Shown piece after piece: positions 1 through 42,989 of a stretch of DNA of 42,989 nucleotides. This stretch comes from Minisyncoccota bacterium (GTDB taxonomy: Bacteria > Patescibacteriota > Minisyncoccia > Phycocordibacterales > UBA9973). The stretch is from NCBI GenBank assembly GCA_043718505.1, contig JAYSVN010000037.1, positions 1 through 42,989 on the forward strand. Reading direction: 5' to 3'. A model generated the notes under the pieces. It did no database searches, was not told the origin of the DNA, and saw only the letters and a program-made list of their open reading frames with translations. Position numbers and translations under genes: made by a program. Positions within the stretch are counted from its first letter, which is position 1; each line of letters begins with the position of its first letter.

Positions 1-1136
1 CCATAAACACCCTTATTTGAAACAACGGTTCGAGTAAGCAAATCGCTCGTATCCTGCCAATTTTCATCAGGGAAGCTTATGGTCGAAATAGCATTTGTAG
101 TCAGATCGATAAGGACAGGATCAAAGCCATGCGTGGTTGATTTATAAACAAGAAGTTTGCCATTTATGATAGCCAAATTTTCACTATATGAAATATTTTC
201 AAGCGGCGTAACCACTTTTTTTGTCACAGGATCATGCAATGAAATAGTCCAGTGATATTTGTCTGATGTATTATGAATATAGGCTAAAATATTATCGATA
301 AAAAGAATATCATTCGTGGTATTAGTTTTAGCACCAATTTTTGAACCATTGATTGAGGTTATATTTTTACTGAGCGGAACAACGTATGCTGACTGATAAC
401 CGTCTCTATCATCTAAATAGGCAAAATACTTACTATCGGCTGAAAAAGTTGATAAATTGTTAGCTTCAGAAAGCAAATCCCAGAATATATTTTTAGTTAC
501 AATTGTAAAATGTTTTTTCAGATCGAGTGAATAAAGTCCAACCGTATGTTTCTTGGCTGTACTCGTTGCGACAATATAGTATGAAATCCATTTACCGTCC
601 GGCGAAAGATGCATTGCGGCCATATTGGCGCGATTAAATACTTGCGTCGGTGAGGCGACAAATGTATCCAAGTTAATAGAAAAGAGTGCCGGTTTTGTTC
701 CTTCGGCCCCAAACAATACAACAGTTTTATTGTCGCCTGAAAAAATTGCACGTGACGGATTAAACGGAACAACCAAAGTTTTGTAGGCTGTGTAATCATT
801 TTTGCGATAGAAAAGAGCGGTTGTTATACCTTGTTCTGTACTAAATGCCATCAAAACAGATTTATCTGCATTTGAAAATTTAATGCTCGTTGCTGCCGAC
901 TCGGCAAGTGATGTATCGACAGGCAATGCATTTATTTTTGCGCAGGAAATTGTGGCCAAAGAAGTATCGCAGGAAAAAAGACTTGTCGTGCCTACAATAC
1001 CGCGTTCAAAATATGCCTTTGCGCCATCAGTCTTTTTGAGTGTTGTATAAATTGGAGCTGAAGCGGCTTGAATTGATAGGGGAAAAGCCAGGGCAAGCCC
1101 CAGGACCATTGCAGGTATTAGAAAAGCAGCTTTCAT
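1..1136 (-). CDS. Secreted beta-propeller (TolB/DPP-IV N-terminal-like) protein, possibly the N-terminus of an S9 peptidase; runs off window edge
   Basis: Not in ORF track. Open frame from ATG at 1136: MKAAFLIPAMVLGLALAFPLSIQAAS (signal peptide), then propeller-like motifs LSPDGKWISY and FSADSKYFAY; TGGTATAAT box 6 nt upstream. Confidence 0.7.
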   Translation of the reverse strand, partial: MKAAFLIPAMVLGLALAFPLSIQAASAPIYTTLKKTDGAKAYFERGIVGTTSLFSCDTSLATISCAKINALPVDTSLAESAATSIKFSNADKSVLMAFSTEQGITTALFYRKNDYTAYKTLVVPFNPSRAIFSGDNKTVVLFGAEGTKPALFSINLDTFVASPTQVFNRANMAAMHLSPDGKWISYYIVATSTAKKHTVGLYSLDLKKHFTIVTKNIFWDLLSEANNLSTFSADSKYFAYLDDRDGYQSAYVVPLSKNITSINGSKIGAKTNTTNDILFIDNILAYIHNTSDKYHWTISLHDPVTKKVVTPLENISYSENLAIINGKLLVYKSTTHGFDPVLIDLTTNAISTISFPDENWQDTSDLLTRTVVSNKGVY

Positions 1137-1191
1137 ATAGTAATTATACCATTTGTAGTATAGTAAAGTATCAATTTTTAATAAAATATGT

Positions 1192-1899
1192 ATGAAGTCT
1201 AATTTGGGAAAACTCTCTATTGTGGCCACACCGATCGGTAATCTCGGTGATTTTTCTGTACGCGGCAAAGAGACTCTATTGGCAGCTGATATTATTGTTG
1301 CTGAGGATACACGCACACTCAGATCACTTTTACCTGAAGAAAAAATAAAGGCGACCCTAATGCGCGGAGACGCAATTACCGAAGAAAAAGTTTCTGTCAA
1401 AATTCTAGACGAACTTGAAAAAGGCAAACATGTTGCCCTTATTACTGATGCCGGTACTCCTGCAATTTCTGATCCCGGCTATATTTTAGTAAAAAAAGTT
1501 CGACAAGAATTATCGGATGTTTTTATCGAAGTAATACCAGGTGCTTCAGCTTTAGTTGCGGCAATTTCTATTTCCGGCATTCCGGCCACACCATTTACTT
1601 TTTTTGGATTTCCTCCGATGAAAAAAGGCCGTCTCAGTTTTTTTAAAAATATTGCTGAACTTGATCATACTGCGGTTCTTTATGAATCTCCGCATCGCTT
1701 TATGAAAACGTTGTCAGAATTGGAGGCTGCTATCTCGGAAACTACAATTGGCAGCTCAAGAACAATTTTTGTCGGTCGCGAATTAACCAAAATACATGAA
1801 GAGGGAATATACGGAACTATTGAAGAGGTAATTACATACTATAAAGACAATAGTGACAAGGTCCGTGGTGAATTTGTTATTGTAATTCAAGGAAAATAG
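1192..1899 (+). CDS. rsmI: 16S rRNA (cytidine1402-2'-O)-methyltransferase
   Basis: VATPIGNLGD, AEDTR, DAGTPAISDPG, YESPHR, RELTKIHEE motifs. Confidence 0.95.
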   Translation: MKSNLGKLSIVATPIGNLGDFSVRGKETLLAADIIVAEDTRTLRSLLPEEKIKATLMRGDAITEEKVSVKILDELEKGKHVALITDAGTPAISDPGYILVKKVRQELSDVFIEVIPGASALVAAISISGIPATPFTFFGFPPMKKGRLSFFKNIAELDHTAVLYESPHRFMKTLSELEAAISETTIGSSRTIFVGRELTKIHEEGIYGTIEEVITYYKDNSDKVRGEFVIVIQGK

Positions 1900-1948
1900 C
1901 CTGCCTTGTCAAGTCGCTGTTATGGCTTGATTTTGCTATCATTATTGA

Positions 1949-2197
1949 ATGAAATCAATTAGACGTTTCTTCGAAGCTGCCGGCATTTGGGTAGCACTCA
2001 TGCCATTTCTCCATTTTCCATCAAATGTTCGTAATTGGCTCTATGCCTTAACCGGCGTAGCAATTTTTATTGCGGCATACCTGTATTTACGAAAAAGGAT
2101 TGTTGTCGCTAAAGACAGGGAAAAAGTTGAGCCGACATTCATTGAATCAGTTCCAGAAGTTAAAAAAACTGACGAAATAATCGAAACTATTTCTTAA
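1949..2197 (+). CDS. Small two-TM membrane protein, hypothetical
   Basis: Two hydrophobic segments and charged tail; TGCTATCAT box 6 nt upstream of ATG. Confidence 0.7.
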   Translation: MKSIRRFFEAAGIWVALMPFLHFPSNVRNWLYALTGVAIFIAAYLYLRKRIVVAKDREKVEPTFIESVPEVKKTDEIIETIS

Positions 2198-2266
2198 TAT
2201 TTTTTAAAATACTTTTTACCCAAAAAACTTATTGCCGATACTACTCGGTCGTGAGATACTATCTTC

Positions 2267-3475
2267 ATGCAGTTTTCGGAAAATAAAAAAGTGATCATAA
2301 CAATAACACTCGCATGTGTCGCTTTTTTTGTTGGTGGTATTTACCTTGGCTATCATGATCGTCCGGCCATCGACTCAATTTTCGGCGTAACAAATAAAGA
2401 AAACACTCAGGTCACTGCCGACTTCGAGCCTTTTTGGAAAGCTTGGGAAATTCTCAATGAAAAATCAATTAGAGCTAAAGAAACTAGTGATGAGACAAAG
2501 GTTTTGGGGGCCATCAAGGGCCTGACTGATTCTTTTGGCGACACATATACCCAATTCTTCGATCCAAAAGAGGCAAAGCAATTTCAGGAAGCTATTAGTG
2601 GTGAATTTTCCGGTGTTGGCCTCGAGGTTGGCATCAAAGACGACATTCTAACAGTTATCGCCCCGATCAAAGGTTCTCCTGCAGACAGGGCCGGTGTAAA
2701 GAGCGGAGATCGTATTCTTAAAATTGATGATGTTTCTACCGGACAAATGTCAGTGGATGATGCTATCCAAAAAATCCGCGGTGAAGCTGGTACTCCTGTT
2801 ACACTTTCAATTTTTCATACAGGGGATCAGGAAAGCAAAGATGTAAAAATAGTTCGCGACATCATTGTGGTGCCGTCAATTGAAACGAAAAATGAAAAAG
2901 ATTATTTCCTGATTTCCATGGCGACATTTACAGGAAATAATCTAAATAGAGATATTGAAAAATCAATGAACGAATTTAAGAGTTCAGGTAAGAAAAAATT
3001 GATTATTGATTTGCGCGGTAACCCTGGCGGCTATCTTGACTCAGCAATTTATATGGCAAGTTACTTCCTGCCTGTCGGTACTGCTATCGTTACTGAAGAT
3101 TATGGTGATAAGCGTGACACTGTCATTCATAAAAGTTTCGGCTTTCCTTTACTTGATAATAAAAATACTAGAGTTGCTATTTTAATTGATGGCGGTAGTG
3201 CTTCAGCTTCGGAAATTTTGGCCGGCGCGCTCCACGATAATGATCGAGGAATTATAGTAGGGGAGAAGAGCTTTGGTAAGGGCTCTGTGCAGGAAATTGT
3301 ACAGGTGACGAGCGATACAATTTTGAAAATAACTATTGCAAAGTGGCTGACACCAAAGGGCATTTCAATTCAGGATAATGGTATTACTCCGGAACATATT
3401 GTAGAACTGCCTGAAGATTGGAAGACGGGTGATCCTGATCCGGTCTTACTAAAGGCGCAGGAGTTACTTAAATAA
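2267..3475 (+). CDS. ctpA: Carboxy-terminal processing protease, S41A family (PDZ + catalytic)
   Basis: N-terminal TM, GVGLE PDZ loop, DLRGNPGG, SASASEI, GEKSFGKGSVQ. Confidence 0.93.
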   Translation: MQFSENKKVIITITLACVAFFVGGIYLGYHDRPAIDSIFGVTNKENTQVTADFEPFWKAWEILNEKSIRAKETSDETKVLGAIKGLTDSFGDTYTQFFDPKEAKQFQEAISGEFSGVGLEVGIKDDILTVIAPIKGSPADRAGVKSGDRILKIDDVSTGQMSVDDAIQKIRGEAGTPVTLSIFHTGDQESKDVKIVRDIIVVPSIETKNEKDYFLISMATFTGNNLNRDIEKSMNEFKSSGKKKLIIDLRGNPGGYLDSAIYMASYFLPVGTAIVTEDYGDKRDTVIHKSFGFPLLDNKNTRVAILIDGGSASASEILAGALHDNDRGIIVGEKSFGKGSVQEIVQVTSDTILKITIAKWLTPKGISIQDNGITPEHIVELPEDWKTGDPDPVLLKAQELLK

Positions 3476-3512
3476 ATTTTCCTAAATAAAAGATTTAGTA
3501 TATAGTGTGGGC

Positions 3513-3959
3513 ATGAAAGTTATCTTTATTAAAGACATGCCCAAAGTCGGCAAAAGACTTGAATTAAAAGACATTCCTGACGGCTATGCCCGCAATTTTC
3601 TTATCCCTAAAGGTTTTGCTATACCTGCAACGACAGCTGAAATTGCCAGGCGCGATAAGGAAATAAAGACCCATCAGGAGCTAAAGAAACGCGAGGATTC
3701 ACTGGTTGAGGCAAACTTTAAGCAGGCTGCTGATGAAACTTTGATTATCCGAACACATGCCAATGAAGAAGGTCATTTATTTTCAGGGGTTACGGCAAAA
3801 GTTATTTGCGAACATTTGGCAAAAGACAGACAGGTTGAAATTCCTGAGAAAGCTATCATGCTTGAGCATCCGATTAAAACTGTCGGAGCTCACCAGGTTG
3901 AATTGAAATACAAAAACGAGAAAAAGACATTACATATATTAGTTGAGGCGGTGAAATAA
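3513..3959 (+). CDS. rplI: 50S ribosomal protein L9
   Basis: MKVIFIKD...DGYARNFLIPKG, LFSGVT, PIKTVG; start placed at ATG 3513, 6 nt after TATAGT. Confidence 0.95.
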   Translation: MKVIFIKDMPKVGKRLELKDIPDGYARNFLIPKGFAIPATTAEIARRDKEIKTHQELKKREDSLVEANFKQAADETLIIRTHANEEGHLFSGVTAKVICEHLAKDRQVEIPEKAIMLEHPIKTVGAHQVELKYKNEKKTLHILVEAVK

Positions 3960-4006
3960 TAAAATACGCATTTTGAGAAGCCTTATTATGGCCGCGATGG
4001 CACAGA

Positions 4007-4030
4007 GAAAAAACCCAATAGGGTTTTTTC
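4007..4030. terminator. Bidirectional terminator hairpin between convergent rplI and rpmA
   Basis: GAAAAAACCC-AATA-GGGTTTTTTC perfect inverted repeat. Confidence 0.75.
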
Positions 4031-4072
4031 GTGCTTCGAGAGGTGTGTATTTTATTATTTCTTGAGATCTTC

Positions 4073-4348
4073 TTAAGCCAGGATGTGTACAATCTTCTTG
4101 GTGATTGAGGTACCGTTGAATCGTGTACGGCGAGTAGTACCAAATTTCACTTTACCAGGGACGAGAGAGAAAATAGTATGGTCTTTGCCGAGTCGAGTAT
4201 TTTTGCCGGCTAAAATGCGCGTGCCGCGCTGACGAATAATGACTGAACCAGCCTTAGCTGTTTCGCCATCATAAAGCTTAGTACCGAGGTACTTTGGCTG
4301 TGAATCTCTTAAGTTTTTAGCGGAACCGCCCGCTTTCCTATGTGCCAT
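4073..4348 (-). CDS. rpmA: 50S ribosomal protein L27
   Basis: [30 protein letters not shown]. Confidence 0.97.
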
Positions 4349-4374
4349 ATTGCTTAAAAGTTATAATTAACCTC

Positions 4375-4842
4375 ATGAGTATACAGGACGAATCCCCAAA
4401 AGGCAAGAGTCGATTTGTGACCTTCCTAGATAGCCAAAAAGCACATAATATTATGGTTTTTTTGGTCATTTTAGGTGTTTCTATAGCCGCCTTTAGCCTA
4501 GGAGTCCTGTCTAAGCAAAAAGACGATGCCAAGGTCATTATAGAGTCAAATCCGAGCCTGATTGTGGCAACAGCCGCTGATTATGCGGCCGGAACTGCCA
4601 AAAGGACTGCTGGTCCAGAATTAACTGGTCAAACTAACGGCAAAGTTTTGGGCGATAAAAATGATGAAAGTGGGGAAGTCACTTCCCTAACAACTGGCGC
4701 TTTTGTGGCTTCCAAAAAGGGTAAGAAGTATTACCCGGTTGGATGCCAGGCCGCAAAAAGCTTGTCTGCGACGAATCGAATCTATTTTGAGGATGCTGCC
4801 GAGGCTGAGGCAAAAGGATACAGTTTGTCGACGAGTTGTTAG
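4375..4842 (+). CDS. Membrane-anchored protein with C-terminal Ada-like metal-binding domain
   Basis: One TM helix; C-terminal FVASKKGKKYYPVGC...NRIYF...AEAKGY...C; start ATG 4375 is 7 nt after TATAAT. Confidence 0.75.
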   Translation: MSIQDESPKGKSRFVTFLDSQKAHNIMVFLVILGVSIAAFSLGVLSKQKDDAKVIIESNPSLIVATAADYAAGTAKRTAGPELTGQTNGKVLGDKNDESGEVTSLTTGAFVASKKGKKYYPVGCQAAKSLSATNRIYFEDAAEAEAKGYSLSTSC

Positions 4843-4879
4843 TAGTATGTTATTCTGATCTGAAATCTTTAAAAAAAAT

Positions 4880-5134
4880 ATGAAAGACGCATCTATCGAA
4901 AAATTACTGCGCATGCCGCACCAGGAAAAACTATTCAAACAATTAGAAAATCTACCGCCAGCTTTAGCTGACGAAAAAAGAACTCGGTATCACCACATCG
5001 CTACACTTTGTCACGAAAAGTACATGAACCCCGCATTTAACATCTACAAACACGTTCCTAATATTACAGAGGATGAACTCAATTATTTTAATGAGCAATT
5101 CACATTAATGAAAAAGGATTATCGCAGTGAGTAG
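4880..5134 (+). CDS. Hypothetical protein
   Basis: 84-aa ORF followed by a terminator; no recognised motif. Confidence 0.55.
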   Translation: MKDASIEKLLRMPHQEKLFKQLENLPPALADEKRTRYHHIATLCHEKYMNPAFNIYKHVPNITEDELNYFNEQFTLMKKDYRSE

Positions 5135-5159
5135 GTAAGACTAATTTTAAATTTTATTT

Positions 5160-5196
5160 AAAGCCGCCGCTAATTATTATGGCGGCTTTTATTTTT
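5160..5196 (+). terminator. Rho-independent terminator
   Basis: AAAGCCGCC-N12-GGCGGCTTT followed by T-rich tail. Confidence 0.75.
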
Positions 5197-5213
5197 AGGC
5201 TAACCACGCACAC

Positions 5214-5515
5214 AGGGAACTGCGGTTTTAATTATTTTCATGATCGGCATAACCTACAACTATTCCCCCTAGGGGGAGAACAAGGTTTAATGTCGCACAA
5301 TAACTCTTTCTCGACATTAGACTCTAGAGAGGGCCCAGATCAGCTGATTAGTTAAGGCCAAAAATACTCTTTGCATTGTCCATCACTAAACGGCTCCATC
5401 ACTCCTTCACAAATGCTTCGCAGCTAAACAATGTGGTGGATAATGCGATAAATATTTTACTGACAGTTCCCTACTTAATTATTAGATACTAGGGAAGTCG
5501 CACTTCCCTATTTTT
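5214..5515. ncRNA. Candidate structured non-coding RNA (class unknown)
   Basis: Long-range stem AGGGAACTG (5214-5222)/CAGTTCCCT (5464-5472), imperfect inner stem 5243-5254/5438-5449, internal inverted repeats 5264-5277 and 5288-5319; no long ORF; lies between convergent genes. Confidence 0.45.
5490..5515 (+). terminator. Rho-independent terminator
   Basis: TAGGGAAGT-CGC-ACTTCCCTA followed by TTTTT on the + strand. Confidence 0.7.
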
Positions 5516-5551
5516 GATTGATAGGGTATTGACATTAATACAAAATTATTG

Positions 5552-6220
5552 TTAAACAGATTTTAATAATTGATTAAGATTATCTTTGAATATCTTTTCA
5601 GTCATAACCTTGATGTGTGCCGGGAAGGCAATCTTTCGCATCAGAACTGTTTTGTCTATCTCTTCCTGCCCAATTTCCGGGTTTCCTATTAAAACAAAAA
5701 ATACATTACAGCCAAGTTTTATGTATCTTGGTAATTTAATATTTACAATTCTAGCTAGTGTTAAACGGTCTTGCGCATAAAAAGTATCAATCGCAAAACC
5801 ATTTGTTGGTGATGTATATATAAAAAAATCACAGCATACATGCCCGGGTCTCAATATTTTATGCTCATGGACATTTACTTCTGTAGTTTTACTAATTAGG
5901 AAATTATAAAAAGCTTCTTCATAATTAACAGCCTTAGCATATATCTCTTTTGCTTTTGAGGATCTGACCGCACCTTTTGTTAGATTGGTTTGAGACAGAT
6001 CAAAGCCAAGCCTAGTCCTAAGGCCTTCTAGCCCTCCAAGACTACGCTGAATTGATCTTGCTGATGGTAAATAATCAAAGGCATCAATTTCGAATGAACT
6101 CGGATACTTACCATGAAGTTTTTTGAAGTATTCCAGCCCAGCTCCGACTTGTTCCTCAGTCCATTTAGATTGATTACCACGAGCTCTTTTTCTTAAGTTT
6201 TTGCTTCCCGCTTGCTCCAT
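5552..6220 (-). CDS. Putative nuclease: N-terminal homing-endonuclease-associated-repeat-like DNA-binding domain plus PD-(D/E)xK-like domain
   Basis: KWTEEQV..GLEYFKKLHGKYPS...YLPSARSIQRSLGG resembles HNH-associated repeat; C-terminal E...CDFFIY...FAIDTF resembles a restriction-nuclease core; TATAAT 6 nt upstream. Confidence 0.55.
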   Translation of the reverse strand: MEQAGSKNLRKRARGNQSKWTEEQVGAGLEYFKKLHGKYPSSFEIDAFDYLPSARSIQRSLGGLEGLRTRLGFDLSQTNLTKGAVRSSKAKEIYAKAVNYEEAFYNFLISKTTEVNVHEHKILRPGHVCCDFFIYTSPTNGFAIDTFYAQDRLTLARIVNIKLPRYIKLGCNVFFVLIGNPEIGQEEIDKTVLMRKIAFPAHIKVMTEKIFKDNLNQLLKSV

Positions 6221-6259
6221 CCCAGAATTATATTTTAAATAGTGAAAAATAAAAAGTTT

Positions 6260-7732
6260 TTATTTCTCCAAATCAAACTCCTCATCAATTCTAATTTGCT
6301 TCACAAACTCCGGTACGTGGGAGACCAAAATCATGGCGCCTTCATATACATCGAGCGCCTTTGCGATAACAGGCAAATGACGAAAGTTAATATGGTTAGT
6401 TGGTTCATCTAGAATAAGTAAACCTGGCTTCTCGAGTACAAGTCGCGCGAAAGCCACAAGTCCTTTTTGCCCCTCAGAAAGCGAACCGATTTTTTTATTA
6501 ATCACATCACTGGTAATTAAAAAGCTGGCAGCAGTTGAACGCAGCTTATGTTCATCAATTCTCTCCCCGCTTACTTCAATTCCTTTAATTAGTGTTTCGT
6601 AGACGGTGTCATTAAAGTCTAATGTTGAAAAATCCTGGCGATAGTAACCGACACGAACTTTTGAGGCAATTTTGGTACCATCAGCATCGTTGTGAGCAAT
6701 TTTCTCAAGCAGAGTACTCTTACCAATGCCATTTGGACCGCGCAAAAGGAGATGCATTCTTTTTTTGAGTGAAATAGAGGCCTTACGATTTACGACTTTA
6801 CCATTTTTCATAATGCCGAAAGAAGAAATGGAAATGATTTCGCCGATCGTATCGGTCTGGGCCGGAATAATAAATTGACGGATAGTTTTATCCTCCTTTC
6901 GTACATCAACGAGCTCATCTTCAAGCTCTTCGGCCTTCTCGCGCATACGTTTTGCCACGAGACGCATTTGACCACCTTTGTAGGCAAACATATTGGCTTG
7001 CTCCTTTTTTGCCTGAATTTGTTTTTCAAGTCTGGCATTTTTCATATTTTCTCTTTCAACACGAGCTGTAATTTCAGCGAGTAAATCAAAGTAGTTACCG
7101 ACATACTGTTCAACTTTTTTTGTATGGATATCGAGGTAAAGCACGCCTTCAGTAAAGGAATTTAAAAATTCAGCGTCGTGAGAAATAACAATTACCGTCT
7201 TCTGATATTTTTTCAAAAAATCAGTTAGGTGAGAGATTCCGGCTTTGTCCAGATTGTTTGTCGGCTCGTCAAGCAGTAATAAATCTGGATTTTGGATAAG
7301 TGCGGAAGCTAAAAGTAAACGCGCCTGCTGGCCACCGGAAAAGGTTTTTATCTTTTTACCATGAACTTTTTCATGGCCGCGTAAATGAACCACTTCCAAA
7401 ATTTCATCAATTTTTGGATCAATATCATAGATTTTTTTATCAAAACATTTTTCAAAAAATTCACGCACTGAAAGATCCATTTCCTCACGGGGAATTACCT
7501 GCCGGGCCGTCGCAATACTGACACCATTCATAACATGCAGTGTTCCCTCTTCAGGTTGCAAAACACCACGCAAGAGACCGAATATTGTACTCTTCCCTGC
7601 CCCGTTCTGACCCATAAGTGTAAGCTTCGCATTTCGGCGAATAGAAAAACTCACCTCATTAAGAATGGGGTGATTGACGCCATATTCAAATGAGATTTTT
7701 TCAAATCTCGCGATTGTATCTGCCTTTGACAT
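6260..7732 (-). CDS. ABC-F family ribosome-associated ATPase
   Basis: Two ABC domains (GQNGAGKST/FSGGQQ/DEPTNNLD and GPNGIGKST/LSEGQK/DEPTNH), no TM segments. Confidence 0.9.
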   Translation of the reverse strand: MSKADTIARFEKISFEYGVNHPILNEVSFSIRRNAKLTLMGQNGAGKSTIFGLLRGVLQPEEGTLHVMNGVSIATARQVIPREEMDLSVREFFEKCFDKKIYDIDPKIDEILEVVHLRGHEKVHGKKIKTFSGGQQARLLLASALIQNPDLLLLDEPTNNLDKAGISHLTDFLKKYQKTVIVISHDAEFLNSFTEGVLYLDIHTKKVEQYVGNYFDLLAEITARVERENMKNARLEKQIQAKKEQANMFAYKGGQMRLVAKRMREKAEELEDELVDVRKEDKTIRQFIIPAQTDTIGEIISISSFGIMKNGKVVNRKASISLKKRMHLLLRGPNGIGKSTLLEKIAHNDADGTKIASKVRVGYYRQDFSTLDFNDTVYETLIKGIEVSGERIDEHKLRSTAASFLITSDVINKKIGSLSEGQKGLVAFARLVLEKPGLLILDEPTNHINFRHLPVIAKALDVYEGAMILVSHVPEFVKQIRIDEEFDLEK

Positions 7733-7785
7733 ATCCCTAATATATATCTATATACACAAGGTCCTGAGTATAGCACATCTACATG

Positions 7786-7819
7786 CTTCATTTTTTCTTC
7801 ACAATTCCTGTATTATGAT
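7786..7819 (+). promoter_or_regulatory. Putative OmpR-type direct-repeat box and -10 of the two-component operon
   Basis: CTTCA-N6-CTTCA (7786-7801, 11-bp period) then TATTAT/TATGAT. Confidence 0.35.
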
Positions 7820-7827
7820 TGTGGCAT

Positions 7828-8490
7828 ATGAAAATATTGATTATAGAGGATGAGCCAAAACTCAATAAGAATTTAGTTGAAGGCCTTGAGAAAAGAGGTT
7901 ACGCTGCCGACTTCGCCTACGATGGTATTGAGGGTGAAAAGATGGCCAGAGTTAACAATTACGATGTAATAATTATGGATATTATGATGCCTAATCAGGA
8001 CGGCATAGTGACATGTAAAAACTTACGTTCCGCCGGTCTTACAACGCCTATTATTTTTCTGACTGCCAAGGATGCAGTTGATGACAAAATTACCGGACTT
8101 GATTTTGGAGCCGATGATTACTTAGTAAAACCTTTTGCTTTTGATGAATTGGTTGCCCGGATACGTGCACTCTTGCGTCGGCCTGAACTATCAAAGACTG
8201 ACGTGCTCGAGCTTGAAGATTTGCGTCTTGATACTCGATCACAATCAGTGACTATCGACGCAAAGCCGGTCGGGCTGACGCTTCGCGAATACGGACTTTT
8301 GGAATACTTGCTTCGCAATAGAGATGCAGTAGTTTCCAGAGACGATATACTGGAGCATGTCTGGGACAGATTCCATGATCTTTTCAGTAATGTGGTCGAC
8401 GTACACCTCAAGAATTTAAGAAAGAAATTGCCATATAAATATGCCCGACGCATCAAAACAATCTGGGGTAAGGGATATAAACTCGTTTAA
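7828..8490 (+). CDS. OmpR/PhoB-family response regulator
   Basis: MKILIIEDE, DIMMP, LTAKD, GADDYLVKPF, winged helix NVVDVH..NLRKK, TIWGKGY. Confidence 0.95.
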   Translation: MKILIIEDEPKLNKNLVEGLEKRGYAADFAYDGIEGEKMARVNNYDVIIMDIMMPNQDGIVTCKNLRSAGLTTPIIFLTAKDAVDDKITGLDFGADDYLVKPFAFDELVARIRALLRRPELSKTDVLELEDLRLDTRSQSVTIDAKPVGLTLREYGLLEYLLRNRDAVVSRDDILEHVWDRFHDLFSNVVDVHLKNLRKKLPYKYARRIKTIWGKGYKLV

Positions 8491-9493
8491 CCAACGATTT
8501 AAAACTTCCATTATTAAGCTCACACTATTGTATGTGGGCATTTTGGTAGGTATATTATTTGTCTCGAGTAGTGTTTTATACTCGGCTTTTTCGAAGCGCT
8601 TAGAGCATCGATACCGGGGCTTCTCCCCTGCTGAAGCAGAAATTGTTTTAGAGCCTGGCCAGCCGCCACGCATAACCTACCCTACGCCGGATGACGTTCG
8701 GGCTGACCTTATTTATTCGCTTATTTTAGTAAATGGTTTTTTGCTTTTTATTGCCAGCGCTTTGAGTTACCGTCTGGCTGCCGAAACCCTGAAGCCGCTC
8801 AAAGATGCATACGAGCGAGAAAAACGCTTTTTGGGTGATGCATCGCATGAGCTTCGTACCCCCCTTGCTATTTTGCAGGCTGACTTGGAAAATGAACTCT
8901 TAAATGTTCACGGTTCAAAAATAGCGCATGCTCGGGCAAGTAGTAATCTGGAAGAGGTAAAACGCATGGGTAGTTTGATTAGTGGTCTCTTAACACTTTC
9001 AAGATTGTCTGAAGATGGCATAAAATCAAAATCAATTTATGTAGATATAAATATTCCGGATTTTATACAGGATATTTGCAAGCGGTTGAGTGCTATTGCC
9101 GAACAGCAACATGTGGCTTTGACTTTTGAAAAACCCGAAAACCCAATGCATATTTTTTCAAATGAAAAACTAATTTCCGAAGCTGTTACTAATGTTATTA
9201 AAAATGCTATCTTATATAACAAAATGAATGGCACTGTTACCGTCAGTTTGGTTGAAAAAGATAACGCCGCAGAGATTACAGTTGCCGATACCGGTATCGG
9301 AATGTCAAAGAAGGATTTGGACAAAGTCTTTGATCGCTTTTATCGTGTCGACAAAAGCCGCTCCCGGCAAACTGGCGGCAGCGGACTTGGCCTTGCTATT
9401 GTCCGCTCATCTATTGAGCAGGCCGGTGGTACTATCTCTCTTGAAAGTGAGCTAGATAAGGGTACGACAGTGAAATTGAGAATTCCGCTTTAA
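8441..9493 (+). CDS. Membrane sensor histidine kinase
   Basis: Two TM helices, H-box ASHELRTPL, NAILY, DTGIG, FYR, GSGLGL; start uncertain (50-nt overlap with regulator). Confidence 0.92.
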   Translation: MPDASKQSGVRDINSFNQRFKTSIIKLTLLYVGILVGILFVSSSVLYSAFSKRLEHRYRGFSPAEAEIVLEPGQPPRITYPTPDDVRADLIYSLILVNGFLLFIASALSYRLAAETLKPLKDAYEREKRFLGDASHELRTPLAILQADLENELLNVHGSKIAHARASSNLEEVKRMGSLISGLLTLSRLSEDGIKSKSIYVDINIPDFIQDICKRLSAIAEQQHVALTFEKPENPMHIFSNEKLISEAVTNVIKNAILYNKMNGTVTVSLVEKDNAAEITVADTGIGMSKKDLDKVFDRFYRVDKSRSRQTGGSGLGLAIVRSSIEQAGGTISLESELDKGTTVKLRIPL

Positions 9494-9636
9494 ATTCTCT
9501 TTAGAATTCCTTCATAAACTTTCAATATACTTACTTTAGACTACCGTTGTCTGATCAAGTGGCCATTGAGACGCTACAGTAGTCACTTTTATCATTAATT
9601 TGTTATTACATATTATTAATAGTTAACTTATGCACG

Positions 9637-9678
9637 AATATTAAAACGACCACTTTACATGGTCGTTTTAATATTTTT
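9637..9678. terminator. 16-bp perfect hairpin, probable bidirectional terminator
   Basis: AATATTAAAACGACCA-N7-TGGTCGTTTTAATATT. Confidence 0.75.
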
Positions 9679-9702
9679 CCGTCATTTACTGTTTATCAGC
9701 AA

Positions 9703-9774
9703 TTATTTCTTTTTGTCTTTCTTCTGCTTTGGTTTCTTTTGTTCTTTCTTTTGTGAATTATTTCCTTTTGCCAT
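9703..9774 (-). CDS. 23-aa lysine-rich small peptide MAKGNNSQKKEQKKPKQKKDKKK
   Basis: Below ORF-track cutoff; own extended -10 TGTTATAAT (9808-9816) upstream and hairpin terminator downstream. Confidence 0.6.
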   Translation of the reverse strand: MAKGNNSQKKEQKKPKQKKDKKK

Positions 9775-9836
9775 ATATGTTTAGAAAATTAACTTTTAAT
9801 AATATTTATTATAACACTTTTCCGTCGTGCACATTA

Positions 9837-11144
9837 CTACGGCTTCGGTAAATACTTCAGCGGATCAAGATACGCGTTTACAGCTGAAATTGGTTGCGTA
9901 AGAATTTTACCACCACAGGATATGGACGGCAGAGTTTTGAGGTTAACAGCATCTCGCGCATATACAGAAATATGTAAATGTGGACCGGTAGAATAGCCTG
10001 TATTTCCGCTATAGCCGATAAGCTGTCCCCTTTTAACAGGCTGATCTTTGGTTACAGAGACTACCGACAAATGGCCGTAGGTACTTGCCAGACCATTTTC
10101 ATATTTAATCAGAACAAAGCGCCCAAACGAAACTCTCGGACATTGCACGTCTGTATCACCTGTTCCGGCAATCACTCCATCGGCCATAGCATATAGGGGT
10201 GTGCCGATTGGTGCACCGAAATCTACACCACTGTGCGATCCGGACTTATATAGGCGCCCGGACGATGCAGTTATACCAAATTTTTGAGTAATGATAATTT
10301 TTTCCAGTGGCCACGAGAAAGACACACCGCTTGGCAGGTCTTTGATGTTAAGATTAAACTTTAATCCCTCTTCTATTGCGCGTAGCTCATTTTCAAATTG
10401 TTGCTTCTTTTTTTCCCGGTCAGCAATTATTTTCCTGTAACTGCTCTCTTCATTTTTTGTTTCTTGGAGCAGTCTTTGTTTTTCGTTTTTATTGGCTAAA
10501 ATTATTTTCTTCTGAACTGCTAACTGGTTTTGCAAATCAACAACTTCTTTTTTCTCTGATTCAGTATTCACTTTCTTGCCTTCGAGATCTTGCTTGGCGG
10601 AAGATAGTTTTTTTATATTTTCATTGAGATGCCGTTCGATAAATTGAACTGAGTCAAATTCACGCCAGGCTTCTGTCATTGATTCTTCGCGCAAAAGGTA
10701 TACAAGAAAAGAAGTTTTGTCAGCTTCTTCCATTGTTCGGGCACCAGTCGCAACAGCAGTTTTTAAACCATCTATCGTATCTTTTTTGTCATCGATCTGA
10801 TCCCCCAGCTGCTCGATTACAAGGTTGGTTCTCTTTATCTTTTCTTCAGAAACTTTTATGTCAGCCTCAAGCTTTTTTTGATTAAGATCTAATTCCTTTA
10901 TGGTATTGGCCAGGCTTTGACCGGCCGATTGGGTTTTCTGAAGCTCACTCTTGTAGGCAGCAATTTCAGCTTCCAGTTTGGCAATTCCTTGATTTTGGGT
11001 ATCAATTTTTGACTGTAGACTGCTTGGGATTGGTGCATTTGTCGTTTGAGCTTCAGATTTCGAATACGGCGCCAGAAAATATAACCCAAAAAAGCCTAGT
11101 GATAGACTTAACAATAAGCTCCCAAAGCGTACACTTTGATGCAT
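9837..11144 (-). CDS. Coiled-coil M23 metallopeptidase (EnvC/MepM-like murein hydrolase)
   Basis: Signal/TM, long coiled coil, HSGVD, YGHL, TGYSTGPHLH. Confidence 0.9.
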   Translation of the reverse strand: MHQSVRFGSLLLSLSLGFFGLYFLAPYSKSEAQTTNAPIPSSLQSKIDTQNQGIAKLEAEIAAYKSELQKTQSAGQSLANTIKELDLNQKKLEADIKVSEEKIKRTNLVIEQLGDQIDDKKDTIDGLKTAVATGARTMEEADKTSFLVYLLREESMTEAWREFDSVQFIERHLNENIKKLSSAKQDLEGKKVNTESEKKEVVDLQNQLAVQKKIILANKNEKQRLLQETKNEESSYRKIIADREKKKQQFENELRAIEEGLKFNLNIKDLPSGVSFSWPLEKIIITQKFGITASSGRLYKSGSHSGVDFGAPIGTPLYAMADGVIAGTGDTDVQCPRVSFGRFVLIKYENGLASTYGHLSVVSVTKDQPVKRGQLIGYSGNTGYSTGPHLHISVYARDAVNLKTLPSISCGGKILTQPISAVNAYLDPLKYLPKP

Positions 11145-11153
11145 ATATTCAGT

Positions 11154-12518
11154 TTAGCTCGATAGAGTCTCTAGGGCAATTTGAATACGGCTGAGACTTT
11201 CTTCTTTGCCGAGGACATATATAACAGAAAACGGATCAGGCGAACTGGCAAGGCCTGTGAGGGCATACCGGAGCGGATGGAGTGCAGCACCGCGCTGATC
11301 AAAAGCACTGGCATATTTCATGATAGTTTCTTTAATGTGATCCTTACTATTCTCTGTATTCATCTCATCTTCAGTAATAGCTGACAAAATTCTTTTGATT
11401 TCTGAAAGATGGCGGGATGTTACAGTGCTATCTTGTTTACCATTCCAATTAAGCATCGTGACATCAAGTGAAGGTGTTTTAATAACAAAATCAAGTTCGC
11501 CATTCTTCTCCATATCGGTAATCTGCATGCCAAAATTAATGCGCTCAATAATCGTCGGCAAAAGTCGGTTACATTTTTCCTGCCCACAAGTACTAACAAA
11601 TTGAGATGAAATAAACTTCAAGACGAAATCAAGCTGTTCTTTGGCATTAAGTTTTTTAATATGTTCCTTATTTATCCAGTCCAGTTTTTCCTGATTAAAA
11701 ATCGCGCTGCCCTTTTGCACTTTAGATAAATCAAAAATCTCTTCAAGTTCAGAAAGAGTAAAAATTTCCTGCTCTCCTCCCGGATTCCAACCAATGAGAG
11801 CCATACTATTCAGTACTGCCTGCGGAAGATAACCTTGCTCACGATATTCAGTCAGAGCGAGTGCTCCTTTTCGTTTTGAAAGTTTTGATCTATCGGGCGA
11901 AAGAACCAGTGGTAAGTGTGCATAGATTGGTATCGGAGCGCCGATGGCTTCCTGAATTACTATTTGTCTTGGTGTATTTGCAATATGATCTTCGCCGCGG
12001 ACAATATGTGTCACTCCCATTTCAAAATCATCGACGACTACAGCCAAATGAAAAAGTGGTTCATGAATATTTTTGGCGATAACAAAATCACCGAGATCTG
12101 TCGTGTCCATTTCAATTGGGCCACGAATAAAATCATTGAAAGAAACTTTTTTATTAGGATTCTTAAATCTTACAATTTCCTTGATAACACCGCTACCATC
12201 TTTGGCTTCCTCTTTTGATATATAAGCCTTCCCCTCTTCAATTAGTTTATTGAGAAAAAATTCATGCCGATCAAGTCTGTCGCTTTGTCGAAAAACCTCA
12301 TCGTACGGCAAACCAAGCCATGCCAATGATTCAAGAATATTTTCCTCGTATTCCTTTTTTGAACGCTCTTTATCTGTATCCTCGACACGCACAATGAATT
12401 TGCCCAGACTTTTTTTGGCAAAAAGATAGCTAAATACAGCCGTCCGATAATTACCCAAATGCAAAAGGCCCGTAGGGCTCGGTGCGAATCGAGTAATAAT
12501 TTTTTGGTTATCAGACAT
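11154..12518 (-). CDS. gltX: Glutamate--tRNA ligase
   Basis: RFAPSPTGLLHLG, RGEDH, KLSKR. Confidence 0.96.
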   Translation of the reverse strand: MSDNQKIITRFAPSPTGLLHLGNYRTAVFSYLFAKKSLGKFIVRVEDTDKERSKKEYEENILESLAWLGLPYDEVFRQSDRLDRHEFFLNKLIEEGKAYISKEEAKDGSGVIKEIVRFKNPNKKVSFNDFIRGPIEMDTTDLGDFVIAKNIHEPLFHLAVVVDDFEMGVTHIVRGEDHIANTPRQIVIQEAIGAPIPIYAHLPLVLSPDRSKLSKRKGALALTEYREQGYLPQAVLNSMALIGWNPGGEQEIFTLSELEEIFDLSKVQKGSAIFNQEKLDWINKEHIKKLNAKEQLDFVLKFISSQFVSTCGQEKCNRLLPTIIERINFGMQITDMEKNGELDFVIKTPSLDVTMLNWNGKQDSTVTSRHLSEIKRILSAITEDEMNTENSKDHIKETIMKYASAFDQRGAALHPLRYALTGLASSPDPFSVIYVLGKEESLSRIQIALETLSS

Positions 12519-12574
12519 AATATATTGTAATATTTTGCGAAAATTATTTCTTTATACGATTTTTATTTCTCATT

Positions 12575-13702
12575 CTATTTCTCGTGGCTAAGCGCAATTT
12601 TCATAACTTCCTCCGCAATTTCCTGCGCCGCACCTGGCTTAAAAAAGGCAGTGGCGGCTTTTTTCATTTTTTCTCTTTTTTCAGTATTTGCCATGAGGTC
12701 ATTAATCGCAGTAGCCAGAACTACCGGAGTGAGATTTGACTCTTCAACAACTTCGCAGGCGCCGCTTCTCGCATAGGCGTAAGCATTTTTTCTCTGATGG
12801 TCACCGTTAGTATTTGTAATTGGAATAATAATAGACGGCACTCCCCAACTGGCAATTTCATAAATAGCTGAACCGGCTCGCGAAATGATTATATCAGAAA
12901 CGCCTGCTGTCATTTTCGAAGCCAGATCATTTAGAAAAGGAAATGGTTTGTAATGACGCTTATCTTCGTTATTTCCCATAATTACTTCAGCAGTTTCAGT
13001 TACATCCTTGTAATTTTTACTGCCAGTTTGATGAATAACTTCATAGTGTTTTATAAGCTCAGGCAAAGCATCAAGCAAAGCATTATTCATGACGAGTGCA
13101 CCTTGCGAACCGCCGATCATTGTAATGACAGGCATGCCTGCTTCAAGTTTCAGATATTCACGAGCACCTTCAGATGCAGGTCGCAGAATATTGGCACGAA
13201 CCGGCTGCCCAGTCCAGGCTGTTTTGTCTTTTGGAAAATACTCAGCAGCATCCTGATAGGAAATTGCCACACGTCTGGCGAAATTACCTGCCCATTTGGA
13301 AACCTTGCCCGGCACAGTATCGGATTCATGAATTAAAACCGGAATGCGCAGTAATTTGGCAGCCACGAGTGTCGGAAAAGAAGCGTAGCCTCCCTTCCCT
13401 ACCACAACATCGGGATAAACTTTATATAGTTTAAAAATAGCGACAATGATACCGTATACGAGCTTAAAAAAATCTAAAAAAGTTTTAAGGGAAAAATAAA
13501 GACGCCATTTACCAGCAGGCACCCATTCGTATCGAATACCATTTTCATATAACATTCCTTTATCAAACGGGCTATCTGAGAAAAAGAAAATTTTAGCATC
13601 AACAATGTGCTCTTTATCAACTACCTTATTAAGTTCCTCAGCTATGGCAATAATTGGGTAAAAGTGGCCGCCTGTACCTCCGCCTGTCAGGACAATTTTC
13701 AT
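12575..13702 (-). CDS. murG: Lipid II GlcNAc transferase MurG
   Basis: GGGTGGHFYP, GGYAS, GGSQGA, SRAG, HQRKNA. Confidence 0.96.
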   Translation of the reverse strand: MKIVLTGGGTGGHFYPIIAIAEELNKVVDKEHIVDAKIFFFSDSPFDKGMLYENGIRYEWVPAGKWRLYFSLKTFLDFFKLVYGIIVAIFKLYKVYPDVVVGKGGYASFPTLVAAKLLRIPVLIHESDTVPGKVSKWAGNFARRVAISYQDAAEYFPKDKTAWTGQPVRANILRPASEGAREYLKLEAGMPVITMIGGSQGALVMNNALLDALPELIKHYEVIHQTGSKNYKDVTETAEVIMGNNEDKRHYKPFPFLNDLASKMTAGVSDIIISRAGSAIYEIASWGVPSIIIPITNTNGDHQRKNAYAYARSGACEVVEESNLTPVVLATAINDLMANTEKREKMKKAATAFFKPGAAQEIAEEVMKIALSHEK

Positions 13703-13722
13703 AGAATAAAGTCTAACATATT

Positions 13723-13831
13723 ATGCATATAAAATGTACGCCCATCGGGTACGAAATTTTTTTGCTAAAAAATTTCTCTTCCTCGGACCGTCGCCCTGCG
13801 GGGCCCCTCTGACCGTACATTTTATATGCAT
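13723..13831. repeat. 109-bp element with 18-bp perfect terminal inverted repeats (MITE/REP-like)
   Basis: ATGCATATAAAATGTACG (13723-13740) / CGTACATTTTATATGCAT (13814-13831); internal hairpin GAAATTTTTT-TGCT-AAAAAATTTC. Confidence 0.7.
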
Positions 13832-14946
13832 TACGAAAGTCTTTTTTTCTGGAAACGAGAGACATTGAGCAGCATGCCGGCCGCAGCAAGTGATATAAAT
13901 AGTGATGTTCCGCCTTGACTCATAAAGACCAACGGCACGCCGGTAAGTGGAAAAAGTCCGGTAATTGAAGCGATATTAAGAAATGATTGAGCGGTGAGGA
14001 GAATGACAATACCAGCCGTTAAAAGCCGCCCAAAAGCATCCGGCGCGCGTGAAGCAATTCTTAGACCTCTCATGGCAAAAGCGGCATATAGCAAAATAAC
14101 AACAAGTCCGCCGACAAAACCTGTTTCTTCAGAAATAACTGCAAAAATCGAATCACCCTGCGGCTCGGGTAAATAATTAAACTTCTGTACACTTTGGCCG
14201 ATACCTCGCCCGCCGATACCGCCGGAGCCAACAGCAATGAGCGCCTGCTTGAGCTGATATGAAGAGCCTCGCGGATCACGACTTGGATTTAAAAATGTTT
14301 TTACTCTGTCCTGCAAGTATGGTGTACTAGCAACTAGCAACGCAAAACCAGCAATTACCACGCCAAAAATAATAAAAATTTTCTTCATGCTGACGCCGGA
14401 AAGAAAATACATTGCGCCTCCGGCTACGAACATGAGGATAAGGCTTTTGGTGTCAGGTTGTCGCAACAGAATTACTGAAATCACTGCGAGTAAGCCAATA
14501 AATGGCAAGAAACCATATTTAAATGAATCTGCTCTTTCTCGTATTGAGGAAAGCCAGGATGCAAAATAAATGATAAAGGCAATTTTGAGAAATTCAGCCG
14601 GTTGAAATGATACAAAGCCGAGACTTACCCACCTCGTCGCACCACCATGAGTAAGTCCAAGTCCTGGAACAAAAACTAATACGGAGAGAATGAGTGAGCC
14701 AATCAAAAAGAAAAAGGCATACCGGCGCCAGATTTTGTAATTAATTCGGGAAGTAATATAAAGCGCGATTAAGCCGCCAATAAGACCGATGACAAGCTGT
14801 GAGAAAAGCACATTGTAAAATTTAGTTTCGCTGCGAGCGAGTACACCGAGGGAGGCAGAAATGAAAAAAATGAGGCCAATGCCTGTAAGCAAGAGAACTA
14901 TTGAGAGAAATAATGTATCTACTTTTTTTCCGCTAGTTTCTGACAT
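13831..14946 (-). CDS. ftsW: SEDS peptidoglycan polymerase FtsW
   Basis: GATRW, FQPAEFLK, QPD, LPEPQGDSIF, TGVPLVFMSQGGTS; lies between mraY and murG. Confidence 0.92.
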   Translation of the reverse strand: MSETSGKKVDTLFLSIVLLLTGIGLIFFISASLGVLARSETKFYNVLFSQLVIGLIGGLIALYITSRINYKIWRRYAFFFLIGSLILSVLVFVPGLGLTHGGATRWVSLGFVSFQPAEFLKIAFIIYFASWLSSIRERADSFKYGFLPFIGLLAVISVILLRQPDTKSLILMFVAGGAMYFLSGVSMKKIFIIFGVVIAGFALLVASTPYLQDRVKTFLNPSRDPRGSSYQLKQALIAVGSGGIGGRGIGQSVQKFNYLPEPQGDSIFAVISEETGFVGGLVVILLYAAFAMRGLRIASRAPDAFGRLLTAGIVILLTAQSFLNIASITGLFPLTGVPLVFMSQGGTSLFISLAAAGMLLNVSRFQKKRLS

Positions 14947-14964
14947 GTTATTTATAGGAAATAA

Positions 14965-16038
14965 CTAAGACCATAATGCAATTACAATACCGATAATTCC
15001 GCAGACCAAACTAACAATCCAATACCTCATAGTAATCTTTGGACGTGACCAACCGAGCGCTTCAAAATGATGATGGAGCGGCGCAACCAGGAAAACTTTT
15101 TTCTTGAAATATTTTTTAGAAATAATTTGAATAAAAGAAGAAAAGGCCGTAGCGACAAGAGGAAAACCGATGACAAGAAGCAGGAGTGGTTCATTGGTTA
15201 AAAATGCGATTGTAGTGAGGGCTATGGTAAGTGGCAGCATGCCTGTCTCCCCCATATAAAAACGTGCTGGTGGAACATTAAACCAAAGAAATGCCAGAAG
15301 TGCGCCGGCAATAACCATTGAAAGTGTCATAATGTCATACTGTCCGCGGGCAAAAGCAATAAATCCGTAGCTAGTGAAAATCGTTGCAAGCACTCCGCCA
15401 GACAGACCGTCGACACCGTCAATTACCCTGCTTGAAAATGTACCAAGCATAACGAGCATGAAAAAAGGAATAAACCAGAGGCCGATATTTACTGAAGCAA
15501 AGAAAGGAATGTTAATGGTGTCCATACCGAGTTTGGCATAAAACCAGGCACCGCCCAGAAGTCCGAGTACTGCAATAATTGGAATGAGGTAACGACTCGG
15601 CAAACCGTGCGTTAGTTTTTTGCCAATCTTGCCGCCAATGCCATCCCAAACTTCAAGCAGGTCTTCGATAAGACCAAGCGCAGCTCCGACAACTATTCCG
15701 GCCAAAGGCAGCCAGGTTTCTTTTCTGGAAACAAAATCAAAAATAGAATCGTTCGTTGCCGTAAAACGGGAAATGAGCCAAAAAATAATGGTGGTCAGTA
15801 AAATAGAACTCCAGACGACAACTCCGCCGACACGTGGCGTTCTTGTTTCTTCAGTTTGATTATGAATTTTTTTGAAACCGTCTGCGATAGTTGGGTTTGA
15901 GCCGCCATCCTGGCGTGAGACCCTTTTCCAAAGTTTATACTTATACATGATGCCGGTAAAAAAAGGCGTGATGGCAATACCGATTAAAAAGGCAGTCGCA
16001 GCGGGTAAAAGAACTTTGGTCAGTGTTAAAGCAATCAT
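14965..16038 (-). CDS. mraY: Phospho-N-acetylmuramoyl-pentapeptide transferase
   Basis: TPRVGG, DGVDGL, FNVPPARFYMGETG, APLHHHFE. Confidence 0.93.
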   Translation of the reverse strand: MIALTLTKVLLPAATAFLIGIAITPFFTGIMYKYKLWKRVSRQDGGSNPTIADGFKKIHNQTEETRTPRVGGVVVWSSILLTTIIFWLISRFTATNDSIFDFVSRKETWLPLAGIVVGAALGLIEDLLEVWDGIGGKIGKKLTHGLPSRYLIPIIAVLGLLGGAWFYAKLGMDTINIPFFASVNIGLWFIPFFMLVMLGTFSSRVIDGVDGLSGGVLATIFTSYGFIAFARGQYDIMTLSMVIAGALLAFLWFNVPPARFYMGETGMLPLTIALTTIAFLTNEPLLLLVIGFPLVATAFSSFIQIISKKYFKKKVFLVAPLHHHFEALGWSRPKITMRYWIVSLVCGIIGIVIALWS

Positions 16039-16053
16039 AAAGACAATTATAAG

Positions 16054-16977
16054 TTAGTTTCTCGAAATCTTAAAATAGTTTTCAACTCCCTGCATGTAGC
16101 GCTCAATATCGACAAAGCGCCCCTCACGAGTAGATCCGAGTACAACAATGACAATGGTATCGCCGTATACGGGCATTCGATACGCAATAGCCAAATTACC
16201 CCCGGCAAGGGCTGTATAGCCGGTTTTAGAGGCCAGGAGGGTGTCTGTGCGTGTTGAGAGATCGTTTGTATTTGAGACTAAATGCCCTTTGCCGCTGGCG
16301 TCATTAAATGATTTTTGTGGCAAAACAGTAAAGCTGGCAGCTTCCGGCATCTTTTCTAAAAATGCCAAAAGAAGTGTGGAAACATCCTTGGCACTACCAA
16401 CTCCCCCAGGCCGACTGCCACTATCAAGTCCGGCAGGATTATAAAATGTTGTATGTTCGAGACCAATTTTTTTGCCGTATGCATTCATAGCTTCAATAAA
16501 ATTCTGGCCGTCTTTTTCATAGGCATTTTTAATTGCAAAAGCAGCATCGTTTGAAGAAACAACAAGCATGAGACCGACCAGCTGATCGAGTCGCCAGGCT
16601 TCACCAACATTTAAGCCATTATCCCCGCTTGCCTCAATGGCACTGTCAGTAATAGTAATTTTCTTAGTCGGGTCAACATTTTCAGTAGCTGCTAGCGCTG
16701 TTGCTAATTTAACTAAGGAAGCCAGGGGTAATGATGTATCAGCATTTCGTTCGTATAACACTTTCTTTTTTGTGGCATCGTAGACATAGACTGATTTTGC
16801 GTCATCATCGGTATTTAAAAATGTGGCTAGAGCTTGCTGATTTTTTCTTTCTTCATTGTATGCCGACTGAAGTGCCATTGATTTTTTTTGGGCACCGATA
16901 AACGTTATGGCGGCTAAAAAAAGCAGTACAACAATAGCGCCCAGCAAACGATTTTCATTATGGCTCAAATTAGGCAT
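16054..16977 (-). CDS. D-alanyl-D-alanine carboxypeptidase (S11, DacA-like)
   Basis: SxxK (ASLVK), SxN (SSND), KTG (KTGYT); N-terminal TM. Confidence 0.9.
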   Translation of the reverse strand: MPNLSHNENRLLGAIVVLLFLAAITFIGAQKKSMALQSAYNEERKNQQALATFLNTDDDAKSVYVYDATKKKVLYERNADTSLPLASLVKLATALAATENVDPTKKITITDSAIEASGDNGLNVGEAWRLDQLVGLMLVVSSNDAAFAIKNAYEKDGQNFIEAMNAYGKKIGLEHTTFYNPAGLDSGSRPGGVGSAKDVSTLLLAFLEKMPEAASFTVLPQKSFNDASGKGHLVSNTNDLSTRTDTLLASKTGYTALAGGNLAIAYRMPVYGDTIVIVVLGSTREGRFVDIERYMQGVENYFKISRN

Positions 16978-17515
16978 TATTTTCAGTCGCCGCTTCTTTT
17001 GATTCAGTTAACGCGGCTTTTACATTTTCGTATTCAGGTAAATCTTTTATTTCACCTACTGCCATGAAAGACAGTAAAGACAGCGTCGGCAGGTACATGT
17101 TTTTTCGTGCATCTTTTGGATGTTCTTTTTTTTCAATTAAGCCACGAATAAGCAAATTGCGCAGAATAAAACTAGAATTGACGCCCCGAATAAAATCGAT
17201 ATCACTGCGAGTGACTTCATGACCATACAGAATTATCGAAAGGGTTTCAAGGGAAGCTTTTGAAAGTTCTTTTGATAATTCCTCTTTCCGTAAATCTTCA
17301 ATTAGGTTTCCGGCTTCGGGTGAAGTGAAAAGACCGATTTCTTCACCGTTTTCGATAAGGGCTAAGCCCCTTTCTGAAAGTTTCTCACGAAGCATTGTAA
17401 TTGCTTGCCGTACACTTTCAATCGGCTCTTTCAAAATAGACGAGAGTTCTTTGTGAGAAATTGGTTCGCCTTTGTAAAAAAGAATAGATTCAATTTTAGC
17501 ATCGAGTGAAAGCAT
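16970..17515 (-). CDS. scpB: SMC-Scp complex subunit ScpB
   Basis: IESILF, LSKASLETLSII, IDFIRGVNS. Confidence 0.93.
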   Translation of the reverse strand: MLSLDAKIESILFYKGEPISHKELSSILKEPIESVRQAITMLREKLSERGLALIENGEEIGLFTSPEAGNLIEDLRKEELSKELSKASLETLSIILYGHEVTRSDIDFIRGVNSSFILRNLLIRGLIEKKEHPKDARKNMYLPTLSLLSFMAVGEIKDLPEYENVKAALTESKEAATENNA

Positions 17516-17539
17516 AATGAGATGAAGAAAAGATTAAGA

Positions 17540-18295
17540 TTACTCCGGCACCGTTTGCGAAACATCGGCATCAAGTTTTGACATAGAAATATCACCGAAC
17601 ATTTCACCCTGCAAAACGTCCATAATTCCCTGCCTAACAAGTTCAAGCATAGCAAGAAAGCCCACGATAACCAATACTTTTTCCTCCTTATTTGCCGGCT
17701 TTCCCACCCCGACAAATTGTTTGAAACTAGTATTAATAGCTGTTTGCATTCTCTGAGTCAAACGCGAGAGCATTTCCTCAATACTCATGACTTTTTTAAT
17801 CTCAACTTCGGGCAATTTCTCAACTTTAGGAATACTGTTCAAGACATTCTTTGCCAAGCCAAGCATCGATTCAGGGGTAATAAGCTTTGACGGCATAAAA
17901 ATTGGTACCGTATCAGCTACAAATCGCTTTTCAAAAGCTACCTTTTTACCGAATTTCTTTTTAATCTGTTCACCTAGATCGACAAATATCCGATAGAGTT
18001 TAAGGCGCTTCTCCAAATCACCGACTTCTTTCTCTTCATCTTGGGAAAGCATAAAGTTCGGCAAAAGTGATCGGGATTTGATGAGAATAAGCGTTGCAGC
18101 TACAACAATAAAAGAGGATAGCGTACTTGGCTCAGCCCGTTCCATTTTTTTTATATATGAAAGAAAATCATCGGTTACCTGGGTAAGCGAGATGTCATTG
18201 ATGAAGAGTTTTCTTTTTTCAATTAGTTCGAGCAAGATGTCGAAGGGTCCTTCAAACGATCCGGCTTTAATACTATAAGGAGATGCAGTTTCCAC
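17540..18295 (-). CDS. scpA: Segregation/condensation protein A (kleisin)
   Basis: FEGPFDILLELI, IKSRSLLP, FLAMLEL; GTG start at 18295 is 7 nt after TATAAT. Confidence 0.92.
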   Translation of the reverse strand: METASPYSIKAGSFEGPFDILLELIEKRKLFINDISLTQVTDDFLSYIKKMERAEPSTLSSFIVVAATLILIKSRSLLPNFMLSQDEEKEVGDLEKRLKLYRIFVDLGEQIKKKFGKKVAFEKRFVADTVPIFMPSKLITPESMLGLAKNVLNSIPKVEKLPEVEIKKVMSIEEMLSRLTQRMQTAINTSFKQFVGVGKPANKEEKVLVIVGFLAMLELVRQGIMDVLQGEMFGDISMSKLDADVSQTVPE

Positions 18296-18333
18296 AGAAA
18301 AGATTATACAATGCAAAAGGTACATTGACATAA

Positions 18334-18362
18334 TTGACAGTCTTTGACTCGTACTGTACTAT
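18334..18362 (+). promoter_or_regulatory. Sigma70-type promoter
   Basis: TTGACA-N17-TACTAT upstream of ATG 18392. Confidence 0.6.
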
Positions 18363-18391
18363 TAATTAAACAAATACCTAAAAAAATAAAA

Positions 18392-18805
18392 ATGAGACCA
18401 GAAAGACCAGCCGCACTCAATCCTCAGGATTTTGTCGGCAAAGTGCTGGTCTGTAAAAAGCCCATCACTGAAACAATTTCGTACAATAAAGACCCTAACG
18501 TGCGAAGAGAGATACTGCTGCCGCAAGGTATATATTCGATTTCTTATCGGAAATATCCTTACTTTTATATTTTTACCAAAAAGGAATCAGGCGAAATTTA
18601 CAATATAACTGAGGAGACCTTCCGTCATAAAATTTACAGGTTAATTGTAAATAAGGAAGCCCGTGATTACTTTTTTGACGGTAAGCCCAAAAAAAAGAGA
18701 GCGAGTAGAATAAAGAAAAGGGGAAAAGTGCCAATAAAGGAGAGTCAGACGATTGCTGAAAATCAAAAGGAACAGAACCTAAATGAAAACACATCCCCTC
18801 TCTAG
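18392..18805 (+). CDS. Hypothetical basic protein
   Basis: ORF with its own promoter and terminator; no recognised motif. Confidence 0.6.
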   Translation: MRPERPAALNPQDFVGKVLVCKKPITETISYNKDPNVRREILLPQGIYSISYRKYPYFYIFTKKESGEIYNITEETFRHKIYRLIVNKEARDYFFDGKPKKKRASRIKKRGKVPIKESQTIAENQKEQNLNENTSPL

Positions 18806-18820
18806 TGATGTGTTTTTTTA
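18786..18820. terminator. Terminator hairpin between convergent genes
   Basis: AAAACACATC-N11-GATGTGTTTT with T tail. Confidence 0.6.
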
Positions 18821-18842
18821 TTTTTTATTAACTTTATTTAAT

Positions 18843-20240
18843 TTAAATACCAAGTTCTTTGAGCTGAGCTTTTGAAACTTCACTTGGTGCTTCCATCATG
18901 AGGTCCTTGCCTTCACCCGTTTTTGGAAAAGCAATGACTTCACGAATGTTTGGTTCATTTTGCAAAAGCATAACCAGGCGATCAAGTCCCCAGGCAATAC
19001 CGCCATGAGGTGGTGTTCCATGTCTGAATGCTGAAAGCATGTGGCCAAAATCTTTTTCAATTTTGTCGCCGTCGTGACCAAGTATTTGGAAAACGGTATG
19101 CAGCGCATCAGCTTCATGGTTTCTGATACTACCGCCGCCGATTTCAAAACCGTTGAGAATAATGTCGTACTGACTGGTAATTATGTTTCCAAGATCTTTT
19201 TTCTCAATCAATTTTTCCATATGCTCAGGCAGTGGACGAGAAAACGGATTGTGGGTATACGTCCACTCACCTATCCCATCCGGATTGTCGGATTTATCAG
19301 TGCGCTCGAAAAATGGGAAATCGATTATCCAACAGAAAGTCAGCAAATTCGAATCATCTTTATCTTCACGAATATCAGGTCGGTCATTGCCGTACTTTTC
19401 CATGGCATCCTTATATGAAATCCTCGGAAATGGAATTTCCTGAATTCGCTTCTCAGGATATAATTTTTCAACAATTTCAATCAGAAGTTTTTCGTTTATG
19501 GCCATAATGTCTTCGCGCTCAACGAAACTCATTTCGAGATCGAGTTGAGTAAATTCGGGCTGACGATCGCCGCGACTGTCTTCATCGCGCATGCATTTGG
19601 CAATTTGGAAGTAGCGCTCAATGCCACCGGTCATAAGAAGCTGTTTATATTGCTGAGGAGACTGCGGGAGAGCATAAAAAGTACCCGGCCATTTGCGTGA
19701 TGGCACAATAAAGTCACGTGCGCCCTCTGGTGTCGACTTAGTTAAAATCGGAGTTTCAACTTCAACAAAATATTCATTGCTGAGGAAATTACGAATGAGC
19801 TGAACAATTGATCCGCGAGCTCGAATGTTTTTTTGCAGGCGTTCATTGCGTAAATCAATGTAGCGGTGTTTGAGACGAACGTCTTCATTGATATTACGGG
19901 TATCGGTATGAATATCATATGGCATAGGGTCAGATGTATTCAAAATGTCGATATTTAAAATTTCAAGCTCAATGTCGCCATTTTGCTTATCAGCTTGTTT
20001 ATTTTTCTCGGGGCGTTCATTGACTTTGCCCTGCACGGCAACTACAAATTCTTCACGAACATTTTTGGCAGTTTCAATGGCGGCGCTATTTGGCAAAACT
20101 ACTCCCTGAACTTTACCGGACATATCGCGAAAATCGAAAAAGACCATTTTCCCCTGGTCACGTCGAACATCCACCCATCCTTTTATAGTTACCTCTTCGC
20201 CTTTCTTATCTCCAAGTTCAGTAATCATTGTGCGTCGCAT
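18843..20240 (-). CDS. aspS: Aspartate--tRNA ligase, bacterial type lacking the GAD insertion
   Basis: [47 protein letters not shown]; ATG 20240 is 7 nt after TGCTACTAT. Confidence 0.95.
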
Positions 20241-20321
20241 ATTGAAGATAGTAGCAAAAAACTGTTTATTTGGGAAATAAAAAAGACCTAAGTGTGCAAC
20301 ATAGGTCTTTAACAAAATATA

Positions 20322-20765
20322 TTATTCTCCTGACATTATACTTAAAAAATTCATAAAATTCTTCACCTGGCTTGTTGTACCATCTCCAACATGAATGTAT
20401 TTTGTTATTTTTGATTTGATATACACAGACGCAGATTTAGTTGTACGTAATTCATAGAGTACTTCAATTGGTTCCATTGGCCATTTTTCTCTATTGCGAG
20501 GTTTTTTATGATCGTACAATTCAATGACGCAACCAGTTTTAGTAAAGGTAGCTTTAAGTTCTAGTTCACTATCTATATAAGACTCTGCGTCACTTGTACT
20601 ATGAAATGATTCTTTAAAAAGGATTAGCGGCGGTAAAATCTTTTGACCACTATCTTTTTTTATTTTGCCTTGTTTTTTTAAAGCAAACAGTGAGTTTTGA
20701 GCTGAAATAAGCATTATTTCCAAGTCAGGGGTCTTGCCCCCATATATATTTTTATCTCTTAGCAT
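20322..20765 (-). CDS. Hypothetical protein
   Basis: 147-aa ORF filling an intergenic space, no motif. Confidence 0.55.
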   Translation of the reverse strand: MLRDKNIYGGKTPDLEIMLISAQNSLFALKKQGKIKKDSGQKILPPLILFKESFHSTSDAESYIDSELELKATFTKTGCVIELYDHKKPRNREKWPMEPIEVLYELRTTKSASVYIKSKITKYIHVGDGTTSQVKNFMNFLSIMSGE

Positions 20766-20808
20766 GCGTATAATATTTTTCTTTATTATACCTTTTGTTG
20801 TATTTTTG

Positions 20809-22629
20809 TCAACCAGCCAAAATCTGATTTTCTATCAACTTTTTATATTCTTTGTTTTTTAGAGAGAGCTCAGCATGAGTACCTGTACCGACAATTTTAC
20901 CATTGGCGACGACAAAAATAATGTCAGCGTCCATTATGGTTGATAGCCTGTGGGCAATAATTATTGTGGTTCTACCTTGTGATCCCCGATTGATGGCATC
21001 ATGAATAAGTTTTTCATTTATTGAATCAAGCGCGCTCGTAGCCTCATCGAAAATCAGAATTTTGGGATTTTTAATAAAAGCTCTGGCAATACCGATTCGC
21101 TGACGTTCACCGCCAGAAACTTTTATACCGCCTTCTCCGATAACAGTTTCAAGACCGTGCTTTTTTAACTTTGAAATAAATTCACCAAGAGATGCATCGT
21201 TAACTGCCTGTTTAAGGGCCTTTTCTGTAACTTTCCTGCCTTCAGGCAATCCAAAAAGAATGTTGTCGCGAATACTTCGGTCAAAGAGATCAATTCTTTG
21301 CTCGACATTGCCAATCTTTGAGCGTAGCCAGTTGAGATTCATTTCTTTAAGCGGAACTCCGTCAATTAGAATTTCGCCTTCGGTCGGATCGTAGTAACGA
21401 CGCATGAGATTAACAATTGTTGATTTACCTGAACCTGAAACGCCGACAAAACCAACTTTGGCACCTGCCGGAATTTTGAAGCTGACTTTTGTGACTGCAT
21501 GGTCTTCTTTTTCTTCTTTTTCTAGCTCATCGGGTTCTTCGTCAGATTGAGCAGAGCTACGGTATGGATACGCAAAACTGACACGCTTAAATTCAATCTC
21601 GCCCCCAAAAGGCTCAGCTTTTTTGCCATTATCATTCGGATCAATATCAGGAACAATGTCTAACAATTCATAGAATTTTTTGATCTCAACAATATTAAAT
21701 AGAAACTGTCTCTGGCTATTCATGATTGATGTCAGATTTCCAAAAACTGCTGTGGTCCAGGCAAAAAGAGTGACAAACATGCCGGTCGAATGCTGTCCAA
21801 TTAAAATTAAATACACTCCAAGCGCAAGACACACATATTGACCCAGAATAATTAGGGACTTGTGGTCGTAATAAGTTCGAACATAGGATAGCCAGGTTTT
21901 TCGATAGAAATCCAGGACTTCATGCCCGGACTTCTCGTAATTATCACCGGTCGCAGCTTCCTGACCTTCCGAAATTACCAAAGTTGCATTTCTATATAAT
22001 TCTGACTGAAGTTTTGATTGTACTTGTCGTTTTTTTCGTAATTCGTCAATCTTCGGGAAATATTTTTTATTTCGGTAATACGATACCCAAATATACACAG
22101 TGACAAAAACCAATGCAATTGAGCCAATTCGCCAGTCAAAAATTGTCAAAAGAACAACTGCCGCCAATGCCTGTAAGCCATTTGGCAGAACCACATAGAG
22201 CATCGTGTACATAATTTGGGAAAGCGCATTTTGTCCTTTGTTAACAATGGACTGTTTTACCCCGGAGTGTTCATTGATGTGCTGACCGATTGAGTATTCA
22301 AAAATTCTCCGCAAAGATTTTACGGAAAAAGCCTGCTCAATATTATCGTCTAATTTACTGATTTCAATATTTTCCCTAATCCAGGACAATAGCCAGGACT
22401 GGAGAACGGTCAGAAAGAGCGCTCCGCCCAGTAAAGAAAAGGTCAGTCTCACGTTACCCGTTGTCACAGCATCAACGCTTCGTCCGAATAAATAAGGTGA
22501 GAGTAAGCCGATAACTTGTCCAACAAGCATAAGAGCAATAACAATCGAGAAATATTTCCAGAAGGGACGGAAGAAAAGGAGCGTGCGTTTGAAAAAACTT
22601 TTTTGCACTATGTTTTTTGTCTCGTACAT
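20809..22629 (-). CDS. ABC exporter, fused permease/ATPase (MdlA/MsbA-like)
   Basis: N-terminal TM domain; GVSGSGKST, VSGGERQR, DEATSALD, AHRLST. Confidence 0.92.
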   Translation of the reverse strand: MYETKNIVQKSFFKRTLLFFRPFWKYFSIVIALMLVGQVIGLLSPYLFGRSVDAVTTGNVRLTFSLLGGALFLTVLQSWLLSWIRENIEISKLDDNIEQAFSVKSLRRIFEYSIGQHINEHSGVKQSIVNKGQNALSQIMYTMLYVVLPNGLQALAAVVLLTIFDWRIGSIALVFVTVYIWVSYYRNKKYFPKIDELRKKRQVQSKLQSELYRNATLVISEGQEAATGDNYEKSGHEVLDFYRKTWLSYVRTYYDHKSLIILGQYVCLALGVYLILIGQHSTGMFVTLFAWTTAVFGNLTSIMNSQRQFLFNIVEIKKFYELLDIVPDIDPNDNGKKAEPFGGEIEFKRVSFAYPYRSSAQSDEEPDELEKEEKEDHAVTKVSFKIPAGAKVGFVGVSGSGKSTIVNLMRRYYDPTEGEILIDGVPLKEMNLNWLRSKIGNVEQRIDLFDRSIRDNILFGLPEGRKVTEKALKQAVNDASLGEFISKLKKHGLETVIGEGGIKVSGGERQRIGIARAFIKNPKILIFDEATSALDSINEKLIHDAINRGSQGRTTIIIAHRLSTIMDADIIFVVANGKIVGTGTHAELSLKNKEYKKLIENQILAG

Positions 22630-22674
22630 AAATACTTGTCTATAATACTATGTAATTGCGATTTACAATATAAT

Positions 22675-22700
22675 AAAAAAGCCCGGAAATTGATCCGGGC
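22675..22700 (-). terminator. Rho-independent terminator
   Basis: GCCCGGA-N6-TCCGGGC followed by T6 on the minus strand. Confidence 0.75.
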
Positions 22701-22740
22701 CCTGTAATTTATTTCTAAACCTATTTTAAGAACATATTCA

Positions 22741-24534
22741 CTAGAACGCAACAACTTGATTCTTAATTAACTTCTGATATTCTGCGCAGCGTTCCTGTAA
22801 TTGCGCATGGGTACCGACATCATCTATCGTCCCTTTCTTCATAACGATAATGCGATCAGCGTCAACAACAGTCGATAGACGGTGAGCAATGATAATAGTT
22901 GTTCTGCCTACGGACATTTTTTTCATAGCATCATGAACAATTTTCTCATTGTGAGCATCAAGCGCAGAGGTAGCTTCGTCAAAAATCAGAATTTTCGGAT
23001 CTTTTATCAAGGCTCTTGCAATCGCAATCCTTTGAGATTCACCGCCAGAAAGTTTAATTCCTTTTTCGCCAACCATCGTGTCATAGCCATCTGAAAGATT
23101 TTCAATAAAGCCATCGATTGAAGCCATGGTCGTAACTTTCTTAAGTTCATCATCAGTGACGCGATGTGCATCTCCGTTGAGCCCAAAAAGAATATTCTCT
23201 CTAATGGTAAGATCAAGAACGGAAACATTTTGTTCAACATTTCCTAAATTTCTCCGATACCAGCTAAGATCAAGGTCCTTGAGCGGAACATCATCGATAA
23301 GAATTTGTCCTTGTTTCGGATCAAATGATCTGCGCAGCAAATTAACAAGAGTTGATTTTCCCGCACCTGATTCACCAACAATGCCAATTTTCTCATGGGG
23401 CATAATAGTGAATTGAATTTGCTTTATTGAATCTCTGTCAGTATCAGCATTTTCAGCTGAATCCTCTTTCGATCCATTTTTTGCCTTGTCGTTTCTTTTA
23501 GGATAAGAATGGGAGACATTTCTAAATTCAATTTTACCCTTAAAGTTAGTGATTTTTCTAGCCTTGGGCGAAATAGGTACATCAGTTTTAATCTCAAGCA
23601 TTTCCAGATATTTTCTGACTCTGCCGAATAAAACCATAAATCTTCTCTGTTTTTGAGTGATCATTTCAATATTACCCACCGACTGCTGAATCCAGCTGAC
23701 GAAAGCCACGAACATTCCTTTGGAAAATTGACCGTTGAAGATGAGGTAGACAGCAATCGCTATCCCCCCATAACGGGCAACACCGATAATAATTCTTAAC
23801 AATCCAGACTGTGTCACATACGGAATCCAAATATTCTTAGCCATGGTATTCGTAATCACTTGTGATTCTTTCACCATTTCAGCAGCTTTATGTTCTTGCG
23901 CTTCAAGAATAATAAAGTCAATGTTGCGGTGGACTTCAGCCTGCATTTTAGATTGCTTTTTGTCTTCTTCCAGCCAATCCATGATTCTGCTACGGTATCC
24001 TAAATTTCTACGAACAGTTAGGTAGGCATACAGGGCAATGAGGCCAATGACCCAAATCCCAATTAATGGAGAAATGACTGTGATCAAAGCAATTGTTATA
24101 ATCGTTTGAACCAGAATAGGTGTGATCTCAAATAAGGATTCACTTACAATCTGATCAATTGCATTTTGACCTTGCGTCATTGTGTACTGCTTTACTCCTG
24201 AATGTTGGCTGCGGTGCTGTCCAACAGATAATCCCAGTAATGTTTGCAATGAGAAATTGTTAAGAAAAACATCTGTATCAAATGTAATGTTTTTTGTCTC
24301 ATAGCGATTACGAATAATTGTTAGCACGCACTGGATGAGAAACCAGACCCCAAAAGACATTCCAATGTAGCCAAAGGCGCTTTTGAGATTTGGTGCATCA
24401 ATTATGCAAGCTAATAGATACGGTGCCAAAAGTGACAGTCCTTGCATAGCAAAAATCAGCACTAATACTACTTTGTAGTACTTCCAAAATGGTTTAAGAA
24501 ACTTGAATAGTTTCAGAGTTATTTTTTCTTTCAT
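22741..24534 (-). CDS. ABC exporter, fused permease/ATPase (paralog of neighbour)
   Basis: TM domain; GESGAGKST, LSGGESQR, DEATSALD, AHRLST. Confidence 0.92.
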   Translation of the reverse strand: MKEKITLKLFKFLKPFWKYYKVVLVLIFAMQGLSLLAPYLLACIIDAPNLKSAFGYIGMSFGVWFLIQCVLTIIRNRYETKNITFDTDVFLNNFSLQTLLGLSVGQHRSQHSGVKQYTMTQGQNAIDQIVSESLFEITPILVQTIITIALITVISPLIGIWVIGLIALYAYLTVRRNLGYRSRIMDWLEEDKKQSKMQAEVHRNIDFIILEAQEHKAAEMVKESQVITNTMAKNIWIPYVTQSGLLRIIIGVARYGGIAIAVYLIFNGQFSKGMFVAFVSWIQQSVGNIEMITQKQRRFMVLFGRVRKYLEMLEIKTDVPISPKARKITNFKGKIEFRNVSHSYPKRNDKAKNGSKEDSAENADTDRDSIKQIQFTIMPHEKIGIVGESGAGKSTLVNLLRRSFDPKQGQILIDDVPLKDLDLSWYRRNLGNVEQNVSVLDLTIRENILFGLNGDAHRVTDDELKKVTTMASIDGFIENLSDGYDTMVGEKGIKLSGGESQRIAIARALIKDPKILIFDEATSALDAHNEKIVHDAMKKMSVGRTTIIIAHRLSTVVDADRIIVMKKGTIDDVGTHAQLQERCAEYQKLIKNQVVAF

Positions 24535-24554
24535 TGTGAATGAGTTTTGCTTAA

Positions 24555-24582
24555 ATTATATCATTTTATTGACAAAAGTCAA
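24555..24582 (-). promoter_or_regulatory. Sigma70-type promoter of ABC exporter
   Basis: TTGACT-N16-TATAAT with extended TGn. Confidence 0.6.
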
Positions 24583-24608
24583 ATATCAATTTTTTCTCAA
24601 TCAATATC

Positions 24609-24637
24609 AAAATACCCCTTAATTTAAGGGGTATTTT
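24609..24637 (-). terminator. Terminator after rplU
   Basis: AAAATACCCCTTA-N3-TAAGGGGTATTTT. Confidence 0.75.
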
Positions 24638-24652
24638 AGAGTTTCTTAGGGT

Positions 24653-25045
24653 TTATTTGATCGCTGTAACTGTAAGCTTAGCAAAAGGCTGTCGGTGGCC
24701 ATTTTGTTTGAGATAGCGGGCTTTGGCCTTGTATTTAACAACACGGACCTTCTGAGCGCGGCCGTTTTCTTTGAATTCAGCATGTACTGCAGCACCAGTG
24801 ATATAAGGGGTACCGATTGTGCAACCGTCAGCATTTTCTACCAGAAGGACTTTGTCAAAAATCACAGTATCTCCTGCTTTGTGATCCCCTGCTAGTTTTT
24901 CAACCATAAGAGTATCGCCAGCCTGGACACGGTATTGTTTGCCACCAGTCATAATAACAGCAAATTCGCCGTTATCTTCGGTCTTTTTTGTGATTTTTTT
25001 TGCTGCCTTTTTGGGAGCTGTTTTCTTAACTGCCTTTTCTGCCAT
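24653..25045 (-). CDS. rplU: 50S ribosomal protein L21 with Lys/Ala-rich N-terminal extension
   Basis: FAVIMTGGKQYRV, IGTPY, GHRQPF. Confidence 0.95.
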   Translation of the reverse strand: MAEKAVKKTAPKKAAKKITKKTEDNGEFAVIMTGGKQYRVQAGDTLMVEKLAGDHKAGDTVIFDKVLLVENADGCTIGTPYITGAAVHAEFKENGRAQKVRVVKYKAKARYLKQNGHRQPFAKLTVTAIK

Positions 25046-25152
25046 AATGTTGCTATTCTAAAGGTTTTTTGGAAAAAAGCAAGAGCGACTAAAAGCCTGC
25101 TGTTTATTCCTTTCCACTATCCGCGCAAGCATTTTCACTATATAATTGCAGC

Positions 25153-26067
25153 ATGGTTTCAAAGTACAAGCACAAAAATCTCGTCTGGATCGATGTTGAG
25201 GGCCCGACCCGTGACGAGGTCATGCACCTTATGGAGGAATATACTCTGCCTGAGCTTGTCGGTGAGGAATTACTTGAAAAAAGTGTTCGCGGCAAAGTTG
25301 ATCTGTATCCCCACTTCATATACATGGTTCTGCATTTCCCAGTTCTCGGTCGTTCACGTGATGGTGGCAGGTATGAGCAGGAAATTGACTTTATTATCGG
25401 TAAAGATTTTCTGATTACCGTTCACTATGAACCGATCGATCCATTGCATGAATTTTCGCGTGTTTTTGAAATCAAATCTATTCTCGACAAAAGACCGATG
25501 GGCGAACACGCCGGTTTTCTCATTTTCTACATTATGCGTGAGCTCTATAAGTATGCGGAGTCGGAGCTTTTGGAAATTGAAGATGATCTAAGAGTCATTG
25601 AAGAAGATATTTTTGAGGATAAAGAAGAAAAAATGGTGCGTGTTATTTCAAATGTTAATCGTAAGTTGCTCGACTTCAAACAGGCAATACGATTTCATGA
25701 ACATGTTCTTGTTTCTTTGGAGTCAGCCGGTGTTCATTTGTACGGTGATAAGTTTAAACACTATCTTGAATCTATTACCGGAGAATATCGCCGTGTCGAA
25801 AGCATTCTGTCGAGCCACAAAGAAATTCTTGATGATCTCAAAACAACAAATGACGCTCTCCTCACTGCCAAGACAAATGAAACAATTAAGGTTCTTACTA
25901 TTATTTCATTTATCATGCTGCCGCTGACGCTTATTACCGGAGTATTCGGCATGAATAGTACTTTTGTTTTTATTAATACGTATAGAGACTTTATGGTCGT
26001 ACTCAGCGCTATGATTCTCACCGGCGTCGTCCTTATCACTTACTTTAAGCGCAAAAAATGGCTCTAG
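25153..26067 (+). CDS. corA: CorA-family Mg2+/Co2+ transporter
   Basis: C-terminal PLTLITGVFGMN and two TM helices. Confidence 0.92.
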   Translation: MVSKYKHKNLVWIDVEGPTRDEVMHLMEEYTLPELVGEELLEKSVRGKVDLYPHFIYMVLHFPVLGRSRDGGRYEQEIDFIIGKDFLITVHYEPIDPLHEFSRVFEIKSILDKRPMGEHAGFLIFYIMRELYKYAESELLEIEDDLRVIEEDIFEDKEEKMVRVISNVNRKLLDFKQAIRFHEHVLVSLESAGVHLYGDKFKHYLESITGEYRRVESILSSHKEILDDLKTTNDALLTAKTNETIKVLTIISFIMLPLTLITGVFGMNSTFVFINTYRDFMVVLSAMILTGVVLITYFKRKKWL

Positions 26068-27515
26068 CCTTTTATAATACTCTCACTAAAAAAATAGAAG
26101 TTTTCAAACCTATCGAAGCAGCTCATGCCCGAATTTATCATTGCGGTCCGACTGTTTATAATTACGCCCATATCGGTAATTTGCGATCATATGTATTTGC
26201 TGATACCTTGCGACGTGCGCTTGAACTTTCAGGCTTTGCAGTTAAACAAGTAATTAATATTACTGATATCGGTCATTTGGCGAGCGACGCTGATGATGGC
26301 GATGACAAAATGGTAAAAGCTTTGCAGCGTGAAGGTAAACCAATGACACTGGAGGCCATGCGTGAAGTAGCAAATTTTTACAAAGATGCATATGTTGCTG
26401 ATCTTAAAACTCTGCGCATTATGCTGCCGCAAGAAATGCCTTTTGCCAGTGACAACATTCCTGAGGATATTGAAATTATTGAGCGACTAGAGAAAAAGGG
26501 TTACGCCTATGTAACTAGTGATGGCATTTATTTTGATACGAAGAAAATGAAAGACTACGGCAAATTAACTGGACTTACGAAAGAGAAAGGAGAAGCAGCC
26601 GCAGAAAATACTAGTGCGCTGGAATCCCGCATTGGTGAAAATTCAGAGAAACATTCTCCGCGTGATTTTGCGCTTTGGAAATTTTCAAAAAAACACGACG
26701 GAGAAAATAATACTGAGAAAAACAGCGGCATCGGTTTTGAGTCACCATGGGGCGTCGGCTTCCCTGGTTGGCACATAGAGTGTTCGGCCATGTCGCGCAA
26801 ATTTTTGGGTCAGCCTTTTGATATTCATACCGGCGGTATCGATCACATTCCTATTCACCATACCAATGAAATTGCTCAGTCAGAATGCGCATACGGAGAA
26901 CCATTGGCTAATGTTTGGCTGCATAACGGCTTTCTCAATATAGACGGCGAAAAAGTTTCAAAGTCTTTGGGTAATGATATTTATCTTGCTGACGTAGTCA
27001 AAATTGCCCGGGCTGAAAGTTATCGCCTATGGCTTTTGATGGCTCATTACCGCTCGCCTATTAATTTTACCTATGATGCATTACGCGCCGCTGACACTGC
27101 TCTCACGACTTTGTATGAAGCGTTTATTGCTTTACCGAAGGCTGAAGTTGATCCTGACCCTACATATAAAACTTCTTTTATTGAAGCAGTTGAAAATGAT
27201 CTCGATACATCGAAGGCTGTTGCTACTCTTTTTGCAGTTTTCAAAGACGAAGAACTTGATCCCGGCATAAAGCGAACAACTATTTTGTTTTTCGACAGAA
27301 TACTTGGTTTAGGATTTTCTGAACTACCAGTCATTGAAGTACCTTCACATGTAAAATTACTGACACTTGAGCGTGATAAAGCTCGTATTGATAAGGATTT
27401 TGCCAAGGCTGATGAATTGAGAAAAGAAATAGAAAAAGAAGGCTTCACAGTCCGCGACAGTAAAGAAGGTTCACAAGTTGTGCCGGCCAGATTGTCGCCA
27501 GAGCCGGTGAAATAA
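26058..27515 (+). CDS. cysS: Cysteine--tRNA ligase
   Basis: CGPTVY..AHIGN, PGWHIECSAM, DIHTGGIDH..HH.NE, KVSKS. Confidence 0.96.
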   Translation: MALAFYNTLTKKIEVFKPIEAAHARIYHCGPTVYNYAHIGNLRSYVFADTLRRALELSGFAVKQVINITDIGHLASDADDGDDKMVKALQREGKPMTLEAMREVANFYKDAYVADLKTLRIMLPQEMPFASDNIPEDIEIIERLEKKGYAYVTSDGIYFDTKKMKDYGKLTGLTKEKGEAAAENTSALESRIGENSEKHSPRDFALWKFSKKHDGENNTEKNSGIGFESPWGVGFPGWHIECSAMSRKFLGQPFDIHTGGIDHIPIHHTNEIAQSECAYGEPLANVWLHNGFLNIDGEKVSKSLGNDIYLADVVKIARAESYRLWLLMAHYRSPINFTYDALRAADTALTTLYEAFIALPKAEVDPDPTYKTSFIEAVENDLDTSKAVATLFAVFKDEELDPGIKRTTILFFDRILGLGFSELPVIEVPSHVKLLTLERDKARIDKDFAKADELRKEIEKEGFTVRDSKEGSQVVPARLSPEPVK

Positions 27516-27523
27516 TTAGATAG

Positions 27524-28636
27524 TTATGGATAACTTCTCTGGTTTTTAAGTCTGGGATATATAATGACATCTTTTATATTTTTATAACCAAGTGCCCAAG
27601 TAACAAAACGTTCGATCCCTAGGCCAAAGCCACTTGTATTTTTATATCCTGTTATTTTTCTAAGATTTATATACCAATCGTATGACTCTGATTTAATATT
27701 TTGCCTTTTAAGTGATATAAGCATCTCGCTAACATTATCCTGTCTTTGCCCTGCTCCCAATACTTCCCCGCCAAATGATCCCTCTACTATTGGTGGTACA
27801 ATCAAATCAGCATTTATTACCCTATTTTTTTTCAACGGGTCTGGCTTCTGATAAAACGGTGACATATCCCTTTCAAAACCTGTGATCCAAAATGGAACTT
27901 TTTGATTTAGTAAATGAGCAAGGATTATTTCACCATCTGGATCAATACAACGTCCAATTTTGTCTTTTCTAATATTTTTATTAAATCCATTTTTCTCTAA
28001 TATTTCAATTGCTTCATCAAAAGTTATTTGTAAAAATTTCTTTTGTATAATTGTTTCTTGTAAGATTTTTTTGGTTAATACCGGGGACACAGAAATTTTT
28101 TCTATAATATTATTCATCAGAATTAGACTTTTGCAGATAGTTTTAAAATATTGTTCCGCTATTTCTATTACATTCTCAAGTGTTCCTACCATTTCAAATT
28201 CACAGTGAAAAAATTGATTAAGGTGTCTGCTGTCAGGATTTTCACCTCTTAGAGAAGGCATGTAGCAAAAAACTTTTTCAAAATTTTTTACCAATAAGGG
28301 TTCAAAGCCGAATTGAGCAGAATCAGTTAAGAATGCATTGTACCTTCCGAATTTAACAGGGAGTGCTGTTGAGTTTGAGCCATGTCCCAGCGGTGAAGAA
28401 ATACTCTGTGTAATCATGAAGAGATCAATGTCAGTTGCGTTGCATACATCACTAAAATAGTAGTTTGAAGTAACTTTTATATAATGTCTTAGTACAAGAA
28501 GTGCTTTGTAATATGGATTTACAGAAATATCATAATAGTGAAGGGGCTCCGTCTCGTTCGGTCTCAAAATACCTTCAATTTTCTGAAATATTTTATCTGC
28601 AGCATTGATCTCTATAGTGATATGTTCGTTAATCAT
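27524..28636 (-). CDS. Class IIb (AsnRS-like) synthetase catalytic-domain-only paralog
   Basis: LTDSAQ, motif 2 SLRGE..DSRHLNQF, GEVLGAGQR, YDWY, motif 3 SGFGLGIERF..YPR; no OB-fold anticodon-binding domain. Confidence 0.85.
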   Translation of the reverse strand: MINEHITIEINAADKIFQKIEGILRPNETEPLHYYDISVNPYYKALLVLRHYIKVTSNYYFSDVCNATDIDLFMITQSISSPLGHGSNSTALPVKFGRYNAFLTDSAQFGFEPLLVKNFEKVFCYMPSLRGENPDSRHLNQFFHCEFEMVGTLENVIEIAEQYFKTICKSLILMNNIIEKISVSPVLTKKILQETIIQKKFLQITFDEAIEILEKNGFNKNIRKDKIGRCIDPDGEIILAHLLNQKVPFWITGFERDMSPFYQKPDPLKKNRVINADLIVPPIVEGSFGGEVLGAGQRQDNVSEMLISLKRQNIKSESYDWYINLRKITGYKNTSGFGLGIERFVTWALGYKNIKDVIIYPRLKNQRSYP

Positions 28637-28638
28637 GC

Positions 28639-29622
28639 TTAGTGCTCTATAACTTTAATTTGAATTTTATCTACAGTAGGTGCGATTATGCTTATAGTTC
28701 CCCCAATTGGTAAAGTACCAAGTGGCATTGTGTGGCCAAAATTAAGATTAGCCATGATAGGGATACCGGATAATTCTTTTTTTGATTGAATAATCTTTTC
28801 AAGTAAATCCTTGGTCATTTTTGTCTTTTTCTGGAATCTTCCAATTAAAATTCCCTTCACTCCATTAAAATCAGGCTGATGGATAAACGACTGTAAAATT
28901 CTGTCAAATCTTTCAGGGTTAATCTCCTCATCTTCCTCGATAAGCAATATTGAGTCTTTTAATGATGGCCAGTATTGAGTACCCTGCAAAGCAGCAAGAC
29001 ATCTCGCATGACTTCCAACTGTTCTACCTATAGCCTCGCCTGGGTTTATAACCCAGTAACCCTCATTTGTAAGAAATTCCCTATTCTCTTGATCTAGGTA
29101 CCACGCATCGTCACTCCATGTTTCAGAAGGTTTAAAATCATATGGTTCATCTGTCATACAACATTTAGTAAAATATTCAACAGAATAATCAAAACCTTTT
29201 TTGATTGCCCAACTTGAAAAATGCGGGCCAGTATAAGTAACCATGCTGGTTTTAGCAGTTATCGCATTTGCAATTGCTGTTATATCTGAAAACCCGCAGA
29301 GAATTTTCGGGTATTTTTTTATTAGTTCATAATCCACATAATCGAGTAGTTGATTTGAATTATATCCGCCAATAACAGTTAGCACCGCGTCTACCGTAGG
29401 GTCAGAGAAAGCTTCGTGTAGATCTTCAACCCTAGATTTAATCGGGGAAGAATTAAATTCATCTATTTCATTTACATTCTTTCCAAAACTTAATTTGAAC
29501 CCGAACTTTTGTAAACTATCTATAGCCGCATCTATTGACTCTTTTGATAATATCGACATGCTTCTTGAAAGTGATATTACGCGGATATGTGAATTTTTAT
29601 TTATTTTTTTAGGTATGATCAT
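28639..29622 (-). CDS. S66 serine peptidase, MccF/LD-carboxypeptidase family
   Basis: IGGYNSNQLL, GFSDIT (Ser), LIEEDEE (Glu), FGHT (His); Trp-rich loop WSDDAWY. Confidence 0.9.
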   Translation of the reverse strand: MIIPKKINKNSHIRVISLSRSMSILSKESIDAAIDSLQKFGFKLSFGKNVNEIDEFNSSPIKSRVEDLHEAFSDPTVDAVLTVIGGYNSNQLLDYVDYELIKKYPKILCGFSDITAIANAITAKTSMVTYTGPHFSSWAIKKGFDYSVEYFTKCCMTDEPYDFKPSETWSDDAWYLDQENREFLTNEGYWVINPGEAIGRTVGSHARCLAALQGTQYWPSLKDSILLIEEDEEINPERFDRILQSFIHQPDFNGVKGILIGRFQKKTKMTKDLLEKIIQSKKELSGIPIMANLNFGHTMPLGTLPIGGTISIIAPTVDKIQIKVIEH

Positions 29623-29638
29623 AGGTTATTTTAACTAA

Positions 29639-30745
29639 TTATTTAGCGAGATTAGATTTAATAATATAATCTTCTTTACTTACTGGCATGTTGCTTTTCA
29701 GATAATATTCGTATTTTTCTAAAAAGTCAATTATTTCTTTGCCGACAGAAATTGAATCTTTATACTGGGTGGATTCGTACTTTTCTAAAACTGAGGAAAG
29801 TATATCAAGCGATACATTGCTCTTATTTCTAAAGTAGCTTAACAACTTTGTGTAGGTGCGCAAAAGTCTTTCTTGATTACTTCCGGCTCCTGGTCTCAAG
29901 TCTTCTCTGTATAAAGCCGTACTAACAATGATTGAATCTTCAAGTTTTCTTAAAATTCCATCAGGCATTACCGGCAAGCCTATTACAGGGTAAAAATCAT
30001 TTACATGGCCAACTCTCATAACTTCTTTAAGCATTGTTGTCGTTCCCAAGGCAAGTTCTACACCGATAGGCAAGCCTTTTTCTTCAAGGAGAATGAGGTT
30101 ACCGATATCTTTACACTCGTTGCTATCTACATTTGAAATTGCAAAATTAAAATTTCTACCATTAATTTCGGGTATCCCTATGTTGTGCCTATAATACAAT
30201 TGCGGCTCAGAATCAACCTCAATTTGATCATCATCTAAAAAATTACGGCATACTGCCTTCAGATCAGTATCCTCAGAAGATACCTTTACCTTAATTCTCT
30301 TGCCTTCAATTTGTAGATCATCCTTTATAAAATTAATACCACTTTCAAATAACGTATTTATTTTTTCTGGTTTTACTAATGCGCCGAGACTGGTAAAGTG
30401 AGAACCCCATTTTGGTATATGTGAGTCTTCGAAGGCTGATTTAAGATTTTGTGTCCTAATACATTCTTGGTGCATATAAACACCCTCTTCTGGAATATTT
30501 TTGTCAATTAAAAATTCTTTTAGAACGCTTATATGTGAGCCGATAAACCTAACGGATGAGTCAATTTTAGAGCTTATTGGTACAGATGGAATTTCCCTAT
30601 AGTTATTTCTGTTAAAGCTGGTATCAAAATCATTAACTAGATGCTCAACATAAGCTGGACCATCTTCTCGATGGAAAGTAATACCTTCATATTTTTTATC
30701 ATTATTTAATCCGTTATGAAATTCAGAGGTAAAATTTTTCTCCAT
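29639..30745 (-). CDS. Truncated AlaRS-like (class IIc) catalytic-domain protein
   Basis: ISSKIDSSVRF (cf. DPTLLF), QECIRTQN (cf. QxCxR), HFTSLG (cf. FFEMLG), LEDSI...LRPG...RLLR (cf. IADH...P...YVLR); no editing or C-Ala domain. Confidence 0.7.
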   Translation of the reverse strand: MEKNFTSEFHNGLNNDKKYEGITFHREDGPAYVEHLVNDFDTSFNRNNYREIPSVPISSKIDSSVRFIGSHISVLKEFLIDKNIPEEGVYMHQECIRTQNLKSAFEDSHIPKWGSHFTSLGALVKPEKINTLFESGINFIKDDLQIEGKRIKVKVSSEDTDLKAVCRNFLDDDQIEVDSEPQLYYRHNIGIPEINGRNFNFAISNVDSNECKDIGNLILLEEKGLPIGVELALGTTTMLKEVMRVGHVNDFYPVIGLPVMPDGILRKLEDSIIVSTALYREDLRPGAGSNQERLLRTYTKLLSYFRNKSNVSLDILSSVLEKYESTQYKDSISVGKEIIDFLEKYEYYLKSNMPVSKEDYIIKSNLAK

Positions 30746-30754
30746 AAAATAAAT

Positions 30755-31549
30755 TTATTTAATTTGACAAATAATGAATATCAAGAATTTCCTTTTTGGA
30801 AAAAGTTGTTCAGTCACTTTTCCCAGAGATTTAATGATCCACTTCGGGGTTTCAGTAATTAATGGGTTTCCAAAATATTTAACATCTATATGCTCTATGG
30901 TTCTATTTGTTACGCGAACAGCATTTTCTATTATTGGAATTAGTTTTTTGGCACTATACCTTTTTTCAGAGCCAAGCCGATATCCGGGAATAAACTTTAG
31001 GAACGGTAGCTTACTGAGAATTTTGGCTTTAATAATAGCCGGCGAACGAAAATTTGGTACTGCAATAGCAAGGCAGCCTTTGGTCGCCACTACCCTTACC
31101 ATTTCTGTAAGCATTTTTTTGACACTTTCTGAATCATAGTGCTCCACAACCCCAATATTCCAGACCAGATTAAAACTTTTATCTTTGAATGGCATGTTAA
31201 AAATATTGCCTTCAACATACTTTATATTTTGGGCATGAAACTTTTCAGCTAAAAATTGTGCGTAATTGAGTGCCTCTATTGATATATCAAGAAATGTTCT
31301 ATCGTAATCTGCTCCAAGAAGTATCGATGCTTTTCCTGACCCGCTTCCAGCTTCAAGTATTTTTGGGTCTTCAAATTTAGAGATTAGTGTTTTAAAATAT
31401 AGAACTATATCCATATAATATAATTCCCACCAATATGAAGAATACTTCTTAAATTCGTGACTTCCTTTTTGTAATTCTTTTAAAAAAATATTACTCCAGT
31501 TTTCATTTTCTTCTTCGATTATTTTTGATATTTCTTTGGAATATTTCAT
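30755..31549 (-). CDS. Class I SAM-dependent methyltransferase
   Basis: ILEAGSGSG, LDIS, GNIFNMPF, NIGVVEH, VPN. Confidence 0.88.
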   Translation of the reverse strand: MKYSKEISKIIEEENENWSNIFLKELQKGSHEFKKYSSYWWELYYMDIVLYFKTLISKFEDPKILEAGSGSGKASILLGADYDRTFLDISIEALNYAQFLAEKFHAQNIKYVEGNIFNMPFKDKSFNLVWNIGVVEHYDSESVKKMLTEMVRVVATKGCLAIAVPNFRSPAIIKAKILSKLPFLKFIPGYRLGSEKRYSAKKLIPIIENAVRVTNRTIEHIDVKYFGNPLITETPKWIIKSLGKVTEQLFPKRKFLIFIICQIK

Positions 31550-31564
31550 AAACAACAACGGGGG

Positions 31565-32965
31565 TTATTTCAGTGCCATCTTAACCGTAAACGTTGCACC
31601 CTGGCCAACACCCGGTGAATCAGCTGAAATCTTGGCTTTGTGCGCTTCTACAATTTGTTTTACCAGGTAAAGTCCAAGCCCTGAGCCGCCGGCATTCATT
31701 TTTTCGCCTTCGCCGCGATTAAATTTGCCGAATAGTTTTTCCTTGGTTTGAGGGGACATACCGATGCCCGAATCAGTAATTGAAATCACGGCTTCACTTC
31801 CCTCTTTTTTAATTGAGAGCTTAACAAAACCTTTTTCAGTGTATTTAATTGAATTATCGAGCAGATTGAGCACAACCTGGCGAAACTTTACCGGATCGGC
31901 ATTAACCATGCATGGCTTGGCGCTATCATGATCATAGCTAAGCTCCAGACCTTTACTTTTAGCAGTCAGGGAAAATTCATTGTAGAGGGCCGATGTAATG
32001 AGTTCGAGATCAACATCCTGAAATGCATATTGCATCCCGCCCTGCTCAATTTTAGCCACATCAAGCAGGTCTTCAACAACATTAGCCAAGTTGAGACTGG
32101 ACTGGAAAATACGGCTAATTGGTTCGTGCTGAGTTTCAGTAATTGCACCGTATGAATTTTCAAGAAGCATTGAAGTATAACCTTTAATGGCCGTAATCGG
32201 GCTACGTAATTGGTGAGAAGCCAGCGAGAGAAATTCTGTCTTAAGTTTATCGAGACTTTTTAGTTTTTCATTGGCATCCTGGAGGGCCTTATACAAATAG
32301 GCCTTATCAAGTGCCACCGCTACAACGTCCGTCACGCTTTTAATAGCTTCTTTTTCATGTTCAGAAAGCGAATTATAGTCACGATTGAAACCGAACAAGA
32401 GAACACCGATAATTTTATTCTGCGTTATAAGCGGAAAAGCTAAAATGGTCTTGATGTTAGCCGCTTCGCGTATTATGTCGAGCTTTTCAGTAGGAATAAA
32501 TCCGCTCCAGACATCGGCAATATTATTTGTTAGAGCTGAAGCTTTGTATTGGATTAGTTTTTCAAAAAATGGCTGTTTAGATGCTGCAGTAATAGTAGCG
32601 TCCTTAAAGTGAAAACCGACCTGGTCAAGAGCGGCAAATAAACGATCTGATTTTGAAAAGTGGAGCGGCTCAAGCGAATCTGCTTTCTCGTTAAAAACAA
32701 AAATACCCGCTATTTCAAGGTTAAGATCTTTTCTGACGGCATCGGAAACATCATTGGCGAGCGTGATAGGATCAAGTTCAAGCAAGCTAATCTGATACAG
32801 TTTCCTCAAAAGAGACAACGTCTTGTTGACGATGGCCAGTTCGAGATTGTGTTTGTAGACTTCTTCGTTTATCTGTCGCAGACGATCCTCACTGTTTGAT
32901 TCAACTGGTTCTTTTGATGCGGCAGGATTTTTTAATTCTGGTTGAGTGTTATCAGTGTCAGGCAT
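31565..32965 (-). CDS. Soluble GAF-domain histidine kinase
   Basis: GAF-like region (PL...IIGVL), ASHQLRSP, NLLDNSIKY, DSGIG, GSGLGLY; no TM. Confidence 0.9.
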   Translation of the reverse strand: MPDTDNTQPELKNPAASKEPVESNSEDRLRQINEEVYKHNLELAIVNKTLSLLRKLYQISLLELDPITLANDVSDAVRKDLNLEIAGIFVFNEKADSLEPLHFSKSDRLFAALDQVGFHFKDATITAASKQPFFEKLIQYKASALTNNIADVWSGFIPTEKLDIIREAANIKTILAFPLITQNKIIGVLLFGFNRDYNSLSEHEKEAIKSVTDVVAVALDKAYLYKALQDANEKLKSLDKLKTEFLSLASHQLRSPITAIKGYTSMLLENSYGAITETQHEPISRIFQSSLNLANVVEDLLDVAKIEQGGMQYAFQDVDLELITSALYNEFSLTAKSKGLELSYDHDSAKPCMVNADPVKFRQVVLNLLDNSIKYTEKGFVKLSIKKEGSEAVISITDSGIGMSPQTKEKLFGKFNRGEGEKMNAGGSGLGLYLVKQIVEAHKAKISADSPGVGQGATFTVKMALK

Positions 32966-32973
32966 GTTCAGTT

Positions 32974-33270
32974 TTATGCAAGACTAGCCGGCACTTGTTC
33001 TCTTGGTAATTCTGCAAGCAAATCCTGTACTGCCTCCTTGCACACTTCGCGTGAAGCCCGCCCAAAAAGACGCTCATACTGGGCGACGAGTCTGTTGACG
33101 GTCTCTTTTTCATCGCCGTTAAGTGTGATCTCTCCGCCTCGCTGGTTGATAACTGAAAGCCCCTGAACTTTTTTGGCCTCATCCCAAGCAATAGGCCCAA
33201 TAATGAGTTCCTGTTCTCTGATTATTCTTATTCCTATTTTGGAGAAGATTGACATAATATTATGACTCAA
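32974..33270 (-). CDS. Small helical protein between membrane sensor and kinase
   Basis: 98 aa, IIREQELIIGPIAW...LVAQYERLFG; tightly coupled to both neighbours. Confidence 0.75.
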   Translation of the reverse strand: MSHNIMSIFSKIGIRIIREQELIIGPIAWDEAKKVQGLSVINQRGGEITLNGDEKETVNRLVAQYERLFGRASREVCKEAVQDLLAELPREQVPASLA

Positions 33271-34090
33271 TTACTTTCTGGAATGTTAAACCTAGTATGA
33301 CGAGCGAGATAGATGTGGCAAAGTATGAACAGGCGTAGAGAAAATCACCGTATCCGCCGTTTATCCAGGTCCCACTACTAGCTTGATACAAAAAGTTAAA
33401 ATCTGCAACATACTGGAGCACCAGGGCCAGTAAAATTAAAAGTATTGGTTTTCTCATTATTCCTCCCAAAAAATTTCTTGAGGCAAATAGAGCTGTTAGC
33501 GCCAAAGAAACGTATACAGCATCGCCAAGTGGATACCCGAAGTCGAGGAATATTCTAAGCGGGCTGGACTCATCAAAACTATATCCTTTTAGAAAAAAGA
33601 GGTACGAAGCAATAACCAATATTAAAGGTATGATTATTGCTAAAATTTTTTTACCTGAGGATTTCTGGAGACTTAGGCGTACCCCGCTGGCCCTACCTAG
33701 CAAAACCAAAGCATAGCTATAAAATATTATACTAACAAAGAACCCTATATCTGCAATTGACGGATACGGGATTTCAACTTGAGTTACTAAGTTATAGAAG
33801 CTAAACGTACTTTGCCCGAAGACTTGTGCCAAAAGACCGAAAGAGAAAAAGATTATGGATTTTCCCATAACACTCTTGAATCCTCCCCAGGATTTTGCTA
33901 CCACTAATCCGCCGATTGCACCCATGAGCGCAATAATTTGATATGAGGCCGCCCAGTTAAGATGTTGGCCCAAGTTTTCATTTGTGGAAAACTGGAGAAC
34001 AAGCCACCAAACTGTCGCTGCAATGAACAAAAAGATTGTCAGGTTTTCGAATAAACGAGCTTTCCTAAAAAATGCTATGTTTTTTTCCAT
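33260..34090 (-). CDS. Multi-TM membrane protein, stand-alone MASE-like sensor domain
   Basis: About 7-8 TM helices, PYPSIADIGF and YPLGD motifs typical of membrane sensor domains; TATAAT 7 nt upstream. Confidence 0.7.
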   Translation of the reverse strand: MEKNIAFFRKARLFENLTIFLFIAATVWWLVLQFSTNENLGQHLNWAASYQIIALMGAIGGLVVAKSWGGFKSVMGKSIIFFSFGLLAQVFGQSTFSFYNLVTQVEIPYPSIADIGFFVSIIFYSYALVLLGRASGVRLSLQKSSGKKILAIIIPLILVIASYLFFLKGYSFDESSPLRIFLDFGYPLGDAVYVSLALTALFASRNFLGGIMRKPILLILLALVLQYVADFNFLYQASSGTWINGGYGDFLYACSYFATSISLVILGLTFQKVIES

Positions 34091-34129
34091 TGCTGTAATT
34101 ATAGTACTTGTAGAAATAAAGACAATACA

Positions 34130-35047
34130 CTAGTTATGTTTATATTTTATTATATACTTCCTAAGGAAAAAAGAAGGCCTGAACAGTGTTTTCGCCTGCC
34201 GTAGGCTTGGAATCCCTAAATCTTGTTCGAAATTAAGGTATTTTCTGCCCAGTGCATGTAGTACCTTTGCAGTTTCCTGCATAAGGTAGGCGTATATACC
34301 CGTATAGGCATCATCAGCCTTTACGACATGGGACATAACATACTCTTCATCTGTTAATTCGTTAATAGAAAATGCGACCAATTTGTGATCAACAAACACT
34401 CCTGTCGAAACAGTTTCAAATTGATTCCATGCCAAAAAAAATCTTTCAATGACCACAATCTCCTCATGCGAAGCATAATGTTCATCTTTTTGTGTCTTAG
34501 AATCAACCCAGGTCTTATAAAGGTTTATAATTTTCTGTTGGGTTTCTGGATCACCAAGAGAAAGAGTTTTTACTGTAGCTTCAGGATATTTTCTCAAAAA
34601 ACGATGGATCATTCCCCTCTTCGATTCAAATGCATGGCCCTTAAAATTTTTTAGCTCTTCGAGATCATATATATAATCAAAATTATCCCTGTCTTCATCA
34701 ACAGTAAAGATATTCCTGTCTATGCCCTCGGTATATCTTTCGAGAATTAGTTTTACTTCAGGCTCAATTTTTTCTTGCAATGATAGGTCAAGAAGGCTGC
34801 TCAATGTTTCATTAGTTTTATTCGTACCAAGATAGGTATAGAATGGTTCGCCTGTTACATAATTGATAAATCTAATTATGTAATTTTCATGCAATTGAGA
34901 GATTTGCATGGAATCCTGAACATCCCACGACCATGTACCGGCAAAATTAAAATCAGATGAGCAGGGTGAGATTTTTTTTGTAAATTTCTCGACCTCTTTA
35001 TGGTCAGATAGTTCTAATTTTTTAAACGCTGGAAACGCCGGGATCAT
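34130..35047 (-). CDS. Stand-alone DUF2156 / aminoacyl-phosphatidylglycerol-synthase C-terminal-like GNAT transferase
   Basis: SDFNF, DRDNFDYIY, G..F..KR, H.VKAD..Y.GIY, NFEQDLGIPSLRQAK...P. Confidence 0.85.
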   Translation of the reverse strand: MIPAFPAFKKLELSDHKEVEKFTKKISPCSSDFNFAGTWSWDVQDSMQISQLHENYIIRFINYVTGEPFYTYLGTNKTNETLSSLLDLSLQEKIEPEVKLILERYTEGIDRNIFTVDEDRDNFDYIYDLEELKNFKGHAFESKRGMIHRFLRKYPEATVKTLSLGDPETQQKIINLYKTWVDSKTQKDEHYASHEEIVVIERFFLAWNQFETVSTGVFVDHKLVAFSINELTDEEYVMSHVVKADDAYTGIYAYLMQETAKVLHALGRKYLNFEQDLGIPSLRQAKTLFRPSFFLRKYIIKYKHN

Positions 35048-35049
35048 AA

Positions 35050-35901
35050 TTAATCGACTATTTCTGCGCGAAAGTTTTGGTAGCCGTCTCCGAAAACATA
35101 TTCAATTTCAATTTTTAATTTTTCTCCTGCTACTACTGCTTTACCGTTAATAGGAATAAGCATTGGAGCATTCAATGCTTCGGTATTTTCTAGGGTAATA
35201 TCGTCTGTTAGAATTGACATACTTGTGAGACAAATGCTGTTTACGAATCCATCTTGGGTAGCCTCTAGTTCCAAGGTGACTTTAGTTTTTTCATCATTAA
35301 TTTTGTTAAAAACAATTGAGTTTAATAGAACTTTATTTGAAACTCTCTTTAGTTTTAATACTTTCCAGTCATGCCATTTCCAGAGATGAATAATCATATT
35401 CATGGAAAAATTATCGTAGAGTGAAAAATTTGCCTCCATGAGTTCGACATATGTATCCTGCCTTTGCGGAATAACGGTTGTTTCAGCGTCTATCACACCA
35501 CTTTTATGCAAGTTGTTTATTGCCTGAACTTGGTGCTCATCCACCATTCCTGTGGTTAGCATTTCGGCAATTACAACATTAATTTTTCCTTTCTCCTGAA
35601 GAGAAAGGATTCGTGCATCTTGGACAATAAGTTCGATCTGATTTTCAAATCCGTTTGAATTAAAATTTTTCTTAGCTATCGAAGCAATAAAAGGATCAAA
35701 TTCGACTGCAAAAACTTTCTTTGCTTTAGAGCGGGCAGCCAAAATAGCCATGATTCCTGAACCAGTTCCGAGGTCTAAAACAGTATCATTTTCTTTGATT
35801 GTTTGCTCAATTGCTTTAGAGAAAGCGTTTGTTCTTTCTTCATCAACAAGGCATTGTCCGACGAAGTCTATCGAGCTAAAAGCTTTATCGTTATCTGTCA
35901 T
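35050..35901 (-). CDS. PRMT-like SAM-dependent methyltransferase
   Basis: LVDEERT.AF..AI, VLDLGTGSGIMA, AVE, double-E loop AEMLTTGMVDE, C-terminal beta-rich domain. Confidence 0.8.
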   Translation of the reverse strand: MTDNDKAFSSIDFVGQCLVDEERTNAFSKAIEQTIKENDTVLDLGTGSGIMAILAARSKAKKVFAVEFDPFIASIAKKNFNSNGFENQIELIVQDARILSLQEKGKINVVIAEMLTTGMVDEHQVQAINNLHKSGVIDAETTVIPQRQDTYVELMEANFSLYDNFSMNMIIHLWKWHDWKVLKLKRVSNKVLLNSIVFNKINDEKTKVTLELEATQDGFVNSICLTSMSILTDDITLENTEALNAPMLIPINGKAVVAGEKLKIEIEYVFGDGYQNFRAEIVD

Positions 35902-35970
35902 AATTTATTATACCTTTAAAATATAGCCTATTTTGGCTAAAACTCAAAATTGAATAGGTTAGTATCTTTT

Positions 35971-36909
35971 TTAATAAACTGCTAAAAGAATAGCCCCGCC
36001 AGCCATTAAAACTATGGCTACAATTTTAAATATGAGACTTCTACCTGAAAGATCTTCGTAAATGTACTTTGGGAGGAACTTTGTTCCGATAATACCTATC
36101 ATAAGTACATAAAATCCCTGGACAGCCTTAAGCGCCGTTACAGAAACTACAGCTATCCTGAGTGAAGCATACGATACGGCGAGTGTTGCCAGAACATTTA
36201 GGACTTCAGCGAGTATGTAGACCTTCCAAACCGCTCTTGTATTACTTTTCAACATAACTTTAAACTCCTTACGAAATGAAGGGGCTACAAAAAAAACTAT
36301 CACGGTAGTTAGTCCCATTCCTACGTACATCCATAAGGAAGAAATAAAGAATTCGCTTATTCCAATTGTAGTAAATGATTCAATTTCGATTGTAGATTTT
36401 TTGAAGAATACCAGGCCGAGAGAAATAATTAGAGTAGCGATAAGCATATATCCTGCTTCTTTTCTGAAAGCTAATTTCTTTTTTGGATTATATGACAAGA
36501 GTGCTCCTCCAAAAAGAATAAAACCCAGGGCGACTAATTTTGGTAAAGCCAATATTTCACTTAGGAAAATTACCCCTAAAATGTAAGAGAAGAATCCAAT
36601 AAATTGGAAAAGTGGTGCAACACTTGAAGCATCTCCTCCTTCGAGCGCTTTATAGTAGAAGTAGACCCAGGAAACCTGGAATACTCCGGTCAGTAGTAGC
36701 ATCCCAATATTTTCAATTGGCAGGAATACCGAGTATCCGCTAACTGTTAGACAAATAAAAATAATAAGAGAGATAATAAACGAGAAAAATCCAAAGAACA
36801 TCCACGCCGATTTCGATGTTGCAACCTTAGTTACCAAAAACTTATCAATGAAATTGACTATGGCATATAGAAGCGGAGCAATAAATGCTGCGAGAATGAT
36901 CGGATTCAT
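35971..36909 (-). CDS. EamA/DMT-family transporter
   Basis: About 10 TM helices in two repeats; YYKAL..GDASSVAPL...FLSE. Confidence 0.85.
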   Translation of the reverse strand: MNPIILAAFIAPLLYAIVNFIDKFLVTKVATSKSAWMFFGFFSFIISLIIFICLTVSGYSVFLPIENIGMLLLTGVFQVSWVYFYYKALEGGDASSVAPLFQFIGFFSYILGVIFLSEILALPKLVALGFILFGGALLSYNPKKKLAFRKEAGYMLIATLIISLGLVFFKKSTIEIESFTTIGISEFFISSLWMYVGMGLTTVIVFFVAPSFRKEFKVMLKSNTRAVWKVYILAEVLNVLATLAVSYASLRIAVVSVTALKAVQGFYVLMIGIIGTKFLPKYIYEDLSGRSLIFKIVAIVLMAGGAILLAVY

Positions 36910-36910
36910 A

Positions 36911-37306
36911 TTATTTTATATTTTCCATCGGATACCTTGTCCCTCGCATAATAAAATTGGTTTCCATATCTTGTAGTCCAAATATGTCTTTCATATATGA
37001 TGTAACAAATTCCTGGTCCAGACCGTTACGACAAGTATATACATCGGCACTGACAAAACCGCGCTTAGGAAAAGTATGAATTGAAATATGGCTCTCCGCT
37101 ATCACAACAAAGCCGCTCCAGCCGCCGGGATCTTTGATACCATTGTCGGGCGCAGAATAAACTACAGGCTCTGAAAGAGTCTTCATGCCAAGTTTCTCAG
37201 GAAGTTCTTGAAGTGCTTTTAAAACAACTTCCTTGTCGTTCAGTTTTTGATAATCTCCCCCGTAGCCGTCAATAGTGAGATGTTCACCGAAGTTAGTGGT
37301 TTGCAT
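36911..37306 (-). CDS. speD: Pyruvoyl-dependent S-adenosylmethionine decarboxylase proenzyme family
   Basis: GEHLTID, IAESHISIHTFP (E-S cleavage site), DVYTC. Confidence 0.85.
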   Translation of the reverse strand: MQTTNFGEHLTIDGYGGDYQKLNDKEVVLKALQELPEKLGMKTLSEPVVYSAPDNGIKDPGGWSGFVVIAESHISIHTFPKRGFVSADVYTCRNGLDQEFVTSYMKDIFGLQDMETNFIMRGTRYPMENIK

Positions 37307-37331
37307 AAGCTATATACTATCACTTTTGACT

Positions 37332-39074
37332 TTACTTGTGATTCTTAATCTCACTTTCTAATAGATTTGCAAATTCAGAAAGATCAATCTTACTACTTTC
37401 ACCCTGGCGTTTTTCAACAGTTAGGATATTGGATTCCTTTTCCTTGTCGCCTATTACTACGATGTAGGGCACTTTTTCTGTTTTTGCCTGACGGATACGC
37501 TTGCCAAAAGTTTCTTTGGAGGCATCGACTTCAGCACGAATGTCGAGTGATCGCAGATGCTTGCTGACGCTTTCAGCATATTCAGTATGACTTGTACTGA
37601 TTGGAATAATCACCACCTGAACCGGAGAAAGCCACAGCGGAAATGCACCGGCAAAATGCTCAACAAGAATACCGATAAAACGTTCAAGGGATCCGTAAAT
37701 GACACGGTGAACGACTACCGGAGTCTTTTTCTTGCCATCCTTATCTGTATATTCCAGATTAAACCGGCGAGGCTGTTGGAAATCTAATTGCATAGTTCCC
37801 ATTTGCCAGTCACGTCCGAGAGCATCTTTCATGACAATGTCGATCTTGGGGCCATAGAAAGCACCATCGCCTTCGGCTACTTCAAACATTTTACCTGAGC
37901 GATCCAGAACTTTCTTCAGGGTTTCTTCAGCCTTATTCCATGTTTCAATATCACCCATGTAGGCTTCCGGACGAGTACCCAGTCGGAAAGAATATTCCAA
38001 GCCGAAAATACTATAGAAATCTTTGCAGATAGCCATAATACTTTCGTATTCTGATTCAATCATATCTTCAGTTATAAAGTTATGTGAATCATCCTGCTGG
38101 AAAGACCGGCAACGCAATAGGCCATTGAGTGTGCCTGAGCGCTCATAGCGATGCAGACGATCTGTATCAGATAATCGCAGTGGCAGGTCTTTGTAGCTGA
38201 TCTGCATGGACTTGAAGACAATCATTGCATTCGGGCAGTTCATCGGTTTGATACCATGAATCTCGCCTTCACCCATATCGGCAATAAACATATCATCTTG
38301 ATAGTGATCCCAGTGTCCTGACATCTTCCATAACTCAGCTTTATTGACAAGCGGGCTCATTATTTCCTGATAGCCCAATCGGGCATGTTCCTTGCGCCAG
38401 TAGTTTTCAAGCTCACGGTACACAATCAGACCCTTCGGCAGCCAGTACGGCATACCCGGAGCTGTTTCGTGGAACATGTAAAGTCCAAGCTCACGGCCGA
38501 GTTTTTTATGGTCGCGCTTCTCAGCTTCTTCACGAAGATGAATGTAGTTCTGTAATTCTTCCGGACTTTCAAATGCCAGTCCGTATACACGGGTAAGCAT
38601 TTTATTTTTCTCATCTCCCCGCCAGTATGCGCCTGCCAATCGGTCAAGTTTAAATGAGTCAGGATGAATTGATGACATATCATCAACATGTCCGCCTCTG
38701 CAAAGATCGACAAAGTTTCCGGACTGATAGAAAGTGATTACGCTATTGTCTTTTACAATGCCGTCAATCAATTCAATCTTATACTCATTTCCGCCGTATT
38801 TTCCTCTGGCTTTGTCTTCGGGAACCTCTTCTTTGGAGAAACTATTCCAGGTCGGAAGCATTTCCTTCATTTTTGATTCGATTTTAGGTAAATCTAATTC
38901 TGTGATTTTTTTATCACCCAAATCAACATCATAATAGAATCCGTTATCAATAGCAGGACCAATAGCAAGTTTTGCCTTAGGGTAAAGCTCAATGACTGCC
39001 GCACCGAGCAAATGGGCCAATGAATGGCGCAAATGATCGAGGTGTGTTTTGTTTTTTTCTTCTTGGTTTTCCAT
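37332..39074 (-). CDS. thrS: Threonine--tRNA ligase (no N-terminal TGS domain)
   Basis: RHSLAHL, DLCRGGH, KPMNCP, GAFYGPKID, HRVIYGSLERF. Confidence 0.96.
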   Translation of the reverse strand: MENQEEKNKTHLDHLRHSLAHLLGAAVIELYPKAKLAIGPAIDNGFYYDVDLGDKKITELDLPKIESKMKEMLPTWNSFSKEEVPEDKARGKYGGNEYKIELIDGIVKDNSVITFYQSGNFVDLCRGGHVDDMSSIHPDSFKLDRLAGAYWRGDEKNKMLTRVYGLAFESPEELQNYIHLREEAEKRDHKKLGRELGLYMFHETAPGMPYWLPKGLIVYRELENYWRKEHARLGYQEIMSPLVNKAELWKMSGHWDHYQDDMFIADMGEGEIHGIKPMNCPNAMIVFKSMQISYKDLPLRLSDTDRLHRYERSGTLNGLLRCRSFQQDDSHNFITEDMIESEYESIMAICKDFYSIFGLEYSFRLGTRPEAYMGDIETWNKAEETLKKVLDRSGKMFEVAEGDGAFYGPKIDIVMKDALGRDWQMGTMQLDFQQPRRFNLEYTDKDGKKKTPVVVHRVIYGSLERFIGILVEHFAGAFPLWLSPVQVVIIPISTSHTEYAESVSKHLRSLDIRAEVDASKETFGKRIRQAKTEKVPYIVVIGDKEKESNILTVEKRQGESSKIDLSEFANLLESEIKNHK

Positions 39075-39131
39075 ATTTTTATGAGTAGTCAACTGACATG
39101 CCTACTAGAAAATAATTATTATGTAATAATT

Positions 39132-39647
39132 CTAAAAATGCAAGTTATTTTTTAGCAGCCCCGGCAATATCTCTTTTGCCCTTTCAATAATTCTCTCTCC
39201 AATCTCACCCCAGTCAAAATATTTTTTGTAATCATCTATATCAATAAGCTTAATTTCTGTAATATCACCGGCTGGATCGGCAATAAATTGGCCTTTCGGT
39301 TTAACAATGGCTACGTAACGCAGTTGGTAAAAATATGAGCCGTCGCGGTTATCAATTACTTTTTGATACCCAATCGGTAAACAAGACAGCATTTCCATAT
39401 TTGATTCTTCTGCTATTTCCCGCTTAAGTGTTTCTTCAAGCATTTCTCCTTTTTCTATGGTACCTCCGACTAGTCCCCAATGATTCTTTTTGCCATGCAT
39501 TACAATAACAATTTTATTTTCCCAGAAACAAACAGCGTAAGTCTGTCTACATTGATCGTAAGGTAGCTGGTCAAAGGAATCAGCATCTTCGTATTTAAAT
39601 GTGTATGCAACACCTGAGTATCCTAGATATTGTGAGGTAATTTTCAT
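39132..39647 (-). CDS. NUDIX hydrolase
   Basis: Nudix box GGTIEKGEMLEETLKREIAEESN. Confidence 0.88.
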   Translation of the reverse strand: MKITSQYLGYSGVAYTFKYEDADSFDQLPYDQCRQTYAVCFWENKIVIVMHGKKNHWGLVGGTIEKGEMLEETLKREIAEESNMEMLSCLPIGYQKVIDNRDGSYFYQLRYVAIVKPKGQFIADPAGDITEIKLIDIDDYKKYFDWGEIGERIIERAKEILPGLLKNNLHF

Positions 39648-39648
39648 A

Positions 39649-40749
39649 TTAGATCCCCTCTCCCCTCAATTCCTCCATAATTTTTTTAGCTTTGCTTGAA
39701 AGTTTCTGAGGTAATTCTATATCGAGCTTTACCAAGAAATCACCACGGGAATGTTTGCCGGTCGGTACGCCTTTATTTTTTATACGCAATATTTCACCAA
39801 AAGTAGCGCCTGCAGGAATAGAAATTTCGACTGGGCCATCCAAAGTTTCAACTTTGTAGTCAGCACCAAGCAGCGCATCAGAAAGACGAATTGAAAGCGG
39901 GCTTGAAAGGTTAGAGCCTTCGCGAGCAATGGTTTTGTGTTTTTCAACACGGACCTTGATATAGAGATCTCCAGTAGTACCGTGCGGAACAGCTTCTCCC
40001 ATACCAGACAAGCGAATCATTTCGCCATTTTCAATACCCGCCGGAATAACAACTTCAATTCTTTCTTCTTTTCTTTGCACACCAAGGCCGCGGCAGGTTG
40101 GGCAGGGTTCCTTTGGTACTTTGCCGGCACCATGACATTTTGAACATTCCTGAACTGCAGTAAATGAACCAAGGATTGAACGCTTTGTTTCGCGAACCTG
40201 ACCCTTACCATTACATTTGTCACAAGTAATTGTCTCAGTACCCGGCTTTGCGCCGTTACCATGACATGTCTGGCAGGTTGAAGTTTTATTGATCACCAGC
40301 ATTCGTGTTGAACCAAAAATTGATTCGACAAAAGGAATAGCGATTTCAGTTGAAATATCGCTGCCGCGTGGTTTGCCACGACGGCCACTCATACCCCCTC
40401 CAAAAAATTCAGAAAAAATATCGCCGATATCAAACTCCTGCCCGCCACCGTTTTGGAAACCGGAAAAATCGAAGCCGCCAAAACCTGCCGGATCAAAACC
40501 ACCCTGCTGGCCGAATCCACCCTGGCCAAAACCCTGACCGTCAAATGTTTGTCCGTACGTATCATATTGTGCGCGCTTTTTTTCATCAGAAAGAATTTGG
40601 TAAGCTTCGTTCACTTCCTTAAACTTGTCAGCATTGCCGTCTTTTTTATCAGGATGGTATTTATGAGCCATTTTGTGAAAAGCTTTTTTTATTTCATCTT
40701 TTGAGGCGCCTTTAGGAACGCCAAGGGTTTCGTAATAGTCTTTTTTCAT
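39649..40749 (-). CDS. dnaJ: Chaperone DnaJ
   Basis: HPD J-domain, G/F region, four CxxCxGxG repeats. Confidence 0.96.
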
Positions 40750-40843
40750 AAGTTTTTTTGTATAGTCATTTATACCATTTTTTTCCTTAGTAAACAAGGA
40801 ATTTGAGCTTGGTATATAAGGGTTTTTTAGATTTTATACTCCT

Positions 40844-41125
40844 TTATATTTTTACTCCTTCTTTCCGGAGTAAGGCAAGTTTAGCTTGCGTGCCTGGTTT
40901 CTTGCCTCGCAAACCATTGTAGCCACCCATCTTACCGTCGCTTCTAATAACTCGGTGACAAGGCACGCCTTTGTTGCTATTTGATTTCATAATAGAACCG
41001 ACTACACGTGCAGCATTTGGACTGCCGGCTTTGGCGGCCACTGCAGCATAGGTCATTGTTTTACCTTTTGGGATGTTGCGAACTATTGCGATAACTTTTT
41101 CTTTAAAATTATTTTTAGAATTCAT
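40844..41125 (-). CDS. Single-domain O6-alkylguanine-DNA alkyltransferase (MGMT family)
   Basis: IPKGKTMTY, AARVVG, active-site PCHRV, LLRKEG. Confidence 0.85.
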   Translation of the reverse strand: MNSKNNFKEKVIAIVRNIPKGKTMTYAAVAAKAGSPNAARVVGSIMKSNSNKGVPCHRVIRSDGKMGGYNGLRGKKPGTQAKLALLRKEGVKI

Positions 41126-41765
41126 GAGCCTTTCCGTGTTCCAAATTAACAAATTTCATATTAGTTACATTATTTTCAAAAACTCGGAAATGAACCATCC
41201 TACCAAAATCTGAAAGAACAGCGTCATGTACAGGAACAGCAAATTCAGCTTTTGATTCTCTGGCGAATTTTATGGCTTCTTTAATGGCCAGCCACGGTGC
41301 AGCAATTGGAACTGCCAGAACCTTTACTTCCCTTTCAGGCAGGGTAAATGCATCACCCGGGTAAAAAAGTTGCGGGGCTCCATCTTTGATACCAAAAAAA
41401 TAACCTGTATTCATAACTCGGCCAAAGGCCTCAAAAACTTCGGCATGAATTGTGCCCTTGCCTTCGAGCTCAAGATTCTTAATATCTGTTTTTTGGCCGT
41501 CTTCAACAATAGTCGTTTTAATATTTTCTGCTTCACACAATTTTGCGACCGCGCTATTTGTCACAACAATAGCGTTTGGATTTTGTTTCAAAACTGCATG
41601 CAGAGAAGGTACATGGAAATGATCAACGTGTTCATGTGTGATGACGATTGCATCGAGATTTCCAACTTCTTCAAAACCATTTGAAAAACTGCCCGGATCA
41701 GTCATGATTCGAACATCGTCAATTTCTATCAAAAGGGCGCAGTGGCCATATTTGGTGATTTTCAT
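41115..41765 (-). CDS. Metallo-beta-lactamase-fold hydrolase
   Basis: GHC, DPG, THEHVDH, PGD, PVHD. Confidence 0.88.
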   Translation of the reverse strand: MKITKYGHCALLIEIDDVRIMTDPGSFSNGFEEVGNLDAIVITHEHVDHFHVPSLHAVLKQNPNAIVVTNSAVAKLCEAENIKTTIVEDGQKTDIKNLELEGKGTIHAEVFEAFGRVMNTGYFFGIKDGAPQLFYPGDAFTLPEREVKVLAVPIAAPWLAIKEAIKFARESKAEFAVPVHDAVLSDFGRMVHFRVFENNVTNMKFVNLEHGKAHEF

Positions 41766-41916
41766 ATGTACATTATAGCAGTTTCTTTTTAATTTTTTGA
41801 GTTATGCTAGGCTGACTTATAGTGTATGGACCAGTTTTTGATCCACTCACAAACTTGATTTATAAGATTGTGGCTGGGCAGTAAAATAGCATTTTTTTAC
41901 ATCTTCTTAGCGCCCT

Positions 41917-41945
41917 TTGACAAAAGCATAATAATCTTATATAGT
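41917..41945 (+). promoter_or_regulatory. Near-consensus sigma70 promoter
   Basis: TTGACA-N17-TATAGT. Confidence 0.7.
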
Positions 41946-41976
41946 ATAGTAAACACGAACCTTAAAAATCCATACA

Positions 41977-42816
41977 ATGACACAGATTAGACTTTCAAAA
42001 AACCACCTTGCTCTCCGCAAGGCGGGGATTCAGGGTTTAGCAGAACCAGCAAATCTTACTGAAGCAGTAATGCTGATTAAGAGCTGGCTAGGCAAAAGAA
42101 AAGCCAGCTTTTACGGGCTTCGGCTCATTCTGGACAAACCCAATGCTCTTGAAACAGACATTGCTTACCACATCAGTGATGCAATTCGCTCAGTAACTGG
42201 CGACGAGCAAATTGCTTTATGGAATAGTTGTAATCGCGAACTCAAATCGCAAATTCTTATTCCTAATGACACACTCGACACCGAACTATTTCGGATGCTT
42301 GGCTTGCCTTGCTCAGAAATAGTCCGTTCGTACCTCAACAAGTTTGCCTTCCCGGCGCCAATAGACTCTCCCTATTCTACTCACTACACCGATTATGATT
42401 ATGATTCTGGTGAAAGATTAGTAGAAATACTGAAGGGTCTATCAACAATGGAAGCACTTGAACTTGTTAACACGACTGACCTTAGAATTTTCTATCTTGT
42501 CGCAGTCGAGGAAATTCAATATTTCGTTGAAACAGATCCGGAAGAAGGACGTCCCCTCTTTTGCGCATTCGATTATGGCGATCAGGTACCAATGAGGACT
42601 CCGTTCCTGTTTTGGATGCAGTCGACCTGCCCGATGCGTTTCTGGGAACTAGTAGACGAGCTCAAAAACCGTAATTGGGATGAGCTTCGTTCAATGTTTT
42701 ACGAAGTTTTCTACAGAACAAACCGTCCTGTTACAGGCCGGCAAAATGAAATCATTGATAACCCTAGCGAGCAGTATCTTGATGATTTGCTCCGCGACAA
42801 AGACAACGACTACTGA
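41977..42816 (+). CDS. Hypothetical protein
   Basis: 279-aa ORF behind a near-consensus promoter; no recognised motif. Confidence 0.7.
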   Translation: MTQIRLSKNHLALRKAGIQGLAEPANLTEAVMLIKSWLGKRKASFYGLRLILDKPNALETDIAYHISDAIRSVTGDEQIALWNSCNRELKSQILIPNDTLDTELFRMLGLPCSEIVRSYLNKFAFPAPIDSPYSTHYTDYDYDSGERLVEILKGLSTMEALELVNTTDLRIFYLVAVEEIQYFVETDPEEGRPLFCAFDYGDQVPMRTPFLFWMQSTCPMRFWELVDELKNRNWDELRSMFYEVFYRTNRPVTGRQNEIIDNPSEQYLDDLLRDKDNDY

Positions 42817-42989
42817 TGGAAAAAACAAAAAAACCTAAGACCAAAATTCTGGCCACGAGTACAGACATTGTCCCAGCCTACCTTTATACTCAGTATAAAA
42901 AGAAAAAGGAGAAGGAAGTGGCGCGAGAAGTTATACGCATTGCTCAATTCTATGGGAAATTCCTCATGCAGAAACGGATGCAAGCCGAA
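42816..42989 (+). CDS. Hypothetical protein, truncated by window end
   Basis: TGATG stop/start overlap with the previous gene; frame MEKTKKPKTKIL... open to the edge. Confidence 0.55.
   Translation, partial: MEKTKKPKTKILATSTDIVPAYLYTQYKKKKEKEVAREVIRIAQFYGKFLMQKRMQAE

Follow-up and report, generated by a model that had tools for sequence, protein, structure and literature searches.

What might four tightly packed genes, two of which resemble truncated aminoacyl-tRNA synthetases (aaRS), do together in the small genome of a Minisyncoccota bacterium? The genes lie in a 42,989-nt contig, hereafter the window, and a first-pass annotation had suggested that they make, or defend against, an aminoacylated nucleotide or amide metabolite. 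The ORF listing of the window places four co-directional minus-strand ORFs in a block at 27524-31558, with intergenic gaps of 2, 16 and 9 nt. This agrees with the packing first described; the end given there, 31549, is an in-frame ATG three codons inside the TTG at 31558, and an alternative start for the methyltransferase. The features are:

26058-27515, plus strand: cysS, left flank of the island, convergent with the histidine-kinase gene
27516..31564, no strand: inserted island of ~4.06 kb, flanked by cysS and a histidine-kinase gene, with empty sites in relatives
27524..28636, minus strand: AgnA-like, anticodon-less AsnRS-like class II adenylate-forming enzyme (370 aa; PF00152)
28639..29622, minus strand: MccF-clade S66 serine peptidase (327 aa; both S66 Pfam domains, Ser-Glu-His triad)
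29639..30745, minus strand: truncated AlaRS-like protein (368 aa; family-level AlaRS homology)
30755..31558, minus strand: class I SAM-dependent methyltransferase (267 aa from TTG 31558; Methyltransf_25, _11, _31)
31565-32965, minus strand: histidine-kinase gene, right flank of the island

The block is AT-richer than its surroundings, as had been noted, with a GC content of 33.4% against 41.3% genome-wide; 1-kb windows give 0.32-0.36 across it and 0.41-0.42 adjoining it. In three genomes of the same genus the site is empty, the flanks lying 1 (G001), 15 (G005) and 22 (G004) nt apart, and in G006 and G003 the same site carries other cargo. A search at the island found no terminal repeats or integrase. 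One 14,345-nt contig from each of two runs, possibly the source data, crosses both junctions with 0 differences. Our conclusion is that the four-gene block is a precise foreign insertion, horizontally acquired.

Among PDB entries, the S66 peptidase matches Lmo1638 and BA_5613 at E~1e-106, where 'MccF-like' is the depositors' label only, followed by B. anthracis MccF (5e-38), E. coli MccF (1e-32) and LdcA (7e-17). This ranking, about 1e-106 for entries so labelled, 1e-38 to 1e-32 for MccF and about 1e-17 for LdcA, bears out the view that the protein is MccF-like rather than LdcA-type; as an LdcA it failed the equivalog cut-off, scoring 89.7 against 378. Its triad, S112/E230/H297, aligns with S118/E243/H311 of MccF, and the Ser, Glu and His are kept in 24, 23 (plus one Asp) and 24 of 24 cassette copies respectively. 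The adenine-stacking W186 of MccF is Leu, Ile or Met in a strict alignment, with a conserved Trp two residues off. By our reading the protein has no obvious signal peptide and is predicted to be cytoplasmic.

The AsnRS-like protein carries the PF00152 class II core (1.4e-33, residues 34-363) and no anticodon domain. It aligns with pAgK84 AgnA (28% identity, E=3e-41), its residues 18-362 (of 370) pairing with AgnA residues 13-345 (of 353), which indicates that it is a full-length AgnA homologue and upholds the proposed kinship with that truncated AsnRS; the L102 and L103 variants, which adjoin AlaRS-like and S66 genes, reach 41% identity to AgnA. Across 19 copies no change is seen in Arg/Glu of motif 2, the GxGQR segment or GFGLGxER of motif 3. 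As asnS the protein scores 169.3 bits against a curated cut-off of 342.6, and as the asparagine synthetase AsnA 143.8 against 389. These shortfalls, together with the AgnA alignment, speak against a plain asparagine synthetase, an identity that the first-pass annotation had itself raised. Weak NCBIfam matches to EpmA (E=4e-5) cover a C-terminal motif only. As to an Asn-tRNA route elsewhere in the genome, GatB is present, but no AsnRS over the cut-off was found; there is thus no AsnRS for free asparagine to feed, and translation needs no free asparagine.

Taken alone, the AlaRS-like protein of the window gives no Pfam, NCBIfam or PDB sequence match, and its AlaRS identity stands only at the level of the family, whose profile matches solved AlaRS catalytic domains (E=2.9e-9). 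Of the 53 aligned members, 38 match PF01411, and hhalign pairs the family with the AlaRS encoded in this genome at a probability of 94.5% (E=7.7e-8, AlaRS residues 5-338). The family comprises 341 clusters at E<=1e-30, every named member being 'hypothetical'. The protein is truncated and has the catalytic fold together with the start of the tRNA-recognition domain. Its ATP site is degenerate, and the motif 3 Arg position holds Thr in 49/53 members and Arg or Lys in 0, while R97, F117, D213, N216 and E230 are each found in 53/53 and W113 in 47/53 (the other 6 having Tyr). Because a complete housekeeping AlaRS of 596 aa is encoded elsewhere in the genome (C29), where a full-length alaS had been sought, the gene does not represent one half of a split AlaRS.

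The protein resembles AcmF, which acts in ascamycin biosynthesis as an Ala-tRNA-dependent transferase. AcmF is likewise a truncated AlaRS; it retains aminoacylation and tRNA-recognition domains and has a D232E change and contacts at R93, W100/F104 and E216/Q219. Judged from published residue numbers and spacing, not from a sequence alignment, the conserved R97, W113/F117, D213/N216 and E230 and the missing motif 3 Arg fit this description: W113/F117 show the same W-x3-F spacing as W100/F104, E230 places a Glu at the substrate Asp position (compare D232E), and N and E are spaced by 14, close to the 13 of AcmF and unlike the 23 of the AlaRS encoded in this genome; the N219Q change of AcmF is not shared, N216 being invariant. 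The AlaRS-like protein matches published AcmF features, making it a candidate aminoacyl-tRNA-dependent transferase that probably lacks ATP-dependent activation of alanine. The two aaRS paralogues first reported are both present, with this one resembling a transferase. For the methyltransferase, four known enzymes were compared: it matches AgnB1 at 31% over 109 aa (E=6.6e-8, SAM-binding core only) and does not match AgnC3, Arad_15007 or MccD. The remaining gene identities hold (PF00152 without an anticodon domain, both Peptidase_S66 domains, and the class I SAM-dependent methyltransferase domains).

Do these genes travel together? From 85 loci fetched, 83 had the AlaRS-like gene, 61 of these were distinct and 37 were well flanked (by no less than 1.7 kb and 2.3 kb). 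S66 is found in 37/37 of the last set (within 300 nt in 34), the AsnRS-like gene in 33 and the methyltransferase in 29; all three occur together in 29/37, confirming co-occurrence in other genomes. In 24/37 there is also a phosphohydrolase of HD or HAD type. The window copy has none, so that the four-gene set is correct here, but the canonical cassette adds this fifth gene. The hosts are mostly CPR lineages, along with one Calothrix plasmid and records whose titles name gamma- and alphaproteobacteria. Within the phylum the AlaRS-like gene is a rare accessory gene, seen in 0/30 relatives and 6/400 other genomes. We conclude that the cassette is a conserved mobile functional unit that recurs in many unrelated bacteria.

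Fusions join the AlaRS-like protein to S66 (L008, 692 aa), methyltransferase (P0157), HD (P0192, 9 members) and GNAT (P0136) domains, and there is one with a receiver domain (P0160); HIT genes are linked to the AlaRS-like gene in L024-L028 and others. No exporter or uptake-moiety gene is conserved in the cassette, ABC genes lying close by in only a few loci. Decaying cassettes have frameshifts and stops in the methyltransferase, AlaRS-like and AsnRS-like genes with S66 intact, as would be expected if S66 were an orphan immunity gene. Median identity of cassette copies to the window protein is 65% for S66, 51.5% for the AsnRS-like protein and 47% for the methyltransferase, and the MccF-like S66 subfamily occurs without the other cassette genes in about two dozen of 400 sampled genomes. 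As separate observations, one cassette version is linked to a P-loop protein and a radical SAM enzyme, the latter falling far under the viperin cut-off (54 against 180 bits), and a distant AlaRS-like gene (L032) adjoins an alanine-racemase-fold gene.

We found no published description of this widespread cassette. Its parts match three known pathways for producing or disarming antibiotics that act as activated-amino-acid mimics. In the agrocin 84 agn cluster (pAgK84, Rhizobium rhizogenes K84) the annotated order is agnA, a SAM-dependent methyltransferase, the resistant LeuRS agnB2, then MccF-like agnC5 and NirJ-like agnC7. AgnA, for which a phosphoramidate-forming role has been proposed, is anticodon-less and AsnRS-like, as in the cassette; the methyltransferase directly adjoining agnA also has a cassette counterpart, AgnC5 is 26% identical to the cassette S66, AgnB2 parallels the GlyRS of some cassettes, and AgnC7 weakly matches radical SAM genes of some variants. 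However, agn has 17 genes with sugar, pentanamide and efflux functions, whereas the cassette has 4-5, no exporter, and mostly CPR hosts; agn also lacks an AlaRS-like gene, AgnC1 being unrelated to that family. The N-alanylation module of ascamycin shares a three-part logic with the cassette: a truncated AlaRS-like protein that has Glu in place of Asp and has lost the ATP site, a hydrolase to reverse the aminoacylation (the putative role of S66 here), and an extra full-length aaRS, found in some copies of the cassette. It differs in that AcmE is a secreted alpha/beta hydrolase rather than a cytoplasmic S66 peptidase, the extra aaRS is a resistant AlaRS (AcmD) rather than GlyRS, and AcmF has Gln where the cassette family keeps N216; no sulfamate-pathway genes were seen among the cassette neighbours scanned. 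Microcin C offers MccF, 27% identical (E. coli) with the same Ser-Glu-His triad, in an operon, mccABCDEF, that holds S66, GNAT and class I SAM-dependent methyltransferase-fold enzymes; counterparts of MccE (GNAT) and MccH (HIT) appear in cassette variants. The cassette lacks the ThiF/MccB adenylyltransferase, ribosomal precursor peptide and MFS exporter, and its methyltransferase has no BLAST match to MccD. S66/MccF and HIT/MccH detoxify aminoacyl-nucleotides, as does the GNAT family, and S66, HIT and GNAT are each linked to the AlaRS-like gene.

On balance, we favour synthesis by the cassette of an aminoacyl-nucleotide aaRS inhibitor, with S66 providing immunity. Product, target and each step of the chemistry are inferred. 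The AgnA-like enzyme would use ATP to form a nucleotide-amide scaffold, onto whose amine the AlaRS-like protein, in its former adenylate pocket and as in AcmF, would place Ala, Gly or Ser taken from charged tRNA. The methyltransferase would decorate the product and, in most other copies, the HD or HAD phosphohydrolase would trim it. The result would be a stable aminoacyl-adenylate mimic that inhibits an aminoacyl-tRNA synthetase, the host being protected by the cassette through S66 cleavage of the aminoacyl-nitrogen bond. The make-or-defend proposal is supported, all computational refutation tests named with it having come out in its favour, and the function is putative. The favoured reading draws on the conserved gene set, the fusions, the matches to known systems and to AcmF, the linked detoxifying families, the extra GlyRS of some versions, the decay pattern and the rarity of the gene. 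Weighing against it are the lack of a conserved exporter or uptake-moiety gene, the residues aligned with W186 of MccF, the retained N216, the restriction of the AgnB1 match to the SAM-binding core, the single GlyRS of the window genome and the occurrence of the S66 subfamily without its partners.

The same genes could instead form an island of resistance alone, detoxifying imported aminoacyl-nucleotide antibiotics while making nothing toxic: S66 would cleave, the phosphohydrolase would degrade the nucleotide, and the two aaRS-like proteins would be inhibitor-binding decoys. S66 being the best conserved part, its persistence as other cassette genes decay, its subfamily's occurrence alone in many CPR genomes and the missing conserved exporter would all suit this. 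We consider it unlikely, given that the catalytic class II motifs are all kept in 19/19 AsnRS-like copies and the methyltransferase in 29/37 loci, which are features of synthesis and not of a decoy. Furthermore, the closest homologue, AgnA, belongs to a producer cluster, and were S66 enough, selection would not maintain the other three genes in hosts whose genomes measure 0.6-0.8 Mb. Equally unlikely in our view is intracellular growth control or anti-phage defence, in which a triggered aaRS-inhibiting nucleotide stops translation and S66 is the antidote. The patchy, island-like distribution at a variable site, the lack of an exporter, the receiver-domain fusion P0160 and the version with radical SAM and P-loop proteins are consistent with it, but PADLOC gives only a generic methyltransferase-domain match, the AlaRS-like gene was unmatched in the phage and plasmid collections searched, no trigger or sensor gene was seen conserved in the cassette, and the linked radical SAM enzyme is under the viperin cut-off.

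We are more sceptical of a role in cell-wall or amino-acid metabolism, in which murein peptides would be the substrate of S66 as an LD-carboxypeptidase, the AsnRS-like protein would be an amidating ligase or an AsnA-type asparagine synthetase, and alanine would be added to a peptide stem by the AlaRS-like protein. S66 does belong to the LD-carboxypeptidase family, AsnA models are among the NCBIfam matches, and L032 has its alanine-racemase-fold neighbour. Against this, the scores fall far short of the curated cut-offs for LdcA and AsnA, S66 is much nearer MccF-type proteins, free asparagine is not needed for translation, and the methyltransferase, nucleotide phosphohydrolase, HIT and extra GlyRS are left without a role; absence of the AlaRS-like gene from 30/30 close relatives also argues against a core wall function. 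Least probable of all is macromolecule modification, with a protein or RNA aminoacylated by the two synthetase-like enzymes, modified further by the methyltransferase and restored by S66, which would reverse the mark. Anticodon-less class II paralogues with such macromolecule-modifying roles exist, EpmA/GenX acting on EF-P, and the AsnRS-like protein has its EpmA matches; these are marginal, however, the closest full-length relative is from a small-molecule cluster, no conserved target gene was seen in the cassette, and partners of the HD/HAD and HIT types suggest that nucleotides are involved.

If the cassette does make an aaRS inhibitor, the GlyRS carried by some versions may provide a second immunity, by target replacement. 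In the window the cassette lacks a linked aaRS, and the genome encodes a single GlyRS. Both tested genomes with a cassette-internal GlyRS hold two full-length copies; two GlyRS matches occur in no more than 3/401 sampled genomes, and they are weak in each of the three (best E-values from 1e-51 to 1e-76). The cassette-linked copies form a clade (99/97) apart from the hosts' native copies, which group with the GlyRS of the window genome (100/99). This evidence comes from two genomes with similar cassette layouts, probably of one lineage. The foreign second GlyRS resembles a self-resistance gene, pointing to GlyRS as the putative target in those versions.

The first-pass annotation had read this part of the window as a candidate aminoacyl-nucleotide biosynthesis or immunity system, composed of two truncated aminoacyl-tRNA synthetase (aaRS) paralogues, an MccF-like peptidase and a methyltransferase. 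Its description of tightly packed, AT-rich genes on the minus strand holds: the four open reading frames are co-directional, with gaps of 2, 16 and 9 nt, and the GC content of the cassette is 33.4%, against 41.3% for the 741-kb genome.

Genes of the cassette (window coordinates)
27524-28636, minus strand: AsnRS-like protein, 370 aa; Pfam class II D/K/N synthetase core without an anticodon domain
28639-29622, minus strand: S66 peptidase, 327 aa; both S66 peptidase domains (Pfam)
29639-30745, minus strand: AlaRS-like protein, 368 aa; AlaRS relationship at the family level
30755-31558, minus strand: methyltransferase, 267 aa from a TTG start; class I SAM-methyltransferase domains (Pfam)

The gene end at 31549 in the first-pass annotation is the next in-frame ATG of the methyltransferase gene after this TTG. 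A histidine-kinase gene lies co-directionally 6 nt upstream of the cassette. Using a 9.5-kb query across the locus, we find that cysS and the histidine-kinase gene are 1, 15 and 22 nt apart in the same-genus genomes G001, G005 and G004 respectively, and that the sequence absent from these genomes is exactly the ∼4.06-kb block. The cassette is an inserted island. In each of two runs from one study, runs that may themselves be the source data, a 14,345-nt contig spans both junctions without difference. The junctions showed neither terminal repeats, direct or inverted, nor a target duplication or an integrase, and a promoter and terminator scan stayed at the level of shuffled sequence (30 found where 26.6 were expected, and one terminator against 5.8). 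The cysS/histidine-kinase junction (window 27516-31564) is a variable site within the genus. It is occupied in genome G006 (locus L041, G006:C9:23300-25700) by a GNAT acetyltransferase (Acetyltransf_3/4) and small ORFs, and in G003 (L042, G003:C16:4000-5500) by the sole trpS of that genome.

None of 30 relatives, seven of them of the same genus, yielded the AlaRS-like gene, and six of a sample of 400 other genomes of the phylum have it; its protein gave no tblastn match in plasmid or phage collections, from which records near the window's genome were possibly excluded. Scans of genome and metagenome contigs yielded 27 and 58 loci respectively. By tblastn the AlaRS-like gene is in 83 of these 85 (the other two have no match of at least 60 aa), and dropping 22 near-identical duplicates leaves 61 distinct loci at 97% nucleotide identity. 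Partner counts use the 37 loci with at least 1.7 kb upstream and at least 2.3 kb downstream, the other 24 having too little flank.

Partners of the AlaRS-like gene in these 37 loci
S66 peptidase: 37/37, in 34 of these no more than 300 nt from the AlaRS-like gene
AsnRS-like protein: 33/37
Methyltransferase: 29/37
HD or HAD phosphohydrolase: 24/37
S66, AsnRS-like and methyltransferase together: 29/37
All five genes together: 24/37

The commonest order is HD/HAD, methyltransferase, AlaRS-like, S66, AsnRS-like. The phosphohydrolase is missing from the window copy and from loci L017, L019, L031, L033 and L111; elsewhere the equivalent position is taken by an HD protein in some loci and a HAD protein in others, which looks like the replacement of one phosphohydrolase by another. 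No exporter is conserved in the cassette. Compared with the window proteins, the median identities are 65% (S66), 51.5% (AsnRS-like protein), 47% (methyltransferase) and roughly 41% (AlaRS-like protein), the last an estimate from the listed identities. The recorded hosts comprise several CPR groups, plasmid 2 of Calothrix parasitica NIES-267, and MAGs titled as gamma- or alphaproteobacterial. The MccF-like S66 subfamily extends beyond the cassette, occurring in 30 of the 400 other phylum genomes; within that sample, the copies at 63-64% identity are those adjoining AlaRS-like and AsnRS-like genes. Close homologues of the AsnRS-like protein occur in five sampled genomes, three of which also carry the AlaRS-like gene. 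In the literature searched, which leaves most subscription-journal papers outside it, we found no paper coupling MccF/S66 with an AlaRS-like gene, and no AcmF homologue described outside ascamycin. We conclude that the cassette is a real, conserved unit of foreign origin, undescribed in that literature.

The window genome is 96.6% complete. The full-length alaS whose presence elsewhere the first-pass annotation proposed to check is there, as a separate 596-aa ORF on contig C29, and with a complete AlaRS in the genome we rule out the AlaRS-like protein as half of a split AlaRS. By eye, this short AlaRS (L001 1489-3279) keeps the His and Cys motifs of the editing domain and apparently has no C-terminal domain. 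The same annotation had raised the route to Asn-tRNA: no ORF exceeds the AsnRS cut-off, the top asnS match in the genome being the cassette AsnRS-like protein itself, and GatB is present. For these two reasons the AspRS of the window is probably of the non-discriminating type. This AspRS (18843-20240, minus strand) exceeds the bacterial aspS cut-off, with profile positions 292-420, the insertion domain, unmatched; a third ORF with a class II D/K/N core, on contig C2, was taken as LysRS by eye. Thus, given that AlaRS, AspRS and GatB are present and no ORF exceeds the AsnRS cut-off, the cassette genes are not parts of split synthetases, and no AsnRS depends on them for its supply.

In the AsnRS-like protein, the motif 2 Arg/Glu, the GxGQR segment and the motif 3 GFGLGxER show no variation across 19 copies (the window protein and 18 ORFs of more than 330 aa from the 27 genome loci), and from these residues it looks like an active adenylate-forming enzyme. 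The protein scores 169.3 bits against the asnS equivalog cut-off of 342.6, its match to that profile beginning at position 183 of 455, and 143.8 bits against the AsnA cut-off (PRK06462.1-5) of 389; the anticodon-binding domain expected of an AsnRS is absent. It aligns at full length with AgnA of pAgK84, the 'agrocin 84 synthetase' (residues 18-362 of 370 against 13-345 of 353; 28% identity, E=3e-41), in an alignment that takes in an N-terminal SSPxGxGS segment outside the coverage of AsnRS structures. Furthermore, loci L102 and L103 carry AsnRS-like genes 41% identical to AgnA, adjoining AlaRS-like and S66 genes. The agn cluster as annotated contains agnA, a SAM-methyltransferase gene and the gene for a resistant LeuRS, agnB2, followed by the MccF-like agnC5 and the NirJ-like agnC7. 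A review presents AgnA as the proposed former of the phosphoramide bond to AMP (N-acyl phosphoramidate). The AlaRS-like family is not related to AgnC1 (probability 0.2%), and BLAST matched the cassette methyltransferase to none of MccD, AgnC3 and Arad_15007.

Identification of the second paralogue as an AlaRS homologue stands for the family and fails for the window protein alone, which has no Pfam, NCBIfam or PDB match (against solved structures, chance level only, E=1.6). At 368 aa and without a PF01411 match over cut-off, it is not a canonical AlaRS, for which full catalytic, editing and C-terminal domains are required. The family comprises at least 115 clusters at 90% identity, from which 53 matches were hand-picked to span the score range and aligned; PF01411 is matched by 38 of the 53, and the profile built from them matches solved AlaRS catalytic domains (E=2.9e-9). 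With hhalign, the family matches residues 5-338 of the genome's own AlaRS (probability 94.5%, E=7.7e-8). An exhaustive profile search recovered 341 clusters (50% identity) at E<=1e-30 and 1040 at E<=1e-3. All named members encountered are 'hypothetical protein', and the homologue P0017 meets nothing but 'hypothetical protein' clusters in the protein atlas.

The alignment shows a particular pattern of loss and retention. At the position of the class II motif 3 Arg the 53 members have Thr (49), Val (2), Met (1) or Ala (1), never Arg or Lys, and the substrate-binding Asp (of VDTGAGLER in the genome's AlaRS) is Glu (E230) in 53/53. The motif 2 Arg is kept (R97, 53/53), as is an aromatic pair, W113 (47/53, with Tyr in the other six) and F117 (53/53). 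The EIWN.V segment of the genome's AlaRS becomes D213-x-x-N216-x-I218, the hairpin between these elements is nine residues shorter than in that AlaRS, and the helical-domain motifs are conserved.

AcmF of the ascamycin pathway offers a parallel to this pattern, drawn through published residue numbers and spacing rather than by alignment. According to a 2026 review, AcmF is a truncated AlaRS-like protein with aminoacylation and tRNA-recognition domains only, without most ATP-binding residues and with two changes, N219Q and D232E, the latter essential; Arg93, Trp100/Phe104 and Glu216/Gln219 make its contacts with the nucleoside substrate, and it moves alanine from Ala-tRNA onto a sulfamate nitrogen. 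The same review describes AcmD as an extra, resistant AlaRS supplying Ala-tRNA, and AcmE as a hydrolase reversing the AcmF reaction. Like AcmF, the cassette family is truncated to the aminoacylation and tRNA-recognition domains and has the Arg, the W-x3-F pair, the acidic-x-x-amide pair and the Glu, with a short spacing in common (14 residues, against 13 in AcmF). Unlike AcmF, with its N219Q, the family has an invariant N216 (53/53).

The triad of the S66 peptidase, S112/E230/H297, aligns with MccF S118/E243/H311. Across 24 cassette copies (ORFs of 315-350 aa from the 27 genome loci, BLAST E<=1e-60), S112 is conserved in 24, E230 in 23 (with one Asp) and H297 in 24. The column of MccF W186 holds Leu, Ile, Met or Val in all 24; a conserved Trp (W174) stands two residues upstream of it, next to a 5-residue gap; the mapping is ambiguous. 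The protein falls under the LdcA NCBIfam equivalog cut-off (89.7 against 378 bits), and its PDB matches to LdcA entries are E=7e-17 or weaker, against 1e-106 for MccF-like entries. A review gives the S118 position and the stacking of adenine by W186, and states that processed microcin C loses its aspartate to MccF and that MccH, a HIT enzyme, splits the phosphoramide.

A full-length GlyRS lies within or beside the cassette at 7 of the 61 distinct loci, in differing arrangements (L009 10085-11485, L013 3376-4848, L087, L088, L089, L095 and L098). Two full-length GlyRS genes are present in each of the two testable genomes, those carrying L009 and L013; the window genome and that of the L033 host have a single one. 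In a sample of 401 genomes, which counts the unpublished G184 (probably also in the AlaRS-like, S66 and AsnRS-like samples, and decisive for none of the claims by itself), at most three have two GlyRS matches, all weak (best E 1e-51 to 1e-76). A maximum-likelihood tree of 28 hand-chosen sequences, one of which (G107) sits on a very long branch and is possibly a mis-picked ORF, places the linked GlyRS of L009, L013, L087, L088 and L098 in one clade (99/97) and groups the other copies of the L009 and L013 hosts with those of the window genome and of the L033 host (100/99). Therefore the linked GlyRS is a foreign extra copy travelling with the cassette, in a small sample of which the two hosts have a common layout. 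It parallels AgnB2 of agrocin 84 and AcmD of ascamycin, and gives a testable prediction of the target.

Fusions and variants tie the parts of the cassette together. Locus L008 encodes a 692-aa fusion of AlaRS-like protein and S66, and elsewhere the AlaRS-like domain is fused to a SAM-methyltransferase (P0157), an HD domain (P0192, nine members), a receiver domain (P0160) or a GNAT domain (P0136). GNAT proteins (MccE/RimL) have a role in microcin C immunity. In an alphaproteobacterial-type variant (L024-L028 and L092-L094), the AlaRS-like gene is accompanied by genes for a radical SAM, a P-loop and a HIT protein and by a convergent S66; AgnC7 weakly matches the radical SAM proteins of cassette variants (E=1e-4 to 4e-3). 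Locus L044 has the AsnRS-like gene, a different SAM-methyltransferase and S66, and L046 a distant AlaRS-like gene with a GT4 glycosyltransferase and S66.

Each part of the cassette has a one-to-one counterpart among the components of the agrocin 84, ascamycin and microcin C systems, and every one of these systems makes or disarms mimics of aminoacyl-adenylates. We infer the product, the target and each chemical step. We think it somewhat better than an even chance that the cassette synthesises an aminoacyl-adenylate mimic, with S66 as the immunity enzyme. The remaining probability goes to four other readings: resistance only, intracellular control or defence, cell-wall or amino-acid metabolism, and the modification of macromolecules, as by EpmA. 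Bearing on the main reading and on the first of these four, frameshifts and in-frame stops interrupt the AlaRS-like, AsnRS-like and methyltransferase genes of L111 (identical to L110 and L112), whose S66 remains intact at 65% identity; a partial form of this decay is seen in L080, L083 and L105. All six are one set of related metagenome contigs. An alternative genetic code is ruled out here because the breaks include frameshifts, and S66 on the same contigs is intact. An S66 that outlives the synthesis genes is the pattern of an immunity gene and is consistent with synthesis of a mimic, and an intact S66 amid decayed partners fits a resistance-only role as well. As for defence, three of the four cassette proteins are unmatched by the PADLOC anti-phage models, and the methyltransferase matches only the methyltransferase domain of mad2.

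Within the preferred reading, that of mimic synthesis with S66 immunity, our fuller proposal is more tentative, and we put it at rather less than an even chance. In this proposal a minimal mobile pathway of four to five genes would join an AgnA-type nucleotide-amide synthetase to an AcmF-type tRNA-dependent aminoacyl transferase, giving a ribosome-independent aminoacyl-nucleotide inhibitor of an aaRS with MccF-type peptidase immunity, across Patescibacteria, cyanobacteria and other phyla; the target would be GlyRS where a spare GlyRS is carried. To our knowledge aminoacyl-adenylate mimics such as microcin C, agrocin 84 and ascamycin are rare, potent inhibitors of protein synthesis, each from one or a few producers. 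The cassette, if so, would be a compact, widely transferred fourth route to them, would give two orphan enzyme families a role, would show that AgnA-type and AcmF-type chemistry can be combined, and would be a small gene set for enzymatic production of aminoacyl-nucleotide analogues. Given the tiny genomes and presumed host-attached life of CPR bacteria, a chemical weapon or growth brake in them would be unexpected, and this would be the first defined antibiotic pathway of these ultra-small bacteria. The plasmid copy in the cultured cyanobacterium C. parasitica NIES-267 (L019) is a tractable entry point.

Several further genes accompany cassette variants. In L024-L028, L092-L094, L099 and L115, the radical SAM (SPASM/NirJ-like), P-loop AAA_18 and HIT genes lie upstream of the AlaRS-like/S66 pair, with S66 convergent and the methyltransferase and AsnRS-like genes absent. 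An Amidohydro_2 gene (PF04909) 3' of the AsnRS-like gene (L088 10951-11979, L098 4858-5904, L091 6938-7996) may be a further accessory component. In one lineage a 243-aa ORF without a Pfam match separates AlaRS-like and S66 genes (L066 8096-8827, L010 2629-3360), and in a Chitinophagaceae MAG (L032 295-2368) a distant AlaRS-like gene (29% identity) is followed by an alanine-racemase-N/D-serine-dehydratase-like gene replacing S66. Other synthetase-related genes also occur nearby: a convergent gene for a 393-aa protein with a weak HisRS-core match (L044 8089-9270, minus strand), a full-length HisRS beside a cassette variant (L096 695-1969), and, read by eye without a family scan, IleRS-like ORFs within a few kb at L009, L018, L024 and L066.
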